NCBI GenBank assembly: GCA_964106915.2
Contig: OZ066914.1
DNA from: Podarcis gaigeae
Taxonomy: Eukaryota
Reading direction: 5' to 3' (one strand)
DNA length: 64,000 bases
Within the stretch, counting starts at the first letter, position 1. Every line of letters starts with the position of its first letter. Made by a program: the position numbers and the translations under genes. The notes under the pieces are model-generated. The model had not been told where the DNA came from, did not search any database, and saw only the letters and a list, made by a program, of their open reading frames with translations. This document shows, in pieces, positions 1 to 64,000 of the stretch.

Positions 1-127
1 ACAACTCACATGATTTTGAAAGGAATGTGCTCCCACCTGCATGCATTTCTGAGGAAACAGCCATGATTTATCCAAACATATACTCATCAGTACGGACACC
101 ACGTGTGCGTTCTGTATTTGGCTAGGC

Positions 128-711
128 CAGAGGTTTTTAACTGTTTTGATTCCACGGCTCCCTTGGCCAACTACATTCTGTGGCACCCCAGTGGAGCTCA
201 GGAGTCCAGTTATTGCCTGCAGAGCTGGCAGCCTCTCACCCTTTTTCAAACACCCTCCCTTGTGGAGTGTTCCCTCAACCTCCTCTCCTCTCTCCTTGGG
301 AGTCGTCTGGGCAGCGGCTGCCACCGTCCCTGGCCTCTGAGCTCCCCCTGCCCCAAAGAGAGGGGCCTCCTCACACTGCCCCACAGGAGCCTGGCACTTG
401 TCTGTCCATACCCAACAGCAAGGGCTGCCTGGCTGCACTCCCTTGCCAGCTTGCTTGCTTACTCCCGGGCTGCCTCAGCTCCTGGCAACCAGCACCCCTT
501 GGCCAGCCGCAGAGGCACCACTCGCCTGGGGAGTTTATAGCCAGGGCTGCTGAAATAAACAGTTGTGCAAGCCTTTGAGAGGCAGAGACATGAGAGGGCA
601 TAAGAGGGGGGAGGGAAGGAAAGAGGGACAGATGCCAGTGTTGCCCAAGGCACCCCTGACCATCACTCAAGGCACCCCAGGGTGCCACGGCACACTGGTT
701 GAAAACCACTG
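128..711 (+). mobile_element. Non-autonomous hAT-type DNA transposon
   Basis: Imperfect terminal inverted repeats (CAGAGGTTTTTAAC...GTTGAAAACCACTG) and a perfect 8-bp TSD GGCTAGGC (120-127 / 712-719). A related copy lies in the opposite orientation at 8334-8824. Confidence 0.85.
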
Positions 712-2131
712 GGCTAGGCTACTGGAAACAGTACACAAAAACTCTTTAGGACAAGTGACTCACAATCTAACACTTGGGTGGACAGCTCCCAGGTCGACAA
801 ACCAGACTTGATCTGTTTTCTCTCATCAGTTCTCTCTTGCTCTTATTTGAGAATCCTTCCACTTTCTCATTCTCCCATAGTAAATATTTACTTTCCCCTG
901 AGAAACGTACTTATGGATGATATTGTACAAATAAGCAGTGCTGTTCCCCATAACATCTCTACAACAAATCAAAGCCTAAGAAGGCATTGGCACCCATGGC
1001 ATTTGGCCATTTGGGCACCCATGCCGTAAGTGAAATTCTAAACATGAGATGAAGTTACAGTATGAACCTGCCCAGGCCCTGAGATCATCTGAGGCTCTTT
1101 TCTGTGTGCTACTTCCAAAGGAAGGTAGCAATGACAGACTAGGCCTTCTCTGAGGCAGCCCCTCCCTACATTTCCCTAGGAAGAACCTTGCAATTATTTC
1201 AGCACCAGGCAAAGCTGGTTTTTTATTTTTTATTTTCCAGGCATTATTAATGTGATTTTATCATTCTATTTTTTACCTGGCTCTAAATTGTCGTGAGAGG
1301 TTTTTTATTAGTAGCAAATGATACAGAAATGTAATAAATCTAACCCAGTACATACAAGGTCCCACCATTCCATGTTTTTTGGGCTTCTCTACAGAATGGG
1401 ATAGTTGCCCTCTCTGTATGTCTATCAATAACATCCTCTTTAATGCTGTGCCATGCTTCTGCAAAACACACAGAGGCTGGGCCTGGGATCGTGGGCTTAG
1501 TGTGCACTTGCCTGGCGTGGACCTTGCTGGATGTTGAACGGCTGGCTCTTAACCTAAGAGAGGAATGAACTCACAGGAGAAATAAACATAACAAAAAATC
1601 ATACCCAATAGCTTGCAAGCGATACAGAAGTATGAAAACGGTACATGAAAGAAGATATTGTAGAATAATCTCTCATCTCTTTTCATATGGCACAGTCCAA
1701 TTGCAAAAGGATTCAACACTCCAAAGGATCTCTGCCTATTTCTCTAATTTTTCCCATGTTTGTTTATGATACACCTATTTATGCATTAACACGCCCCCGC
1801 TAAGAGGGCAGTTTCTCCAACAGCAGGTTCAGGCTCCTGTTTTTGTTTTGTTTTGAGGAGAAGAGCATCTTAGCAGAAGCACATTTAGCCCTGGTTGAAT
1901 GAATTCCTGGCTGAGATATCCTTATATCCACTGTGCAGCTTGCCTTTCCCACATTCCCAGCAGTAGCTTCCTCCCTGAATTTGCTCCAGAACACCTTAAC
2001 CATGCTAGCACTGAAGAGATCAGGAAGGGAGCATTTCAGCAAGGCACAGAATGTGAATTTATTTACTTGCTGCATTTATAACCTGCCTTTCCTTCCCCTG
2101 CCCCCCCCCCCAAAACAAATAAAATGACATA

Positions 2132-2362
2132 CAGTGGTACCTTGGGTTACATACTCTTCAGGTTACAGACTCCACTAACCCAGAAATAGTGCTTCAGGTT
2201 AAGAACTTTGCTGCAGGATGAGAACAGAATTGTGCTCCGGCAGCGCAGCAGCAGCAGCAGCAGGAGGCCCCAGTAGCTAAAGTGGTGCTTCATGTTAAGA
2301 ACAGTTTCAGGTTAAGTACGGGCCTCCGGAACGAATTAAGTACTTAACCCCAGGTACCACTG
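2132..2362 (+). mobile_element. Tc1/mariner (Tigger/pogo-like) MITE, family A
   Basis: TIRs CAGTGGTACC...GGTACCACTG flanked by TA; homologous to 10745, 20282 and 37118. Confidence 0.9.
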
Positions 2363-2379
2363 TACATGGTTCTCCGCAC

Positions 2380-2502
2380 CATGCTTTTATCCTTACACCA
2401 ACCCTGTGAGGTAGGCCAGCCTGAGAGGTATTGACTAGCAAGCTCCAAGACAGTGTGGAGATTTGAACTCAGGTCTCCCTTGTCCCAACCACTACACCAC
2501 AC
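2380..2502 (-). mobile_element. CORE/MIR-like SINE fragment
   Basis: ACCCTGTGAGGTAGG...GGATTTGAACTC...ACCACTACACCAC, similar to the copy at 34480-34722. Confidence 0.6.
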
Positions 2503-3760
2503 TATGTGTGACTATGTGTACACACAAGACACAGGACCCCTTTACTTTCCTGTGCAAGTTTGCATTTAGATCTTGATTTTTTTTTAAATTTAAAAAAAAG
2601 TAGTTGGCTAGGAACTAAGTGATATTCACCAGGCTATACATTTCTCTTGGAATAATTAGCAGTCAATTAGTCCTAATTGTTTATGTGGGACGTAAATGAG
2701 CTCAGCAGCTGTCGTTAGCATCCATATAATAGTAATGAACAATTTTAAAAACCCTACTGCTCAAACTGCAACTGCCCATTTTCATTTAATTAGAGCATGA
2801 TTACTGGAGATCCACTTGGGTGCAATCGCAGGGGAAGCTGGGCTGAAAGGATAACTTTAAAGAGCCTCTGGTCCATTACCCCGGGGAAGAGAAGATGTAC
2901 CCACAAGGGTCATCCACATTTTCAGGCCCATGGGCACGTTTGCAAAATGGGGCAACTCATCACAGATCTACCAGAGCCACACATACACTTGCCCTGCAAC
3001 TATGCACACACATGCACACTCTCTTTCCCTCCTCCCTGCCAGCATTTAGGCCTGGCATTTCTCTTTTTTCCGGCTCAAGGGGGCAAGCGAGCTTCCTCAA
3101 AAGTACAGCTGAACAGACAAGACTTTACCTTCTCAATTTCTAATTTCAGCAGGGGACTGACTGGGGCAGTGGGGGAGGAGAGGCAGGAATGGGACTCTAT
3201 GGGAGCCAGGGGGTGGTTCTATGGGTGCAGGTGCAAACCCAGCTCCTGCATTGGTGACTGACCAATATACCGTGGCCTGCAAATGTTTTCCTGCCATTCT
3301 GAAATGTTTTTAGAGTTAAGAAGTCGTAGAACTTCCCTTGGTAACTCCAAACACCATGCAACCCCATATTTTGGCCTTCAGCGTTCTCGGTGCTCAAATC
3401 CAGCTCCTTCTGAGGAATAGCCATGAGGACACCAACACCTTCTTTGTTTGCTTGTCCATTTACAGAGGTGTTTGCCTGGCCCTCGCTGGAAGCTTTAATG
3501 CTGGACTAAATGGAGATTTGGACTCATCTAGCAAGAGCTGTGTTCTTCAGGGAGTGCCTAGACTACACTCCATTAGGCCAACTCCAGGACTGAGGAAGTC
3601 CTCAGCTAGTTGCCTCTCTGTGAGCTCCTTCCTTTGCATGGGGGCCTCCCATTTTTATTTTTATTTTTATTTTGGAGGAGGAAGGAGTTTCCTTTAGTAT
3701 AGGAAAGCAGTGGGCTATTTTTCTTCAGAACTGAAAGGATCAAGACAGCTCCTCCTGGAG

Positions 3761-3896
3761 CAGGCATGGCCAAACCTGGCCCTCCAGCTATTTTGGGACT
3801 ACAATTTCCATCATCTCTGACCACTGGTCCTGTTAGCTAGGGATGATGGGAGTTGTAGTCCCAAAACAGTTTGAGGGCCAAGTTTGGCCATGCCTG
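3761..3896. mobile_element. Palindromic hAT-like MITE (ACTACAAYTCCCA core)
   Basis: TIR CAGGCATGGCCAAAC...GTTTGGCCATGCCTG; internal hairpin shared with 6078 and 22378. Confidence 0.85.
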
Positions 3897-4516
3897 TGAC
3901 TTGGAGCAACCAAACTGTCCGTTTGGTTGTAAGTTGCTTTGGTTTGCCTTGGGCAAGATAAAGTGACTATCAAATTCTATAAATAAATGAATAATAAGCT
4001 GCCTTTGAACCAGAAGATTGCTCCTCCTACCTCACCACACACTAACTGGCAGCAGCCCTTTCCACTACTAAAACATGGTAATTTTCAAATGAAAGAGCAA
4101 CAACACTATGTTTACAGGCCTGCCCCCCAAAAAGCATAATTTACAAATTCTCCTAACTTTGGATACCTTTTAACAACTAATCAGCTTTTTAAAACAGCAA
4201 CAACTCAACACTTGTATATTTGAGACTCACTCTGTAGGATTAGTATACGTTCTCCTAAGCACGAAAATCATCAGCTCTTTCCAGAGAACACACATTTTTT
4301 ACGAGTTGCAATTTGCTCTTTCCCCACTGAGGTAGACTTGAAGCGCCTGACCACACATGAAACCAGAAAACACACCAAATCATAAAACTAAATTACAAGG
4401 GAAATAAAAAAAAACACAGTCCAAAATACATTCTCCTGCCAAGCCCAAAATTCCCCGGGAAGCAGCTTCTCCACCATTAAGCTCCCATGCACCTCACTCC
4501 ATGCACCATCATTAGT

Positions 4517-4705
4517 GGGGAAAGGCCATAACCCAGTGGTAGAACTCATGCTTTGCATTAGAAGGCGACAGGTACAATCCCAGTCGTTCCCAGGTAAGGC
4601 TTGCAAGGGCATTTGTCTGGAGAACTCCTGCCAATCAGCTTAGGCACTTTTGAGCTAAGATGGGTCAGTGGTCTGACTTCACGTAAGCCAGCTTCGGATA
4701 TTACT
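4517..4705 (+). mobile_element. Old tRNA-derived SINE (Squam3-like)
   Basis: Degenerate tRNA head (CAGTGGTAGA...CTTTGCAT...AATCCC) with body CTGCCAATCAG...GGTCTGACT...CAGCTTC; similar copies at about 18060-18260, 18940-19100 and 56150-56360. Confidence 0.6.
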
Positions 4706-4950
4706 AAGGGTGGAGTGTGTCAGCTTCTCAACGTAATGGGTGCCCACGTCAAAAGATTGGCACTGCCTCATTAGAAGGCTGAAAGGCGCATCAAAATCTT
4801 CAGTCGTCTAAACTGCGTGAAACACCCGGAGCCAAACTAGATGTGAGACTTCAATATAAACAAAACAATGGAGTTTTAAGAGACGGCTAGGCACTCGTAA
4901 GCTTAAACCTCACTCACGAAAAAGAAAAGCTTATTAAAATTGCTACATAC

Positions 4951-5155
4951 CTGGGGAAAACTGCCAGACAGGCTTAGACACAGATAACAATGCCACTGGG
5001 ATTAACAAGGTGGGGGAAAAGGAATGTTTGGATCCTGGTTCGCACAAGGCTTTGTCTCTCAGTTGGTCCTGACGAAGTTCTCAGAATCAGCCTTGGAGTC
5101 TGGATTCTTGCTATGAAGCAGCGGCGGTGGTGGCGGCAGCTGTGCCCTAAGCCCC
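4951..5155 (-). other. Probable non-coding 5'UTR exon of a minus-strand gene (TMEM63C by synteny)
   Basis: On the minus strand: branch-point-like TACTGAC, pyrimidine tract TTCCCTCTTGTGTCTCCAG, a 205-nt AUG-free non-repetitive exon, then donor CAG|GTATGT. Gene identity is inferred only from synteny. Confidence 0.6.
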
Positions 5156-6077
5156 CTGGAGACACAAGAGGGAAGCTGCTGTCAGTACATCTGAGGCCTC
5201 TACAGTTGTATACGCAGCTTATGATGCATGAAGAATTGGCATCCTTCCCCAGCCCTTTCCTTTTAGGGCTCTGGAAACAAACCCTGCGTTGGTTGGCGGA
5301 GGAAAGAGGTAGGATGGGTCAAGCTCAGCTGCCAGAAGAGGGTTTCTAATTAACAACGCAGCACAACCCCTCTCCAGGAAGCAGAGACCCCCAAAAGAAA
5401 CCCCCGGAGAAGAATCAGCATCCTCCGTCACTTCTGCCGTCGGAGAACAGTTCTCTCCCAGCTTTGCCATTTATACACCATGCTTAGCTGGAGCACAGCT
5501 CCCGGCACTTAGAATCAGCCAGGGAGTGTGTGGGAGGACTCTTGCACACACAGACACGCCAGGCACATACACACAGAGTTCCCTCACCCCTCCATCCCCC
5601 TGTCACTGCAGTAATTCATCAATTTCATCTGATTCAGCACTTGCCGTTCAGTTATTCCTGGAGTGGGAAGGCTGTCGGCTACAGCTAGGTCACATTTTGC
5701 AAGCGGGGGGGGGGGGGGCAGAGGTGGGCCTTATAAGTTGCCTGGTGCCTCTGCCCCCAGGGACCATCAAGTGTCACAACCAGAGACGTATTACCAGTCC
5801 AAAAACCTGGCAGGCATTTGTCCTGCTGTGCTGCATCCAGCCTATTCGAATTCTTCAGAGAAATTATTATCTTTCATACAGCAACTAAGAGGGGAGAGAT
5901 AGAAGCCTGGGCGAAATCCACCTGGTTTCTGATCTCAGTTTAGTACCGCCTTCCCCAACTTGATGTCTTCCAAACATTTTCGGCTACATCTCTCACCGTC
6001 CCTGACCACTGGCCATGCTGGCTGGTGCAGATGGGAACTGTAGTACAAAGCACAAGAGCTGTCCTGTTGGATTAGAC

Positions 6078-6213
6078 CAGGGTTTCCCAAACTTGAGTCT
6101 CCAGCTGTTTTTGGACTACAATTCCCGCCATCCCTGATCACTGGTCCTGCTAGCTAGGGATGGTGGGAGTTGTAGTCCAAAAACAGCTGGAGACCCAAAT
6201 TTGGGAAACCTTG
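6078..6213. mobile_element. Palindromic hAT-like MITE inserted in an old SINE
   Basis: TIR CAGGGTTTCCCAAA...TTTGGGAAACCTTG; TSD GATTAGAC/CATTAGAC (7 of 8 match). Confidence 0.85.
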
Positions 6214-7311
6214 CATTAGACCAAAGGCCCATCTAGTCTATCCTGGTCTCAGAATGGTCAACCAGATGCCCATAAGAAGCCTGCAAGCAGGACCAGAGCA
6301 CAGCAGCACTCTCCCCAACAACTGGTATACAGAGGTATACTGTCTCAGGGAGTGGAGGCACAAAATAGCCTTATAACCTCAATGAATATGTCTAACAGCC
6401 TTTTAAAGCAATCTTCGTTGGTGGCCATCATTACCATCTTATGGTCATAAATTCCACAATTAAACAATGCACTGTTTCCTTTGGTCCTTTCCTGATCCTC
6501 CTTCATCTTTACGTGTCCTTTTTGAGGTATGGCAACCACAACTGTACATGGTCAAATCAGATTTGCATAATAACAGTGTGGCATCATGTTGTCTAGCAAA
6601 AGCATCTCATTAATCAAGCTAGGGATGAATACAGTGATTACACAATGAATTTAATCGGCTGCCTATTAAAGATTACATGACGTGGTCCCAATCTTTCCTC
6701 CAAGGCACACCTAGGATTGCTCACCCAATCCTGATTCAGATATTATTTCCCGGTTGCCTCCTTGGAATAATTACCCTTGTCAATGCAAATAAGGGCATTT
6801 CAACCTCACACCTTTCTTGGGTAACTTGGGTCATCATTCATGGGCTGCTGACTATCTCTATGGAGCTGTGAGCACCGCCATCCCAGAGTAAACAAGACTG
6901 TTTGTTCCTGCTCACCTATCCCAACAGGGTTGGAAAGTTCACCAGCCTTTGATTTTAAGGAGTCAAAATGCTTCCGCCTCTTTTCTTTGGCCAGGACTTA
7001 AGAGAATGCAGTCTCTAAGGCTCAAATTAGAGGCTGATTCACATTTCACAACAGCAGGTACATTTGCTGCATTTACACCAAGGATGCCAGTTTGAATTCA
7101 CTCTAAGTGTGCTCCTTTGCATCAGAATGCTGGTGAGCTTTTCATTCAAAGAAAAGAAATAATTGGGAACACACTGAGAGGAAGAATCAGGAGCAGGGGA
7201 AAGCCAGGCATGATCTGCCCAGAACAGCCCAACGGGCCAACCTCCAAGGCCTTGTGGGCCTAATCAGGCCACAGGCCAAAGGTTCCCCACCCCACTTTAG
7301 TATTTAAAAGC

Positions 7312-7430
7312 AGCTGGATAGCTCAGTTGGCTAGAGTGTGGTACTGATAAAGCCAAGGTTGCAGGTTCAATCCCTGTAAGGGACAGCTGTATATTCCTGC
7401 ATTGCAAGGGGTTGGACGAGATGAGCCTCA
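7312..7430 (+). mobile_element. tRNA-headed SINE with CR1-type tail
   Basis: TAGCTCAGTTGG (A box) and GGTTCAATCCC (B box), followed by ATTCCTGCATTGCAAGGGGTTGGAC, a CR1-like 3' end. Confidence 0.75.
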
Positions 7431-8333
7431 AAGAAAATCTCATGGGCTGGGCAAAACGAAACATTTATTTTGCAGAAGAAAAACTGGCGATGGTCAGAAA
7501 CACGAGTCCCCAGTTGGGAAAACACTTACACAGAACCCAAAATAAATGCAATACAGAGGAAAAGCAAGCAGGCACCCCCCTATACAACAACAACAACAAC
7601 AACAAGTCAATTGCAAAAATAAACAATTGGAAGGGACAGGGGACCTTGACAATCACCATGGGATGTGCCCAAGGACATTGTGGTGCCTTCAGGTGCTTTG
7701 TTGGACTTCTGCCCGAAACCTTTCAACAGCAGCCACTAGGCAGGACCACAGAGGACAGCCATCTGCCCCTAGCCTCTTAGAAACCCCTCCTCCCCATTTG
7801 TTGGTTTTGTTTATTAATAGCCTCCTGTGTATGCACTGTACCTTGACAACAGTAATGCCTAGTACAACTGCTGCATGATACGTCAGCAAAGCGCCAAGTA
7901 AACATTAACTAATTAGATGGCAAGCTCCCCATGGCAGGGTCCTGGCACTGTTCTGCCTGTGACTTCACAACTTAATCCTCCGACTATTGCAGAGATGCAG
8001 AGTTTCTCTTTTGCAGCATCACAGAGTCTGGCATCCCCCAGAAGTACACCCAGATTAATTAGCAATTGATACAGAATGTTTGCACTGCCCTCCCCAAAGC
8101 CAAGGCCCTTCCTCCTTCCCTGCTGGCAATGTTATTGCTACAGTCCTAAGCACATTAAAAAGAGCCCCTCTGGGTGAAACCAAAGGCCAATCTAGCCCAG
8201 CGCTCTGTTCTTACAGCAGCCAACCAGATATGCATGGGAAGCCCACAAACAAGCAGAAGCAACACTTCTCCAAGTCCTATCTCTGACACTAGATAACAAG
8301 ACGAGTAGCCACTGAGAGCTTTATCCTCTACGT

Positions 8334-8824
8334 CAGTGCTTTTCAACCAGTGTGCTGGGGCACCCTGAGGTGCCTTGAATGATGGTCAGGGGTGCCGTGG
8401 CCAACACTGGTCTCTGTCCCTATTTCCTTCCTTCCCTTCTCTGATGCCCTCTTGTGTGTCTGCCTCCTGAATGCCTGCTCAGCTGTTTGTTGCAGCAGCC
8501 CTGGCTACAAGCTCCCCAGTTGAATGGTGCCTCTGGGGCTGGCCAGGGGGTGCTTCTCAGGCCCCTGTGGGGCAGTGTGAGGAGGCACCTCTCTTTGGGG
8601 CGGAGGGGGGCAGCTCAGAGAACAGGGGTGGCAGGTGCGGCTATCCAGAGGACTCCCAAGGAGAGGGGAGAGGAGAGGAGGTTGAGGGAACACTACACAT
8701 GGGACGGGTATGGGGCTGCCAGCTCTGCAGGCAAGGGGTGACATAACCTGAGCCCCACAGGGGTGCTGTAGAAAGATTGGAGTTGGTCAAGGGAGCCATG
8801 GACCCAAAAGGTTGAAAACCCCTG
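8334..8824 (-). mobile_element. Non-autonomous hAT-type DNA transposon, same family as 128-711
   Basis: Reverse-complement homology to 128-711; TIRs CAGTGCTTTTCAACC...GGTTGAAAACCCCTG. Confidence 0.8.
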
Positions 8825-9728
8825 CTCTCTAATCCCCCTTTGAATGTTGTCCAAGATGGTTGGTATCACTACATCTTGAGGTATTGAGGTTATTTTGATT
8901 GCCCTTAAAAACACCCCCCCCAAAAAAAAACACCCACCACCTTTTTCCAGTTCCACAATATCTTTTTGAGGTGCAGTAGCCAGAACTGTACTCAGTACAA
9001 CAGGTGTGATTGTATCATAAAATTGTACAAAGGTAATGAAATATTGGCTGCCCCACTGCATCCCGGACTGGAAGATCCAGGGTTGCTAGTAACTCTTCTT
9101 GCAACTTAAATACTTTTTCTTTCTTTTGGATCCCCGCAAATCACATTGTGGTACACAGTGTTATAAGAAAGACAGACTACCATCCTTGCTGAAGTAGCCA
9201 ACGTCAACCATCACACTGCAATCCTGATGCGTACCAGAACAAGGAGGAACAAACATCACGGGGCAGAGGGCATGAATGCAGACACACGCTCTTTTCAACG
9301 GGGTGTAGAGAAGAAGGGATTTGCTATGGGCTTTGTCAAAAGCAGGGCAGGAGGTCTGAAATCTCTGCTAAAAGGGTAGGCATGGCAATTCAGATCTCCA
9401 CATGTTGCTTATGGGAGCAACAATTGGCCTTCAGCAACGCTGCTTCCTAGCAGCTGACGTAGAGAGGCTTATTGTCTCTCTTTTTGCGTGGGCGGGTGTG
9501 GGCTGACTAAGAAGCGCCAGGCAGAATGTCTTGCCATTCCCAGCTTCACTCTCGCATGTACAAAGGCAGCTGGGCTTTAAAACATCCAGGCAACAAAAAC
9601 ATCCCTTTTCAGAGAGGTTTGGGGAGGTGATGCACACCCCACAATCCCTCACCTACGTGCCTGTGAAAGGCATTGGAAATGAGCACCAAAGCCGCAGATA
9701 CATTTAGGAAAGCACTAACCCACATAGG

Positions 9729-10089
9729 GATGGGATGCGGGTGGCGCTGTGGGTAAAACCTCAGCGCCTAGGACTTGCCGATCGCATGGTCGGCAGTTCG
9801 AATCCCCGCGGCGGGGTGAGCTCCCGTCATTCGGTCCCAGCTCCTGCCCACCTAGCAGTTCGAAAGCACCTCCAGGTGCAAGTAGATAAATAGGGACCGC
9901 GTACCAGTGGGAAGGTAAACGGCGTTTCCCTGTGCAGCGCTGGTGCTGGCTCACCAGATGCCGCTTCGTCATGCTGGCCACGTGACCCTGACGTGTCTCT
10001 GGACAGCGCTGGCTCCTGGCCTCTTGAGCGAGATGAGCACGCAACCCTAGAGTTGGACACGACTGGCCCGTACGGGCAGGGGTACCTTT
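9729..10089 (+). mobile_element. Sauria SINE, full length
   Basis: Head GCGGGTGGCGCTGTGG, B box GTTCGAATCC, core GCAAGTAGATAAATAGG, tail GGGGTACCTTT; 15-bp TSD ACTAACCCACATAGG (9714-9728 / 10090-10104). Confidence 0.92.
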
Positions 10090-10104
10090 ACTAACCCACA
10101 TAGG

Positions 10105-10482
10105 TAAAGGTAAGGTAAAAAACCCCTGGACGCTAAAGTCCAGTCAAAGGAGACTATGGGGTGGGCACTCATCTCACTTTTCAGGCCGGGGGACCCAGCG
10201 TTTGTCCGCAGCTTTCCAGGTCATGTGGCCAGCATGACTAAACTGCTTCTGGCACAACGGGACACTGTGATGAGTGCCAGAGCGCACAGAAACGCCGCTT
10301 ACCTTCCTGCCACAACAGTACCTATTTATCTACTTGCACTGGTGTGCTTTTGAACTGCTAGGTTGGCAGAAGCAGGGGCAGAGCAACGGGAGCTCACCAC
10401 CGTCATGCGGATTCAAACCACCAACCTTCTGATCGGCAAGCCCAAGAGGCTTGGTGGTTTAGACCACAGCGCCACCCGCTCC
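10105..10482 (-). mobile_element. Sauria SINE (second subfamily), tail-to-tail with the previous copy
   Basis: Begins with (AGGTAA)n, the reverse complement of the ACCTTT tail; CCTATTTATCTACTTGCAC core; ends ACCACAGCGCCACC. Confidence 0.9.
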
Positions 10483-10744
10483 CCTCCACATACCACTAAT
10501 CCACTGCAATACTAAATGAAACAGGTATGTGCTAAAAGCTTAGGCTTAAAAACAAAACACCCACAAATTGGGGTGGGTGAGTTAATACTAAAAAGTATGG
10601 AGGTGATCCAATTATGTGTGCACATTCAGAGTTGCTTCATTTTTTAAGCGGGGATAATCACAACCTCATAAGAGAATGGATGCAACAGCATATGTGTGGA
10701 TAAAGGATGCATACAGCCTAGAAACTTCCCCCGCCCAAATTATA

Positions 10745-10989
10745 CAGTGGTTGGTACCTTGGGTTACAGACGCTTCAGGTTACAGACACTTCAGGTTACA
10801 GACTCTGCTAACCCGGAAATAGTACCTTGGGTGAAGAACCTTACTTCAGGATGAGAACAGAAATTGCGCGGCAGTGGCGCGCCAGCAGTGGGAGGCCCCA
10901 TCAGCTAAAGTGGTACCTCAGGTTAAGAACAGTTTTAGGTTAAGAACAGCCCTCAGAATGAATTAAGTTCTTAACCTGAGGTACCACTG
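10745..10989 (+). mobile_element. Tigger/pogo-like MITE, family A
   Basis: TA-flanked CAGTGG...GGTACCACTG; homologous to 2132. Confidence 0.88.
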
Positions 10990-11324
10990 TACTGGGCTGG
11001 CCCAAGACATTTTGCTACCTGAAGCAAAGCAAAGGACAAGATGGCACCTTCCCCACCACTTCTTATAGAGAAGTCAACTGAACTAGCTGTTAAATCTTAT
11101 ATCAACACCACTGGTGGGAAACTTTCTCTACTGCACCTGAGGACAGCTTAGGAAGGAAGTGTTCCTGGGGGCTATTTAGGGAGCACAGGGCAGAGTAACT
11201 TAGGGACCGCGGGGGCATGGCGCTGGCTGGGGCTGCTGCCAGCATCTGCCGCCTGAGGCAGTTGTCTCAGCCAGCAAAGTGGTGGGGCCAGCCCCATCAC
11301 AAGTTCACGAAGTGTACTAGAATC

Positions 11325-11452
11325 TAGGGAAGGGCTGAGGAACCTCTGTTATTCGACTACAACTCCTTTCAGCCCCCAGTTAGCATGGCAAATGGTGATA
11401 GATGGGAGTTGTAGTCCAGCAACATCTGGAGAGCCATAAGTCTCCCAGCCCA
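11325..11452. mobile_element. Older hairpin MITE (ACTACAACTCC / GGGAGTTGTAGT core)
   Basis: Degenerate version of the hAT-like MITE core; a similar copy lies at 63763-63886. Confidence 0.6.
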
Positions 11453-12509
11453 GATTTAGAAGGATCAGGGCAGATATCAGTGATTGCAGCAGAAAACCCT
11501 CTCACTGGTTGATTGGGCCACGTCTTTGTGATGTGTTCCTTCCCACTTTGGGTTCATCCAGAGGAGGAGATAGCTGGAATGAGACATGACTCCCGGGGAA
11601 TGGAGTTTCAACACCAGGGCATCACTCCCATTAAGAATATCCTGCCCTGGTAATATGTCTGTTGCTGCTTCTCACCTAAGGGCCAATTCAAATTTAACAT
11701 TTTGCCCCACTAAAGAACATCAATGGGAAGACGATTTGCTGGAATGCAAAACTCTTGTTGATTTTTGTAGTCAATATTCACAGCCTGGATATTCTGATCA
11801 CAGTCTGTTTTGCAAAATTCAACAGAAATCGGTGTTACAATACTATTGATCACATCCATTCCTCCCTTCTCTGCAAACCACACCCCCCACCCCGCAACCT
11901 CTGCCTCTTACTGTTGTGCTTGCAGCTTTCTCGTTTCTTCTCCAAGGGGAATATGCAGCGCTCAGGTTTATTAGGCATCAACAATTTCCCAGCAGTATCA
12001 GCAGGAGCTGAAAGCAACAGTCAGGACTGAGCTTTGAGGCTTTTTGCACTGAGATCAGCCTTCCTGATGTTTATTAATGGATGGTGCTCAGCAGATGGGC
12101 TAAGGCACCTGGAGAAGCTCAAACAGTCCCTTCCCAAGGCAGGAATATTATTGAAGAGCTTCTCTGGACCTTTCTAGATGAGTATTATAAAAACTGCGGC
12201 AATGTAATGGCAGTGCAGAACCCAGATAATGTTCTCCAAGATTTGCCCATCTGATATGAGAAGAACCACATATCCTTACTCCAGCTGGTGCTTTGACTGC
12301 AGGGAAACTGCATTTGCCAAGACACAGCTGGACAAATTTCTCCCCTGCTAATTCCATGGTTGCAATTGCGACGGTTGTGTGGAGTAAAGTATGGACATAC
12401 CGATATTGCTTTCTCCTTTCCTTCTGCCCGAGGTGAAGCTGTAAATCACTCCCAGACCCCAAACCTAGTCATTTATTTATGGAAGTCATGTATGTATGTA
12501 TGTATGTAT

Positions 12510-12710
12510 GTATGTTAATCACATTTATATCCCACTTTTCCTCCAAGGTGCTCAAAGTGGCATACATAACTCTCCTCCTCACAACAACCAACCCTGTGAG
12601 ATAGGTTAGATAGAGATGTAGAGTGATTGGCCCAAGTTCTTCCATTGAGTTTCATAGACGAGTGGGGATTTCAATCCTGGGCTCCCACGTCCCAGTCCAA
12701 CACTCTAACC
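12510..12710 (-). mobile_element. CORE/MIR-like SINE
   Basis: ACAACAACCAACCCTGTGAGATAGG...GGGGATTTCAATCCTGG with a (TATG)n tail at about 12488-12514. Confidence 0.6.
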
Positions 12711-13475
12711 CAGGCATGTCCAAAGTCAGTTTCGGGGGCCTAATTCGGCCTGCGGGCCGATTTCATCTGGCCCCCATGGCAGCACATGTCCTGGGATAAC
12801 CATCAGAAGTGAGATGGTGGTAACAAAGGAAGGTTCTCTCTGTCGTGGCGCTTGGATGATGCAAGGCCTTCTCCCTGCACACTTCCTCAGCGCCTTCTTG
12901 GATGGTCCTTCAGAGCCAAATAGAAACACAGCTAGATATTCACACTTTTAATGGAGTCTAGGATCTTTTAAGGTGTGTCCCCAGCACATTTTCATCTCTG
13001 GTGCATGCTGATGATCTTTTGCTCTTATTGTTCTCTTAGTATTATTATTATTATTGCTTCTGCGACTTTTTTTAGATAAATTTTTTTTCCCCACTTCTGC
13101 TCTGTCTTGTTTTAAGTTTTATTGGTTTTATGGATTAAAAAAACCCGTTGCAACCCATCTTTGGAACTAAGGTGGAGAGGGATATGATTATTCTTTTTTT
13201 ACATAAATAAATAATAGAACTGGAGAGCTGGAGGGGTCTTTGAGGTCACTGGGTCCTACTACTTGCTCTATTCTCCTATAAGTGGGAGGCAGCAGAAGGG
13301 CTTGGGGGGAGCCCCACATCTCTCCCCCCCCTTAAAAGAGAAGGCTGATGAGCAGAGATCAAATCCTGCTGCCTAAGCTGCCCAATCCTGTTCCTTGCTG
13401 GGAACAGGGTAGCCCAGCCAACCCTGCGCTCCCGCCCACCAGTTGACATCACCAGCCATGTCATCTGATGTGCAA

Positions 13476-13920
13476 TGTCAAGGACTGGCAGGATGCTGTT
13501 GAGCATGCATGGGGAGGAAGGGGGCTGGAGTCTAACTTGGGAGAGGGGGGCAGGGTTTTGGGGGACCTGTGCCAACCAGGAGGCAAGAATCAGAGGCAGG
13601 GGAAGCTTCAGAGCTGGAAGAAGAGGCAGGCCAGGCAAGTGAAGAGCCGGGTGCTGCTAACCTACCCTCTCTCCTGCACCACTGTCTCCTAGAACTAAGA
13701 GAGGACTAAAGAGGGAAGAGCAGAGGCAGCTGTCACGCAGGCATAGTCTCCGGCTACATGCACACAGCCCATCGCAGGAAGGTACATAAACTGGTGGAGG
13801 GAGGCTGGTCCCTAGTTGCTGCAACTGCTCCATAGAATGCAGACCTGGGAACAGCTGCCTAGACGTTAGAATGGTGTACTTTGGTATCCACAGCTGTAGA
13901 AGCAAGTGTTATCTTTGACA
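13476..13920 (+). mobile_element. Solo LTR (Gypsy-like), degenerate
   Basis: Termini TGTCAAGG...CTTTGACA form an inverted repeat; TATA-like CATAAA near 13785 is followed by GTTGCTGCAAC; coding relic resembles the 31044 LTR. No TSD is recognisable. Confidence 0.65.
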
Positions 13921-16028
13921 ACATAGAGTGAATCCTCTGCTGTGTGTGTTCCTTTGGCTGCAAGCGCCCTTGACAGGCAGGTGGCTGTGGTTTGCAAGAA
14001 ACAGCCTGGTGGGCCAAGACGGTCTTGCTGGCCGAAGGCTCCCCACCCCTTCCCTAGATGAACATATAAACAGTATCCATTCAGGGCTGTCCAAGCAACC
14101 AGGTACCCTGCCAGCAAAGTCGCATTCAGAGTAGACCCACTGAAATTAATGCACCTAGGTTAGTCAAGTTTATTAACTTCAATGGGTCTACTCTGAGTAA
14201 GCTTAGGAATGAAAGCACCTGTAATCTTCACCCAGTACGTTTTCCAGACCTACCTGGGTCATTCCTAAAGCAACTTCTGGTTGGGGCAACATAACTCTAA
14301 TGCAGACCAAGAGGTGGAGTCCTGCACTGTCTGGGCTGCTTTTGCTAACTCATGAGAGTGGACCTTGCAATGTAATGTGTGGCTCGCTTCCAGGTAGGCT
14401 GGCACAGCCCCAAGGCATTCCAGCATCTCTTGCCCTAATGCAATTGCAGAGGGCCGCAGTAATAAAGCAGCACTTAAGGTCTTCAAAGTCTTAGCTTACC
14501 GTCCATTTCATTGTCCCAACTCTCATGCAGAGGGCAGAAAAGCGGTTCCTTACAGCAACGCTCCATGCAGCGGGGTAACATGTAAATGCCCACAGTTTAC
14601 ATGGAGATCACTCACTCAACAGACTCCTGCCTATCGGCAAGGAGTTCACCTGCCCACACATTTCACAGGGAGGTCTAACCTGCAGCAGGTAGCACCAGCA
14701 TCTGGTTACATGGGCAGGTTGGGGCCCGTGGCCTAGAAATTGGTCCACGCTCCACCAGCCACTCTCCCATCACCAGTGATGGCTTTGTGGATTTGTGCAG
14801 TGGGTTCAATTAAACGTTTCTGCTCTGCCTGCAATAACTAGCATGCGACAAATCCCAACCCTCCCTTCTTTATGCCTGCAATGTTGCAGCTCCAGCAAAA
14901 GCAGCCAACGCCTTCGCAAACAGAAATGCAAGATCCCTGGGAAAGAGACATCTCACTGCATGTATGACTGATCCATCACACAGTGGAAGTAACAAGCTTG
15001 CATAAGCAAGACTGGGAAGTGATCAGGTAGTAGCTGCCGTAAAGGGCAGTTAGCCAACATTTCTCTCTCGGGGAGCAACAAAGCAAGGCTCCACATTTCC
15101 ACAGCTACTGCCATTCTAAGAGCAGTGCAAGATCAACAGGGGGGGAAAGCAGACTGAAAAGAGGTGGCAAGGGATGGAAGAGGAATTCCATTCCATTTGC
15201 TCACATTGAGAAGGCCACACACAGATTGGGCCAATCCTGTGCTGACCTCCATTAATTGGGCAACCTCCACGTTGGGCAAAAGATTCCTCCACTAAAGGGG
15301 GTTGGGCTAGATGACCCTTGGAGTCCCTTCCAACTCTATGGTTCTATAATCCAACTGGCAGGTGGACTGGTTACGAAAGCTAGCACACCTAACAGCTGGT
15401 AGTTCCAAATGTGGTGGTGCCCCGGAGGTGTTGGACAGACTCTCTTGCATCTCTTGGGGGAACATTTTTTCATTACACTGGTGCTAGATCATGAAGGAAA
15501 CAGAGGCCGGCCTGCAGCCATCGATCCTCACATGGCTGGAGGCCTAATTCTACACAGAGAGAAGAGCCTGCAGAACAGGGGTGGCAAGCTTTTTCAGTCC
15601 AACAACCACCTTCCCCTGAGTGCTACCTTCTGAGGCCTGCAGCTGCATGCTGGTGGTGGCTTGGGCAACAGGAGTGATTCTTATATTTGTACAGTATCTG
15701 CAGTCCAGCCCTGCAAAAGTCAGAGGTTTCTACATGTAAATATTTCCATCCAAGCAAGGAAGAGGCCTTGGTATGGGTTCAAGGGCACATTCCAGCCAGA
15801 GGAAAAAACGAAGGAGGGTGTTGAGCAGAGCCTGTAAGGGGTGTGGTCCAGCGAAGGTTCTGAGGGCCAGACTGAGGGGTCGTCATCATCATCATCATCA
15901 TCATTTTATTTGTATGCCACCTTTCCATAGTTAAAACAATGCTCAAAGCAGCTTACAACATAACAATATTTACATATTTACAGGATAAAGGAAGTCTTTT
16001 ATTTGGTTGTTTGTATTGTTGTATTTTG

Positions 16029-16395
16029 GGACGCAGGTGGCGCTGTGGGTTAAAGCCTCAGCGCCTAGGACTTGCCGATCGAAAGGTCGGCAGTTCGAAT
16101 CCCTGCGGCGGGGTGCGCTCACGCTGCTCGGTCCCAGCGCCTGCCAACCTAGCAGTTCGAAAGCACCTCCGGGTGCAAGTAGATAAATAGGGACCGCTTA
16201 CCAGCGGGAAGGTAAACGGCGTTTCCGTGTGCGGCTCTGGCTCGCCAGAGCAGCGATGTCACGCTGGCCACGTGACCCGGAAGTGTCTCTGGACAGCGCT
16301 GGCCCCTGGCCTCTTAAGTGAGATGGGCGCACAACCCCAGAGTCTGTCAAGACTGGCCCGTACGGGCAGGGGTACCTTTACCTTTTACCTTTACC
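16029..16395 (+). mobile_element. Sauria SINE, young (CpG-rich)
   Basis: Full head to (ACCTTT)n tail; 15-bp TSD TATTGTTGTATTTTG (16014-16028 / 16396-16410). Confidence 0.92.
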
Positions 16396-16410
16396 TATTG
16401 TTGTATTTTG

Positions 16411-16632
16411 TATTTTGGCCACCTCATAAGAAGAGAAGACTCCCTGGGAAAGACTCTGATGTTGGGAAAGATGGAGGGCACAAGGAGAAGGGGATGACAG
16501 AGGACGAGATGGTTGGACAGTGTTCTCGAAGCTACTAACATGAGTTTGACCAAACTGCGGGAGGCAGTGGAAGACAGAAGTGCCTGGCGTGCTCTGGTCC
16601 ATGGGGTCACGAAGAGTTGGACATGACTAAAC
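16411..16632 (+). mobile_element. Bov-B (RTE clade) LINE 3' end
   Basis: Encodes YFGHLIRREDSL..KTLMLGKMEG..RRRG.QRTRWLD; ends GTCCATGGGGTCACGAAGAGTTGGACATGACT, typical of Bov-B. Confidence 0.88.
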
Positions 16633-16687
16633 GTGTTGTATTGTCTCCCCAGTGTGGCTGGGGAAACTCACTCAGATGGGCGGGGTT

Positions 16688-16731
16688 TAAATAAATAAAT
16701 AAATAAAATAAATAAATAAATAAATAAATAA
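16688..16731. repeat. (AAAT)n microsatellite / retroposon tail
   Basis: Direct reading. Confidence 0.9.
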
Positions 16732-19103
16732 AAGTTATGCTCCCTATGTTATGTTCACGTTTCATGGGGGTGGATTTCTGTATTGGAAGGAGTGGGGGGT
16801 TTATGTTATGTTGTAAATAAAATTCCAATAAAAATATTTTAAAAACAAACAATATTTACATAATTACTGTACCAACATAACAAAAGTCATAAGCAATAAA
16901 TAAAACACATCAAAAAGTACACAACCAAATGGAAAACGATTTCCACAAAGATCATAAAATCTAAAACTAGGAATACAGCATTAATACCAATCACAATTTA
17001 AAATGACATAGATAAAAAATAAAAGCAATTTAAAAAGGAAAAACGGAGCCCTCTCTGCCCAGCAACAGCGGCAGCCGTCCTTTATGGAGCTTGTCAGGCC
17101 CCGCCCCAAGCCAGGTGGACAGAAGCAGGTCAGTCCTCCCCCAGGTCTGGGGTCCGCATTTGAGATTCTCCACCCCTGTGCTAGAGCTTCAGTGCCTATT
17201 TAAGCAAATGCCTTTTAAAAATAAAACAGAGCACCCTGATTGCCAAGAGGGCATTTAATTGAAACATGCCTTTTTCTGCACCCTTTTCCCCTTAGTAGCG
17301 CCACCTTCCTTGCAGAGCCTTGAAATGCTTCCAGGCGCTCTGGTATTCTTCTTGCCCATAAAAGCAAGCTATATTTTGAGCAGGCATCTGGCAACTCTCC
17401 TTTTTTGGAGACTGACAAGAGGCAACTCAGCTGAGCCCCAATCCCTTGTTTTGCATAGATGGTTCTATCTCACACAGCTTCCAGGAAAATCAAAAAAGGA
17501 TTTAAAAAAACAAAAAAACCAGGAAGGGCAGAGGGGAGGCTCTGCTCACAAATGAGCCCAGAGAGGGCTGCCGACGTGCGTTATGCAAACAGCACGCTCT
17601 GTTCCAACCTTTTCCAGACACCTCAACAAGAGCAAGCGCAGAGAAGACAGGCAGTCCTTATCACTCCATTAAATGCTCGACTGTGTAAGATCCCTCTGCT
17701 CCAGTGACGGCTGTGCAAACCCATAAATCCCGGCCCGCTTTCCTGCCAAATGGAACAGCAAGGTTTACATACTTCCCCTAAGTGGTAAGCAAACTTCCTT
17801 TCCAAGGGACAGGCAATCTATCAGAGCTCGCCGGCTCAGTTAGCCCCCTGATCTACGAATGCACAGCTTTTCTCAAGTGGCCAAGAGTCATGCTCAGCTC
17901 CCCTGAAAAATCTTGGGTTTGCAATCACACTGCACGCTTCTGAAGACCAGATTCTGGCGGCAAACAAAAGGACAACATCAACGTCCACATTCCCAGTTTG
18001 TGTGCTTCAGCTGGCTGCTGTTTGGTCTGATCCAGCCACAGCAGGTACATTTGGCTCCTGGGAACATAGGAAGATACAGGAAGAAGCTGAGCCACTCAGT
18101 CCTTTAATCTATCTAATTTAACACTGTATATGTGGACCAACAGTGGCTCTTCGGGATTCAGGAGTCTCCCCCAGCCCTTCCTGGAGGTGCCAAGGACTAA
18201 ACCCGGGACCTTTTGCATATAAAGCATGTGGCTTTACTACCGAGTCACAACCCTTACCCTAGAGCCTAGAGGAATGTTTGGCTCCTGGCGCCCATCCAAT
18301 CACATAGTCTTGGGCAACTGATGTCTCTTAGTGTGGTAACAACAAAGCCAGTTATTATGGACAGAAATATCCTCCTGCCAAAACAAGCATTTCCTCCGCT
18401 TTTTACAGTTTGATTGAAACAGGATTAAAGGATCAAGATAGGCATTTGTTGTGAAACAACTGTGTCTGTGTCCATGTGAAAAACTACAGCTCCCATTTTA
18501 AAACATGCCATAGTCAATCCACAGTGAAAATAGTCGCAACGAGGCTTATTTTGCAGCAATTTACAATAACCACAAACATTGACAGACCATTTTCAAACTT
18601 GGCTTCCTCCTCCCCTTGCTAAGGAGAGGAGAGGAGGAAAAACAATATCACTGGAATAATGCATAATTCTGTATGCTCAAAGAAAAGGCATGTGGGTCTG
18701 TGGCCCTGCTTTAGTCTGCACAACACTGTAAATCTGATTGAGCCTCCCAAGTGAAAACCTGAGGGAAGAGGATATTTATTCTTTTACAGCAAAGGAACTA
18801 ATCTCCACTTCTAAGCAGGAATGCTGGAGCTGAAGTCCTAGCTTTGACAAAGGTGAGGGGCAGGATGGGCAAATTAAGAAATGCACAGCTCCAATGCAAT
18901 TCTTTTCTACTCTGTTGTATGAATTAAACTGGTAGCTTATACTACCTGCCCACTGATCTAGCAAGCTCAGCCCCGTCTACTCAGACCGGCAGTGGCTTTC
19001 CAGGGTCTTTTGAAAAGGTTTCTCCCACCCCAGCCTAGCTGATCCTTTTTACTGGAGGTGCCAAGGATTGAACCTGCGACCTGCATTCAAAGCAAGTGTT
19101 CTG

Positions 19104-19246
19104 GGCCTGGGATAGCTCAGTGGGGACAGCATGAGACTCTTAGTCTGAGAGTTGTGGGTTTGAGCACCACATAGGGCAAAAGATTCCTGCATTGCAGGGG
19201 GTTGGACTAGATGACCCTTGTGGTCCCTTCCAACTCTACAATTCTA
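19104..19246 (+). mobile_element. tRNA-Lys-like SINE with CR1 tail
   Basis: GATAGCTCAG...GAGACTCTTA...GTGGGTTTGAGC head followed by GGGGGTTGGACTAGATGACC...TTCCAACTCTACAATTCTA. Confidence 0.8.
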
Positions 19247-20281
19247 CTGTTGAGCTGCGGTTGCTGCCTGCCAAACAGTCTGCTGCTATGAAAAGGAGGG
19301 TGGCTCCCATAACCCTGCTCAAATCCTAGCTCCACCACCACCACAAAACAGCCTGCCTCATTCGCAAGCTTTTAGGATGTGTTCCGACCAGGCTAGGAAC
19401 AGCTCGAAGCAGCTCCAGGGCCTGAAGACCTAAATAAAAGAGATGACAGTTCCAATCTATCAACTTCTTGTGGCTATGAAAAAGCACAGGAGACCAGTAG
19501 GTCTGTGGCAGACATCTGAATATTATTACACTCCCATGCACTGCAACACCAGCAGTCTGGATTCAGCAGTAGTGTACTGGCAAAATCCCTTCATGATAGT
19601 TACAGCCATGTCCCTTCACAGTCTTGCCACTTCTAAGATTATACAATAAAATTATAATTACACAATAATAAATATTGGGGGTGCATTGCACCAATCAATA
19701 CAGATCTAGCCTTTCAGCCAGATCTACTGTTTTCTGCACACATACATGGGCAAATGATTTGCAGTGCTGCAATATCTTCTTTCAGAGGAACTTAAACTGC
19801 ATTTTTCATAAAGTTCCGTTGTGCACAGCAGAACCTGCATACCATTCTCTTGAAACTGAAGCACCTTGTAGCTTTGGATACCGGAGACAGGGACCCTGCT
19901 GCTGAATAGGAACAGGTCCCCTGCAAACCCGGACCACTACACCACTGGCCAACTTCTCTCCCAAGCAAGCATATTCCTAGAGGAGCAGTATGTCAAACAT
20001 GGCAATAGATTTCCAAAAGGAGGCACTCTCCTGTTAACTGACTTTCCCATCTGCAAGGTGACATGGCCTAAATTTCTTAACTTGTAGTAATAGACTGCCA
20101 CCACAACAGCTTTGAGGATGTGTGTGCACCTGTTACTCACGTGGCGATGGTACATTTTAGCAGAACGCTACAAAGTGCTAAGAACATGACAGGAACAAAC
20201 CCTACCAACGCTTTTAAAAATGAAGCCTTTGATAGATATAGCAGGACAGGAACTGACCTGCTGCCACACACCTTAGAAGTA

Positions 20282-20529
20282 CAGTGGTACCACTAGTTAC
20301 GAATTTAATTCGTTTTGGAGGTCTTAACCTGTTTCTTAACCTGAAACTGTTCTTAACTAGAGGCGTGCTTTTGCTAATGGGGCCTCTTGCTGCCGCTGCG
20401 CCGCCAGCACACGATTTCCGTTCTCATCCTGGGGCAAAGTTCTCAACTCGAGGTAACTCTTCCAGGTTGACGGAGTTTGTAACCTGAAGCGTTTGTAACC
20501 TGAGGCGTTTGCAACTCGAGGTACCACTG
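20282..20529 (-). mobile_element. Tigger/pogo-like MITE, family A
   Basis: TA-flanked TIRs; reverse orientation relative to 2132. Confidence 0.88.
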
Positions 20530-20986
20530 TACGTTAATAAAGAAAGTAAAGAGATAACTGCTTGCTAATCCAGAATTTAGATGACCACGTCTTTGCTCAA
20601 CATCCAGTTACAACACACCCTTTCTGCGAGCTCTTCCAACAACTCCCCCCTCCCATCTGTTTACCATCCGGCCAGAAAAACAGTGTATATTGCCCACCAA
20701 TAATGTTGCCATGGCATCGAGAGATGCTGCTGGGCAACAATGCACCAATATAACCCGTCATACCCTGCAGCGCCAGCATTCCCAGGCATCTGCATCCCTC
20801 TTGTCGCTTTTATTGTGATTTACGGCCACTTCTCTTTCACTGCAAATCAGAAACAAGCAAGAATCTCACGTCGCTGAAATACAGATTCCTTCAAGGTAGT
20901 ACGGGGGAGGCAAAATTGGATTGCTACACCCTATTTGTAGGAGAGGATTTTCCCGCCCTGAACTTCACCCCAGGGGCCTGGAGTTT

Positions 20987-21566
20987 GTTTATTTATTTTT
21001 TATATAAATTTTATTTTCAGTTTTTCACAAGTTGACAAATACACACCTTACAAACACATACCTCCAATACAACTGAATATTTTACTTCCCTCCCCCCCAC
21101 CCCCTTTTGTGATTCCTTTTCTAATTTAAATTAACATTGAATTTTCCACTTTATTCCACTTTTTAAAGTTATTCTTCCATTTATCTTAGTACATTTTTAA
21201 TTGCTAATGAACTTGCTTGTATGCCAGAATTTTTCAAATATGCTACAAATTTTCCTTACTCTTCTTTTTTTTTTTTTTTAAAAAAAAAATCCCTCTTGGT
21301 TTCTTATTACACCTGTCAGTTTTGCCATTTTGGCACAATCCATCAATTTAATCAGCCATACTTCCTTAGCTGGTATAACATCTTCTTTCCACCTCTGGGC
21401 AAACACCATTCTGGCTGCAGTTGTGGTATACATGAACAAATTTTTAGGGTCCTTCGGAATCTCTATATTCACTATCCCTAACAGAAAAGCTCCTGTTGTG
21501 TTTTTTTTTTAATTAAAGTTATTTTAAACATTTTATTCAGTTCATTATACATCATTTCACAGATTT
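20987..21566 (-). mobile_element. L1-clade LINE 3' fragment
   Basis: Minus-strand relic NLFMYTTTAARMVFAQRWK; T-rich tail on the left; 18-bp TSD CCCAGGGGCCTGGAGTTT (20969-20986 / 21567-21584). Confidence 0.85.
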
Positions 21567-22377
21567 CCCAGGGGCCTGGAGTTTAAGCAGGACCACTCTG
21601 GAAAGCAACTGTGTTCACTGTTGGTGTGCCATGGTTTCCTACAAACATACATATCTTTAAACACCCATGTTGTATCCCAGAACAAGTGGAGAATTGTAGT
21701 TTCCATTTTAGAAAAGAGGAAATTTCTAATCCTGGTGGCTACGGCGAGCCGACTGACACTATGCAAGGAGCATCTCAGAAGCCATGGTGGGTAGCAGTGG
21801 CTTGAACCAAGCTTCCCAGCAGCCACCGGTTACGGCACTGCAGTAGACTGAGATGTGTATTCAAGACACGCCCTCCTCTGCTTCCAGGAAGGTTCATGCA
21901 CTTGGTGCGATAATAAATACAGGCCCAGAATAAAGGGCAGTGATAAAAAGAGGCAGGTGCCACGTAGTTCACTTCAATGGATTCCTAAAGAGGTGTGGGT
22001 GTGAGGAAGAGGCCAAACATCACCAAAGAGTTTAGAAAAAGCTTCAGCAGGAGAAAATATACGGACATTCTGAGAGTACCGACTCCCTATACAAGCAAAC
22101 TATAAAGGAGCTCAGCAGTTTTTATGGTCTCTGTGTTTCTGATTAGCTCATCAGCCCCAGTGCAGAAGCTACTCCCGTTCCAGCAGTCATAGAATTCATT
22201 CACAAAGCACTCATGATTAGTGTCGTCATACAAGGATATAGAAGTTATGAACAACAGGGTGATCGTAGGGGCAAAGCCGTAGATCAATAGCTGAGCATCA
22301 GCAGAAAGTCTCAACTTCAATCCTTGGCTTCTCCAGTTTAAAAGATGGAAAGGACTCCTGCCTCACTCCTTGTAGAG

Positions 22378-22512
22378 CAGGCATAGGCAACCTTTGGCCC
22401 TCCAGACATTTTGGACTACAATTCCCATCATCCCTGACCACTGGTCCTGCTAGCTAGGGATCATGGGAGTTGTAGGCCAAAACACCTGGAGGGCTGAATG
22501 TTGCCTAAGCTG
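22378..22512. mobile_element. Palindromic hAT-like MITE
   Basis: TIRs with a perfect 8-bp TSD TTGTAGAG (22370-22377 / 22513-22520). Confidence 0.9.
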
Positions 22513-24058
22513 TTGTAGAGGAACGGCCAGTCAGAGCAGGCCAGGGGTCACCAACACTGTGCTTGTGAGCATGCAGATGCACCCTTGACACCTTCTCCTG
22601 ACTCTTACAGAGTCTCTGAGGGACCCTCCCCTTCGCTGCTCTCTTGGTTGTGAGGTGATGAGGGTTGTTACCTTTTTCTCCCTTGAAAAGTACATAGAGT
22701 TGCTGGAAGAAGCTGCAAGAGTGGCACTCTTCCCTACTTCCTCTTTCAGCTCTCATGTTCTTTTAAGGCTCAGATTTGACTTTTACCCCGATCTCCTGGA
22801 AAAGTGAAATATGTGTTCATGTGCTTTCTCTTTTTCTGTCTCTCAGATGTGTGTGTGATTTGAGGGAGAGAAGTGAACAGAGGCAGGGAAGCCCACAGGA
22901 CTCCCTCAAAAATGCATTATGTGTCCGCATGATTATAGAATCATAGAGTTGGATGAGACTCCCAAGGGCAATCTAATCCACACACCCCTTGAAATGCAGG
23001 AATCTCAACTAAAGCACCTGTGAATATCCATTAAAAAGGCAATACTGAGCTACAGAGACAAATAGCCTGGTTTGATATAAGATAGGTTCCTATGTGTTCC
23101 AGGTATTATAAGCATAGTACAGTGGGGTGTTACGTGCTCTGAAAAGTGGGTTTTGAAAATTCCTTTTATAGGTCACCACTGTGAAAATTTTATCTTCGTA
23201 CTGAACTAACTTCCCACCACTGTCCCTGAAATGAAAATTCCTGGATCACAGCCTACCATCCCAAAGTTTCCACAGCTGGCAGGAGATCCCAATTCATCAT
23301 TTGGGAGTTCTCCTATGGGTCAGGGCATTTTTTAAAAAAATCAGCATATAAAAGCAAAGGTCCTAGATCATATTGCAGCCCAACTAGTGCAGTAATAGTT
23401 ATGCTTCAAGATTAGGTATAGATTTGTCAAATTCTTCCCATTATGGTAAACTTGTGTCTGAGCTGTACCACCACAGAGGGCAGGTGAGGATCTCACAGGT
23501 TGGATTGTTCTTCCATACCAAAAAAATTAAAAAATCCATCCATACAAAAAACTAGAAGTCATGGAGAAGGCTTCTATTTGAGTCTTTTCCCTCTGAGATG
23601 CTTTTTGTTTCTGAAGGGAGGAGCACTCAATTGTGCAAGCCCAACACCTGCAGTCAAAAATGGTGACACCCAACTAGGCCTCTGTCAGTGCTTACTTTCT
23701 TTTTTAAAGAGAGGAAAAAGGAGATGGTGATGATCAGGCCTGCCTATAAGGGATAGTCTGTAAATTGGAAGCCTTGCCTTTCCTAACATGGGGAAACTTA
23801 GCTGTTTGTGACAGAAATGTACTCGGTATTGCCCTTTCTATCACTAGCTAATATACTCCAGGGCTGAGTCAATGCCTTCAAAATAGTACCTGAGGCTTAC
23901 AGTACAATTCTATACATCTTGTTGTCTTTATTTATTTTATTACTCATTAGATTTCTTATCCATCCCAGGATGGTTTGCAGCAATTTTAAAATTAAATATT
24001 AAAAACAGTTCAAAACAAATTACTGTACAGTCAAAAGAATGCAGTAGGTCTTAAAGTG

Positions 24059-24060
<2 letters not shown>

Positions 24061-24120
<60 letters not shown>
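24061..24120. repeat. Compound (CT)n(CA)n microsatellite
   Basis: Direct reading. Confidence 0.95.
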
Positions 24121-25019
24121 CAGGAGTCAAAAGGCCAGGGTAAGAGGTGCATCTTCTTGCAACCTACATAATGAAGGCACTGGTCGCATCAATCTGGGGA
24201 GGAAATTCCATAATTTAGGGGTTGCCACCGAGAATGCTCTCCTGGGCCGACACCCCAAACACCTGAGGGCAGTGCCCCCAACCCGCCCCCACTGCTGATC
24301 TTGACACCCACAGAGGCGGCATTCTTTCAGATATTTGGGTGTAAGCCATTTATTCAGAAGTATGTCCCACTGAGTTAAATTGGACGTTCTCCCAGGTACG
24401 TAGGACTGCAGCTTTAAGCCTCAAATTTCAGCACAGGTGCCTCATAAATATGTAGACAGCTGGCACAGAATCTATTACCATTTAGTAATTGTAGTTTAAG
24501 ATCACTCTGCCAAACTTATGCAAGTGGCAAGGTTTTCATTCTTTCATCAATAGTCAGCACAAGGCTAACCCCACAATTCCAATAAAGGAGCATCTAGGCC
24601 CACTCACATTTTATTTTATTTTAAAACCATACACATGTGCATCTCTTTCCTTTCTGAAGCTGCTTTTATTTCCATGCCCTTTCTGTGGTGCCCATCCTGT
24701 TTCCGACTGTGGCTGTACAGATGTCGCCACCAGACCAAAAACAAGGCCCAAAGGCCCTACTCTTTGGTTGGGGTTTTCTTCAGGCTTCCTACCCTACAAC
24801 TACAACCCCATCTTCGCCGCGGCTTGCCAGCCTAAGCAGGGTCCGCGAGCAAAGGAGATTCCCCCAGTCTGCTCCTCAGATCATTGCAGGCAGACAAACC
24901 ACCCCCGCCCCCAGTGCAAAGCCCCTCCTCTCCTTTCCCACGGGATCTCTCGCCACAGCAACGCGGACCCTAAGGAGAACACACATCCCTATGGCTAGCT
25001 TAGGTGGGTGGTGGTGGTT

Positions 25020-25970
25020 TCCTACGGATCCTGACGGCCTCCCAAGCCATTCCTGTCTCGTGATTTGGAAATATATGCGCACACAACCCTCCCCTTCTTC
25101 CTCCAACCCCTCTGGGATCTCCACCACCCGAGGCGGGCTGCTCTGCGCGCATCTTCACGAGACGCTGCAGTCCCCCGGTCACAGAAGTCGTGCAAAAAAA
25201 TAGAAAGGACCATGCTGCAAAAGAATTGCTCCCCTACCTGAAAAAAAAAGGTAGCCGAGATCCTGCTTTCCCCTCCCGCCTGCTCCGGCGTGAAATCGAA
25301 GGACGCTTTCCCGAAGGACGGTCGCCGGAGACACTTTTTGGGGCCAGCTTTTCCCGGCGTCTCCCCTCTCCAGATCAACGGCACACTTGCTCGGGGAGAC
25401 CTCCTCCGGTTTGCAGCGTCAGGCTCTTCCAGGCGCCCAGCGAGAGACCATAACAAACCCACTTTTCGCCAGGCAAGGGGCCGTCGCTAAATTCCCGAAT
25501 CAGTGCAAAGGGCTACTCGCGCCGTTCAGGAACTGGAGCAGAGAAACCCGGTCTCTGCCCCACCCACATCCCCTCCCGGGTTCGCTCGGCGCGCCGTGAC
25601 CGCGCAGCTGCATCCTGGCGTGGCCACGGTGGCGCGCCAGCCCGGCCTCCCCTCTCTTCGAGCGGGGGTCTCCGCGCCTGGAGCTCTGGCTCGAAGGAAG
25701 AGGACGGGCTTCCCACGAGGGAGAAGGCAAGAGCCGCCAGCAGCGGGCAGCAAGGGATCTTCCCGTTCCGCCTCCGCCCTGCCCTCCTGCAACGCGGCGG
25801 CGGCGAATGCGCGCCTTGGCCCTCGCTTTGCTCCCGAGTTGCATGCCCGGGGAAGGGACTCTCTGCAAGTTGCCGAGCTAATCCGGCGGCAAGGGGTCGG
25901 TCCCTTCACGAGGGTAGCTCGCAACCTATCAGCGATCCTGCTCTGGGGTTTTCGCGTTGCAGGCTGTAGC
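25020..25970 (-). promoter_or_regulatory. CpG island; probable promoter and first exon of the minus-strand gene (TMEM63C by synteny)
   Basis: Sharp local rise in GC and CpG in non-repetitive sequence; candidate minus-strand donor CAG|GTAGGG at 25238/25237. Direction and gene identity are inferred. Confidence 0.7.
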
Positions 25971-26052
25971 CCAACAGGTGCACCTTTCTCTGTCCCGGAA
26001 GTGCAGCGGTTGGGGGAGCATCATCAGCTGATTTTTTTACGTAGTTATAGCA

Positions 26053-26055
<3 letters not shown>

Positions 26056-26111
<56 letters not shown>

Positions 26112-26950
26112 TTTATACCCCACCCTTCCAGGTTCAGAAAAAAATTTAAAACACTTAATTGCAATACAACATAGAAGCAGCGTGAAATACAGTATAAAAG
26201 CATGAATGACAATAAAATTCAAAGTTCGAAAATCATTTTGGGGAATTCCATCCAATAAACATAAGAGAGTCACCAGGGCTAGCTGGCTGAGTTAATCCTA
26301 GTTGGGCCAGCGAGGAGGCCAGGGGAGAATTAGCTGTGGGGTCTCAGAGCGAGTAATCTTCATAAAAGGGGAGGGGGAGGGAAGAGAAGGGAAATAAAAG
26401 ATCAGGCTGAATTCAAATTAAAGGCCAGGCAGAATAGCTCTGTCTTACAGGCCTGGCGGAAGAAGGTTAAATCCTGAAGGGCCCTAGTCTCATGGTTCAC
26501 AGCATTCCACCAGGTCGGAGCCATTACTGAAAAGGCCCTGGCCCTGGTGGAGGATAGTCTGACTTCCTTAGGGCCTGGGACCTCTAAGCTATGGTTATTC
26601 ATGGACCTTAAGGTCCTCTGCGGGGCATACCAGGAGAGGCAGTCCCGTAAATACGAGGGCCCTAAGCCACAAAGGGCTTTAAAGGGCAAAACCAGCACCT
26701 TGAACCTGACCCTATACTCCACCAGGAGCCAGTGCAACTTGTAAAGCACTGGGTGAATATGCTCCCATGGCAGGGACCCTGTGAGGAGCCTCGCTGCAGC
26801 ATTCTGCACCCGCTGGAGTTTCTGGGACAGTTTCAAGGGCAGCCCCGCGTAGAGCGAATTACAGTAGTCAAGCCTGGAGGTGACTGTCGCATGGATCACT
26901 GTGGCCAGATCGGGGTGGGAAAGGTAAGGGACCAACTGCTTAATGTGGCG
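26056..26950 (-). mobile_element. L2 LINE 3' portion with (TAT)n tail
   Basis: ORF 26402-26935 contains the L2 ORF2 C-terminal motifs SRLDYCNSL, LQRVQNAAARLL and RAFSVMAPTWWN; (AAT)n run at 26056-26110. Confidence 0.92.
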
Positions 26951-29699
26951 AAGATGGAAAAATGTCGCCTTAGCTGTAGGATTACACCCAAACTCTTAAT
27001 GGAAGGCAATGGCACTAATTGGGCCCCACAAGAGAAGGGGTGTGGCTTACCTGCCCCCTGCCATTTTATTGAAGTTGGTACACCCCACATAATCGATCAC
27101 AAGAAGCGGTGCACACACCCCGTTGGAATGGCAATGCCCCTCAACTTCAGGGATGTTGATATTTTTTTGGCAGTGAGGAGGGGGGGAGACGAAGGAACCT
27201 CGGCCCCTAGGAGTTGGCTCCTATAAGTCAGGCTATTTGTCAGAGTGTAGTCCAGTACTGTTTACTCTGACTTGCTGTGGCTCTCTGCAGAGTTATTTAC
27301 AGAGAATTATCTAGTTAATATGCTACTTAATAATAGTTAAGATTCCTGCGTGATCCTCGGGATCCTTTCCAACTCTACAATTCTATGATTTCGTGTTTTT
27401 TTAAAGGAGGGCCTCCTGCAGATACCATCTTTATCAGGCAGTTCATCCTTCAGCACAAGTTATGTAACTTGTGAAGTAATTGCAATTAAATGATTTGAAT
27501 ACATCTAGAGTTCGTGTGTACAGGTGCTGGCTGAATGAAGAAACTGTACAGCAGGGGTGAAGAATCAATTTCAGCATGAGTGATGAATTGGAATTTGCCC
27601 AACCTTACAGAAGGCCACATTGCTTTGGTGGATATGACAAAAGTAGGCGGGGGCAAAAACCACAAAGCAACCCCCCCACCTCACAAATGGATGCACCTTG
27701 ATTTCCCCTCATTGTCAGGAACACACAAGCACAGGGCACACAGCACTCTCCTTTACAGACACACACACACATGCACACAGTCATATAAACTCTTGCACAC
27801 CAGATATGATGCAGGCACACAGGCACACGGGCAAAACCACCCCTCCATTGCTGGTGGCGGTGGCAGGGAAAGATCCCTCTGTGGGTTCTTTAGATAGGGG
27901 TTTTATCTTCCCATCTTGACAGTAAGCACTACAGCACTAAAACTGGAGATAACCCCTCTGTGAGCAGGCAGAGGGGTTATCTCCAATGATAAAGCTTAGT
28001 ACTCAGATCAGAGATCCTTTGGCCTAGTCTTTAAGAGTAAAAGGCAGTATTTCTACTGCTACCAAGTACTAGAGTGGGGAGGAAGGCTGCCTTTATCATT
28101 GTTGCTATTATTTATTCAGTTTATATACCACCTCTCATCTGTAGATCCCAGGCCAGTTCACAGCATAAAGAGCAGGAAGAGAACTTATCTCCAATTAGCA
28201 CCGGCTTGCTTAGATAATCCTTTAACTGTCCCCCACCTGATGTCATATGACAGCAGGTAAATGGCAGGTGGGCACTGTTTGCCACCATGGACCAAATGGA
28301 GAAGACTGGCAGGCCCAATTAGACCTGTTGGAGCAGAGGTTCCCCGCAGCTGTTGTTCAGCATCAGGTGAGTTGGAGGCAATGATCTGTCAAGGTACTTT
28401 GTTCTAAAGGAGGAATCCAGTGCCTAATCTATCTGGTGCACACTGTGAACGACTTGAAGTCCATCATCTGCCTGGAAACTGCTGGTACCAGTTTATCCTA
28501 CTAAATGGTAAAACTAGATGGCTCAGCTGAATCGTAAGAAGAGTTATAGAAGAGAATCAAGTCTTTAAATCTGATGAGTCATAGCATGACTCAGCTTGTG
28601 CTTCCTTTGTCCTCATTCCTAAGTGCATCCCTCCTCCTTAGCTGTCTTGAGTAAACAAAACCACCTGAACAAGATCAAAACATCCTGGTCCCAGGCCAGA
28701 TCAGGCCCTGCTAGATTCATTTATTTCAGCTCTATATAAGCACAGCAGGGACTGATCAGAGTTGCAGTCTGGAAGGCCCCTAGTTGGGATAGGATTGGGA
28801 TGTTACTAAGAAGAAGATTCACAGATGCTGTGTTTGTGGCTTTTTTTGCCTGGCTAGTCTGTTCTATAGCCCCAAACTCCCTGTTCGTTTCAGATACAGA
28901 ATCCTATATTGCCAAATCACATTTATTGATTGCTTTTGCCTGTTACTGTAAGCATAACACATCACTAATTCCCCAAACTGCATCAGTTTAAAAAAGAATC
29001 AACAATAATAAAATATTGCATACCACTTAGGCTCCACATCTGCGCCCCAGCCTCCTATATAAAATATTCATAAATACAAATCAATTGTTAAAGAACAGCA
29101 TGGCTGGGAAGAGTAGCTGTGTAAGAATGGCACCCTTGGGTTCCATGTTTGGTGTCTGCCTTTGATTCCAGATCTAACCCCCTTAATCAAAATATTGACC
29201 TTTCTTCATGTCAGTGCAATTGCCTCATGAGGTGGGGTCTTCCTTGGTTTTTAAATCATAAAGGAATCTGTTCCAGCACAACACATCCTGGAAAATTAAG
29301 CCCAGTGATTTCAGAGAGAGAGAGAGAGCAAAGTACATAACTGACTGGTCAAACAGAATCTCCATTTTACAGTCAGTGATTTTAACCGGTTTATACATCC
29401 CTTGGAATATTTTTCTACATCTTTCTCTCAGGAGCTCTGTGATACTTCTTGCGCTACAGGAAATGTAAGCATTCTATATTTCCATCCAGGGGTACAGTGT
29501 CTCTTTTTTTGTAATATTTGAAGGGCATTCATTTGTGTGAATTAACGGTTGATCTAAGTGATCAACATCACTTGAAATTTGAGTCTCCAGCACAAATTCT
29601 TAATAGTACAACATATTGGGGCACTTGGACCGCAATGAACACAAGGAGACTTATATCTAAACATACACCACACACGACAACAAATCTTGCTGCAGTCAA

Positions 29700-30158
29700 C
29701 TAAAGACAACCATGTCCAACCTCTCTCCAGAGCAAAGACTACAGAAGTTAGACTGCATCTGTGCAGATAGAGATAGCGCCACCAGCTGAAGCTGATGGAA
29801 GGCACTCTGCGCCACCAAGGCCACCTGAACAAAGGATCCAAGCTACGAGGGAGTGTAACCTCATCCAGAGCAGGCAATCTCCCATCCATCCATTTCAATT
29901 TCATTGTTCTGTATGGGACAATGACAATAAAGGTCTATCGTATCCAGTGCTAGGAACCACCTACTAACAGTGCCTCAGTCTCATCTGGGTTGAGCTTCAG
30001 TTTGTTGGCTCTCATCCAGTCCATTACCAACGCAAGACAGCAGTCCAGCACATCGACTGCCTTGCCTGCAGATGTAAAGGAGATGTAGAGTTGTGTGTCA
30101 TCAGCATATTGTTAACACCATGCTCCAAAACTTGGGATGACCCCAGCAGTGGTTTTAT
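29700..30158 (-). mobile_element. Older L2 LINE fragment (RT region)
   Basis: Minus strand encodes YADDTQLY near 30085-30108 and a SRLDxC-like motif near 29715-29730. Confidence 0.7.
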
Positions 30159-30159
30159 G

Positions 30160-31660
30160 TAGATGTGGTCTTGACTATGCTACCACTCAGTGGATTTGTA
30201 ACTGGCTGACTGACCGAACCCAAAGGGTGCTCATCAATGGTTCCTCTTCATCCTGGAGAAGAGTGACTAGTGGGGTGCCACAGGGTTCTGTCTTGGGCCC
30301 GGTCTTATTCAACATCTTTATCAACGACTTGGATGATAGACTCAAGGGCATCCTGATCAAATTTGCAGATGACACCAAACTGGGAGGGGTGGCTACCACC
30401 CCAGAGGATAGGATCACACTTCAAAACAACCTTGACAGATTAGAGAACTGGGCCAAAACAAACAAGATGAATTTTAACAGGGAGAAATGTAAAGTATTGC
30501 ACTTGGGGGGGGGGGGGAGGAGAGGCACAAATACAAGATGGGTGACACCTGGCTTGAGAGCAGTACATGTGAAAAGGATCTAGGAGTCTTGGTTGACCAC
30601 AAACTTGACATGAGCCAACAGTGTGACGCGGCAGCTAAAAAAGCCAATGCAATTCTGGGCTGCGTCAATAGGAGTATAGCATCTAGATCAAGGGATGTAA
30701 TAGTGCCACTGTATTCTGCTCTGGTCAGACCTCACCTGGAGTACTGTGCCCAGTTCTGGGCACCACAGTTCAAGAAGGACACTGACAAACTGGAACGTGT
30801 CCAGAGGAGGGCAACCAAAATGGTCAAAGGCCTGGAAATGATGCCATATGAGGAATGGCTAAGGGAGCTGGGCATGTTTAGCCTGGAGAAGAGGAGGTTA
30901 AGGGGTGATATGATAGCCATGTTCAAATATATAAAAGGATGTCACATAGAGGAGGGAGAAAGGTTGTTTTCTGCTGCTCCAGAGAAGCGGACACGGAGCA
31001 ATGGATCCAAACTACAAGAAAGAAGATTCCCCCTAAACATTAGTGTCAGGGAATTGCCATCAGAGCAAGAAACGGAGGCAGGGCTCCCAAGCGATGCCGG
31101 AGAGGGGACGAGCAGGGGGGAAGGATTTCAACGCAACACCCATAGAGCAGAGAGGGAGATGGAGGAATTGGTGACAGGGCTCCAAGACCCTTCCCCCGAA
31201 TCTAGTGGAGAGAGCGCTGGGACGCCCCTGCCTTCCCCTTACTTGCGTAGACGCGTTCCGCGCAGAGAACATAGGCGGAGACTCGGGGTCAAACAGCTTC
31301 TATGCTGGAAGAGATTCAAGAGACGCCCACTCTCGGATTCTGCAAGTGACTAACAGGTCACGGAGGGCGAGCTCCGACCCTAAGCATGGTTGGGCAAGCA
31401 AAATAACTGAACTGAAGTAAGGTTATGCACAAGTAACCCCTCACACTCATTACAATTAGGAAGAACTTCCTGACAGTAAGAGCTGTTCGACAGTGGAATT
31501 TGCTGCCAAGGAGTGTGGTGGAGTCTCCTTCTTTGGAGGTCTTTAAGCAGAGGCTTGACAACCATATGTCAGGAGTGCTCTGATGGTGCTTCCTGCTTGG
31601 CAGGGGGTTGGACTCGATGGCCCTTGTGGTCTCTTCCAACTCTATGATTCTATGATTCTA
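30160..31660 (+). mobile_element. 5'-truncated CR1 LINE, interrupted by a solo LTR
   Basis: RT motifs GVPQGSVLGP, KFADDTKLGG and LVRPHLEYC; frameshift at the poly-G near 30505; 3' end (TTCTATGA)n. Confidence 0.95.
31044..31454 (+). mobile_element. Young solo LTR (411 bp, probably Gypsy/Metaviridae) carrying an open reading frame
   Basis: TGTCA...TTACA termini; 5-bp TSD ATTAG (31039-31043 / 31455-31459) splits the CR1 sequence CTAAACATTAGGAAGAAC; CpG-rich. Confidence 0.9.
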
Positions 31661-32379
31661 ATATGCTAAACAGCATAGGGGATAAAATTTAATCCTGAGG
31701 AAGTGCATGTTGAATGCTTCATGGGGCTAAAGAACACGCCCCAAGTATCACCATCTGGAAATGACTGTCCAAATAGGACCAGAACTACAGCAAAGCACTG
31801 TCACCAACCCCCAACTCAGACATGCCCAGAACGACTGTGATTAGGGCCCCCCGCCCCCCACTCTTGCCAGCTCCTCTCTTCCCAAGGGCATCCTTTTGCA
31901 ATCTACTTCACCAACTGCATGCTTTCATCTTGAGTTGCAGTGGGGGTTGTAAAAAAAAATGAGGTGACAAGGAAATAAAATGCAGAAAAGTACAGACAGT
32001 GATAATTGCATCCTTTACAGCAGTCAGTCACAAAAGTGTCGCTAATGACACACATCCTCACATTGCTTAGCCAATTAACACATACAGTGCACTAAAAATA
32101 TTTTTTTCTCAGTTTAGTCCTCAAGTGATAGCACTGAAACTCTTGGTATGCTTTAATGCAGTGGATTCATGCTGCAGATTCTCTCTGAAGATCCTTTGCT
32201 CCAGGATGGGCTACTACTCTAAGGTCATTTATGGATGGGTGGGTGTATGTATGTATGCATGCATGCATACATATAAATGATACATGCATTATATTTATAC
32301 TGGTCTTTCTTCCATCATAAAACTGAAAGTGCCCCCCAAGATTCTGAATCATTTAAGTCAGACTCAGTATCAATCAATA

Positions 32380-32900
32380 ACTGAAACAAGGATACCCAAA
32401 GCCCAGTATGGGGGGATGCTCAGAAAGCTTTAAGAGAGAGGAAATGTGAATGACGCCTTATCAGCATGGAGTGAAAAGCAGGTCAGCTTTTCGCTGCTAT
32501 ATTACAAAGACCAAAGATACAGACTCTCATAGAAAATGCAAAGATTAATCAGAAACAGAACATGTAATAGCTCTCTGCCTTGTCCTATCTAGTACAGAAT
32601 AACTTGCTGGACATAATCAGCTTGCAAAAGCCATCAATTACTATGCTGTACCAACTAATCATTTCAAATCTGCCTTCTTACTACGAATATTATCCTCAAC
32701 CAGCTCTTGAAAACAATGGTTGCACCTTGCTATTGGGAAAAATCCCATTCTAAGAACAGGTCAGGCATAATTCTGATGAACAATGACAACAACAACAAGG
32801 CTACTAAAAGAACCCAGCATTGCCAATATCACAACAGCCGAAACCTAGCCTTGGAAATAAGGCACATCTGGAAAGTCAAGATAATTCAATCTAAAAGCAT
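32380..32900 (+). mobile_element. Highly decayed LINE remnant (possibly R4/Dong-like)
   Basis: Relic peptide NLALEIRHIW resembles the C-terminal restriction-like endonuclease region of such elements; weak evidence. Confidence 0.3.
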
Positions 32901-34479
32901 TTCCAGGGAGACTAGAATTTGGAGAAGAGATGCTACAAATGTGCAAAAACATGTTAACCTTGTAGCCTTCCAAGATAATACATTTCTAAACAATGAAGGA
33001 TACCTCTCTCAGAAAGAGCTTTGGGATATTCAGACCTTGCATGAGGAAGTGCTGAGCTGTGAGGAGCTTGGGGAGGCAGAGTAGTAATGATACTGAACTG
33101 ACGGTGATTCCTGCAAATTTGCGAAACTGCCTAGGTGTGTACTGTAGAAGTATGTAAGGTGGACAATTCAAATTGAAATTTTTAAAAACCAGAATGGCCA
33201 GCAATGGACTTATGACATATTATTGGGCTGAGCAAACTGCACATTTTAAACACTGAATACACCACTTCTATCCATATTTATACTCTCCATCAGCATATGT
33301 ATCTGATTTTCCTCTAGTAGGAAAAAGAAGCAATTGTTTGAGAAAATAAGATCCCTCTCAGCTTTTGTCAGGTAGTTACAGTAATTGCTTCTTCCACTGA
33401 GGAAGGTAGTTTCACAGTAACAGGCGAGGAGCAATTGTGGGAAGTGAATATGCTGCCTGCTGCTAAGTTGCTTATTTTAACCAGTTGACTTGTCCTGATG
33501 CCTAACAATGTTCTCCTGAAATCCTCAGCTGAGTTCCTGCTGATGTTTCCAAGAACTGCTCAAAGCGCCTTACAAAGAATAAAAGAGGAAGGCATTTCAA
33601 ACACTACAAAAACAAATTCATAACGACACAGCAAAACAAAAGCAAATGTAACAACACACAAAAAACCCCTACATTTCAAATAAATATAACAATGCTTATA
33701 GCAAACTTTTACAAATAACTGTATGTACTTCCTGAGGGAGGGCATTCCATAAATACGAGGTGTCAACACTGAAAAGAGAAAAAGATGCCCAAGACTGAAT
33801 ACATTTTGAAGTTCATAACATGTGAATGTGAGTGGACTGAAAGGTACCTGTCTGTTTCATAACATGGGAAGAAAAGAAGTTATCCAGGCGCGGATGATAA
33901 GGTCTACCCCTGTGAACTATTCACACATGATTGTGTCCAGAACTCGACACAGCTTCCCTATGTTCATGTGTAGGAGACATTTTATGATTGAAGCAGTCCA
34001 TAATACATTCAGCATCTACATATGTAACTCAGAAAACTGCCTCCTGGTGGGGAGGGGGGGTGCCTCTAGTGGATTTTTTTTTTGCTTATTCAGCACTGCC
34101 ATCTTCTGGCTTCCCTGGATATTGTCAGCCATCAATTTCTAGTCCCTGAAAGGCTGAGTCTTGTTTCATCCTCTTTCAGAAGATGGTCCAACCTGGGTCC
34201 AACCCATCTTGCTTTGGGTTTTTGACAGTTTTCATCTTCAGAGCTCCAGTTAAGACGTTTAGGTGCTATTCCTATTCAGTCCCTCTAGTGAGGGGTTGTT
34301 GCTCAGTAGTAGAGCAGAAGCTATACATGCAGAAGGTCAAAGCAGAACTGGATTTAGGGCGGTTCCCCCGCTTAGGGCGCTGAGCTAAGTGGGCACAAAA
34401 TTGAGAAGATCCGTAATTGAGAAGATCCATTTGGGGGCATGAGCATAGCCAGGATTTATGTTGGGAGGGGGTATATGAA

Positions 34480-34722
34480 GAAGAAGAGTTTGAATTTGAT
34501 ATCCCGCTTTATCACCACCCGAAGGAGTCTCAAAGCGGCTAACATTCTCCTTTCCCTTCCTCCCCCGCAACAAACACTCTGTGAGGTGAGTGGGGCTGAG
34601 AGACTTCAGAGAAGTGTGACTGGCCCAAGGTCACCCAGCAGCTGCGTGTGGAGGAGCAGGGAAGCGAACCTGGTTCACCAGACTACGGGACTACTGCTCT
34701 TAACCACTACACCACACTGGCT
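34480..34722 (-). mobile_element. CORE/MIR-like SINE, well preserved
   Basis: CACTCTGTGAGGTGAGTGGGGCTGAGAG...CCCAAGGTCACCCAG...AACCACTACACCACACTGGCT, the last being the reverse complement of the tRNA-like head. Confidence 0.8.
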
Positions 34723-34957
34723 GGTTGCCATACGTCCAGGAAATCCCAAACATGTCCTGTTTGGAGGGAACTACATGCCCAACTGGGTGGATTTTTTTAC
34801 AATTGTAAGCAAATATCCGGGGTTTGTGGTTTTTTTTTTGAGGGGGAGTTAAAAAAATTGTGTTCACAGATGGCTCAGGTTCAGGCTTGAGCTCGGGTCT
34901 GGCAACCCTAGGGGGCAGGATTTATGTTAGGGGGCAGAACCAAGCTATCTGTGATGT

Positions 34958-35288
34958 GATAATAATAATAATGATTTATTATTTATACCCCGCCCATCTG
35001 GCTGGGTTTCCCCAGCCACTCTGGGCGGCTTCCAACTGAATATTAAAAACGGTACAACATCAGACATTAAAAACTTCCCTAAACAGGGCCCCCTTCAGTT
35101 GTCTTTTAAACGTAAAGTAGTTGTTTATTGCCTTGACATCTGTTGGGAGGGTGTTCCACAGGGTGGGTGCCACTACCGAGAAGGCCCTCTGCCTGGTTCC
35201 CTGTATCCTCACTTCTTGCAGCGAGGGAACTGCCAGAAGGCCCTCGGTGCTGGACCTCAGTGTCCGGGCTGGATGATGGGGGTGGAGT
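34958..35288 (-). mobile_element. L2 LINE 3' end
   Basis: Reverse-complement homology to 43967-44330; (AAT)n tail. Confidence 0.85.
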
Positions 35289-35864
35289 TAAGTATTTTTA
35301 TTTATTTACTTGATTTGGGATGACAGCTTTCCCCCTTGGGTACAACTATGTTTGGCGGGCCAAATTTTGGCCTCGCTCAAGAAGCCATGTTACCAAAAAT
35401 TATCAAAGTCTGCCCCTGGTAACAGTTTCCATCCCTGGATGGTCCATTAAAAAAACAAAACAAAAACTCAGCAAGGCTGCAGAAGTTTTTCCCTGATTCC
35501 CTGGAGAGTTTCTACCAACCACATGATACAGATTCAGTCTTAAGGACTCCATTCTGGATTTGTAGAGGGTTTACTTCTTGGCCTTTTCTTTTCCCAAAGA
35601 CGCCTCACAAGTCAGTGGGGTATGGATATCTCCTTGGGGTTTATTCCCAAAGCCTTTCTCACAAATGAGTATAGAGCCACAAGGCAGCAGAGGTTTAGGA
35701 TCAGAATACACCCACAAAAAGCAGCAGTCTGGAGGGCCCCAGAGCTAATTTGGGTACTGCAGTGTATGATGCTGATGGCCCTGTGATTTCAAATGTCATG
35801 CATTGGCAGTCTCCCCAGAGGAAATATGACTTTTGTTACAGATGTGCTCTCAAATGATCCCATG

Positions 35865-36536
35865 TGTTGTAAATAAAAATATGCCCTTTTCCCTTATGGG
35901 GTATCCAAGAGCCCATATAGAGTCCTTACATAGGTTCCCTATTGGTAGGAGAAAATAACAGAGGCCAACCAGAGAATATTGAGAAACAAAGCAGCTAGTA
36001 AGCTTGATCTTTATTGATCTGTTGCAACAGGGTGCTCCCCTCACATGCAGGAGAGGAAGAGGACCCAGAACAATGCTGTGCAAGGGTTTATAAAGACTTT
36101 TGAAATTCCCATTCTGTAGATCAAGACCACCCCCAGAAACATTATGCATACATCACAGAAGGGGTGTAACCTAAGACCACCCCTCAGATACATCCCACCT
36201 ACATCACAGAAATTTAAATGTTGTTTTTCTCTTGTCACAGTTTATCTCCTGTCGCTTTGTTTATTTCCTGTCTGGCAGGTTACTTGATTGGATTTCTTGG
36301 GGAGCCTGGGCAGTCTTGTAATGATAAGGCTCACACCCTTATTCAAACACAGATTAAGACAGGATTTGTGAAGGAAGAGACAATGGGGAGGCTTTTCCAT
36401 TTTGACCATGCAGAGAAACATTTGCTCAGTTTAGGAATCAAAATGGTTCCAGGTTGGCTTTCCTGTGCTGATCTATGTACAGTACGTGTGGTTATGAACG
36501 TTGCCATATATCTAAGACCATAAAATTCCTATCACA
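35865..36536 (-). mobile_element. Solo LTR (672 bp), ERV class I-like
   Basis: TG...CA termini with 4-bp TSD CATG (35861-35864 / 36537-36540); TATA box TTTATAAA at 36087-36094 upstream of minus-strand AATAAA at 36010-36015; duplicated AAGACCACCCC...TACATCACAGAA units in U3. Confidence 0.8.
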
Positions 36537-37117
36537 CATGCATGCTTACTTAGCAGTAAGTATAGTGAGAATTTACTTGTGATGAAGGCTATCCAGGAGT
36601 TCAGCCTCAGTCGTTATTGGTAGCTTGTTGAATTGTGCTTCCTTCTTTTCCAGATTCATCTGGATGTCTAGGCTGCGTGGAGAAATCTCTTTTCACTTTG
36701 TGCTGAGTTAAAATACCAGGTTCTTCCTCCAGAGGTGACTGCACTTCGGGAATGTGGAGAATGATTTTTTTCAGATACGCTTTAGAACGCCAAGAGGAGC
36801 AGGAGACACATAAAGGCAGATACTTAACAACATGCCTTGGATGAGAGAGAATAGCGTCTTTCTCTGTGTCTCCTCCAGGCTTTTGATGTCCTTCACCTGT
36901 CCTGCCTTCAGAATTATGTCTTGCCTGAGACTTTCACACTCCCTAAGGATGTCTTGTTTGCTGGAGCTGCTTAATTGGGGATTTTGTTACCTAAAAGTAA
37001 TGCCTCCCCCCACCCGCCGTGCAATGCTTCATAACATCACAGCAATTATATAATTCTCTTGATTCCCCTTCAGTTTTTGTTGCTGCTAGGTTATAGCACT
37101 ATTCTCTGCTCCCAGTA

Positions 37118-37375
37118 CAGTGGTACCTCGGGTTACATACACTTCAGGTTACATACGCTTCAGGTTACATACGCTTCAGGTTACAGACTCCGCTAACGCA
37201 GAAATATTACCTCAGGTTAAGAACTTTGCTTCAGGATGAGAACAGAAATTGTGCTCCGGTGGCATGGCAGCAGCAGGAGGCCCCATTAGCTAAAGTGGTG
37301 CTTCAGGTTAAGAACGGTTTTAGGTTAAGAACGGACCTCCGGAACGAATTAAGTACGTAACCAGAGGTACCACTG
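37118..37375 (+). mobile_element. Tigger/pogo-like MITE, family A
   Basis: TA-flanked TIRs CAGTGGTACCTC...GAGGTACCACTG. Confidence 0.9.
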
Positions 37376-37703
37376 TAAAGCATAGCTCAGAGAAAGATTG
37401 GAAATGCTCAGGTCTTTTCCTGTCAATACAGGGCTGTGGACCCAGAAAACCCGGTGTATGTGTGTGTGTGTGCTTTGTGAGGTGAGCCAAGCCAGCATCA
37501 AGAGTTGGCATAGCAGGGCACCTGCCAGGGCCAGTGTTCCCAGACGAGGGCCTGCTGATAAGAGACCCATGGACCTTCTCCTCCTCTTCACCATTTCAAC
37601 CTGCTTCTTCACCTGCCTCTCCCTCTGTGTCTGGCAAACAAGCAGCTGGTAGCAAAACTTGGAGAGCAACCCACTTCTGACACCATGCAGTAATCCATGG
37701 GCA

Positions 37704-37722
37704 TGGCCAGTAGGGGGCGCTG
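37704..37722 (+). promoter_or_regulatory. CTCF core motif
   Basis: TGGCCAGTAGGGGGCGCTG matches the consensus CCASYAGRKGGCRS, in unique sequence. Confidence 0.65.
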
Positions 37723-37821
37723 AGTTCACTTGCAGTCCATCCCTTGGCTCTGTTCTCCAGATGACTCACAAAAGATTCCCATAATTTAACAAAAGGTTTA
37801 AGAACTGCAAGCCCCTGAAGA

Positions 37822-38948
37822 ACCTTCCTGCCGCAGTGGTACCTATTTATCTTTTTTTTTATAATAATTTTTATTGATTTTGCAACACAAATTAAAGAAC
37901 AAAACAACACACAATACATAGACAAACAAAACATATAAACATGTATAATTTCAACACCTCTTTTTCATAGACCTTGCTTCCCAGACTTCCCCTTACCTCC
38001 CCTTTTCTGCATCCCTGTTTTAAAATTTATTCAACAACCCCTCACTCCAATTAACTAATTGCTCATTTTCTTTTTTTTTAGCTTCTTCTCATACTTAGTC
38101 AATTACAGCTGTCATTCTATATTTTCTCCTTTCCCTTGACATTTTAGCACTCATTAATTTTACAACAGTTCTTGAGATATACTTTAAATTTCTTCCAGTT
38201 TTCTTCCACTGTCCCTTTTTCTTGGTCACGGATTCTGCCCATCATCTCCGCCAATCCCATGTAGTCAATCACCTTCGACTGCCATTCTTCCAGTGTGGGT
38301 AGTTCTTGTGTCTTCCAATACTTTGCTAAAAGAATCCTTGCTGCTGTGGTAGCATACATAAAAAACGTCCTATCCTTCCTTGACACCAATTGGCCGACCA
38401 TGCCCAGGAGAAATGCATCTGGTTTCTTATGAAAAGTACATTTAAGTACCTTCTTAATTTCATTATAAATCATTTCCCAGAAGGCTTTAATCCTCGGGCA
38501 AGTCCACCAAAGGTGATAAAAGGTACCTTCAGTCGCATTGCATTTCCAACATTTATTATTGGGCAGATGATAAATTTTTGCAAGCTTGACGGGGGTCATG
38601 TACCACCTATAAATCATTTTTATAATATTTTCTCTTAAGGCATTGCATGCCGTGAATTTTATACCGGTGGTCCATAACTGTTCCCAGTCTGCAAACATGA
38701 TGTCATAACCAATGTCTTGTGCCCATTTAATCATAGCTGATTTAACTGTCTCATCTAGTGTACTCCACTTCAACAGCAGGTTATACATCTATTTATCTAC
38801 TTGCACTAGTGTGCTTTCGAACTGCTAGGTTGGCAGAAGCTGGGACAGAGCAATGGGAGCTCACCACCATTGCACAGATTCGTACCGCCGACCTTCTGAT
38901 TGCAAGCCCAAGAGGCTCAGTGGTTTAGACCACAGCGCCACCCGCATC
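37822..38948 (-). mobile_element. Sauria SINE split by an L1 insertion
   Basis: SINE pieces at 37822-37852 and 38789-38948 join across the TSD CTATTTATCT. Confidence 0.85.
37853..38788 (-). mobile_element. L1-clade LINE 3' fragment with intact ORF2 C-terminus
   Basis: ORF 38144-38788 (214 aa) has the cysteine-rich CWKC...HLWWTC motif; 10-bp TSD CTATTTATCT (37843-37852 / 38789-38798); poly-T tail on the left. Confidence 0.92.
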
Positions 38949-41738
38949 TCTATATACATACACCACAGCTATACATCACCTATCTATATGCAGACATCAC
39001 ATCAGTCCTGAACAGGTGAGAATCTAATTTGTATTACAAATGCTTCTCCAGAGTTCACTATCCCCTATTAACAGTAATACATAGATGCAAATCACATTAA
39101 AGACTCAAAAGCAGCTGAAAGGTAATGTGTGAAAATGTCCTACCTCTTCACCAAGGCAAGGCCTATTCACCTGGCTCCCCCTCTCCCACTGAATGCTATG
39201 AATGATCTAGGATCCATACCCCAGGAACATTTGCAGTGTCATAACACAACGTGCACATACAGAACAGGATTCTCCATGAGTCTTTACCCTCACAAACACA
39301 TCTGGAATGTCACTGGGAAGAGGCAGGTTTGAGTGACAGTTGTGTGGAAGGGGGAAGAGGTGGATGGAAGAGGGGTTAAGCACTCTCCCTCTATTGCCAT
39401 CTCTCTGTAAATTACCCCTCCCCAGCTGCGTAGTGGAATTTTGTTGCACAGATTGGTTTGTAAGATGTGGTTCCATCTGATGCAAGGACAGTTCTTTCGA
39501 ATTGTATTGTGGATTTTTCTCAGAAGCACATTTTGTAAGGAGAGCCTTTGGGAAAAGAGAATGAAAGGGGAATGAATATTTTATCTTTAGTAACTGGTCA
39601 TTTCCATTCTGAAGAGAGGAAACGAAGGGCCGTCTGTTGGGTGCTGAATATTCAACACACAATCAGCAACTGGGTTATGTATGAATATAAGGATGTGTTA
39701 TTATTTATAAAGCTTCATAGTCATGCACAACACTTTACTAGCAGAAATATGCTATGATAGGTAGCAAGGCCATTGTAGCTTTTGCTTTCTCTGTGTGTTT
39801 TTATAATTACTGTTACGGATACATACATATGGATCCCTGTCCTGACACTAGGAATGGATTTTCTTTCCTAGAATACCCACTGGTTCCAAGGAAGGGTCTC
39901 ATACTGTAGCCTGCCCCAGGAAAGTCTTTTCCTCCTGCTCCTGTATACAAGACATCCACTTTAACTAATGACAGCCTTCGGCCTGGTACTTAGATGTGGA
40001 GAAATGGTAGTGGCAGGAACATGAAGCGCAAAGGGCAGCTTTTTATGCAAGGCAGTGGTGTAGCAAAGTAATTTTTTTTACCCTGAACTTAATGGTTTCA
40101 TGTGGGGACTCCTTTAGACGGTGCTGTATATTACCACACTTCAAATGTGGTTCACCAACCTTGCTGCATTTGAGGACCCTCCTGCTAAGTGGGCCTCTGA
40201 ATTTCTGTCCCGACAGCACTGTTTATGCAAGACATCATTCTCTTAACTTCAACCATCCATCTGTGACATCAGGAAAATGACACTGGCAAACATCACTTGT
40301 AAGCCAACATCACTTGAGGTAAACAAAAAAAAAAAAAGGTGTTTTATTAATTTTTTAGTCATGCTGTGGAGAGGGGCTGTACAGATGGGTTGTAAGATGC
40401 TTGGAGACCTTCAGATAATGAGATAACAAGTGTTGTTGTTGTTGAGGCTCCCTGTGACTGCTAATGAGGATCCTGCTGTTTTGCACAATCATTGTTCAAT
40501 GTCCTGGTCACCCTTGCCTGAATGCTTACCAACAGCCATTATTAGGAAATTCCATGTCTTCCTCTAGCTGTTTAGGATAAACTAAATACCCCCCTGTGCT
40601 ATTTACTTTCTGCCTCTGAATCATCCGTTTGCTCCCCTCCTTCACCACACAGCTCTTCATGCTCAATTATGCTAAGTAATACATCTTCCTTACAAGACGG
40701 GGTATCTTTCTTTTCATTTAGAGCTCCTCTCCCATCTTTATAGCTGTGGAAGGCTCCTCCAAATATTTGTTCCCTGCCTATGTGATATTTCCTGGCATGC
40801 AGAAGGGAATTTGACTTTGAAAGGCGGCAGCAAATGATTCAAATGTTAATTTCAGCAACAGCTTTCCTAACACATCAGGATGCGCAGCCAGTTGCTGCTT
40901 GGTACATTTGCCTCTAATTTCACCCTCCTCTCATTTTCTCCAGCCTTTCCTAATCACAACTAAAAGGTTACATTCTCCTGCTCTCTTACTCTCTCTCATT
41001 TTTCACTGAGACAGTGAAGCCAGGTTAAGACACATTTTGATGAATTAATCTGGGAGGACAGTGGTTGTTACCCTGAAAGAGCCAGGGGGAAATAATGAAG
41101 ACTGTAAGGCACAAAGAGCCCAGGTAGATTAGACCAAAGCGTCTTGTTTCTCACAGGTACCATGAGGGGGGGCCCTCACAAACAGGACAATAACACTCCC
41201 CCTCTCTGCCAAACAGTGGCAGGAGTGTGTGGGGCCACAGGCTCACACACATGGTCATGTTCCTTTGGAGAATGGAAGACAAAGCGGAAACAGCCGTGCT
41301 TCAAGATATATGGTTTTATATTTTCACCTTCAGTCTGCATGAAGGGGGTTCAGATCTGACAGCATGGTCCAAAGCATTGCAGGCAGTTCTTCCTTCTCCC
41401 TCACCAAGATGGATCTCACCCTTTCTTCTTCCCAGAAGCTCCTTGTCCTCCCCCACAACAGTTACCCTGGCAACCTTCCAAATCTCCAATCTCTGGTCAC
41501 ACCTGGGCAAGAAGTTCCATTGTCTTGTTAATGACCCACAATGGCTCTCTTAACGGCCCTAGTTTGGCCAGGCTACCCAGGAACCCCTTTGCAGCTTATA
41601 TTCTCCCTTCATATCACAAATAACCCCAAATCCTAGCATTTATAAATTTTAGTATTTGGGGGAACCCCCCCAAGTTCTGTAACAGTGGCCAATGGTCAGA
41701 ATCCCACCACTCTCTGGGACACCCTTCCACTTGCTGTT

Positions 41739-42062
41739 AGGTAAAGGTAAAGGGACCCCTGACCGTTAGGTCTAGTCATGACCGACTCTGGGGTTGCGGC
41801 GCTCATCTCGCTTTATTGGCCGAGGGAGTGGGCGTACAGCTTCCGGGTCATGTGGCCAGCATGACTAAGCCGCTTCTGGCGAACCAGAGCAGCGCACGGA
41901 AACGCTGTTTATCTTCCTGCTGGAGCAGTACCTATTTATCTACTGGCACTTTGACGTGCTTTCGAACTGCTAGGTTGGCAGGAGCAGGGACTGAGCAACG
42001 GGAGCTCACCCCGTCACGGGGATTCGAACCACCGACCTTCCGATTGGCAAGCCCTAGGCTCA
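41739..42062 (-). mobile_element. Sauria SINE
   Basis: Starts AGGTAAAGGTAAAGGGACCCC; CCTATTTATCTACT core; GGATTCGAACC B box. Confidence 0.9.
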
Positions 42063-42609
42063 GAGGCAAGCTTCGAAGATCCATCCATCTGTTTAAGCAG
42101 GCATTCCACGGCTCGTAACTTTCTTCACATTATTCTGCTTTATTATTTATTGATATTTAACTGCATCTTTTATTGATGGCTTCTCTGTTTTTGCTGATGT
42201 ATTTCTATGTACGTTCAGTTTTAAGTGTTGCGTATACATTCCACACCCCCTTTCCTTTTTAATGATCTTACTGTGTTTTATGTCAACTGCTGAGGGATTT
42301 TGCATATTAAGTGGCATATAAATATTATTAATCATTAATGATAATCTTACTCTCCCATAATTGGTGGATCTAAAAGAGTGCTCAGCAAAAGAAAAAAGAA
42401 TAAATTGATCGTGTGGGGGGATGGGAAAATTGGGAGCCCCACAAAGCTTTGGACCTCATGACATTAGGGGTGGGGAACACAGTTATGTCCGCGGTCAATT
42501 AAGAAAACTATTTTAAATGACAGTTTGGGTTTTTTGTGGGGGAGGCTATGATTTAGCGACCGTTGTTCTAAAAGATGGTGTAGGTTGCTCTTTATACTCT
42601 GTTTAAATA

Positions 42610-43020
42610 CTACCAGTGGAAGAGAGCCCATCGCCTCCTGAGGCAGATTGTTCTACTGATGGTCAGTTCTGACTGTCAGGAAGCTTTTCCTGCTTCCTTG
42701 CAATTCCTATCTGTTGGGTCTATTTGTTCCACCCATTGGAGCAAGAGAAAAGGAAGTCTGCTTTATCTTGTGCACAACAGTCCTGCAGATAGTTGCAGAC
42801 CCTGATGGTCTCTCAGCTTGATATTTCCTTTTCAATGCAAAACATGTCCAGCTCTATTGACTTTCCCCCAAAGGACTTGGTCTCCACACCCCTCATCATC
42901 CTGTCCCTCACCCTCTGGACACACTCCAGTTTGTCAGTGTAATTCTTAAAATGTGGTGCCCTAAACTGGACACACAGTACTTCAGAGGCAGCCTGACCAA
43001 TGCACAACAGAGTGCAAACA
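42610..43020 (-). mobile_element. Old CR1 fragment
   Basis: Minus-strand relic CVQFRAPHFKNYTDKLECVQR. Confidence 0.75.
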
Positions 43021-43635
43021 TTTCTTTTTGGGATCTGGGCACTGTATGTGCTGAACAATTATAAGGATTCTGGGTGACAGCAGCTTGAATAGTCTAGGGA
43101 CAAGTAAAAGAATGGCTGAGTAATAATTGTACTGGCCCCATGCAAGACAAGACCAGCTCTGCCCTGATCTCCCTTTCTCAATATTCACTAATTGGACCTT
43201 GACCTGCCACTTCCCTTCCCCAGAAAGGACTTGCATACCTTGCCAGACACTGCTTCCTACAATTACTGGTTAAAACATCTTCTGCATGCGCTCGATTTTC
43301 ACGGAAATGACACACACTGCTTCACTGCCTGTACCCTGATTTGTGATAAAGCATTCTCCAATAAAAGAATTTTATGCCTTTTTATATGCTTGGGTTCATT
43401 GGTGGAATGGCAAATAGTTCATCAGCGCAAGGAAACATTTTTCTCCTCTCCTTCCTCCTGCACCCTCATAATCTGTTCTAGGGGTTCCCCCAACCCCCTG
43501 GAGAAAATCTGGGGACAGCGGAGGTGACATGGAGAAGAGAGAAAGCCCATTGTGCAAGCAGAAGTTGTTCTGCTACCTCACTTACTTAGCAGAATAATGC
43601 CCTGTGTTACATTTTTTGTAAATAAAATTCAAGTA

Positions 43636-43895
43636 CAGTCATACCTCGAGTTGAATGTGCTTCGGGTTGAGCGCGTTCGAGTTGTGCTCCGTGGCAACCC
43701 GGAAGTAACGGAGCATGTTACTTCCGGGTTTTGCCACTTGCGCATGCGCAGACGCTCAAAATGACGTCACACGCATGCGCGGAAGCGGCAAAACACAACC
43801 CGCGCACGCGCAGACGCACCGTCACATCTTGCATTCCATTCGGGATGCAAACAGGGCTCTGGAACGGATTCCGTTCGCATCCCGAGTTTCCACTG
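43636..43895. mobile_element. Tigger/pogo-like MITE, family B (CpG-rich)
   Basis: TA-flanked CAGTCATACCTCG...CGAGTTTCCACTG; homologous to 55400-55660. Confidence 0.85.
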
Positions 43896-43966
43896 TATAT
43901 AAAAAGGCATAAAATATTGTTCTAATACAAAGACTCTGCTCCGGTTTAAGATGCTATAGAGCTAGA

Positions 43967-44330
43967 TAAATGCTGACCTTTAAAGCCCTAAATGGCCTCA
44001 GTCCAGTAGACCTGAGGGAGCGTCTCCACCCCCATCGTTCTGCCTGGACACTGAGGTCCAGCACCAAGGGCCTTCTGGCGGTTCCCTCACTGCGAGAAGC
44101 CAAGTTACAGGGAACCAGGCAGAGGGCCTTCTCGGTAGTGGCACCTGCCTTGTGGAACACCCTCCCACGAGATGTCAGAGAGAAAAACAACTACCAGACT
44201 TTTAGAAGACATCTGAAGGCAGCCCTGTTTAGGGAAACTTCTAATGTTTAACAGACTATTGTATTTTAATATTTTGTTGGAAGCCGCCCAGAGTGGCTGG
44301 GGAAAAATATTATTATTGTTATTATTATTA
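43967..44330 (+). mobile_element. L2 LINE 3' end
   Basis: ORF 43970-44251: LTFKALNGL...RAFSVVAPALWNTLP...FRRHLKAALF; (TAT)n tail. Confidence 0.9.
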
Positions 44331-44986
44331 AAGTTACAACATCCATAAAGAGGAAACCTTCATCTTTGCATCCCAGTTGACAAAATGCAGCGTGCCTGCC
44401 AGCCAGCTAGGGAAAACTAAGACAATATTGTTAAAGAAATCTGTTTACTTAGCTGTGATGTAATGTGGTATCACAATCTCCCTAAAAGAGTCTAGTGTCT
44501 GTCTCCATGATCAGTTTGAGGACACAATGGATGACCGATGTGTGGCTTGAACATGCAGGCTAGATCAGAAAGAGTATGTAATTGCACATTTTCAATGTAT
44601 TAAGTCCCATTATCCACAGTGGGACTTCCTTCTGAGTACCTTAAATCATTGCATAAGAGTATTTTAATTCCAAACCTTAAGTTCTTCAGGATAGCTTTGC
44701 TGGACTTTAGCTGGAGCAGGTGAGGAAGAATATTTATTTTCAATTTAAAAGCAACATTTTAAAAAGCTGTGCTGGATCAGACTGAGAATACATCTAGCCC
44801 AGTTTATGAGGAGCTTCATATCCCATGATTGCTAAATTTACTCAGGAGCCTTTGATGAGGGACTTGGACAAAGTATTTTGGAAGTCCCAAGAGCATAATG
44901 TGTATGCTTGTTGAAGCTTAAAGAATTCAGAAAGATTGGTAAGGAGAATTTCAGAATCCATGCTTCGTAAGGTTTATCCTTCTAGA

Positions 44987-45518
44987 CAGGGCTTTTTTTC
45001 CAGCTGGAACTCACTGAAATCCAGTTCCAGCACCTCTCAGGTGGGAGCTATTGCCATTACAATAGGTAAAGGTAAATGACCCCTGGACTGTTAAGTCCAG
45101 TCAAAGGTGACTATGGGGTTGCGGTGCTCATCTCGCTTTCAGGCCAAGGGAGCCGGTGTTTGTCCACAGACAGCTTTTCAGGTCATGTGGCCAGCATGAC
45201 TAAGCCACTTCTGGCACAACAGAACACCGTGACGGAAACCAGAGCACATGGAAACACCGTTTACCTTCCCGCCACAGTGGTACCTATTTATCTACTTTCA
45301 CTGTCATGCTTTCGAATTGCTAGGTTGGCAGGAGCTGGGACAGAGCATGTGGAGCGCACTCCATCGCGGGGATTTGAACCACCGACCTTCCAATCAGCAA
45401 GCCCAAGAGGCTCAGTGGTTTAGACCACAGCGCCACCTGCGTCCCTGCCATTATAATAGAACAAGGGAGATGTGTATGGTGAGTTCTGACACCTCTTTTT
45501 CTAGAAAAATAGCACTGC
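44987..45518 (+). mobile_element. Short DNA-transposon-like element split by a Sauria SINE
   Basis: CAGGGCTTTTTTT...AAAAATAGCACTG termini; an uninterrupted related copy lies in reverse orientation at about 52230-52355. Confidence 0.6.
45066..45445 (-). mobile_element. Sauria SINE
   Basis: Full length; 14-bp TSD TGCCATTAYAATAG (45052-45065 / 45446-45459). Confidence 0.92.
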
Positions 45519-46859
45519 TTATAGATGTTTAACGTTTCTACTTTTAATAATGTTTTCTGCCCATTTACCCAGCACAGTGGCAAGTCTACAATTTCCTGGA
45601 TTCCCTCTCCTCTTTAAAATTTGCAGCATTCAAAATTCTTTCATAAGGAGGATGGCTTTAATAATAAAAGAAGCATGCCTGTGAAAAGATTAGCAATTTC
45701 TCATTTGAGATTTGTTAAAGGATTCTCAGGTGGGTGCCATCTGGCGGCTAGTGAATTTGTAACTTGTCAATTGGCTGTAAGCTTTCATTCTCTGTCACCT
45801 CGCTTCGGAAAACAATGGTTCAGGTGTCTTTCTAACATCTACAGCAAATGCCAAGGCAAATAATTCATGGGCTAGCCTATCTGCAATCTCTTCAGCATTC
45901 CTCTCACATCCTTGTCATTTAAAGGTCCTCCTATTCCCTTCTTGACTGGTTTCCTGCACCTAATGAATGCAAATAAATACACGTTGGTTGTTTTTAGCCA
46001 CTCAGTCCTTACATTCTTTATTTGTTTGCCTCATCATAAACTTACATTTGTTTTGCCTCAGTGTGTGTGTGTGTGCCAGACTTCCACTTTTTAAACAACA
46101 CTTGCAAAAATTCTTAAATTTTATTACTCTGTTGACGCTAGTTAACCATGCTGGCGTTCTCTTGAACCTGTTCATATCATTTCTGATCTGTGATATACAT
46201 TTTATCTGAGCTCCTAGTATAATGGTGTTCACCTCCAAGCTTCCTGGTGAAATTTGTCATTCCTGGCATAACGTGCTTTTAACTAACTAGGGGCTGCTGT
46301 CCTGCTGTTTCATTTTGCCAACGCCCTTCTCCTTGCCCCAGTCTCCCCTCCCCAGAGTTCTCCTTTCCATTACCACATCTCCCCTCTTCATGCCCCAGTT
46401 CCTTCTTCCTCACATTCCAAACCCACACAAGTGTCAAATTATCTCTTTCCCCAAAACCACCCTCTCTCCCACACCCAACATCTCTTCCTCCCTGTCCGAA
46501 AAAGACCCTTTCTGTGCCAGGGAGAAAGAGAGAGAGGAGAACTCCCCATGTCAGGTTATGGTGGTGCCTCTTCCTCCCCTTCCCTAAGTGATCCATTTTG
46601 GGTCCAAGGTGGATTCCTGCAAGTTTTGGTTCAGACTGAGTGCCTCTTGTGTCCCCCTAACAGGTTCAGACTGCCATCACAGTGTGATGACAGACTAGGA
46701 AATAAGTTATATAGAGATATATTATTTTTAATTATCTTCTAAAATGAAAATTGACCATGTTGGACTTTCTTGGCAATTTTCCACTTACATAATTTTAATT
46801 CAAGAGTGCTTGATCCCAGGCTGTTATCAACAATTACATCTCTAACTGGATTCTGGGCG

Positions 46860-46960
46860 CCACCAGCATTTTTACTTTGAAGCTTCTAGCATTATTATAC
46901 AAACATCTATGCATTTTGTTCCTTTGGATAGTTCTGCCTTTTGCATTTCTTTCCCCCCTT
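46860..46960 (-). mobile_element. Old CR1 ORF2 N-terminal relic
   Basis: Minus-strand RCLYNNARS resembles the CLYTNARS start of the CR1 endonuclease domain. Confidence 0.5.
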
Positions 46961-47919
46961 TTCCTGTCCAAGCTGATGTCTCCCATATTGCAAGCGATGC
47001 TGTCAAAGTGATAGCTTATTTCTAAAACATGGCTACCTGGGCCACACCATGGCAACAGCCTGTCGGAAAGATGCAAACTTTTCACTTGAGTCCCTGAAAA
47101 CTCTCCTGACTGATTTTCAGTGTGTGGCAATATGTACAACATAATGTGTTCCAAGATAGCTGCTTTGGATGACATATTTTTGCCCACAGCAGATTTCTGC
47201 AGTTGAGCTGCAAACTCAGGAAAACAGGAGGTTTGCAAGCAGGCAACAAACACACACATCAGACCTAAGCTTGGCCCACGAAGGAAAGAAAGTCCTACAT
47301 TAATGTGACAGATTTCAACATACATTTTAATACTGAGGAGAGATGCAAGGGTGTAGCTGGTGAACAGGACTCAATGACTCTGAGACTGAAAACATATCAA
47401 CTTATGAGACCCTAGGATGTGGGTGCAACTTAGTTGGTGTCAAGGGCCACATTCTCTCAGGGGGAAGTGGTTAGGGGCCGCATACAATCAGTGGACAAGG
47501 ATACCTATTTTGTTTCCCTCCCCTCCTTATTTATCCATCCCACATTCTTTTCACACACACCCCACAAATTCCCCCAACCAACCTCTTCCCTTTGTGACCT
47601 CCATCTTCTGCTCACTCCCATCCAGCCATCCAGTCAACCTGCTCCACTTCTGCCTTCCTGTCTCCTCCTTTGATGACACAGGCAGGTGGTACCCTTGAAG
47701 AGCCTATCAGAGCCAAGGAGTGCTCTCCCTCCTTCCCCTTTGTCATAAGTGTCGATATCATTCATCAATGTCACAAAGATGCAGCAATAACAAAGGGAGC
47801 AGATCACATGTTATAGAAATGCTGCCTATGATGTACCCCTTGCCTGTCCTTGGGAACACATTTGTAACATGGGCACAGAGCCATCCATTGTGACAACTTC
47901 AGTGCTTGCATGTAATTAA

Positions 47920-49220
47920 CAAATAGAGCCAAGGTGGCAAAATGGCTTCCTTTTAAAAAATAGAATTTTCTTGCAAAATAAAAAGGAGTATGAACTCTGG
48001 CAGAGCGCTAAGTTGATAGCAAAGCGAGCAAAAACCTCGAAGCTTAGGAAACCTATTGCTAAAGACATTGAAGCGTTCAATACACACCCTTTCAAAGACG
48101 GCAGAAGTAGAATGTTCCCCCACCAGTGGGACCATTGAATGATAAAGGTGTGGAAAGATTGCTGGAGGAGGATAGGCAGGTTGCAGATAAAGCCATGTGT
48201 ATGATTTGGAGAAATATTCATGGCCTGCCTGAAACACGGTTTTTGGCGAGAGCTTCTGATGAACTAAGTCTATCGGGATTACAGCATATAAAACTCTGAG
48301 GCTAATTGGTAAGTTAAAAATTAACAAACACTATATTCTGGGTGCCATTTATCCAAGAGTCTGTGCAGAACTCAAAAATTCTTAAAGGACTGTCGGTTAA
48401 ATGCCATCCTGAAATTAACCATCTTTAACAATATATGCAGCTTATCAAAATCAGCCTTGTTACTGGGCAGTTGAAAGGTAGTCAATGTACTAAATGTTTT
48501 TCAAAGGGACACAGTCGAGAATACAGGAAATAACTTCTATCCAAGGTAAGTTAGTGAAAAGCATGATTAAGGAAGCAATCCAAAGGCAAGATTCACTGGG
48601 ATGAGCAAGTCCAGCAGATCTCAGGCACAGTTAGTTGGAAGCTGGTGGAATTTACACTGGTTTAAGTGACACTGGTGTAAATTATCCCTATTCCAAACTC
48701 TGATCAGGAGCAGGCCACTGCAAGCTGAGAGGAACTCATGTGATCTGGGATGAGAGAGTTATGCTGGTGTTTCTCTAGCTGAGCTGAGATGTGGAGCTTA
48801 TGATGTCATAGCCCAACTGTACCAGGGATCGGCTGCCTGAACTGGAGACCCACTGGATCCTAAATTCCTCATCCTGGTGGATCCTGAGGTTGGAGTGCTC
48901 CATTAGACTGGCTCAGCCAGCAGTAATCCTGCTCCTGCACAGACCTTGGAATAAGGGTGATTTACGCCTGCTTCCTATACTTAGGATTGCTTTGTACATC
49001 TAGAATTATTAATCATGTGGAGTAATGAGTCCTCTTGAGGAAAACTCAGCATGGTGTCTATGATTGGAAGTCCTGCATCACCAGATTATTAGAATTATTT
49101 CATAGTGTCACTGTCAACCAACATATAGATATGGGTGATTTGGTATGCTTTATGTATTTGAACTTACAAAAAGCTTTTGATAAACTCCCTCATCAATGTC
49201 TCCTGAGTAAACTAAGCTAT
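47920..49220 (+). mobile_element. Decayed, discontinuous CR1 ORF2 fragments
   Basis: Relics IAKDI...VGPLNDKGV near 48055-48150 and YLNLQKAFDKLPH near 49155-49195. Confidence 0.6.
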
Positions 49221-49221
49221 C

Positions 49222-50620
49222 GTAGAATCATAGAATCTTAGAGTTGGGAGGGACCCAAGGGTCATCTAGACCAACCCCCTGCAATAAAGGAATCTCAGCT
49301 AGAGGATCCATGACAGATGACCATCCAACCTCTGTTTAAAAACCTCCGAGGAAGTAGAGTCCACCACCTCTCAAGGGAGTCTGTTCCACTGCCGAACAGC
49401 TCTTACTGGCAGAAGGTTTTTCCGAATGTTTAGTCAGAAACTCCTTTCTTGCAACTTGAAGCCATTGGTTTGAGTCCTCCAGAGCAGGAGAAAACAAGCA
49501 TGCTCCATCTTCCACGTGGCGGCCCCTGAGATATTTGAAGATGTTTATCATATCTTCTCTCAGTCTGGGAAATGATATACAATGAAATTAAAAGGATGTT
49601 TAAAATGACGTTTGCAAAAAAACACCTCCCCAAGTCTTTTTCATGGGAATTATAGGGCTAGAACTACCCAAATTGTATAGAAATTTATTCATGTACGCAA
49701 CTACAGTGGCAAGAATATTACTTGCCCAAAAATGGAAAGAAGAAGTCCCAGCAAAGGAGGTATGGATACAAAAACTTATGGAATATGCAGAAATGGCGAA
49801 ACTTACCAGAAGAATATAAGAAATCAAGATAACAAACTTTTTATAAAGGAATAGAAATGATTTATCGAATATTTACAGATAAATTGTAAACAGATAAAAA
49901 CAGTGGCAGGATTATTGTAATAATCTGCAGCTACATAAGAGTATATATTGAAAGAAGATAAATAAATAAGTTAAGTTAATTTGGATATGCAGAAGATATT
50001 AAGAATAAATTTAAGGAACCACAGAAAAAGGGGGAAGGAAGTCAAGTTTTAAAATGTTAAAATGATTGTAAAAGCAGTTAAATGTATGTGTCTGAAAAGT
50101 ATAATTCCCACCCCCAACCAAATCTTCTCTCAGTCTCCTCTTTTCCAGGCTAAACAGCCCCAGCTCCTTAAATTGTGGTGCCCATAATTGGACACAGTAT
50201 TCCAAGTGTGGTCTGACTAAGGCAGAATAGAGTGGTACTAGAATAGCATTAACTTTTCTTTGCTGCTGCATCACACTTTTGATTCATGTTAAGCTTGTGC
50301 TCCACCAAGACCCCTAGATCCTTTTCATGTGTACTGCTAGTAAGCCAGGTGTCCCCCATCCTATATTTGTGCATCTGGTTCTTCCTGCCTAAGTGCAGAA
50401 TCTTACATTTGTCCCTATTGAAATTCATTTTGTTAGCTTGTGCCCAGTTCTCCGATCTGTTAAGGCCATTTTGAATTCTGATTCTGTCTTCTGCAGCACA
50501 AGCTACCTCTCCCAGTTTGGTGTAACCTGCAAATTTGATGAGCATCCCCTCAATTCCTTCATCCAAGTCATTTATAAAGATGTTGAACAACAATGGGCCC
50601 AGGACAGATCCCTGCGGCAC
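49222..50620 (-). mobile_element. CR1 LINE 3' portion, interrupted by an L1 fragment
   Basis: Minus-strand PQGSVLGPLLFNIFINDL and LVRPHLEYC; TAGAATCATAGAATC tail at 49222. Confidence 0.9.
49567..50121 (+). mobile_element. L1-clade LINE 3' fragment
   Basis: Relic LFMYATTVARILLAQKWK; 15-bp TSD ATCTTCTCTCAGTCT (49552-49566 / 50122-50136). Confidence 0.88.
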
Positions 50621-51050
50621 ATAAAAGCAACACGTCCCTTTGCCAGATGGCTTACAATGACAGTTTACTGATGAAGGGCAATATAAAAATGTTTTAAACT
50701 GCTGGCCAGTTTGTACAGAAGAAAGCAGCCCTCAGGTTATTCTGGTCTCAAGCTATTTTGGATATAAATGATCATAACCCAGAACCTTGAGTCATGCCAG
50801 AAACATAGCAGCAAGACAAAGTGAGAGTTCAGGGTGCAGATAGATAGCCGTGCCCTGAACAACTGCAGAGAGAGCTCAGCTTGGGGATTTGTAGCAGCAA
50901 GGCTTCGATGGAGCAACCCTAGGCCAAGCCTTAAATAGAGTGACAGCTCCTTCTGGGTGGCTAGCTTGTGTGAGACACTTCCTCAGTTAAAAGGGCCCTA
51001 CTTGCTTCAACAGCCATTGACTCTAGTAGCTTGGTAGAGTCTGCAGTTCT

Positions 51051-51508
51051 TTTTATTTTATTTTTTATTATTAAACATTTCAACATAACAATTTATCAAA
51101 AACATATCAACCTCATCCCACCCATAAATTTCCCTCCCCCCTCCCTAAAAAGAACCCAGCCTCCCACCCCCTCTGGACTTCCCTGAGCTCCTCTCTCTGG
51201 TTTTTGAACACATGTTACTCTCTGCATATTCTAAAATGGTAATGATCCTTAATTTATGTGTCTATATGTTACCAATAATAAATTTGTGTTTGTTTGTTCA
51301 AAACCTGCCAAGGAGATCAGTTCATTTTGTTGTTACTTTAAGTACTTTGTAAAGGGTTCCCATTCTTCTTTAAAATCACAGTTGTCCTTGTCGCGTAATT
51401 TATGCATCAATTTCTTCAGTTCCGCATAGCCCATCAATTTCCCTTGCCACTGCTCTTTTGTTGGGATTTCTTCATTCTTCCATCCTTGTGCTATTAAGAC
51501 TTTTGCCA
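51051..51508 (-). mobile_element. L1-clade LINE 3' fragment
   Basis: Relic AKVLIAQGWKNEEIPTKEQW; 17-bp TSD GTAGAGTCTGCAGTTCT (51034-51050 / 51509-51525). Confidence 0.88.
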
Positions 51509-53167
51509 GTAGAGTCTGCAGTTCTACTGGGGCTTCTGGGATGGGCTCGGCTGGGCTGGCCACACAACCTTTTCAGGCTGGAAACCTGCTGCTAAAACTG
51601 CTTCTGGGGCAGTTTTAACTGGGGCAGCTAAAACTGATGTCTGGGGCTGCTTTGGGGGCAATTCTCTCCCCCCACTCAGATACCTCTAAATCCAGGACCT
51701 CAGCCCCCAAAGATGGCTCGTGGCAGATAGCAGCAACAGCAGAAGCACACAGAAGCACCAGACAAAAAGGGCTGTAACCCATGAATGCTCAGCGACAGTA
51801 CATTTGTCCATCTTTAAAATGCCATTGGCAAACAAACAACACTTTATGATTTTCACACATTTGTAATTGGTTAAAGGCTACTTGATACAGCTGATGACCT
51901 GAACTCATCATATAATTAACTAATGGAACTGAGTAACAGTAGATGAGGTGGAGGCCAGCTATTTTGGATTTTTTTTAGAAAAAAGAATTAGATAAAATCA
52001 CCAGAGGTAGAGCTTTCAATGGCTATTAGCCTTGACAAGGAAATTGAATTTTCATATACATTATGCCATTGAATTCCAGATGTTGGGGATAAGCAACAGA
52101 ATGAGAATGTATGCTTAGAAGCAATCTGACTGACTGCTGTTGGAAACAGAATGCTAGGCTCCATAGCCTCTCACAGATGAAAGGAAGGGAAAATATATGA
52201 TCATATAAAGTGTTGGTTTGTTGTTGTTGTTTTAAGAAAAAGAGGTGCTGGAGCTCACCATGAACACCTCCCTCATTCTCTTAGAATGGCAATGGCGCCC
52301 ATCTGAGAGGTGCCAGGACTGAGTTCTGGTGAGCTCCGACTGAAAACAAGCCCTGATCATATATACCAATTGCAGTCTCAGTTCTCTGAGCACCAGTCAT
52401 CAGGCGGCAAAATGGGATTGGCCACCCTGGGCTGTGGGTGAGGGGAACACCCCCAAAACAGTCCAGTGAGAATTGAGTGTATTCAGTATCCACCCAATGA
52501 TGTCTGACTGTTGGGAAGGGGACACAGATGCAAAAACGGATGTGAGGGGAATGAGATGGGAGAACTCTGCACAGCGACATTTTTTAATTTTTTTGCACAT
52601 CCTCCTTGTTCGCATCCTGGTTCTAAACTATGACACTCTCGCATGCAGTTGAGCTATGGACATCGAAACAGAGAGGACCATTTTAATGAGAGAGCCGAGC
52701 TCAAATTACTTTGCCTCTGTAATGACTCCTTTGGGGAAAGCTGTTCAATTTCTGTTATACATTTCATTAATAAACTATAACTTGTGGTCGGCTGATATGG
52801 GGAGGATTAATGCCTTTCATGTTAGTCATTCCCTTTCGTCTGCAAACCTGTCATTACATGAAAAGCCTTATATGCATCCTCTCCCCCAAAGATGAAAGCT
52901 GTTAAAATATGGAGAAAGCACTGTTTCGTTAAAAATAGTTCCCAGGCTGGTACGTCGCATGCATCCCTTCTATTGAAGGCTTACACTATGTTGAATCAAC
53001 ATATTAAGAGAGCCTCACCCTGCCTGCACGCTATAGTCATGAAAAAGACCTTGATGTTTTTTCTGTGCAAGTTCTATTGGCTACCAGGGTAACGTAGGCT
53101 AAATGGGGCACTGGCTCACCAAATTTAATCTGCACTCAGCTAGCCCCTGCCTGCCTGCCTTACAACC

Positions 53168-54396
53168 AGGGCAGATTCACACCATACATTTAAAGTGCAT
53201 TCAACACACATTTAAAGCACATGGCTCTGGTCAAAGGATTGTGGGAACTGTAGTTTCCCACTCACAAATTTTCCATACCCTTATCAAACTACAGTTCCCA
53301 ATATTCTTTGGGGAAAGCCATGTGCTTTATTTTTTTAAAAAAATATTTTTAATTGCTTTTTAACATACATAAATATCACAAACATACTTACACAGCCAAG
53401 AAAAAAAGGAAAAAAAAGGAAAAAAGAAAAACGAAACATGTAATACATAAAAACATAGACAACTCAACTTACATTGACAAACACTCATCGACTTCTCTTT
53501 ATCTCGATTTCGGAAAAAAGTTATCATATTTTTTTTTATCTGCAGTGTCTCATTCTTCAAGCAATTTTTACGTAGTAAGCGTTATCTCATACCTACTGTG
53601 ATTTTTTCAAATATATATTTGTTTTTTATCAACATTTTTATTTTCCTTTTATTTCTGTTTCCATATATATCTTGAATTTATCCCATTCATTATTAAATTT
53701 TGTACTTTTTTGATTTCTTATTTTCTGTGTCAATTTTGCCAGTTCTAAATAATCAAATAATTTAGATTGCCACTCTATTATCGTTGGGATTTTAGACGTT
53801 TTCCAATACTGTGCTAAGAGGGTTCTGGCAGCCACTGTTGCGTATAGGAAAAATGTTTTATCTTCCTTTTTGATTTCTTCACCAATTATCCCCAGGAGGA
53901 AGGCTTCAGGTTTTTTGCTAAAGGTGTATTTGAGGACTTTTTAAAATTCATTATAGATAGATTCCCAAAATTTTTTAAGTATCTCACATGACCACCGCAT
54001 ATGTATAAAGTCGCCCTCCTTACTCTTGCATTTCCAACACATTTTATCACCTGTTTTATAAATTTTATCCAATTTTACCGGCGTCATGTACCATCTGTAC
54101 ATCATCTTATACATGTTCTCCTTGAGTGTTGTACATGCCGTGAAGTTCATACCTTTTCACCATAATGCCTTCCATTTGTCAAACTATATTATAACCTAAA
54201 TCCACTGCCCACTTCACCATCACCTCCTTCACTTCCTCATCTTTGGTGTCCCACTCAAGTAACCGGTTGTACATTTTTGATAGTAATTTTGTTCTTCCTT
54301 CTATTATTTCAATCTGAAATCTAGATTTCGGGGAAAGCCATGTGCTTTAAATGTGCATTGAATCGGCCTTTCCAATGCATGGTGTGGATCTGCCCC
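53168..54396. mobile_element. Palindromic MITE split by an L1 insertion
   Basis: GGGCAGATTCACACCA...TGGTGTGGATCTGCCC termini; a related copy lies at about 60622-60826. Confidence 0.7.
53330..54329 (-). mobile_element. L1-clade LINE 3' fragment
   Basis: Relics YKMMYRWYMTP, CWKC and AARTLLAQYWK; 20-bp TSD GGGGAAAGCCATGTGCTTTA (53310-53329 / 54330-54349). Confidence 0.92.
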
Positions 54397-55399
54397 TACT
54401 CAGGGATTCATCTTGCCTGTCATTGTCTCTGCCCCCCCCCCCCTACTGTTGGTCTCCCTGCCTTTCACCCTACCAGCCACCACTGTACCCTGTACTTGTA
54501 CAGCTTCCATTAATTGCAAGAGGAAATGTTGGCGCATTGGAAGGCCCAGGTGTCCTGCACCTCTTGGTGAATTGTATTCTGCACTCTAAAGTAAGCCTTA
54601 GAGAAATCACCATTATAGAAAAGCATTGACAAGATCGGAAAATGTATAGCTGAGGATAAAAAGGGTCTTAAAGGCAAGTTTGAAGAAAAAAGAATAGTGG
54701 TGCAGTCTTTATTTGGGAGCAAATTGCATGGAACTCAATGCGGCTTCTTCATTTGTTTGAAAATTTATAATCTGCTCTTTCATAAAATATAACAAGGTGG
54801 CTTGCAACATATAAAATACAATAAAACTAGTCTCTAGATAGCTATAAAACATAATTAAAAACATCAATAAAAATCTTGCTAAATATGCATAGGCTCACGC
54901 TGTGTGGGTGAAAAGCAATTTTTGTATTGTTAAGTGGCTATGAAAGAGACCAAATGGAGAAATGTGTTTTGCTCAGTGAGGACCTGAGGCTCATTTGAAA
55001 GAAGGCAGATGTAAGTTAAGCAGAAAGGAAGACTTTATAACTACAGTAAAAGTAGTTCAGCACTAGAGCAAGATGCCACGGGAGACCAAAGAACGTCTCC
55101 CCTTGAAGCATTTCCAGGAAGAAAAAAAAGGGCAGGCAACAATTAGGGATGCTTTTGAAAAAGATGAAGGGGGAGTGGTGTTAGATTATCTGCTTCTTCC
55201 ATCTTGTGGTTTAGGATTCATAACTTTTAGATGAAGAGTAATTTAGAATGTTGAGACTATTAAGAAGGAGATTTCATACTGCAGGGTTTAAGCTCTAGAG
55301 GTGTATCCAGTTGGGGTGTTTCTATGTGAAGCCTTATGTGTATGTATGCATACAATCACTGTGAGAAACTGCATTTATAGCTATTGCAGAAATTGTGTA

Positions 55400-55660
55400 C
55401 AGTCATACCTCAGGTTACAGATGCTTCAGGTTGTGTTTCTTTGAGTTATGGACCCGCCAAAACCCGGAAGTACCGGAACAGGTTACTTCCGGGTTTAGGT
55501 GGTCATGCATGTGCAGAAGTGCTAAATCGCACTTTGCGCATGCACAGAAGTGCCAAATCGCAACCCACGCGTGCACAGACGCACCGCAGTGGGTTGCGAA
55601 CACTGTGGGTTGCAAACGTGCATCCTGCATGGATCATGTTCACAACCCGACCGTCCACTG
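55400..55660. mobile_element. Tigger/pogo-like MITE, family B
   Basis: TA-flanked CAGTCATACCTC...GTCCACTG; homologous to 43636-43895 with more CpG decay. Confidence 0.82.
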
Positions 55661-57739
55661 TATTTGTGTCTTTCACAATGTTGCATAGTTAAAATGTATG
55701 TATATGTGTATGAAAGTATAGTACCCTTTAGATTTGGGAAGCAAGACAGCTGTAAGTCTTTTGCATAGGAGTCTGAGAAGAAAGTTGCTCAGGGGAAGAC
55801 GATGCATGTGAAATAAAATACTGTCACAATGCAGAAAAAATAATATATTTTTAGGATTTAGTTATCAGTAAATTGCAATACAGGTAGGCCACATTTGACC
55901 CTGGTCGGTCCTCAACAGCCTTGTCTGGATTTTGCTGTAAAAATACTGTACAGGTAATTATAAACTGGTTTAATGCTTTAATAGTCCTTTTAATTTATTG
56001 ATCTAGATTTTAAAAATTCCTTAGGGCTCAGCACAGATGTCAACATACTAAATTGAGAAGATGTGCAATCCCCCCATACAAACCACACACAAAACTAAAC
56101 AGTCAGTTCTCAACAATAACAAATCTTGCCCAGTTGACGAGGTCCTAAGGGTTCTGTAGTAGAGGTTGCAACGGTTCAGCTGCTTTGCATGCAGATGGTC
56201 CCAGGTTCAGTCCCTGGCGTCTTCTGCTAAAAGGATCATGTGGCATGTGAAGGGGAAGACCTCTTCATGAGACCCCGGAGAGCTACTGCCAATCAGAGTA
56301 AAAGCTGGGCTAGATGGAACAATTTTCTGATCCGTATTAGGTAGCTTCATATATTCATAATCCCTAGGTCATTTCAAGTCAATCTGGGAGAGTTCCCAGG
56401 TGCATACAAACCAGAGGTGTTTACCAGAAACTGCAGAGGTCTAGGTCCAGAAGGATCTATGCTTCTAAGTGTGGAGCCAGACTACATGTTGTATGAATGC
56501 AAATACTAGTCATATCAGACTAGGGCTTTGCCTGGACAACAGTAGTCTCCACTGTGCCAGGCTCCTGGCTCCACAGCTCCCTACAAGCCCAGATAATTTG
56601 CACATTGGAAACCACCAAACACCACAGAGCTTTTTTATTCGGTGGCTCCATTTCCAACATGACACTTCCCACCTTCACAAGTCATCTATTCACCATTGTT
56701 TTCCATGTCATATGATGTTGAAGGCGTATGTGACCCCTAAAATAAGGCAAACAGGAAGGTTTTATAAAATTTCTGAAATATGTTTACATTTGGCTCTGGT
56801 GGATCTCCATGGCAGGGGGGAATTGTCACACAGCTGTGAAGTCACCAACTGGGCCTTTTTATATGCCACCATTGCTTGGAAGTAACACAAGAGTTGATTG
56901 CTCCAGTGAAAGACTCTCAATTGATACTGAAGATCACTATGAGACATTCTGGATGAACGAGCCTTCCACCTATGTATTGTTTCCAGAAGCCCATGTCCAA
57001 TGCACACCAAACACCTTTGGGAGGCGTTGGCTTTTACCCTAAATTATATGATAATGGCATCTCAAACTTTCTCGTATTTCTTTTGCACCAGCAGAGGTTA
57101 CCTATCCCTTGGGTTGCTAAAGAGAGGCAACACTGGGAAGGTATTTCCACATCACACACCTGCAGGGAAACACAGCCTTTAGCCAGAATAGCCAACTGAA
57201 AGCTCCTGATTCAGGGGCAATAAGCCCCTGGATATCACATGCTGTGGGCAATTGTTGCCCTTATGCCTTGCTCTTAAGCGTCCCACAGGCTCGACACTGT
57301 GGGAAGCTCTGAACTAGCCGGACCTTTGGTCTGATCCAGCGGGGCTCCTCTTCTTAAGGCACGCCAGGAGGGAGCAGTGAGCACAACTTCCTTCTCCTTC
57401 CTTACCTTCTTTAGTTTTCAGGATCAGAGAACCGGGTCATCTGGAGGAGACACTCTCCGGAGGGACTCCAGGTGGGAGCGCACCTCTTTCGGATGTCCTG
57501 AGAGTTCTCTTCCCGCCCCCGCCGCTCCATAGGCGGCTTGCTTGGCTGGTGGTGCTGAAGGGACAGCTCCCCGCCGAGCTCCCGAAGCGCTTCCCCGACA
57601 GGGTTGCGGAAGGGGCGGACAGCTCCCCTAGGGAAGCCGGGGAAAGGAGGGCTCCCCACGGAGCCCGGGCGGGAGGGTGGGCTGCCGGTAGTAGCGGCTG
57701 TGCTGCTAACGGGGACTCTCCGAGCGCCTTTGCTGTTCA

Positions 57740-57880
57740 CACCGCGGCGGCTGGAGGGGGTGGAGAGAGGGAGATCAGGCGGGGAGGGGGGGGAGCAGCA
57801 GCTGGCCCGGGGGCTTCGCGGCGCACAGGGCTGGCTGGTGCTGAAGGAACAGCAGCTTCCGCTCCGCTCCAGGCTTCCAG
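57740..57880 (+). other. ZDHHC22: Probable non-coding exon 1 of ZDHHC22 (5' limit uncertain)
   Basis: Donor CAG|GTAAAT at 57880/57881 within the CpG island would pair with the acceptor at 59372. Confidence 0.5.
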
Positions 57881-58311
57881 GTAAATATAGGGACGGCGGG
57901 GAGGACCTATCCAGGCAGCGAGCAAGGGGACTTCAAGGTGAATTCAGCGCTCCTTGCCAGACAGATAGCCAGACGGAGCTGACTGGGGAAGCGGAGACTC
58001 CTGGCAGGTCCCTCGCCAAGTCACCCGCCCGCAGGGCTGGAGCACAGAAAAGTTCCCAGCGGCGACCATCAGATCCGGGGAGCGGACAGAGTTCCTCGCC
58101 TCTCCGCAACAAAGGCAGCGCCTAAGTTCGCCTTCCCCATGGACAGAGGCAAGGGGCGGCCCCTTGAGAACAGGCTGGGGCGCCGGGGCGCCTTGTTAGC
58201 AATGTTCTTCCACATTTGAAGTACGTGTGTCGTACATGGATTTGTTTTGGAAGAGAAAGCCAAGCGTGGAGAGCTGGGTGAGGAAGGCGGGGTGGAGAGG
58301 GAAACTGAAGG

Positions 58312-58362
58312 GGTGTGTGTGTGTGTGTGTGTGTGTGCGTGTGTGTGCGTGTGTGTGTGTGT
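58312..58362. repeat. (GT)n microsatellite in the presumed intron 1
   Basis: Direct reading; alternating purine-pyrimidine tract. Confidence 0.95.
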
Positions 58363-59386
58363 GGCGCGGGGGAGGTAGACTTGTAGCAACACCTCCCTGT
58401 TTGGGTGTCGGAGCCCCCGCGTTCATTAAGGTGGGTGGCTGCGTGGGGAGTGGATGTCGCCTTGCTTCGTTCTGCGATGCGCCTTGACGGAGCAGCGATG
58501 CCAGACAGGCTGAAAGCCACAGACAGAGTTCCTTGCTGGCGCACCGCTGGCGGCTGGTGCCCGGCAGCACTTAAGCAGCTGTTTGGAGCATTTCCTGATG
58601 ATGCCCATGTCAGGGCAACAGCCGCCGCGGTAATCTGCGGATTTGTGGCTTTCCAGACGAAATTAGAGCATCGTTTTGGATCCGTATTGCAGCGGATTAG
58701 GACCGCCACCCGGATCCTCGCCTCCCCGCTATCTAATTAATAGCGCATAATAAAATAATAACGGCGCCCTGCATGGAAGAAGAGGAACTCCTGAATTGTA
58801 GGGCGAGCCTCGGCAGGTCTGCTCAGCACACACACAAATCCTCCTCGGAGTTGAAGGGGACTCGCTCCCCGGCGAGGGTGTCTTGCAGCCTTCCAGATCA
58901 GGGGGCCACGAGGAGCAGAGAGAGCTGGGTGGCGATGCAACCGGCAGGCAGGCAGATAGGCAGGCAGGCAGGCAAGAGGCAGGCAACCTGAGAGAGACAC
59001 TCCAGGGACTGCGGCCCCTGGCATCTCAGTGGCAATGCTGCCCGCCAGGGGCAGGGCCCTGGAGCCAGACCTGAGGCTCAACGATGGAGAGCGAACCTTT
59101 GAGTTTGTCCTCCTGTGCACCGCTGATGAGCAGAGCTAGGAGGCGAGATGTGTGCGGTGCGTTTGTGAGAGATTCCACTGGGGAAGGGAGCAGGTTGGGA
59201 GGGACGAAGAGCCAAGGAGACCTGTGAGGAGGTGCTTCTTTTTCTCCAGCAGCGGGGCGGCGGCGGGGGGGGGGGAGAGGGGCGAATGGGGAATCCTTGT
59301 GTGCCTGGGAAAGTGCAAGTCCACAGGCTAGGCTGGTGACCATTTGCTCTCTCCTCTTGCTCCCCGTTGCAGGAATGTAATCCACA

Positions 59387-59954
59387 ATGCTAGTCCTCAG
59401 GTTCCTCAATGTGGTCGCTCCTGCCTACTTCCTGTGCATCTCCTGTGTGACCTTCGTCCTCCAGCTCTTCCTCTTCATCCCCAGCATGTTCAAAGACCCT
59501 TCCGCCACCCCGCTCTTCTGCTCCTCCGCTTTGCTGCACGGCGCCCTCTTCCTCTTCCTCTCGGCCAACGCGCTGGGCAACTACATCCTGGTGATCCAGA
59601 ACACCCCCGAGGACCTGAGCAAGGGCCTGAACTGGGTCGGAGGAGCCGATGGGGTGGCCTCCGACTGGCCCGATGGGAGCTGCCCCCCTGGCTCGGCCTT
59701 ACCCAACACTCACTTCTGTAGACTGTGTGCCCGGGTCACCCAAAGGCATGACCACCACTGTTTCTTCACAGGGAACTGCATTGGGAGCAGGAACATGAGG
59801 AACTTCGTCATGTTCTGCCTCTATACTGCTTTGGCTTGCCTGGATTCCTTGGTGGCAGGGCTGGCTTACATTTCCACTGTGCTCTCCACCTCCTTTGCCA
59901 ACCCACTGGCATTCCTCACTCTCCTGCCTCAGTCCATCAGCCAGTTCTTCTCAG
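59387..59954 (+). CDS. ZDHHC22: Palmitoyltransferase ZDHHC22, first coding exon (189 codons + 1 nt; last exon not found in the window)
   Basis: MLVLRFLNVVAPAYFLCIS... with DHHC cysteine-rich domain CRLCARVTQRHDHHCFFTGNCIGSRN and transmembrane segments. Acceptor TCCCCGTTGCAG at 59372; donor TCAG|GTCAGT at 59954/59955. Confidence 0.96.
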
Positions 59955-62381
59955 GTCAGTGACTTCTCCTCTAGCAGAAGGGGTATCTGTGGCTCCCTTC
60001 CCTCTCCCCCTCTCTCTGCCAACCCTTCTTTACAAGCCTTCCTTTCCCACAACAGCTGTCCCTCCAGCATTGCCAGGAGCCCGGGGGAGGGGGCTGTCTG
60101 TGCCTATGTGGGTTTCCTATGTTTCTTCACCCATCTTTTGCTTTAATTGCTGCTTATTGGAATAGCCAGCAAATAAAAAAGCCGGGGTGCTGTGCAAAAG
60201 CCACCTTGATACACAAAGGTTGGGGCCTGCTTCAGGCTACCGTCCAATGCTGTCTATGTATAATTGAGTTGATTCCAAGGAAAGCACCCTGCAATGTCCT
60301 ATGGGTGACTCAGTGTGGACCAGCCCAAGGCTATTGTCTGAAAGGTTTTGTACATGTTGGAAGACGGTGGAAGGAGCATTTCATTCTTGTATTATGTGAC
60401 TGAGGGAAGTTAGTGTAGAGGCTTGCAAGAAAGGTTCCTTTTCCAGAGTTCTATTTTCTCAGAAACTCACTGGTTACACCTGGACTTTGGTTCCTCCTGA
60501 TCTGAACATCATGTCCCTTCCTGTGAAAAGGACAGGAACTCATTATGGAGAAAATTAATACAGTTAATAATTTAATATTTCATTTAGGCAGCAGCCCTAA
60601 TTAAGCCAGTCCTATTGAACCTTCAGATCAACATCACACATTAAAAACATGTCCAGCTTGCATTGAAAGCAAATGACTTTCCCCCAAAACACCCTAAGAA
60701 CTGTACTCGGTGAAGGGTATTAAGAACTGTAGCTCTGTTAGCAGTAAACCACAGTTCTTATGATTCTCTGTGGGACGTCCTAAATGGGCATTGGATGTGC
60801 TTTAAATGTGTGGTGTGGATCTGCCCTTATTAACATGCATAGGATTGCACTGCTAAGCTGCCACTCTAAACACACTTGCTAGGTGTAAGTCCCATTGCTG
60901 AATAAGCATGCATAGGATTGCACTGTCATTGTCTCCTAGTGGAGGTAGACAAAAAGCAGAATTGATGCGAGGCACCCTGCTACATCCCACTTGCAAGTGC
61001 TCTGCTGACTGAATTTGAAATGTGATTCAGATTCTGACCTGTCTGGCCAAGATCAAACAGGCTTCATCATCATGCTGTTTTTCTTTTTCTCCACACCTCC
61101 GTTTGTGCCCAGTTTCTGGTTTTCCCTCCTCTTATTTGTCAATTTACACCCCTACTGCTCTCGCTTCTGAAATTCAAGAACCATACAAAAGATCATTAAA
61201 ATGAGAAGCACACACACTAAAGCCAGCCCAATACATTTTGCTGCCTGAGGCATAATAGTAAACACCACCTCTCAAGTTAAGATGAACAGTACCCAAGGCC
61301 AGTCAAGTTATGCTGATTCCTGAAGCAGAAAATCTCACAAGTAACTTTTCTCTATCCTGGTAAAAAAAAAACACTTTAAATAACAAGTTGCTGCCTTTTT
61401 TTGACACCCAAGATCTGCTGCCTGAGGTAGCTGCCTCACTTTGCCTAATGGTAGGGCTGGGGTCATGGGCGCACACACATAGATGGAGTCAGTTCCGAAA
61501 GTGATTTTTCCCACCCAACAGGCTTGCTGTCTGAATGCATTGTGTTTCCAGAGTTTATAGACTGAACGACTTACAAGGAAGCGTTAATATCCCTTCCTGC
61601 TGCTAACATTGTACAACCAGGGAAGGATTGAGAAAAGGTCAGGGGTGTATATATTGGCTTTGAGATTATCCACGGGCTTGTTGACTCTAGTCTGTTCTTT
61701 ATTGTTTATAATGACTGAGGCTAAATGAACTCAGTTTGTTCCTTAGATAAAAGGATAAATTTGTATGGCTGATATGCACACAAACGCCAGTTTACTCAGA
61801 TGGTAGTGTGAAGGTAGATCTTCATTGCAATATTATTTTAAGGTGGTGTCTGAGAAGAGTGGGGTTGTTGTTGTTGTTGTTTTTTAAAAAAATAATGTTG
61901 GATCAATTTCTTAAGCTGACAGCTTGCCAAGTTCATTTTGATGCTTGGACTCTGCCCAGCTTTTATAAACTGGAAAGGGAGAAGAAGAGGAAAGGCCACT
62001 GCAGTCAGGTGCTTTGTTGCGATTCCTTGATTCCATCGCCTATTCCCTAGCAGTCCTCCCATGAGCTAAGGCATGAGTTCTAATGTGAGCTGCAAAATGG
62101 AAGAAAGGTGGGAATATATATGTAACAAATAAAATAAAACTAAATGGTGATAAAGAGTATCTCTCTTTGTTTTAGAAGTGCTGCCCCATGATAGTCCTGG
62201 TACAGGAAGCCCCTCCATGCATTCTCAATCTGAACAACCTACTTGCATGATTTATGGGGATGTGTTATTGCAAGGCATTGATGTATCACCACCAAGGGCT
62301 TAATAACATGAAGGGTGAATGAAGAGAGAAAAATTCTGCCATGAGCTACCATCTTCCCTTTCCCCTGTGGCGCTGTGCCCC

Positions 62382-62382
62382 A

Positions 62383-62421
<39 letters not shown>
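62382..62421. repeat. (AAT)n microsatellite, tail of a short L2-like fragment
   Basis: Direct reading; followed by TACCCCACCCATCTG as in the copy at 34958. Confidence 0.85.
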
Positions 62422-62422
<1 letters not shown>

Positions 62423-63762
62423 TTTTTTTTACCCCACCCATCTGACTGGGTTGCCCCGTCTTCAGATAGGAAACAGCCTGAAGTGGGAAAAGATGGAATC
62501 GTTTCATGCTGTAGAGGTGCTTCTATCACAAAATAACCTTCCTGAAATGAGCAACTATGGCCAGAGGTGTTACACCTTAGGTGGCCTGGAATGGATTTCA
62601 AAATTGGATTGGTATGCAAAATCATCATCGTGCTTCACCATTCATTAATTCATTCAGGCAGCCTTCCCATTTCTAGACCTCCCATCCAACTGTCCTCCGG
62701 GCAGTTTACAAAAATCAATAGAATACACAAATGCAATGCAATCAATAAAATAATCTCAATACAAATGACATAAAAACTCAGAAACCAACAGATTCTGAGC
62801 AGCATAGAATCATTCTAAAAAGCCAGCAAAGGGAAAACATTTGGTTCCTAGATGCTCTAAAACCCACAACTGAATTTAAATTCTATTTCTGACATGATTA
62901 AGTTACAGCAATAGTGTTGTCATCATATCACCTCATGTCCATCTGGAAGAAAATAAAGACATTGAGGTGGTGAAATGTGGGGGAGCTGAGTTAGCCTGCC
63001 TGCTTCATGCTCAGCTTTTGCAAACTTTGCTCAGGAGGAATAATCAAAACAACAACTTCAGCTGTTTTACTGTATCTGCTTGCTTCAAGAAGGAGATTAA
63101 GAAACCATACGTGTTTTTAAGCAAGTGGCTTCCGGGAGAATTTCAATTAGAAGCGGGAACAAAGAAATTGACAATTTTCCCTCTGCAAATGTTAGAAACA
63201 CGACCGCTAAAATGAAGCCTGAAGCCTTTTCTGGGAGAAAATGTCTCAGCACATCTCCTGCTACAGCCTGAGCATTGAAAGGAGATAGCACAGGCGTTCA
63301 ATTAATGTCTGCCTCCAGACCCCCTTCCCACTGTTTCAAATCCATCTCACAGTAGAGAAATTACATATGTCTGGGGTTTTTTTTGCTTTCCAAAGGAGCC
63401 TGGTCTCTCTTTCACTATTTAGTGTTCATGATGCCTTCCTGCAACTAATGGGACCTGACAAGGATGGAAGGATGACACTGCATTTAGAAAGCAATGTTGA
63501 ACAGATCCCCTTAACGTCTCTTTCAAGTTTACAGAAGACTCTTGGAATAACCAGCTGCCACCGTCTCCTTATACTGTAACAAGCTGTCATGGGGATTGAC
63601 TACAATGTGGTGGCAGAGAATCTCTCTCTTTCTTCCTTGCCGCCATATTGGAGAGTTAACTGATGAAATGGATGAGCAGCAAACTCAGGGCAGATAAAAG
63701 AAAGTGATGGTGGCCATTAGCTTAAGTGGCTTTTAAAGTAAAGATTAGACTATTTCCTAAAA

Positions 63763-63886
63763 GCAGGAGTGAGGAACCTGTTGCTGGGCTACAACTCCCA
63801 TCATCCTTGACCGTTGGTCATGGTGGCTGGGCTGATGGGAGTTGGAGTTCAACAACATCTGGAGGACTGCAGTTTCCCCACCCTTG
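63763..63886. mobile_element. Older hairpin MITE (ACTACAACTCCCA core)
   Basis: CTACAACTCCCATCA...TGATGGGAGTTGGAGT inverted core. Confidence 0.65.
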
Positions 63887-64000
63887 CACCATGGAGAATA
63901 AGTCTATCAATGGCTACTCATCATGCATTTGTGAATGGGCAGTGAGAGTCATGTGATAACCCCAACAGGAGGTCTAAATGCTGATTGCAAATGTGTTTGG

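Follow-up and report, generated by a model that had tools for sequence, protein, structure and literature searches.

A chromovirus pol frame that continues into the LTR, probably across all of U3, in the lizard Podarcis gaigeae

We find that the open reading frame of a solo LTR in the lizard Podarcis gaigeae continues the pol frame of a chromovirus. Pol reads through into the LTR, the arrangement occurs in six families and the last 42 codons are under purifying selection; the frame is a real, selected coding sequence and not a separate gene. We consider it probable that the frame encodes the C-terminal tail of Pol/integrase, reached through the polypurine tract (PPT) and extending across U3, and that this tail is a nuclear-import and chromatin-docking signal. 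The solo LTR lies in a window of 64,000 nucleotides (the whole stretch of DNA analysed, from contig OZ066914.1), and relatives were searched for in the window's own genome, Podarcis gaigeae GCA_964106915.2. The features of the LTR and its flanks are:

31039..31043, + strand: left target-site duplication (TSD), ATTAG (from the sequence)
31044..31454, + strand (sense): solo LTR of a Ty3/Gypsy chromovirus (family A), 411 bp, TGT...ACA, assigned by identity to the LTRs of paired elements
31455..31459, + strand: right TSD, ATTAG (from the sequence)
31045..31353, + strand: end of pol, the last 102 codons (integrase C-terminal tail) plus TAA at 31351-31353; in frame with integrase and chromodomain in 3 of 6 paired copies
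31045..31224, + strand: acidic linker of variable length, codons 1-60, 14 D/E and 5 K/R; predicted disordered
31225..31350, + strand: basic conserved end, codons 61-102, 14 K/R, from the gapless alignment of families A, B and C; shaped like a bipartite NLS (putative function)
31297-31308, + strand: LLCW motif inside the basic end
31159..31161, + strand: internal ATG (Met39), not conserved as a start (families B and D lack it, and 7 of 30 LTRs have it altered)
31044..31328, + strand: inferred U3, 285 nt, all coding, no TATA string; its end is set by the self-priming site
31329..31339, + strand: self-priming site, 11 nt, the putative RNA 5' end and start of R, within the last codons of the frame; its complement follows the 5' LTR
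31354..31454, + strand: rest of R plus U5, non-coding, 101 nt; no AATAAA, AATAAC at LTR position 359
30116..31660, + strand: host repeat, the 3' part of a CR1-like LINE split by the LTR (ends approximate)

The LTR is as an earlier note on this DNA had described it: a 411-bp TG...CA element between two ATTAG copies, open from 31045 to the TAA with the translation quoted there. The in-frame ATG at 31159 is codon 39 and would yield the 64 residues that the note had counted. The solo LTR is 97-98% identical to both LTRs of paired family-A elements. The open frame of a single LTR copy is weak evidence, and it is the family evidence that decides; among 5000 base shuffles of the LTR, a frame opening at base 2 and lasting 102 codons arose in 1.1%, and a frame of at least 102 codons in any register in 28%. 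The copy in the window is itself a neutral recombination remnant, whose frame is still open because the copy is young.

The host repeat is one that we take to be CR1 from its RT and 3'-tail motifs; a Pfam search of the LINE remnant at 30493-31044 gave no match. A remnant of its ORF2 happens to be in frame with the LTR, producing a 286-aa chimeric ORF at 30493-31353 that could be miscalled as a gene. This joint ORF was rejected as a real gene, since other LTR copies have unrelated flanks and the in-frame junction is therefore due to chance. Elsewhere in the window, near a GC-rich island at 57-60 kb, an ORF with DHHC (…HDHHCFFTGNCIG…) at 59381-59962 on the - strand resembles what we presume to be a ZDHHC palmitoyltransferase exon.

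A search of the genome with the LTR returned 1528 candidates, 40 of which were scored (95-100% identity), and six family-A LTR pairs 3.2-5.1 kb apart were fetched. LTRs paired at ~5.1 kb flank gag and PR-RT-RNaseH-IN-SH3-chromo, by Pfam and ORF order; the chromodomain is above the cut-off for PF00385 and also matches HP1/CBX5. The domains of the paired copies thus agree with the earlier view of a Gypsy-like element and identify it as a Ty3/Gypsy chromovirus. In full-length copies the order within pol is integrase, SH3, chromodomain, acidic linker, PPT and LTR frame. In three of the six pairs the integrase region, the PPT and the LTR up to its stop share a single open frame, of 471, 368 and 735 aa; the frame is broken near the PPT/LTR in the remaining three, and all six paired copies are broken somewhere in pol. 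The PPT precedes the + strand in 3' LTRs, so the LTR frame lies on the sense strand. A check of the family for stops and frameshifts came out in favour of the frame: 28 of the 30 best copies meet their first stop at codon 103, and of the other two one has an in-frame 6-nt deletion and one is frameshifted. In five of six pairs the two LTRs have 4-13 differences over 411 sites (the sixth has a gap), indicating that family A is young. There is no room for an env ORF after pol, whose end is inside the 3' LTR. As judged from its sequence, the element is a young env-less Ty3/Gypsy chromovirus, of the Tf1/Sushi type by its primer site.

The nearest named proteins are Podarcis muralis Gypsy polyproteins in UniRef, which have the same tail at 48-49% identity. 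The 102-aa tail had no match in Pfam or the ESM Atlas. AlphaFold with a 7-row alignment folded only the chromodomain; the tail has pLDDT mostly <50 and no secondary structure. At the other end of pol, in one copy (L031, 1307-1541), the gene starts in the -1 frame and overlaps the end of gag. The context there, read from the translation, is of the GGGAAAA/GGGAAAC type, consistent with ribosomal frameshifting as in Sushi/PEG10.

Families B-F came from a protein search and from a Pfam SH3 search, which scored 150 of its 3022 candidates and from which 30 were fetched. In pol DNA, families B, C and D share ~70-72% identity with A; E gave no alignment at the cut-off used. All of families A-F cross the PPT/LTR junction in the same register, T|GTC, and the residues coded by the LTR number 102 in A, 96 in B, 109 in C, 70-83 in D, 95 in E and 207-218 in F. 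The pol frame is open in all nine LTRs that were compared, and in each of them both other sense frames contain stops. The tail of each family ends with a basic stretch and then (L/A)xW, in the form LLCW, LACW, LLSW or ILNW; the same end is present in the database protein P0007. The earlier note had offered either a long integrase tail inside U3 or an accessory protein there. The tail part is borne out, with pol entering the frame through the PPT in family A (three of six pairs) and in B-F; the scattered accessory protein, discussed below, is not supported. Family X (L073, L080, L081), a more distant chromovirus in the same genome, has an intact aromatic cage in its chromodomain and a TATA-like box in the LTR. 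Its pol stops before the PPT in two readable copies, and it is an in-genome contrast to the clade with coding U3. Family B is very young: both B-type elements that were checked have LTR pairs that are 100% identical, and its copies, many of them sharing one long pol frame, are spread over all chromosomes (L040, L050, L059-L066 and rows of the SH3 search).

Selection on the tail was assessed by aligning the last 42 codons of families A, B and C without gaps from the stop and by permutations in which the same substitutions were scattered. Between A and C, differences at codon positions 1/2/3 are 6/4/16, with 14 synonymous codons against 4.8 expected (0 of 5000 permutations). Between A and B they are 18/10/25, with 14 synonymous against 6.0 expected (P 0.001), and between B and C 12 are synonymous against 6.0 expected (P 0.008). 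In shifted frames the signal is gone, with few synonymous changes and stops present. K/R swaps occur by multi-base changes, and BLOSUM scores are far above permutation. The same pressure is visible among individual LTR copies. The first 23 nt of the LTR are matched by 322 LTRs, of which the first 30 by position were fetched, representing 28 independent insertions of several subfamilies. They are 64-100% identical to the window copy, and 27 of 30 are open to the same end motif. Variants in 29 copies were scored against the window copy, with a neutral synonymous expectation of 0.29. The synonymous share is 51/103 for variants in at least four copies, 29/86 for those in 2-3 copies and 20/99 for singletons (Fisher P 1.6e-5, common variants versus singletons). 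Since common variants are enriched in synonymous changes and singletons are near neutral, the frame is under selection during transposition and decays neutrally once inserted. The codon-level constraint between subfamilies that the earlier note had proposed to look for is thus present, as a synonymous excess among families A, B and C and among the sampled LTRs.

The acidic first 60 codons are weakly constrained and variable in length. Their pairwise dN/dS is 0.2-0.76 from protein-guided alignments, which bias it downward, and it is a rough guide only because synonymous sites are saturated in many between-family pairs. Indel lengths in DNA-only alignments of close pairs are 6 and 15 for A versus C, 30 and 6 for D_L079 versus D1, and 1 and 2 for D_L079 versus D2; DNA-only alignments of distant families have gaps of all lengths, and any mod-3 signal in them is noise. 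The last 42 codons are under codon-level purifying selection, which is strongest on the basic motif ending in (L/A)xW.

The layout of the LTR points to where its RNA begins. The primer-binding site of family A is not that of a tRNA: it does not begin with TGG and pairs with the LTR instead. In four of six family-A elements, an 11-nt stretch that starts 2 nt past the 5' LTR is exactly complementary to LTR positions 286-296, a pairing on which the leader folds. An 11-nt complement was also found in families B (3/3), C (1/3) and D (1/2, the end of the other D LTR being uncertain), and a 10-nt one in F (2/2); both halves covary in B, C, D and F. Tf1 has such a self-priming layout, with the RNA 5' end as pairing partner, and the layout is also implicated in the Tf1/Sushi group, according to the available text of two papers (PMC4600332, PMC6317226). 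Since the partner is the RNA 5' end in Tf1-type self-priming and the halves covary here, transcription probably starts at window position 31329 (LTR position 286). Relative to this putative start, the frame spans the entire 285-nt U3 and ends 22 nt into R. Four contig sets, presumed to be of RNA, were compared with the 3' part of one element and contained short pieces of relatives only, in which starts and ends are unreadable.

Upstream of the PPT, comparison with HP1-alpha revealed that cage aromatics 1 and 3 of the chromodomain are replaced in families A-F; a chromodomain without those residues is type II by the definition given in the available text of PMC3059260. A tree was built from the integrase end, SH3 and chromodomain of 20 proteins (3 of the 23 planned rows, in which the anchor motif could not be located, were left out), among them database proteins of fish, frog and amphisbaenian and no named reference elements; it is midpoint-rooted and carries a long-branch warning. 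On one side of a branch with 100/100 support are the 13 long-tail rows, which comprise families A-F, Podarcis proteins and one ENA protein. All 13 are without cage aromatics 1 and 3, family F also without the W; the 7 other rows (fish, frog, amphisbaenian, two unnamed and family X) keep cage aromatics 1 and 3. The fish sequences, available as proteins only, run just ~20 residues beyond a PPT-like GGG[DTSN]V motif and end in SP(E/T/K)(F/Y). It therefore looks as if a short read-through is old in vertebrate chromoviruses and the lizard clade later stretched it over U3. P0135 from Rhineura floridana (XP_061449381.1), annotated 'cec-1-like', resembles a chromovirus integrase end with intact cage and appears to have ~85 acidic-then-basic residues past the PPT-like motif, as known from the protein alone. 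It is possibly an independent LTR read-through, and because it appears to combine an intact cage with a long tail, cage loss may not be required for the latter. A profile search of 1.84 billion representatives gave 2446 matches at E <=0.001. Among the best 150, which were considered, only P0001 and P0007 match across the full chromodomain and tail; the others cover the chromodomain and stop no later than within the acidic linker, which is no evidence of absence beyond lacertids.

The window's family has no sign of targeting. None of 34 family-A insertions (40 hits, with pairs merged) is within 50 kb of a chromosome end, none of 5133 LTR starts of families A-C has a telomere-repeat flank in pattern counts, and no tRNA gene was found at 41 loci of families A-E. 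TSDs varied among sampled LTRs, and copies of families A and B are dispersed along chromosomes. Family F, with an LTR of ~760 bp and all three cage aromatics lost, is strongly enriched in TTAGGG arrays. On chromosome-scale contigs (3 of 150 copies on small contigs being dropped), 12 of its 147 pol copies are within 50 kb of a chromosome end, at 9 ends, against 0.2 expected; the count for putative family B, assigned mostly by equal bit score, is 1 of 121. There are 60 exact telomere-flanked LTR starts among ~1000 of family F, compared with 0 of 5133 in A-C. These come from 64 matches, 4 of them inexact; 2 of the 60 are probably an assembly duplicate (a contig repeating C24 coordinates), and the ~1000 starts were counted with a slightly longer pattern. 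Ten telomere-flanked starts were fetched: nine stay open as far as the family-F end motif, and the last one has an F LTR end. Examples are found at the starts of C23 (L099), C28 (L100, L115) and C2 (L104) and the ends of C8 (L101, L113) and C3 (L102), in addition to L118-L127; one solo LTR (L101) has a clean CTAAC duplication. About 94% of family-F LTR starts are non-telomeric. The LTR of this family starts with telomere-like TGTCAGGGTTTCAGG, and its enrichment may come from the tail, from these first bases, or from retention or copying at chromosome ends. One chromosome, C32 (29.5 Mb), holds 8 of 34 family-A insertions (0.7 expected) and 28 of 147 in family F (2.9 expected), and 1 of 121 in family B, which is not enriched. 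This pattern is as expected of a non-recombining W chromosome, which C32 may be.

The tail could work as follows. With transcription starting at 31329, the tail would be read only from the 3' LTR copy of the full-length RNA, as the end of integrase, with at most ~100 nt of RNA following it, and would be absent from the transcript that a solo LTR itself produces. The acidic part is predicted to be disordered and may be a spacer that presents the basic end. By analogy, the basic end and (L/A)xW would form a bipartite NLS with an embedded hydrophobic protein-binding motif. The tail may have taken over from a chromodomain that is without two cage residues, and a short 3' UTR is a possible second benefit of the frame. 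A bolder version is that the clade swapped its methyl-lysine-reading chromodomain for a U3-coded targeting module, convergent with the CR motif of plant CRM elements, and that different tail versions send families to different chromatin, family F preferring TTAGGG telomere arrays. We regard this version as doubtful.

The frame might instead be kept mainly to place the stop near the RNA 3' end, giving a short 3' UTR that escapes nonsense-mediated decay, with the peptide playing a minor part. In keeping with this idea, the stop follows the U3/R boundary in five families at any U3 length: its distance to the self-priming site is 22 nt in A, B and C, -1 in D and 18 in F, while U3 ranges from 215 to 613 nt among them, and the acidic part is free in length and sequence. 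However, the amino acids of the last 42 codons are conserved, and in family X of the same genome the stop precedes the PPT in the two readable copies. We judge stop placement unlikely as the main reason, although it can coexist with a role of the peptide. Conservation at the DNA level could in principle mimic coding constraint through promoter elements ~20-30 nt upstream of the start. The LLCW codons lie 21-32 nt upstream of the putative start, a core-promoter-like place in an LTR with no TATA string, and TGG has no synonymous alternative. The third-position excess, however, is confined to the pol frame, the families show synonymous changes at the Leu and Cys codons, and A and D are not alike in the distance to the start. 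As the whole explanation this is very improbable; some double use of the LLCW stretch as coding sequence and promoter is likely.

A chance open frame in a purine-rich young LTR would be helped by the ease with which shuffles of this LTR yield frames of such length and by the common ancestry of close copies. It is incompatible with the shared register and is refuted by pol continuity in paired copies and by the synonymous excess across families ~70% identical in pol DNA, leaving it a negligible chance. The other option of the earlier note was an accessory protein scattered by every solo LTR. It would be a separate 64-aa peptide from the ATG at 31159, comparable to nef, sag or Rev and expressed by many solo LTRs. 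That ATG has a good context, lies upstream of the basic motif, is present in 23 of 30 sampled A-C LTRs (altered in 7), and could be covered by host read-through transcripts. It is also 170 nt upstream of the putative start, so that a solo LTR's own RNA would lack it, and neither families B and D nor the database protein P0002 have a homologous ATG. A scattered peptide is unlikely on both counts. The frame is moreover open and constrained upstream of the ATG and across the PPT, and singleton variants look neutral. We give this part of the note's proposal hardly any weight. The preferred reading remains an integrase tail that pol reaches through the PPT.

LTRs are usually handled as non-coding in repeat annotation and dating. 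In the lizard clade, selection at the protein level acts on 59-83% of an LTR that has to act as promoter and primer as well. Gene predictors may call spurious genes on these LTRs because several thousand copies carry the frame. The clade is a vertebrate parallel to the plant CRM arrangement, and its tails of 70-218 residues, in dispersed and telomere-enriched families, form a natural series for relating the integrase tail to target choice. Should the pattern of family F reflect true targeting, the telomere-repeat inserters would gain an LTR element; the only such inserter found in the literature covered was the non-LTR SART1.

Coding sequence overlapping U3 and read from the 3' LTR copy is familiar from lentiviral nef and MMTV sag. 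Those are separate genes with spliced or separate RNAs, whereas the lizard frame is joined to pol and lacks a conserved start codon. With Tf1/Sushi chromoviruses the lizard clade has in common PR-RT-RH-IN-chromo, no env found, TG...CA LTRs, a 5-bp TSD and, going by the available text of PMC6317226 and PMC4600332, a primer-binding site that pairs with the LTR and not with a tRNA. It differs from them in an LTR-coded part of 70-218 residues over the whole inferred U3, in an extra ~90-aa acidic linker before the PPT, in the loss of cage residues 1 and 3, and in the basic end with (L/A)xW. The available text of PMC3601003 on Sushi LTR motifs does not mention coding, and full-length chromoviruses are present in reptiles according to that of PMC3670739. 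In plant CRM group A, the CR targeting motif of integrase (CHDCR) is coded in the 3' LTR, as stated in the available text of PMC3059260 and PMC3605345; an integrase motif coded within the LTR is the shared feature. Group A itself has no true chromodomain, uses tRNA-Met priming and is centromeric. The lizard element has a type II-like chromodomain upstream of the PPT, is likely self-priming and belongs to a dispersed family, and no Pfam match ties its tail to any family. It is not a member of CRM group A, having a real chromodomain and no tRNA-Met primer-binding site.

In yeast Ty1 integrase, residues that bind AC40 lie in the linker of a bipartite NLS, according to the available text of PMC7459421. 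The end of Ty1 integrase so resembles the lizard tail, for which we likewise predict a bipartite NLS enclosing a short targeting motif. Ty1 is copia-type, its tail is not LTR-coded, no sequence likeness to it was noticed, and no tRNA-gene association was found in the lizard families (0 of 41 loci). The nuclear-import and docking role that we propose for the tail is supported by the CRM group A and Ty1 precedents by analogy only. The literature covered contained nothing on this lizard clade; older chromovirus surveys in subscription journals and Repbase were outside its scope, and an earlier description is possible. Pol entering the 3' LTR is already known in plant CRM, and fish relatives appear to go ~20 codons in. 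New here is a lizard clade that combines a fully coding U3 with a chromodomain missing cage residues.
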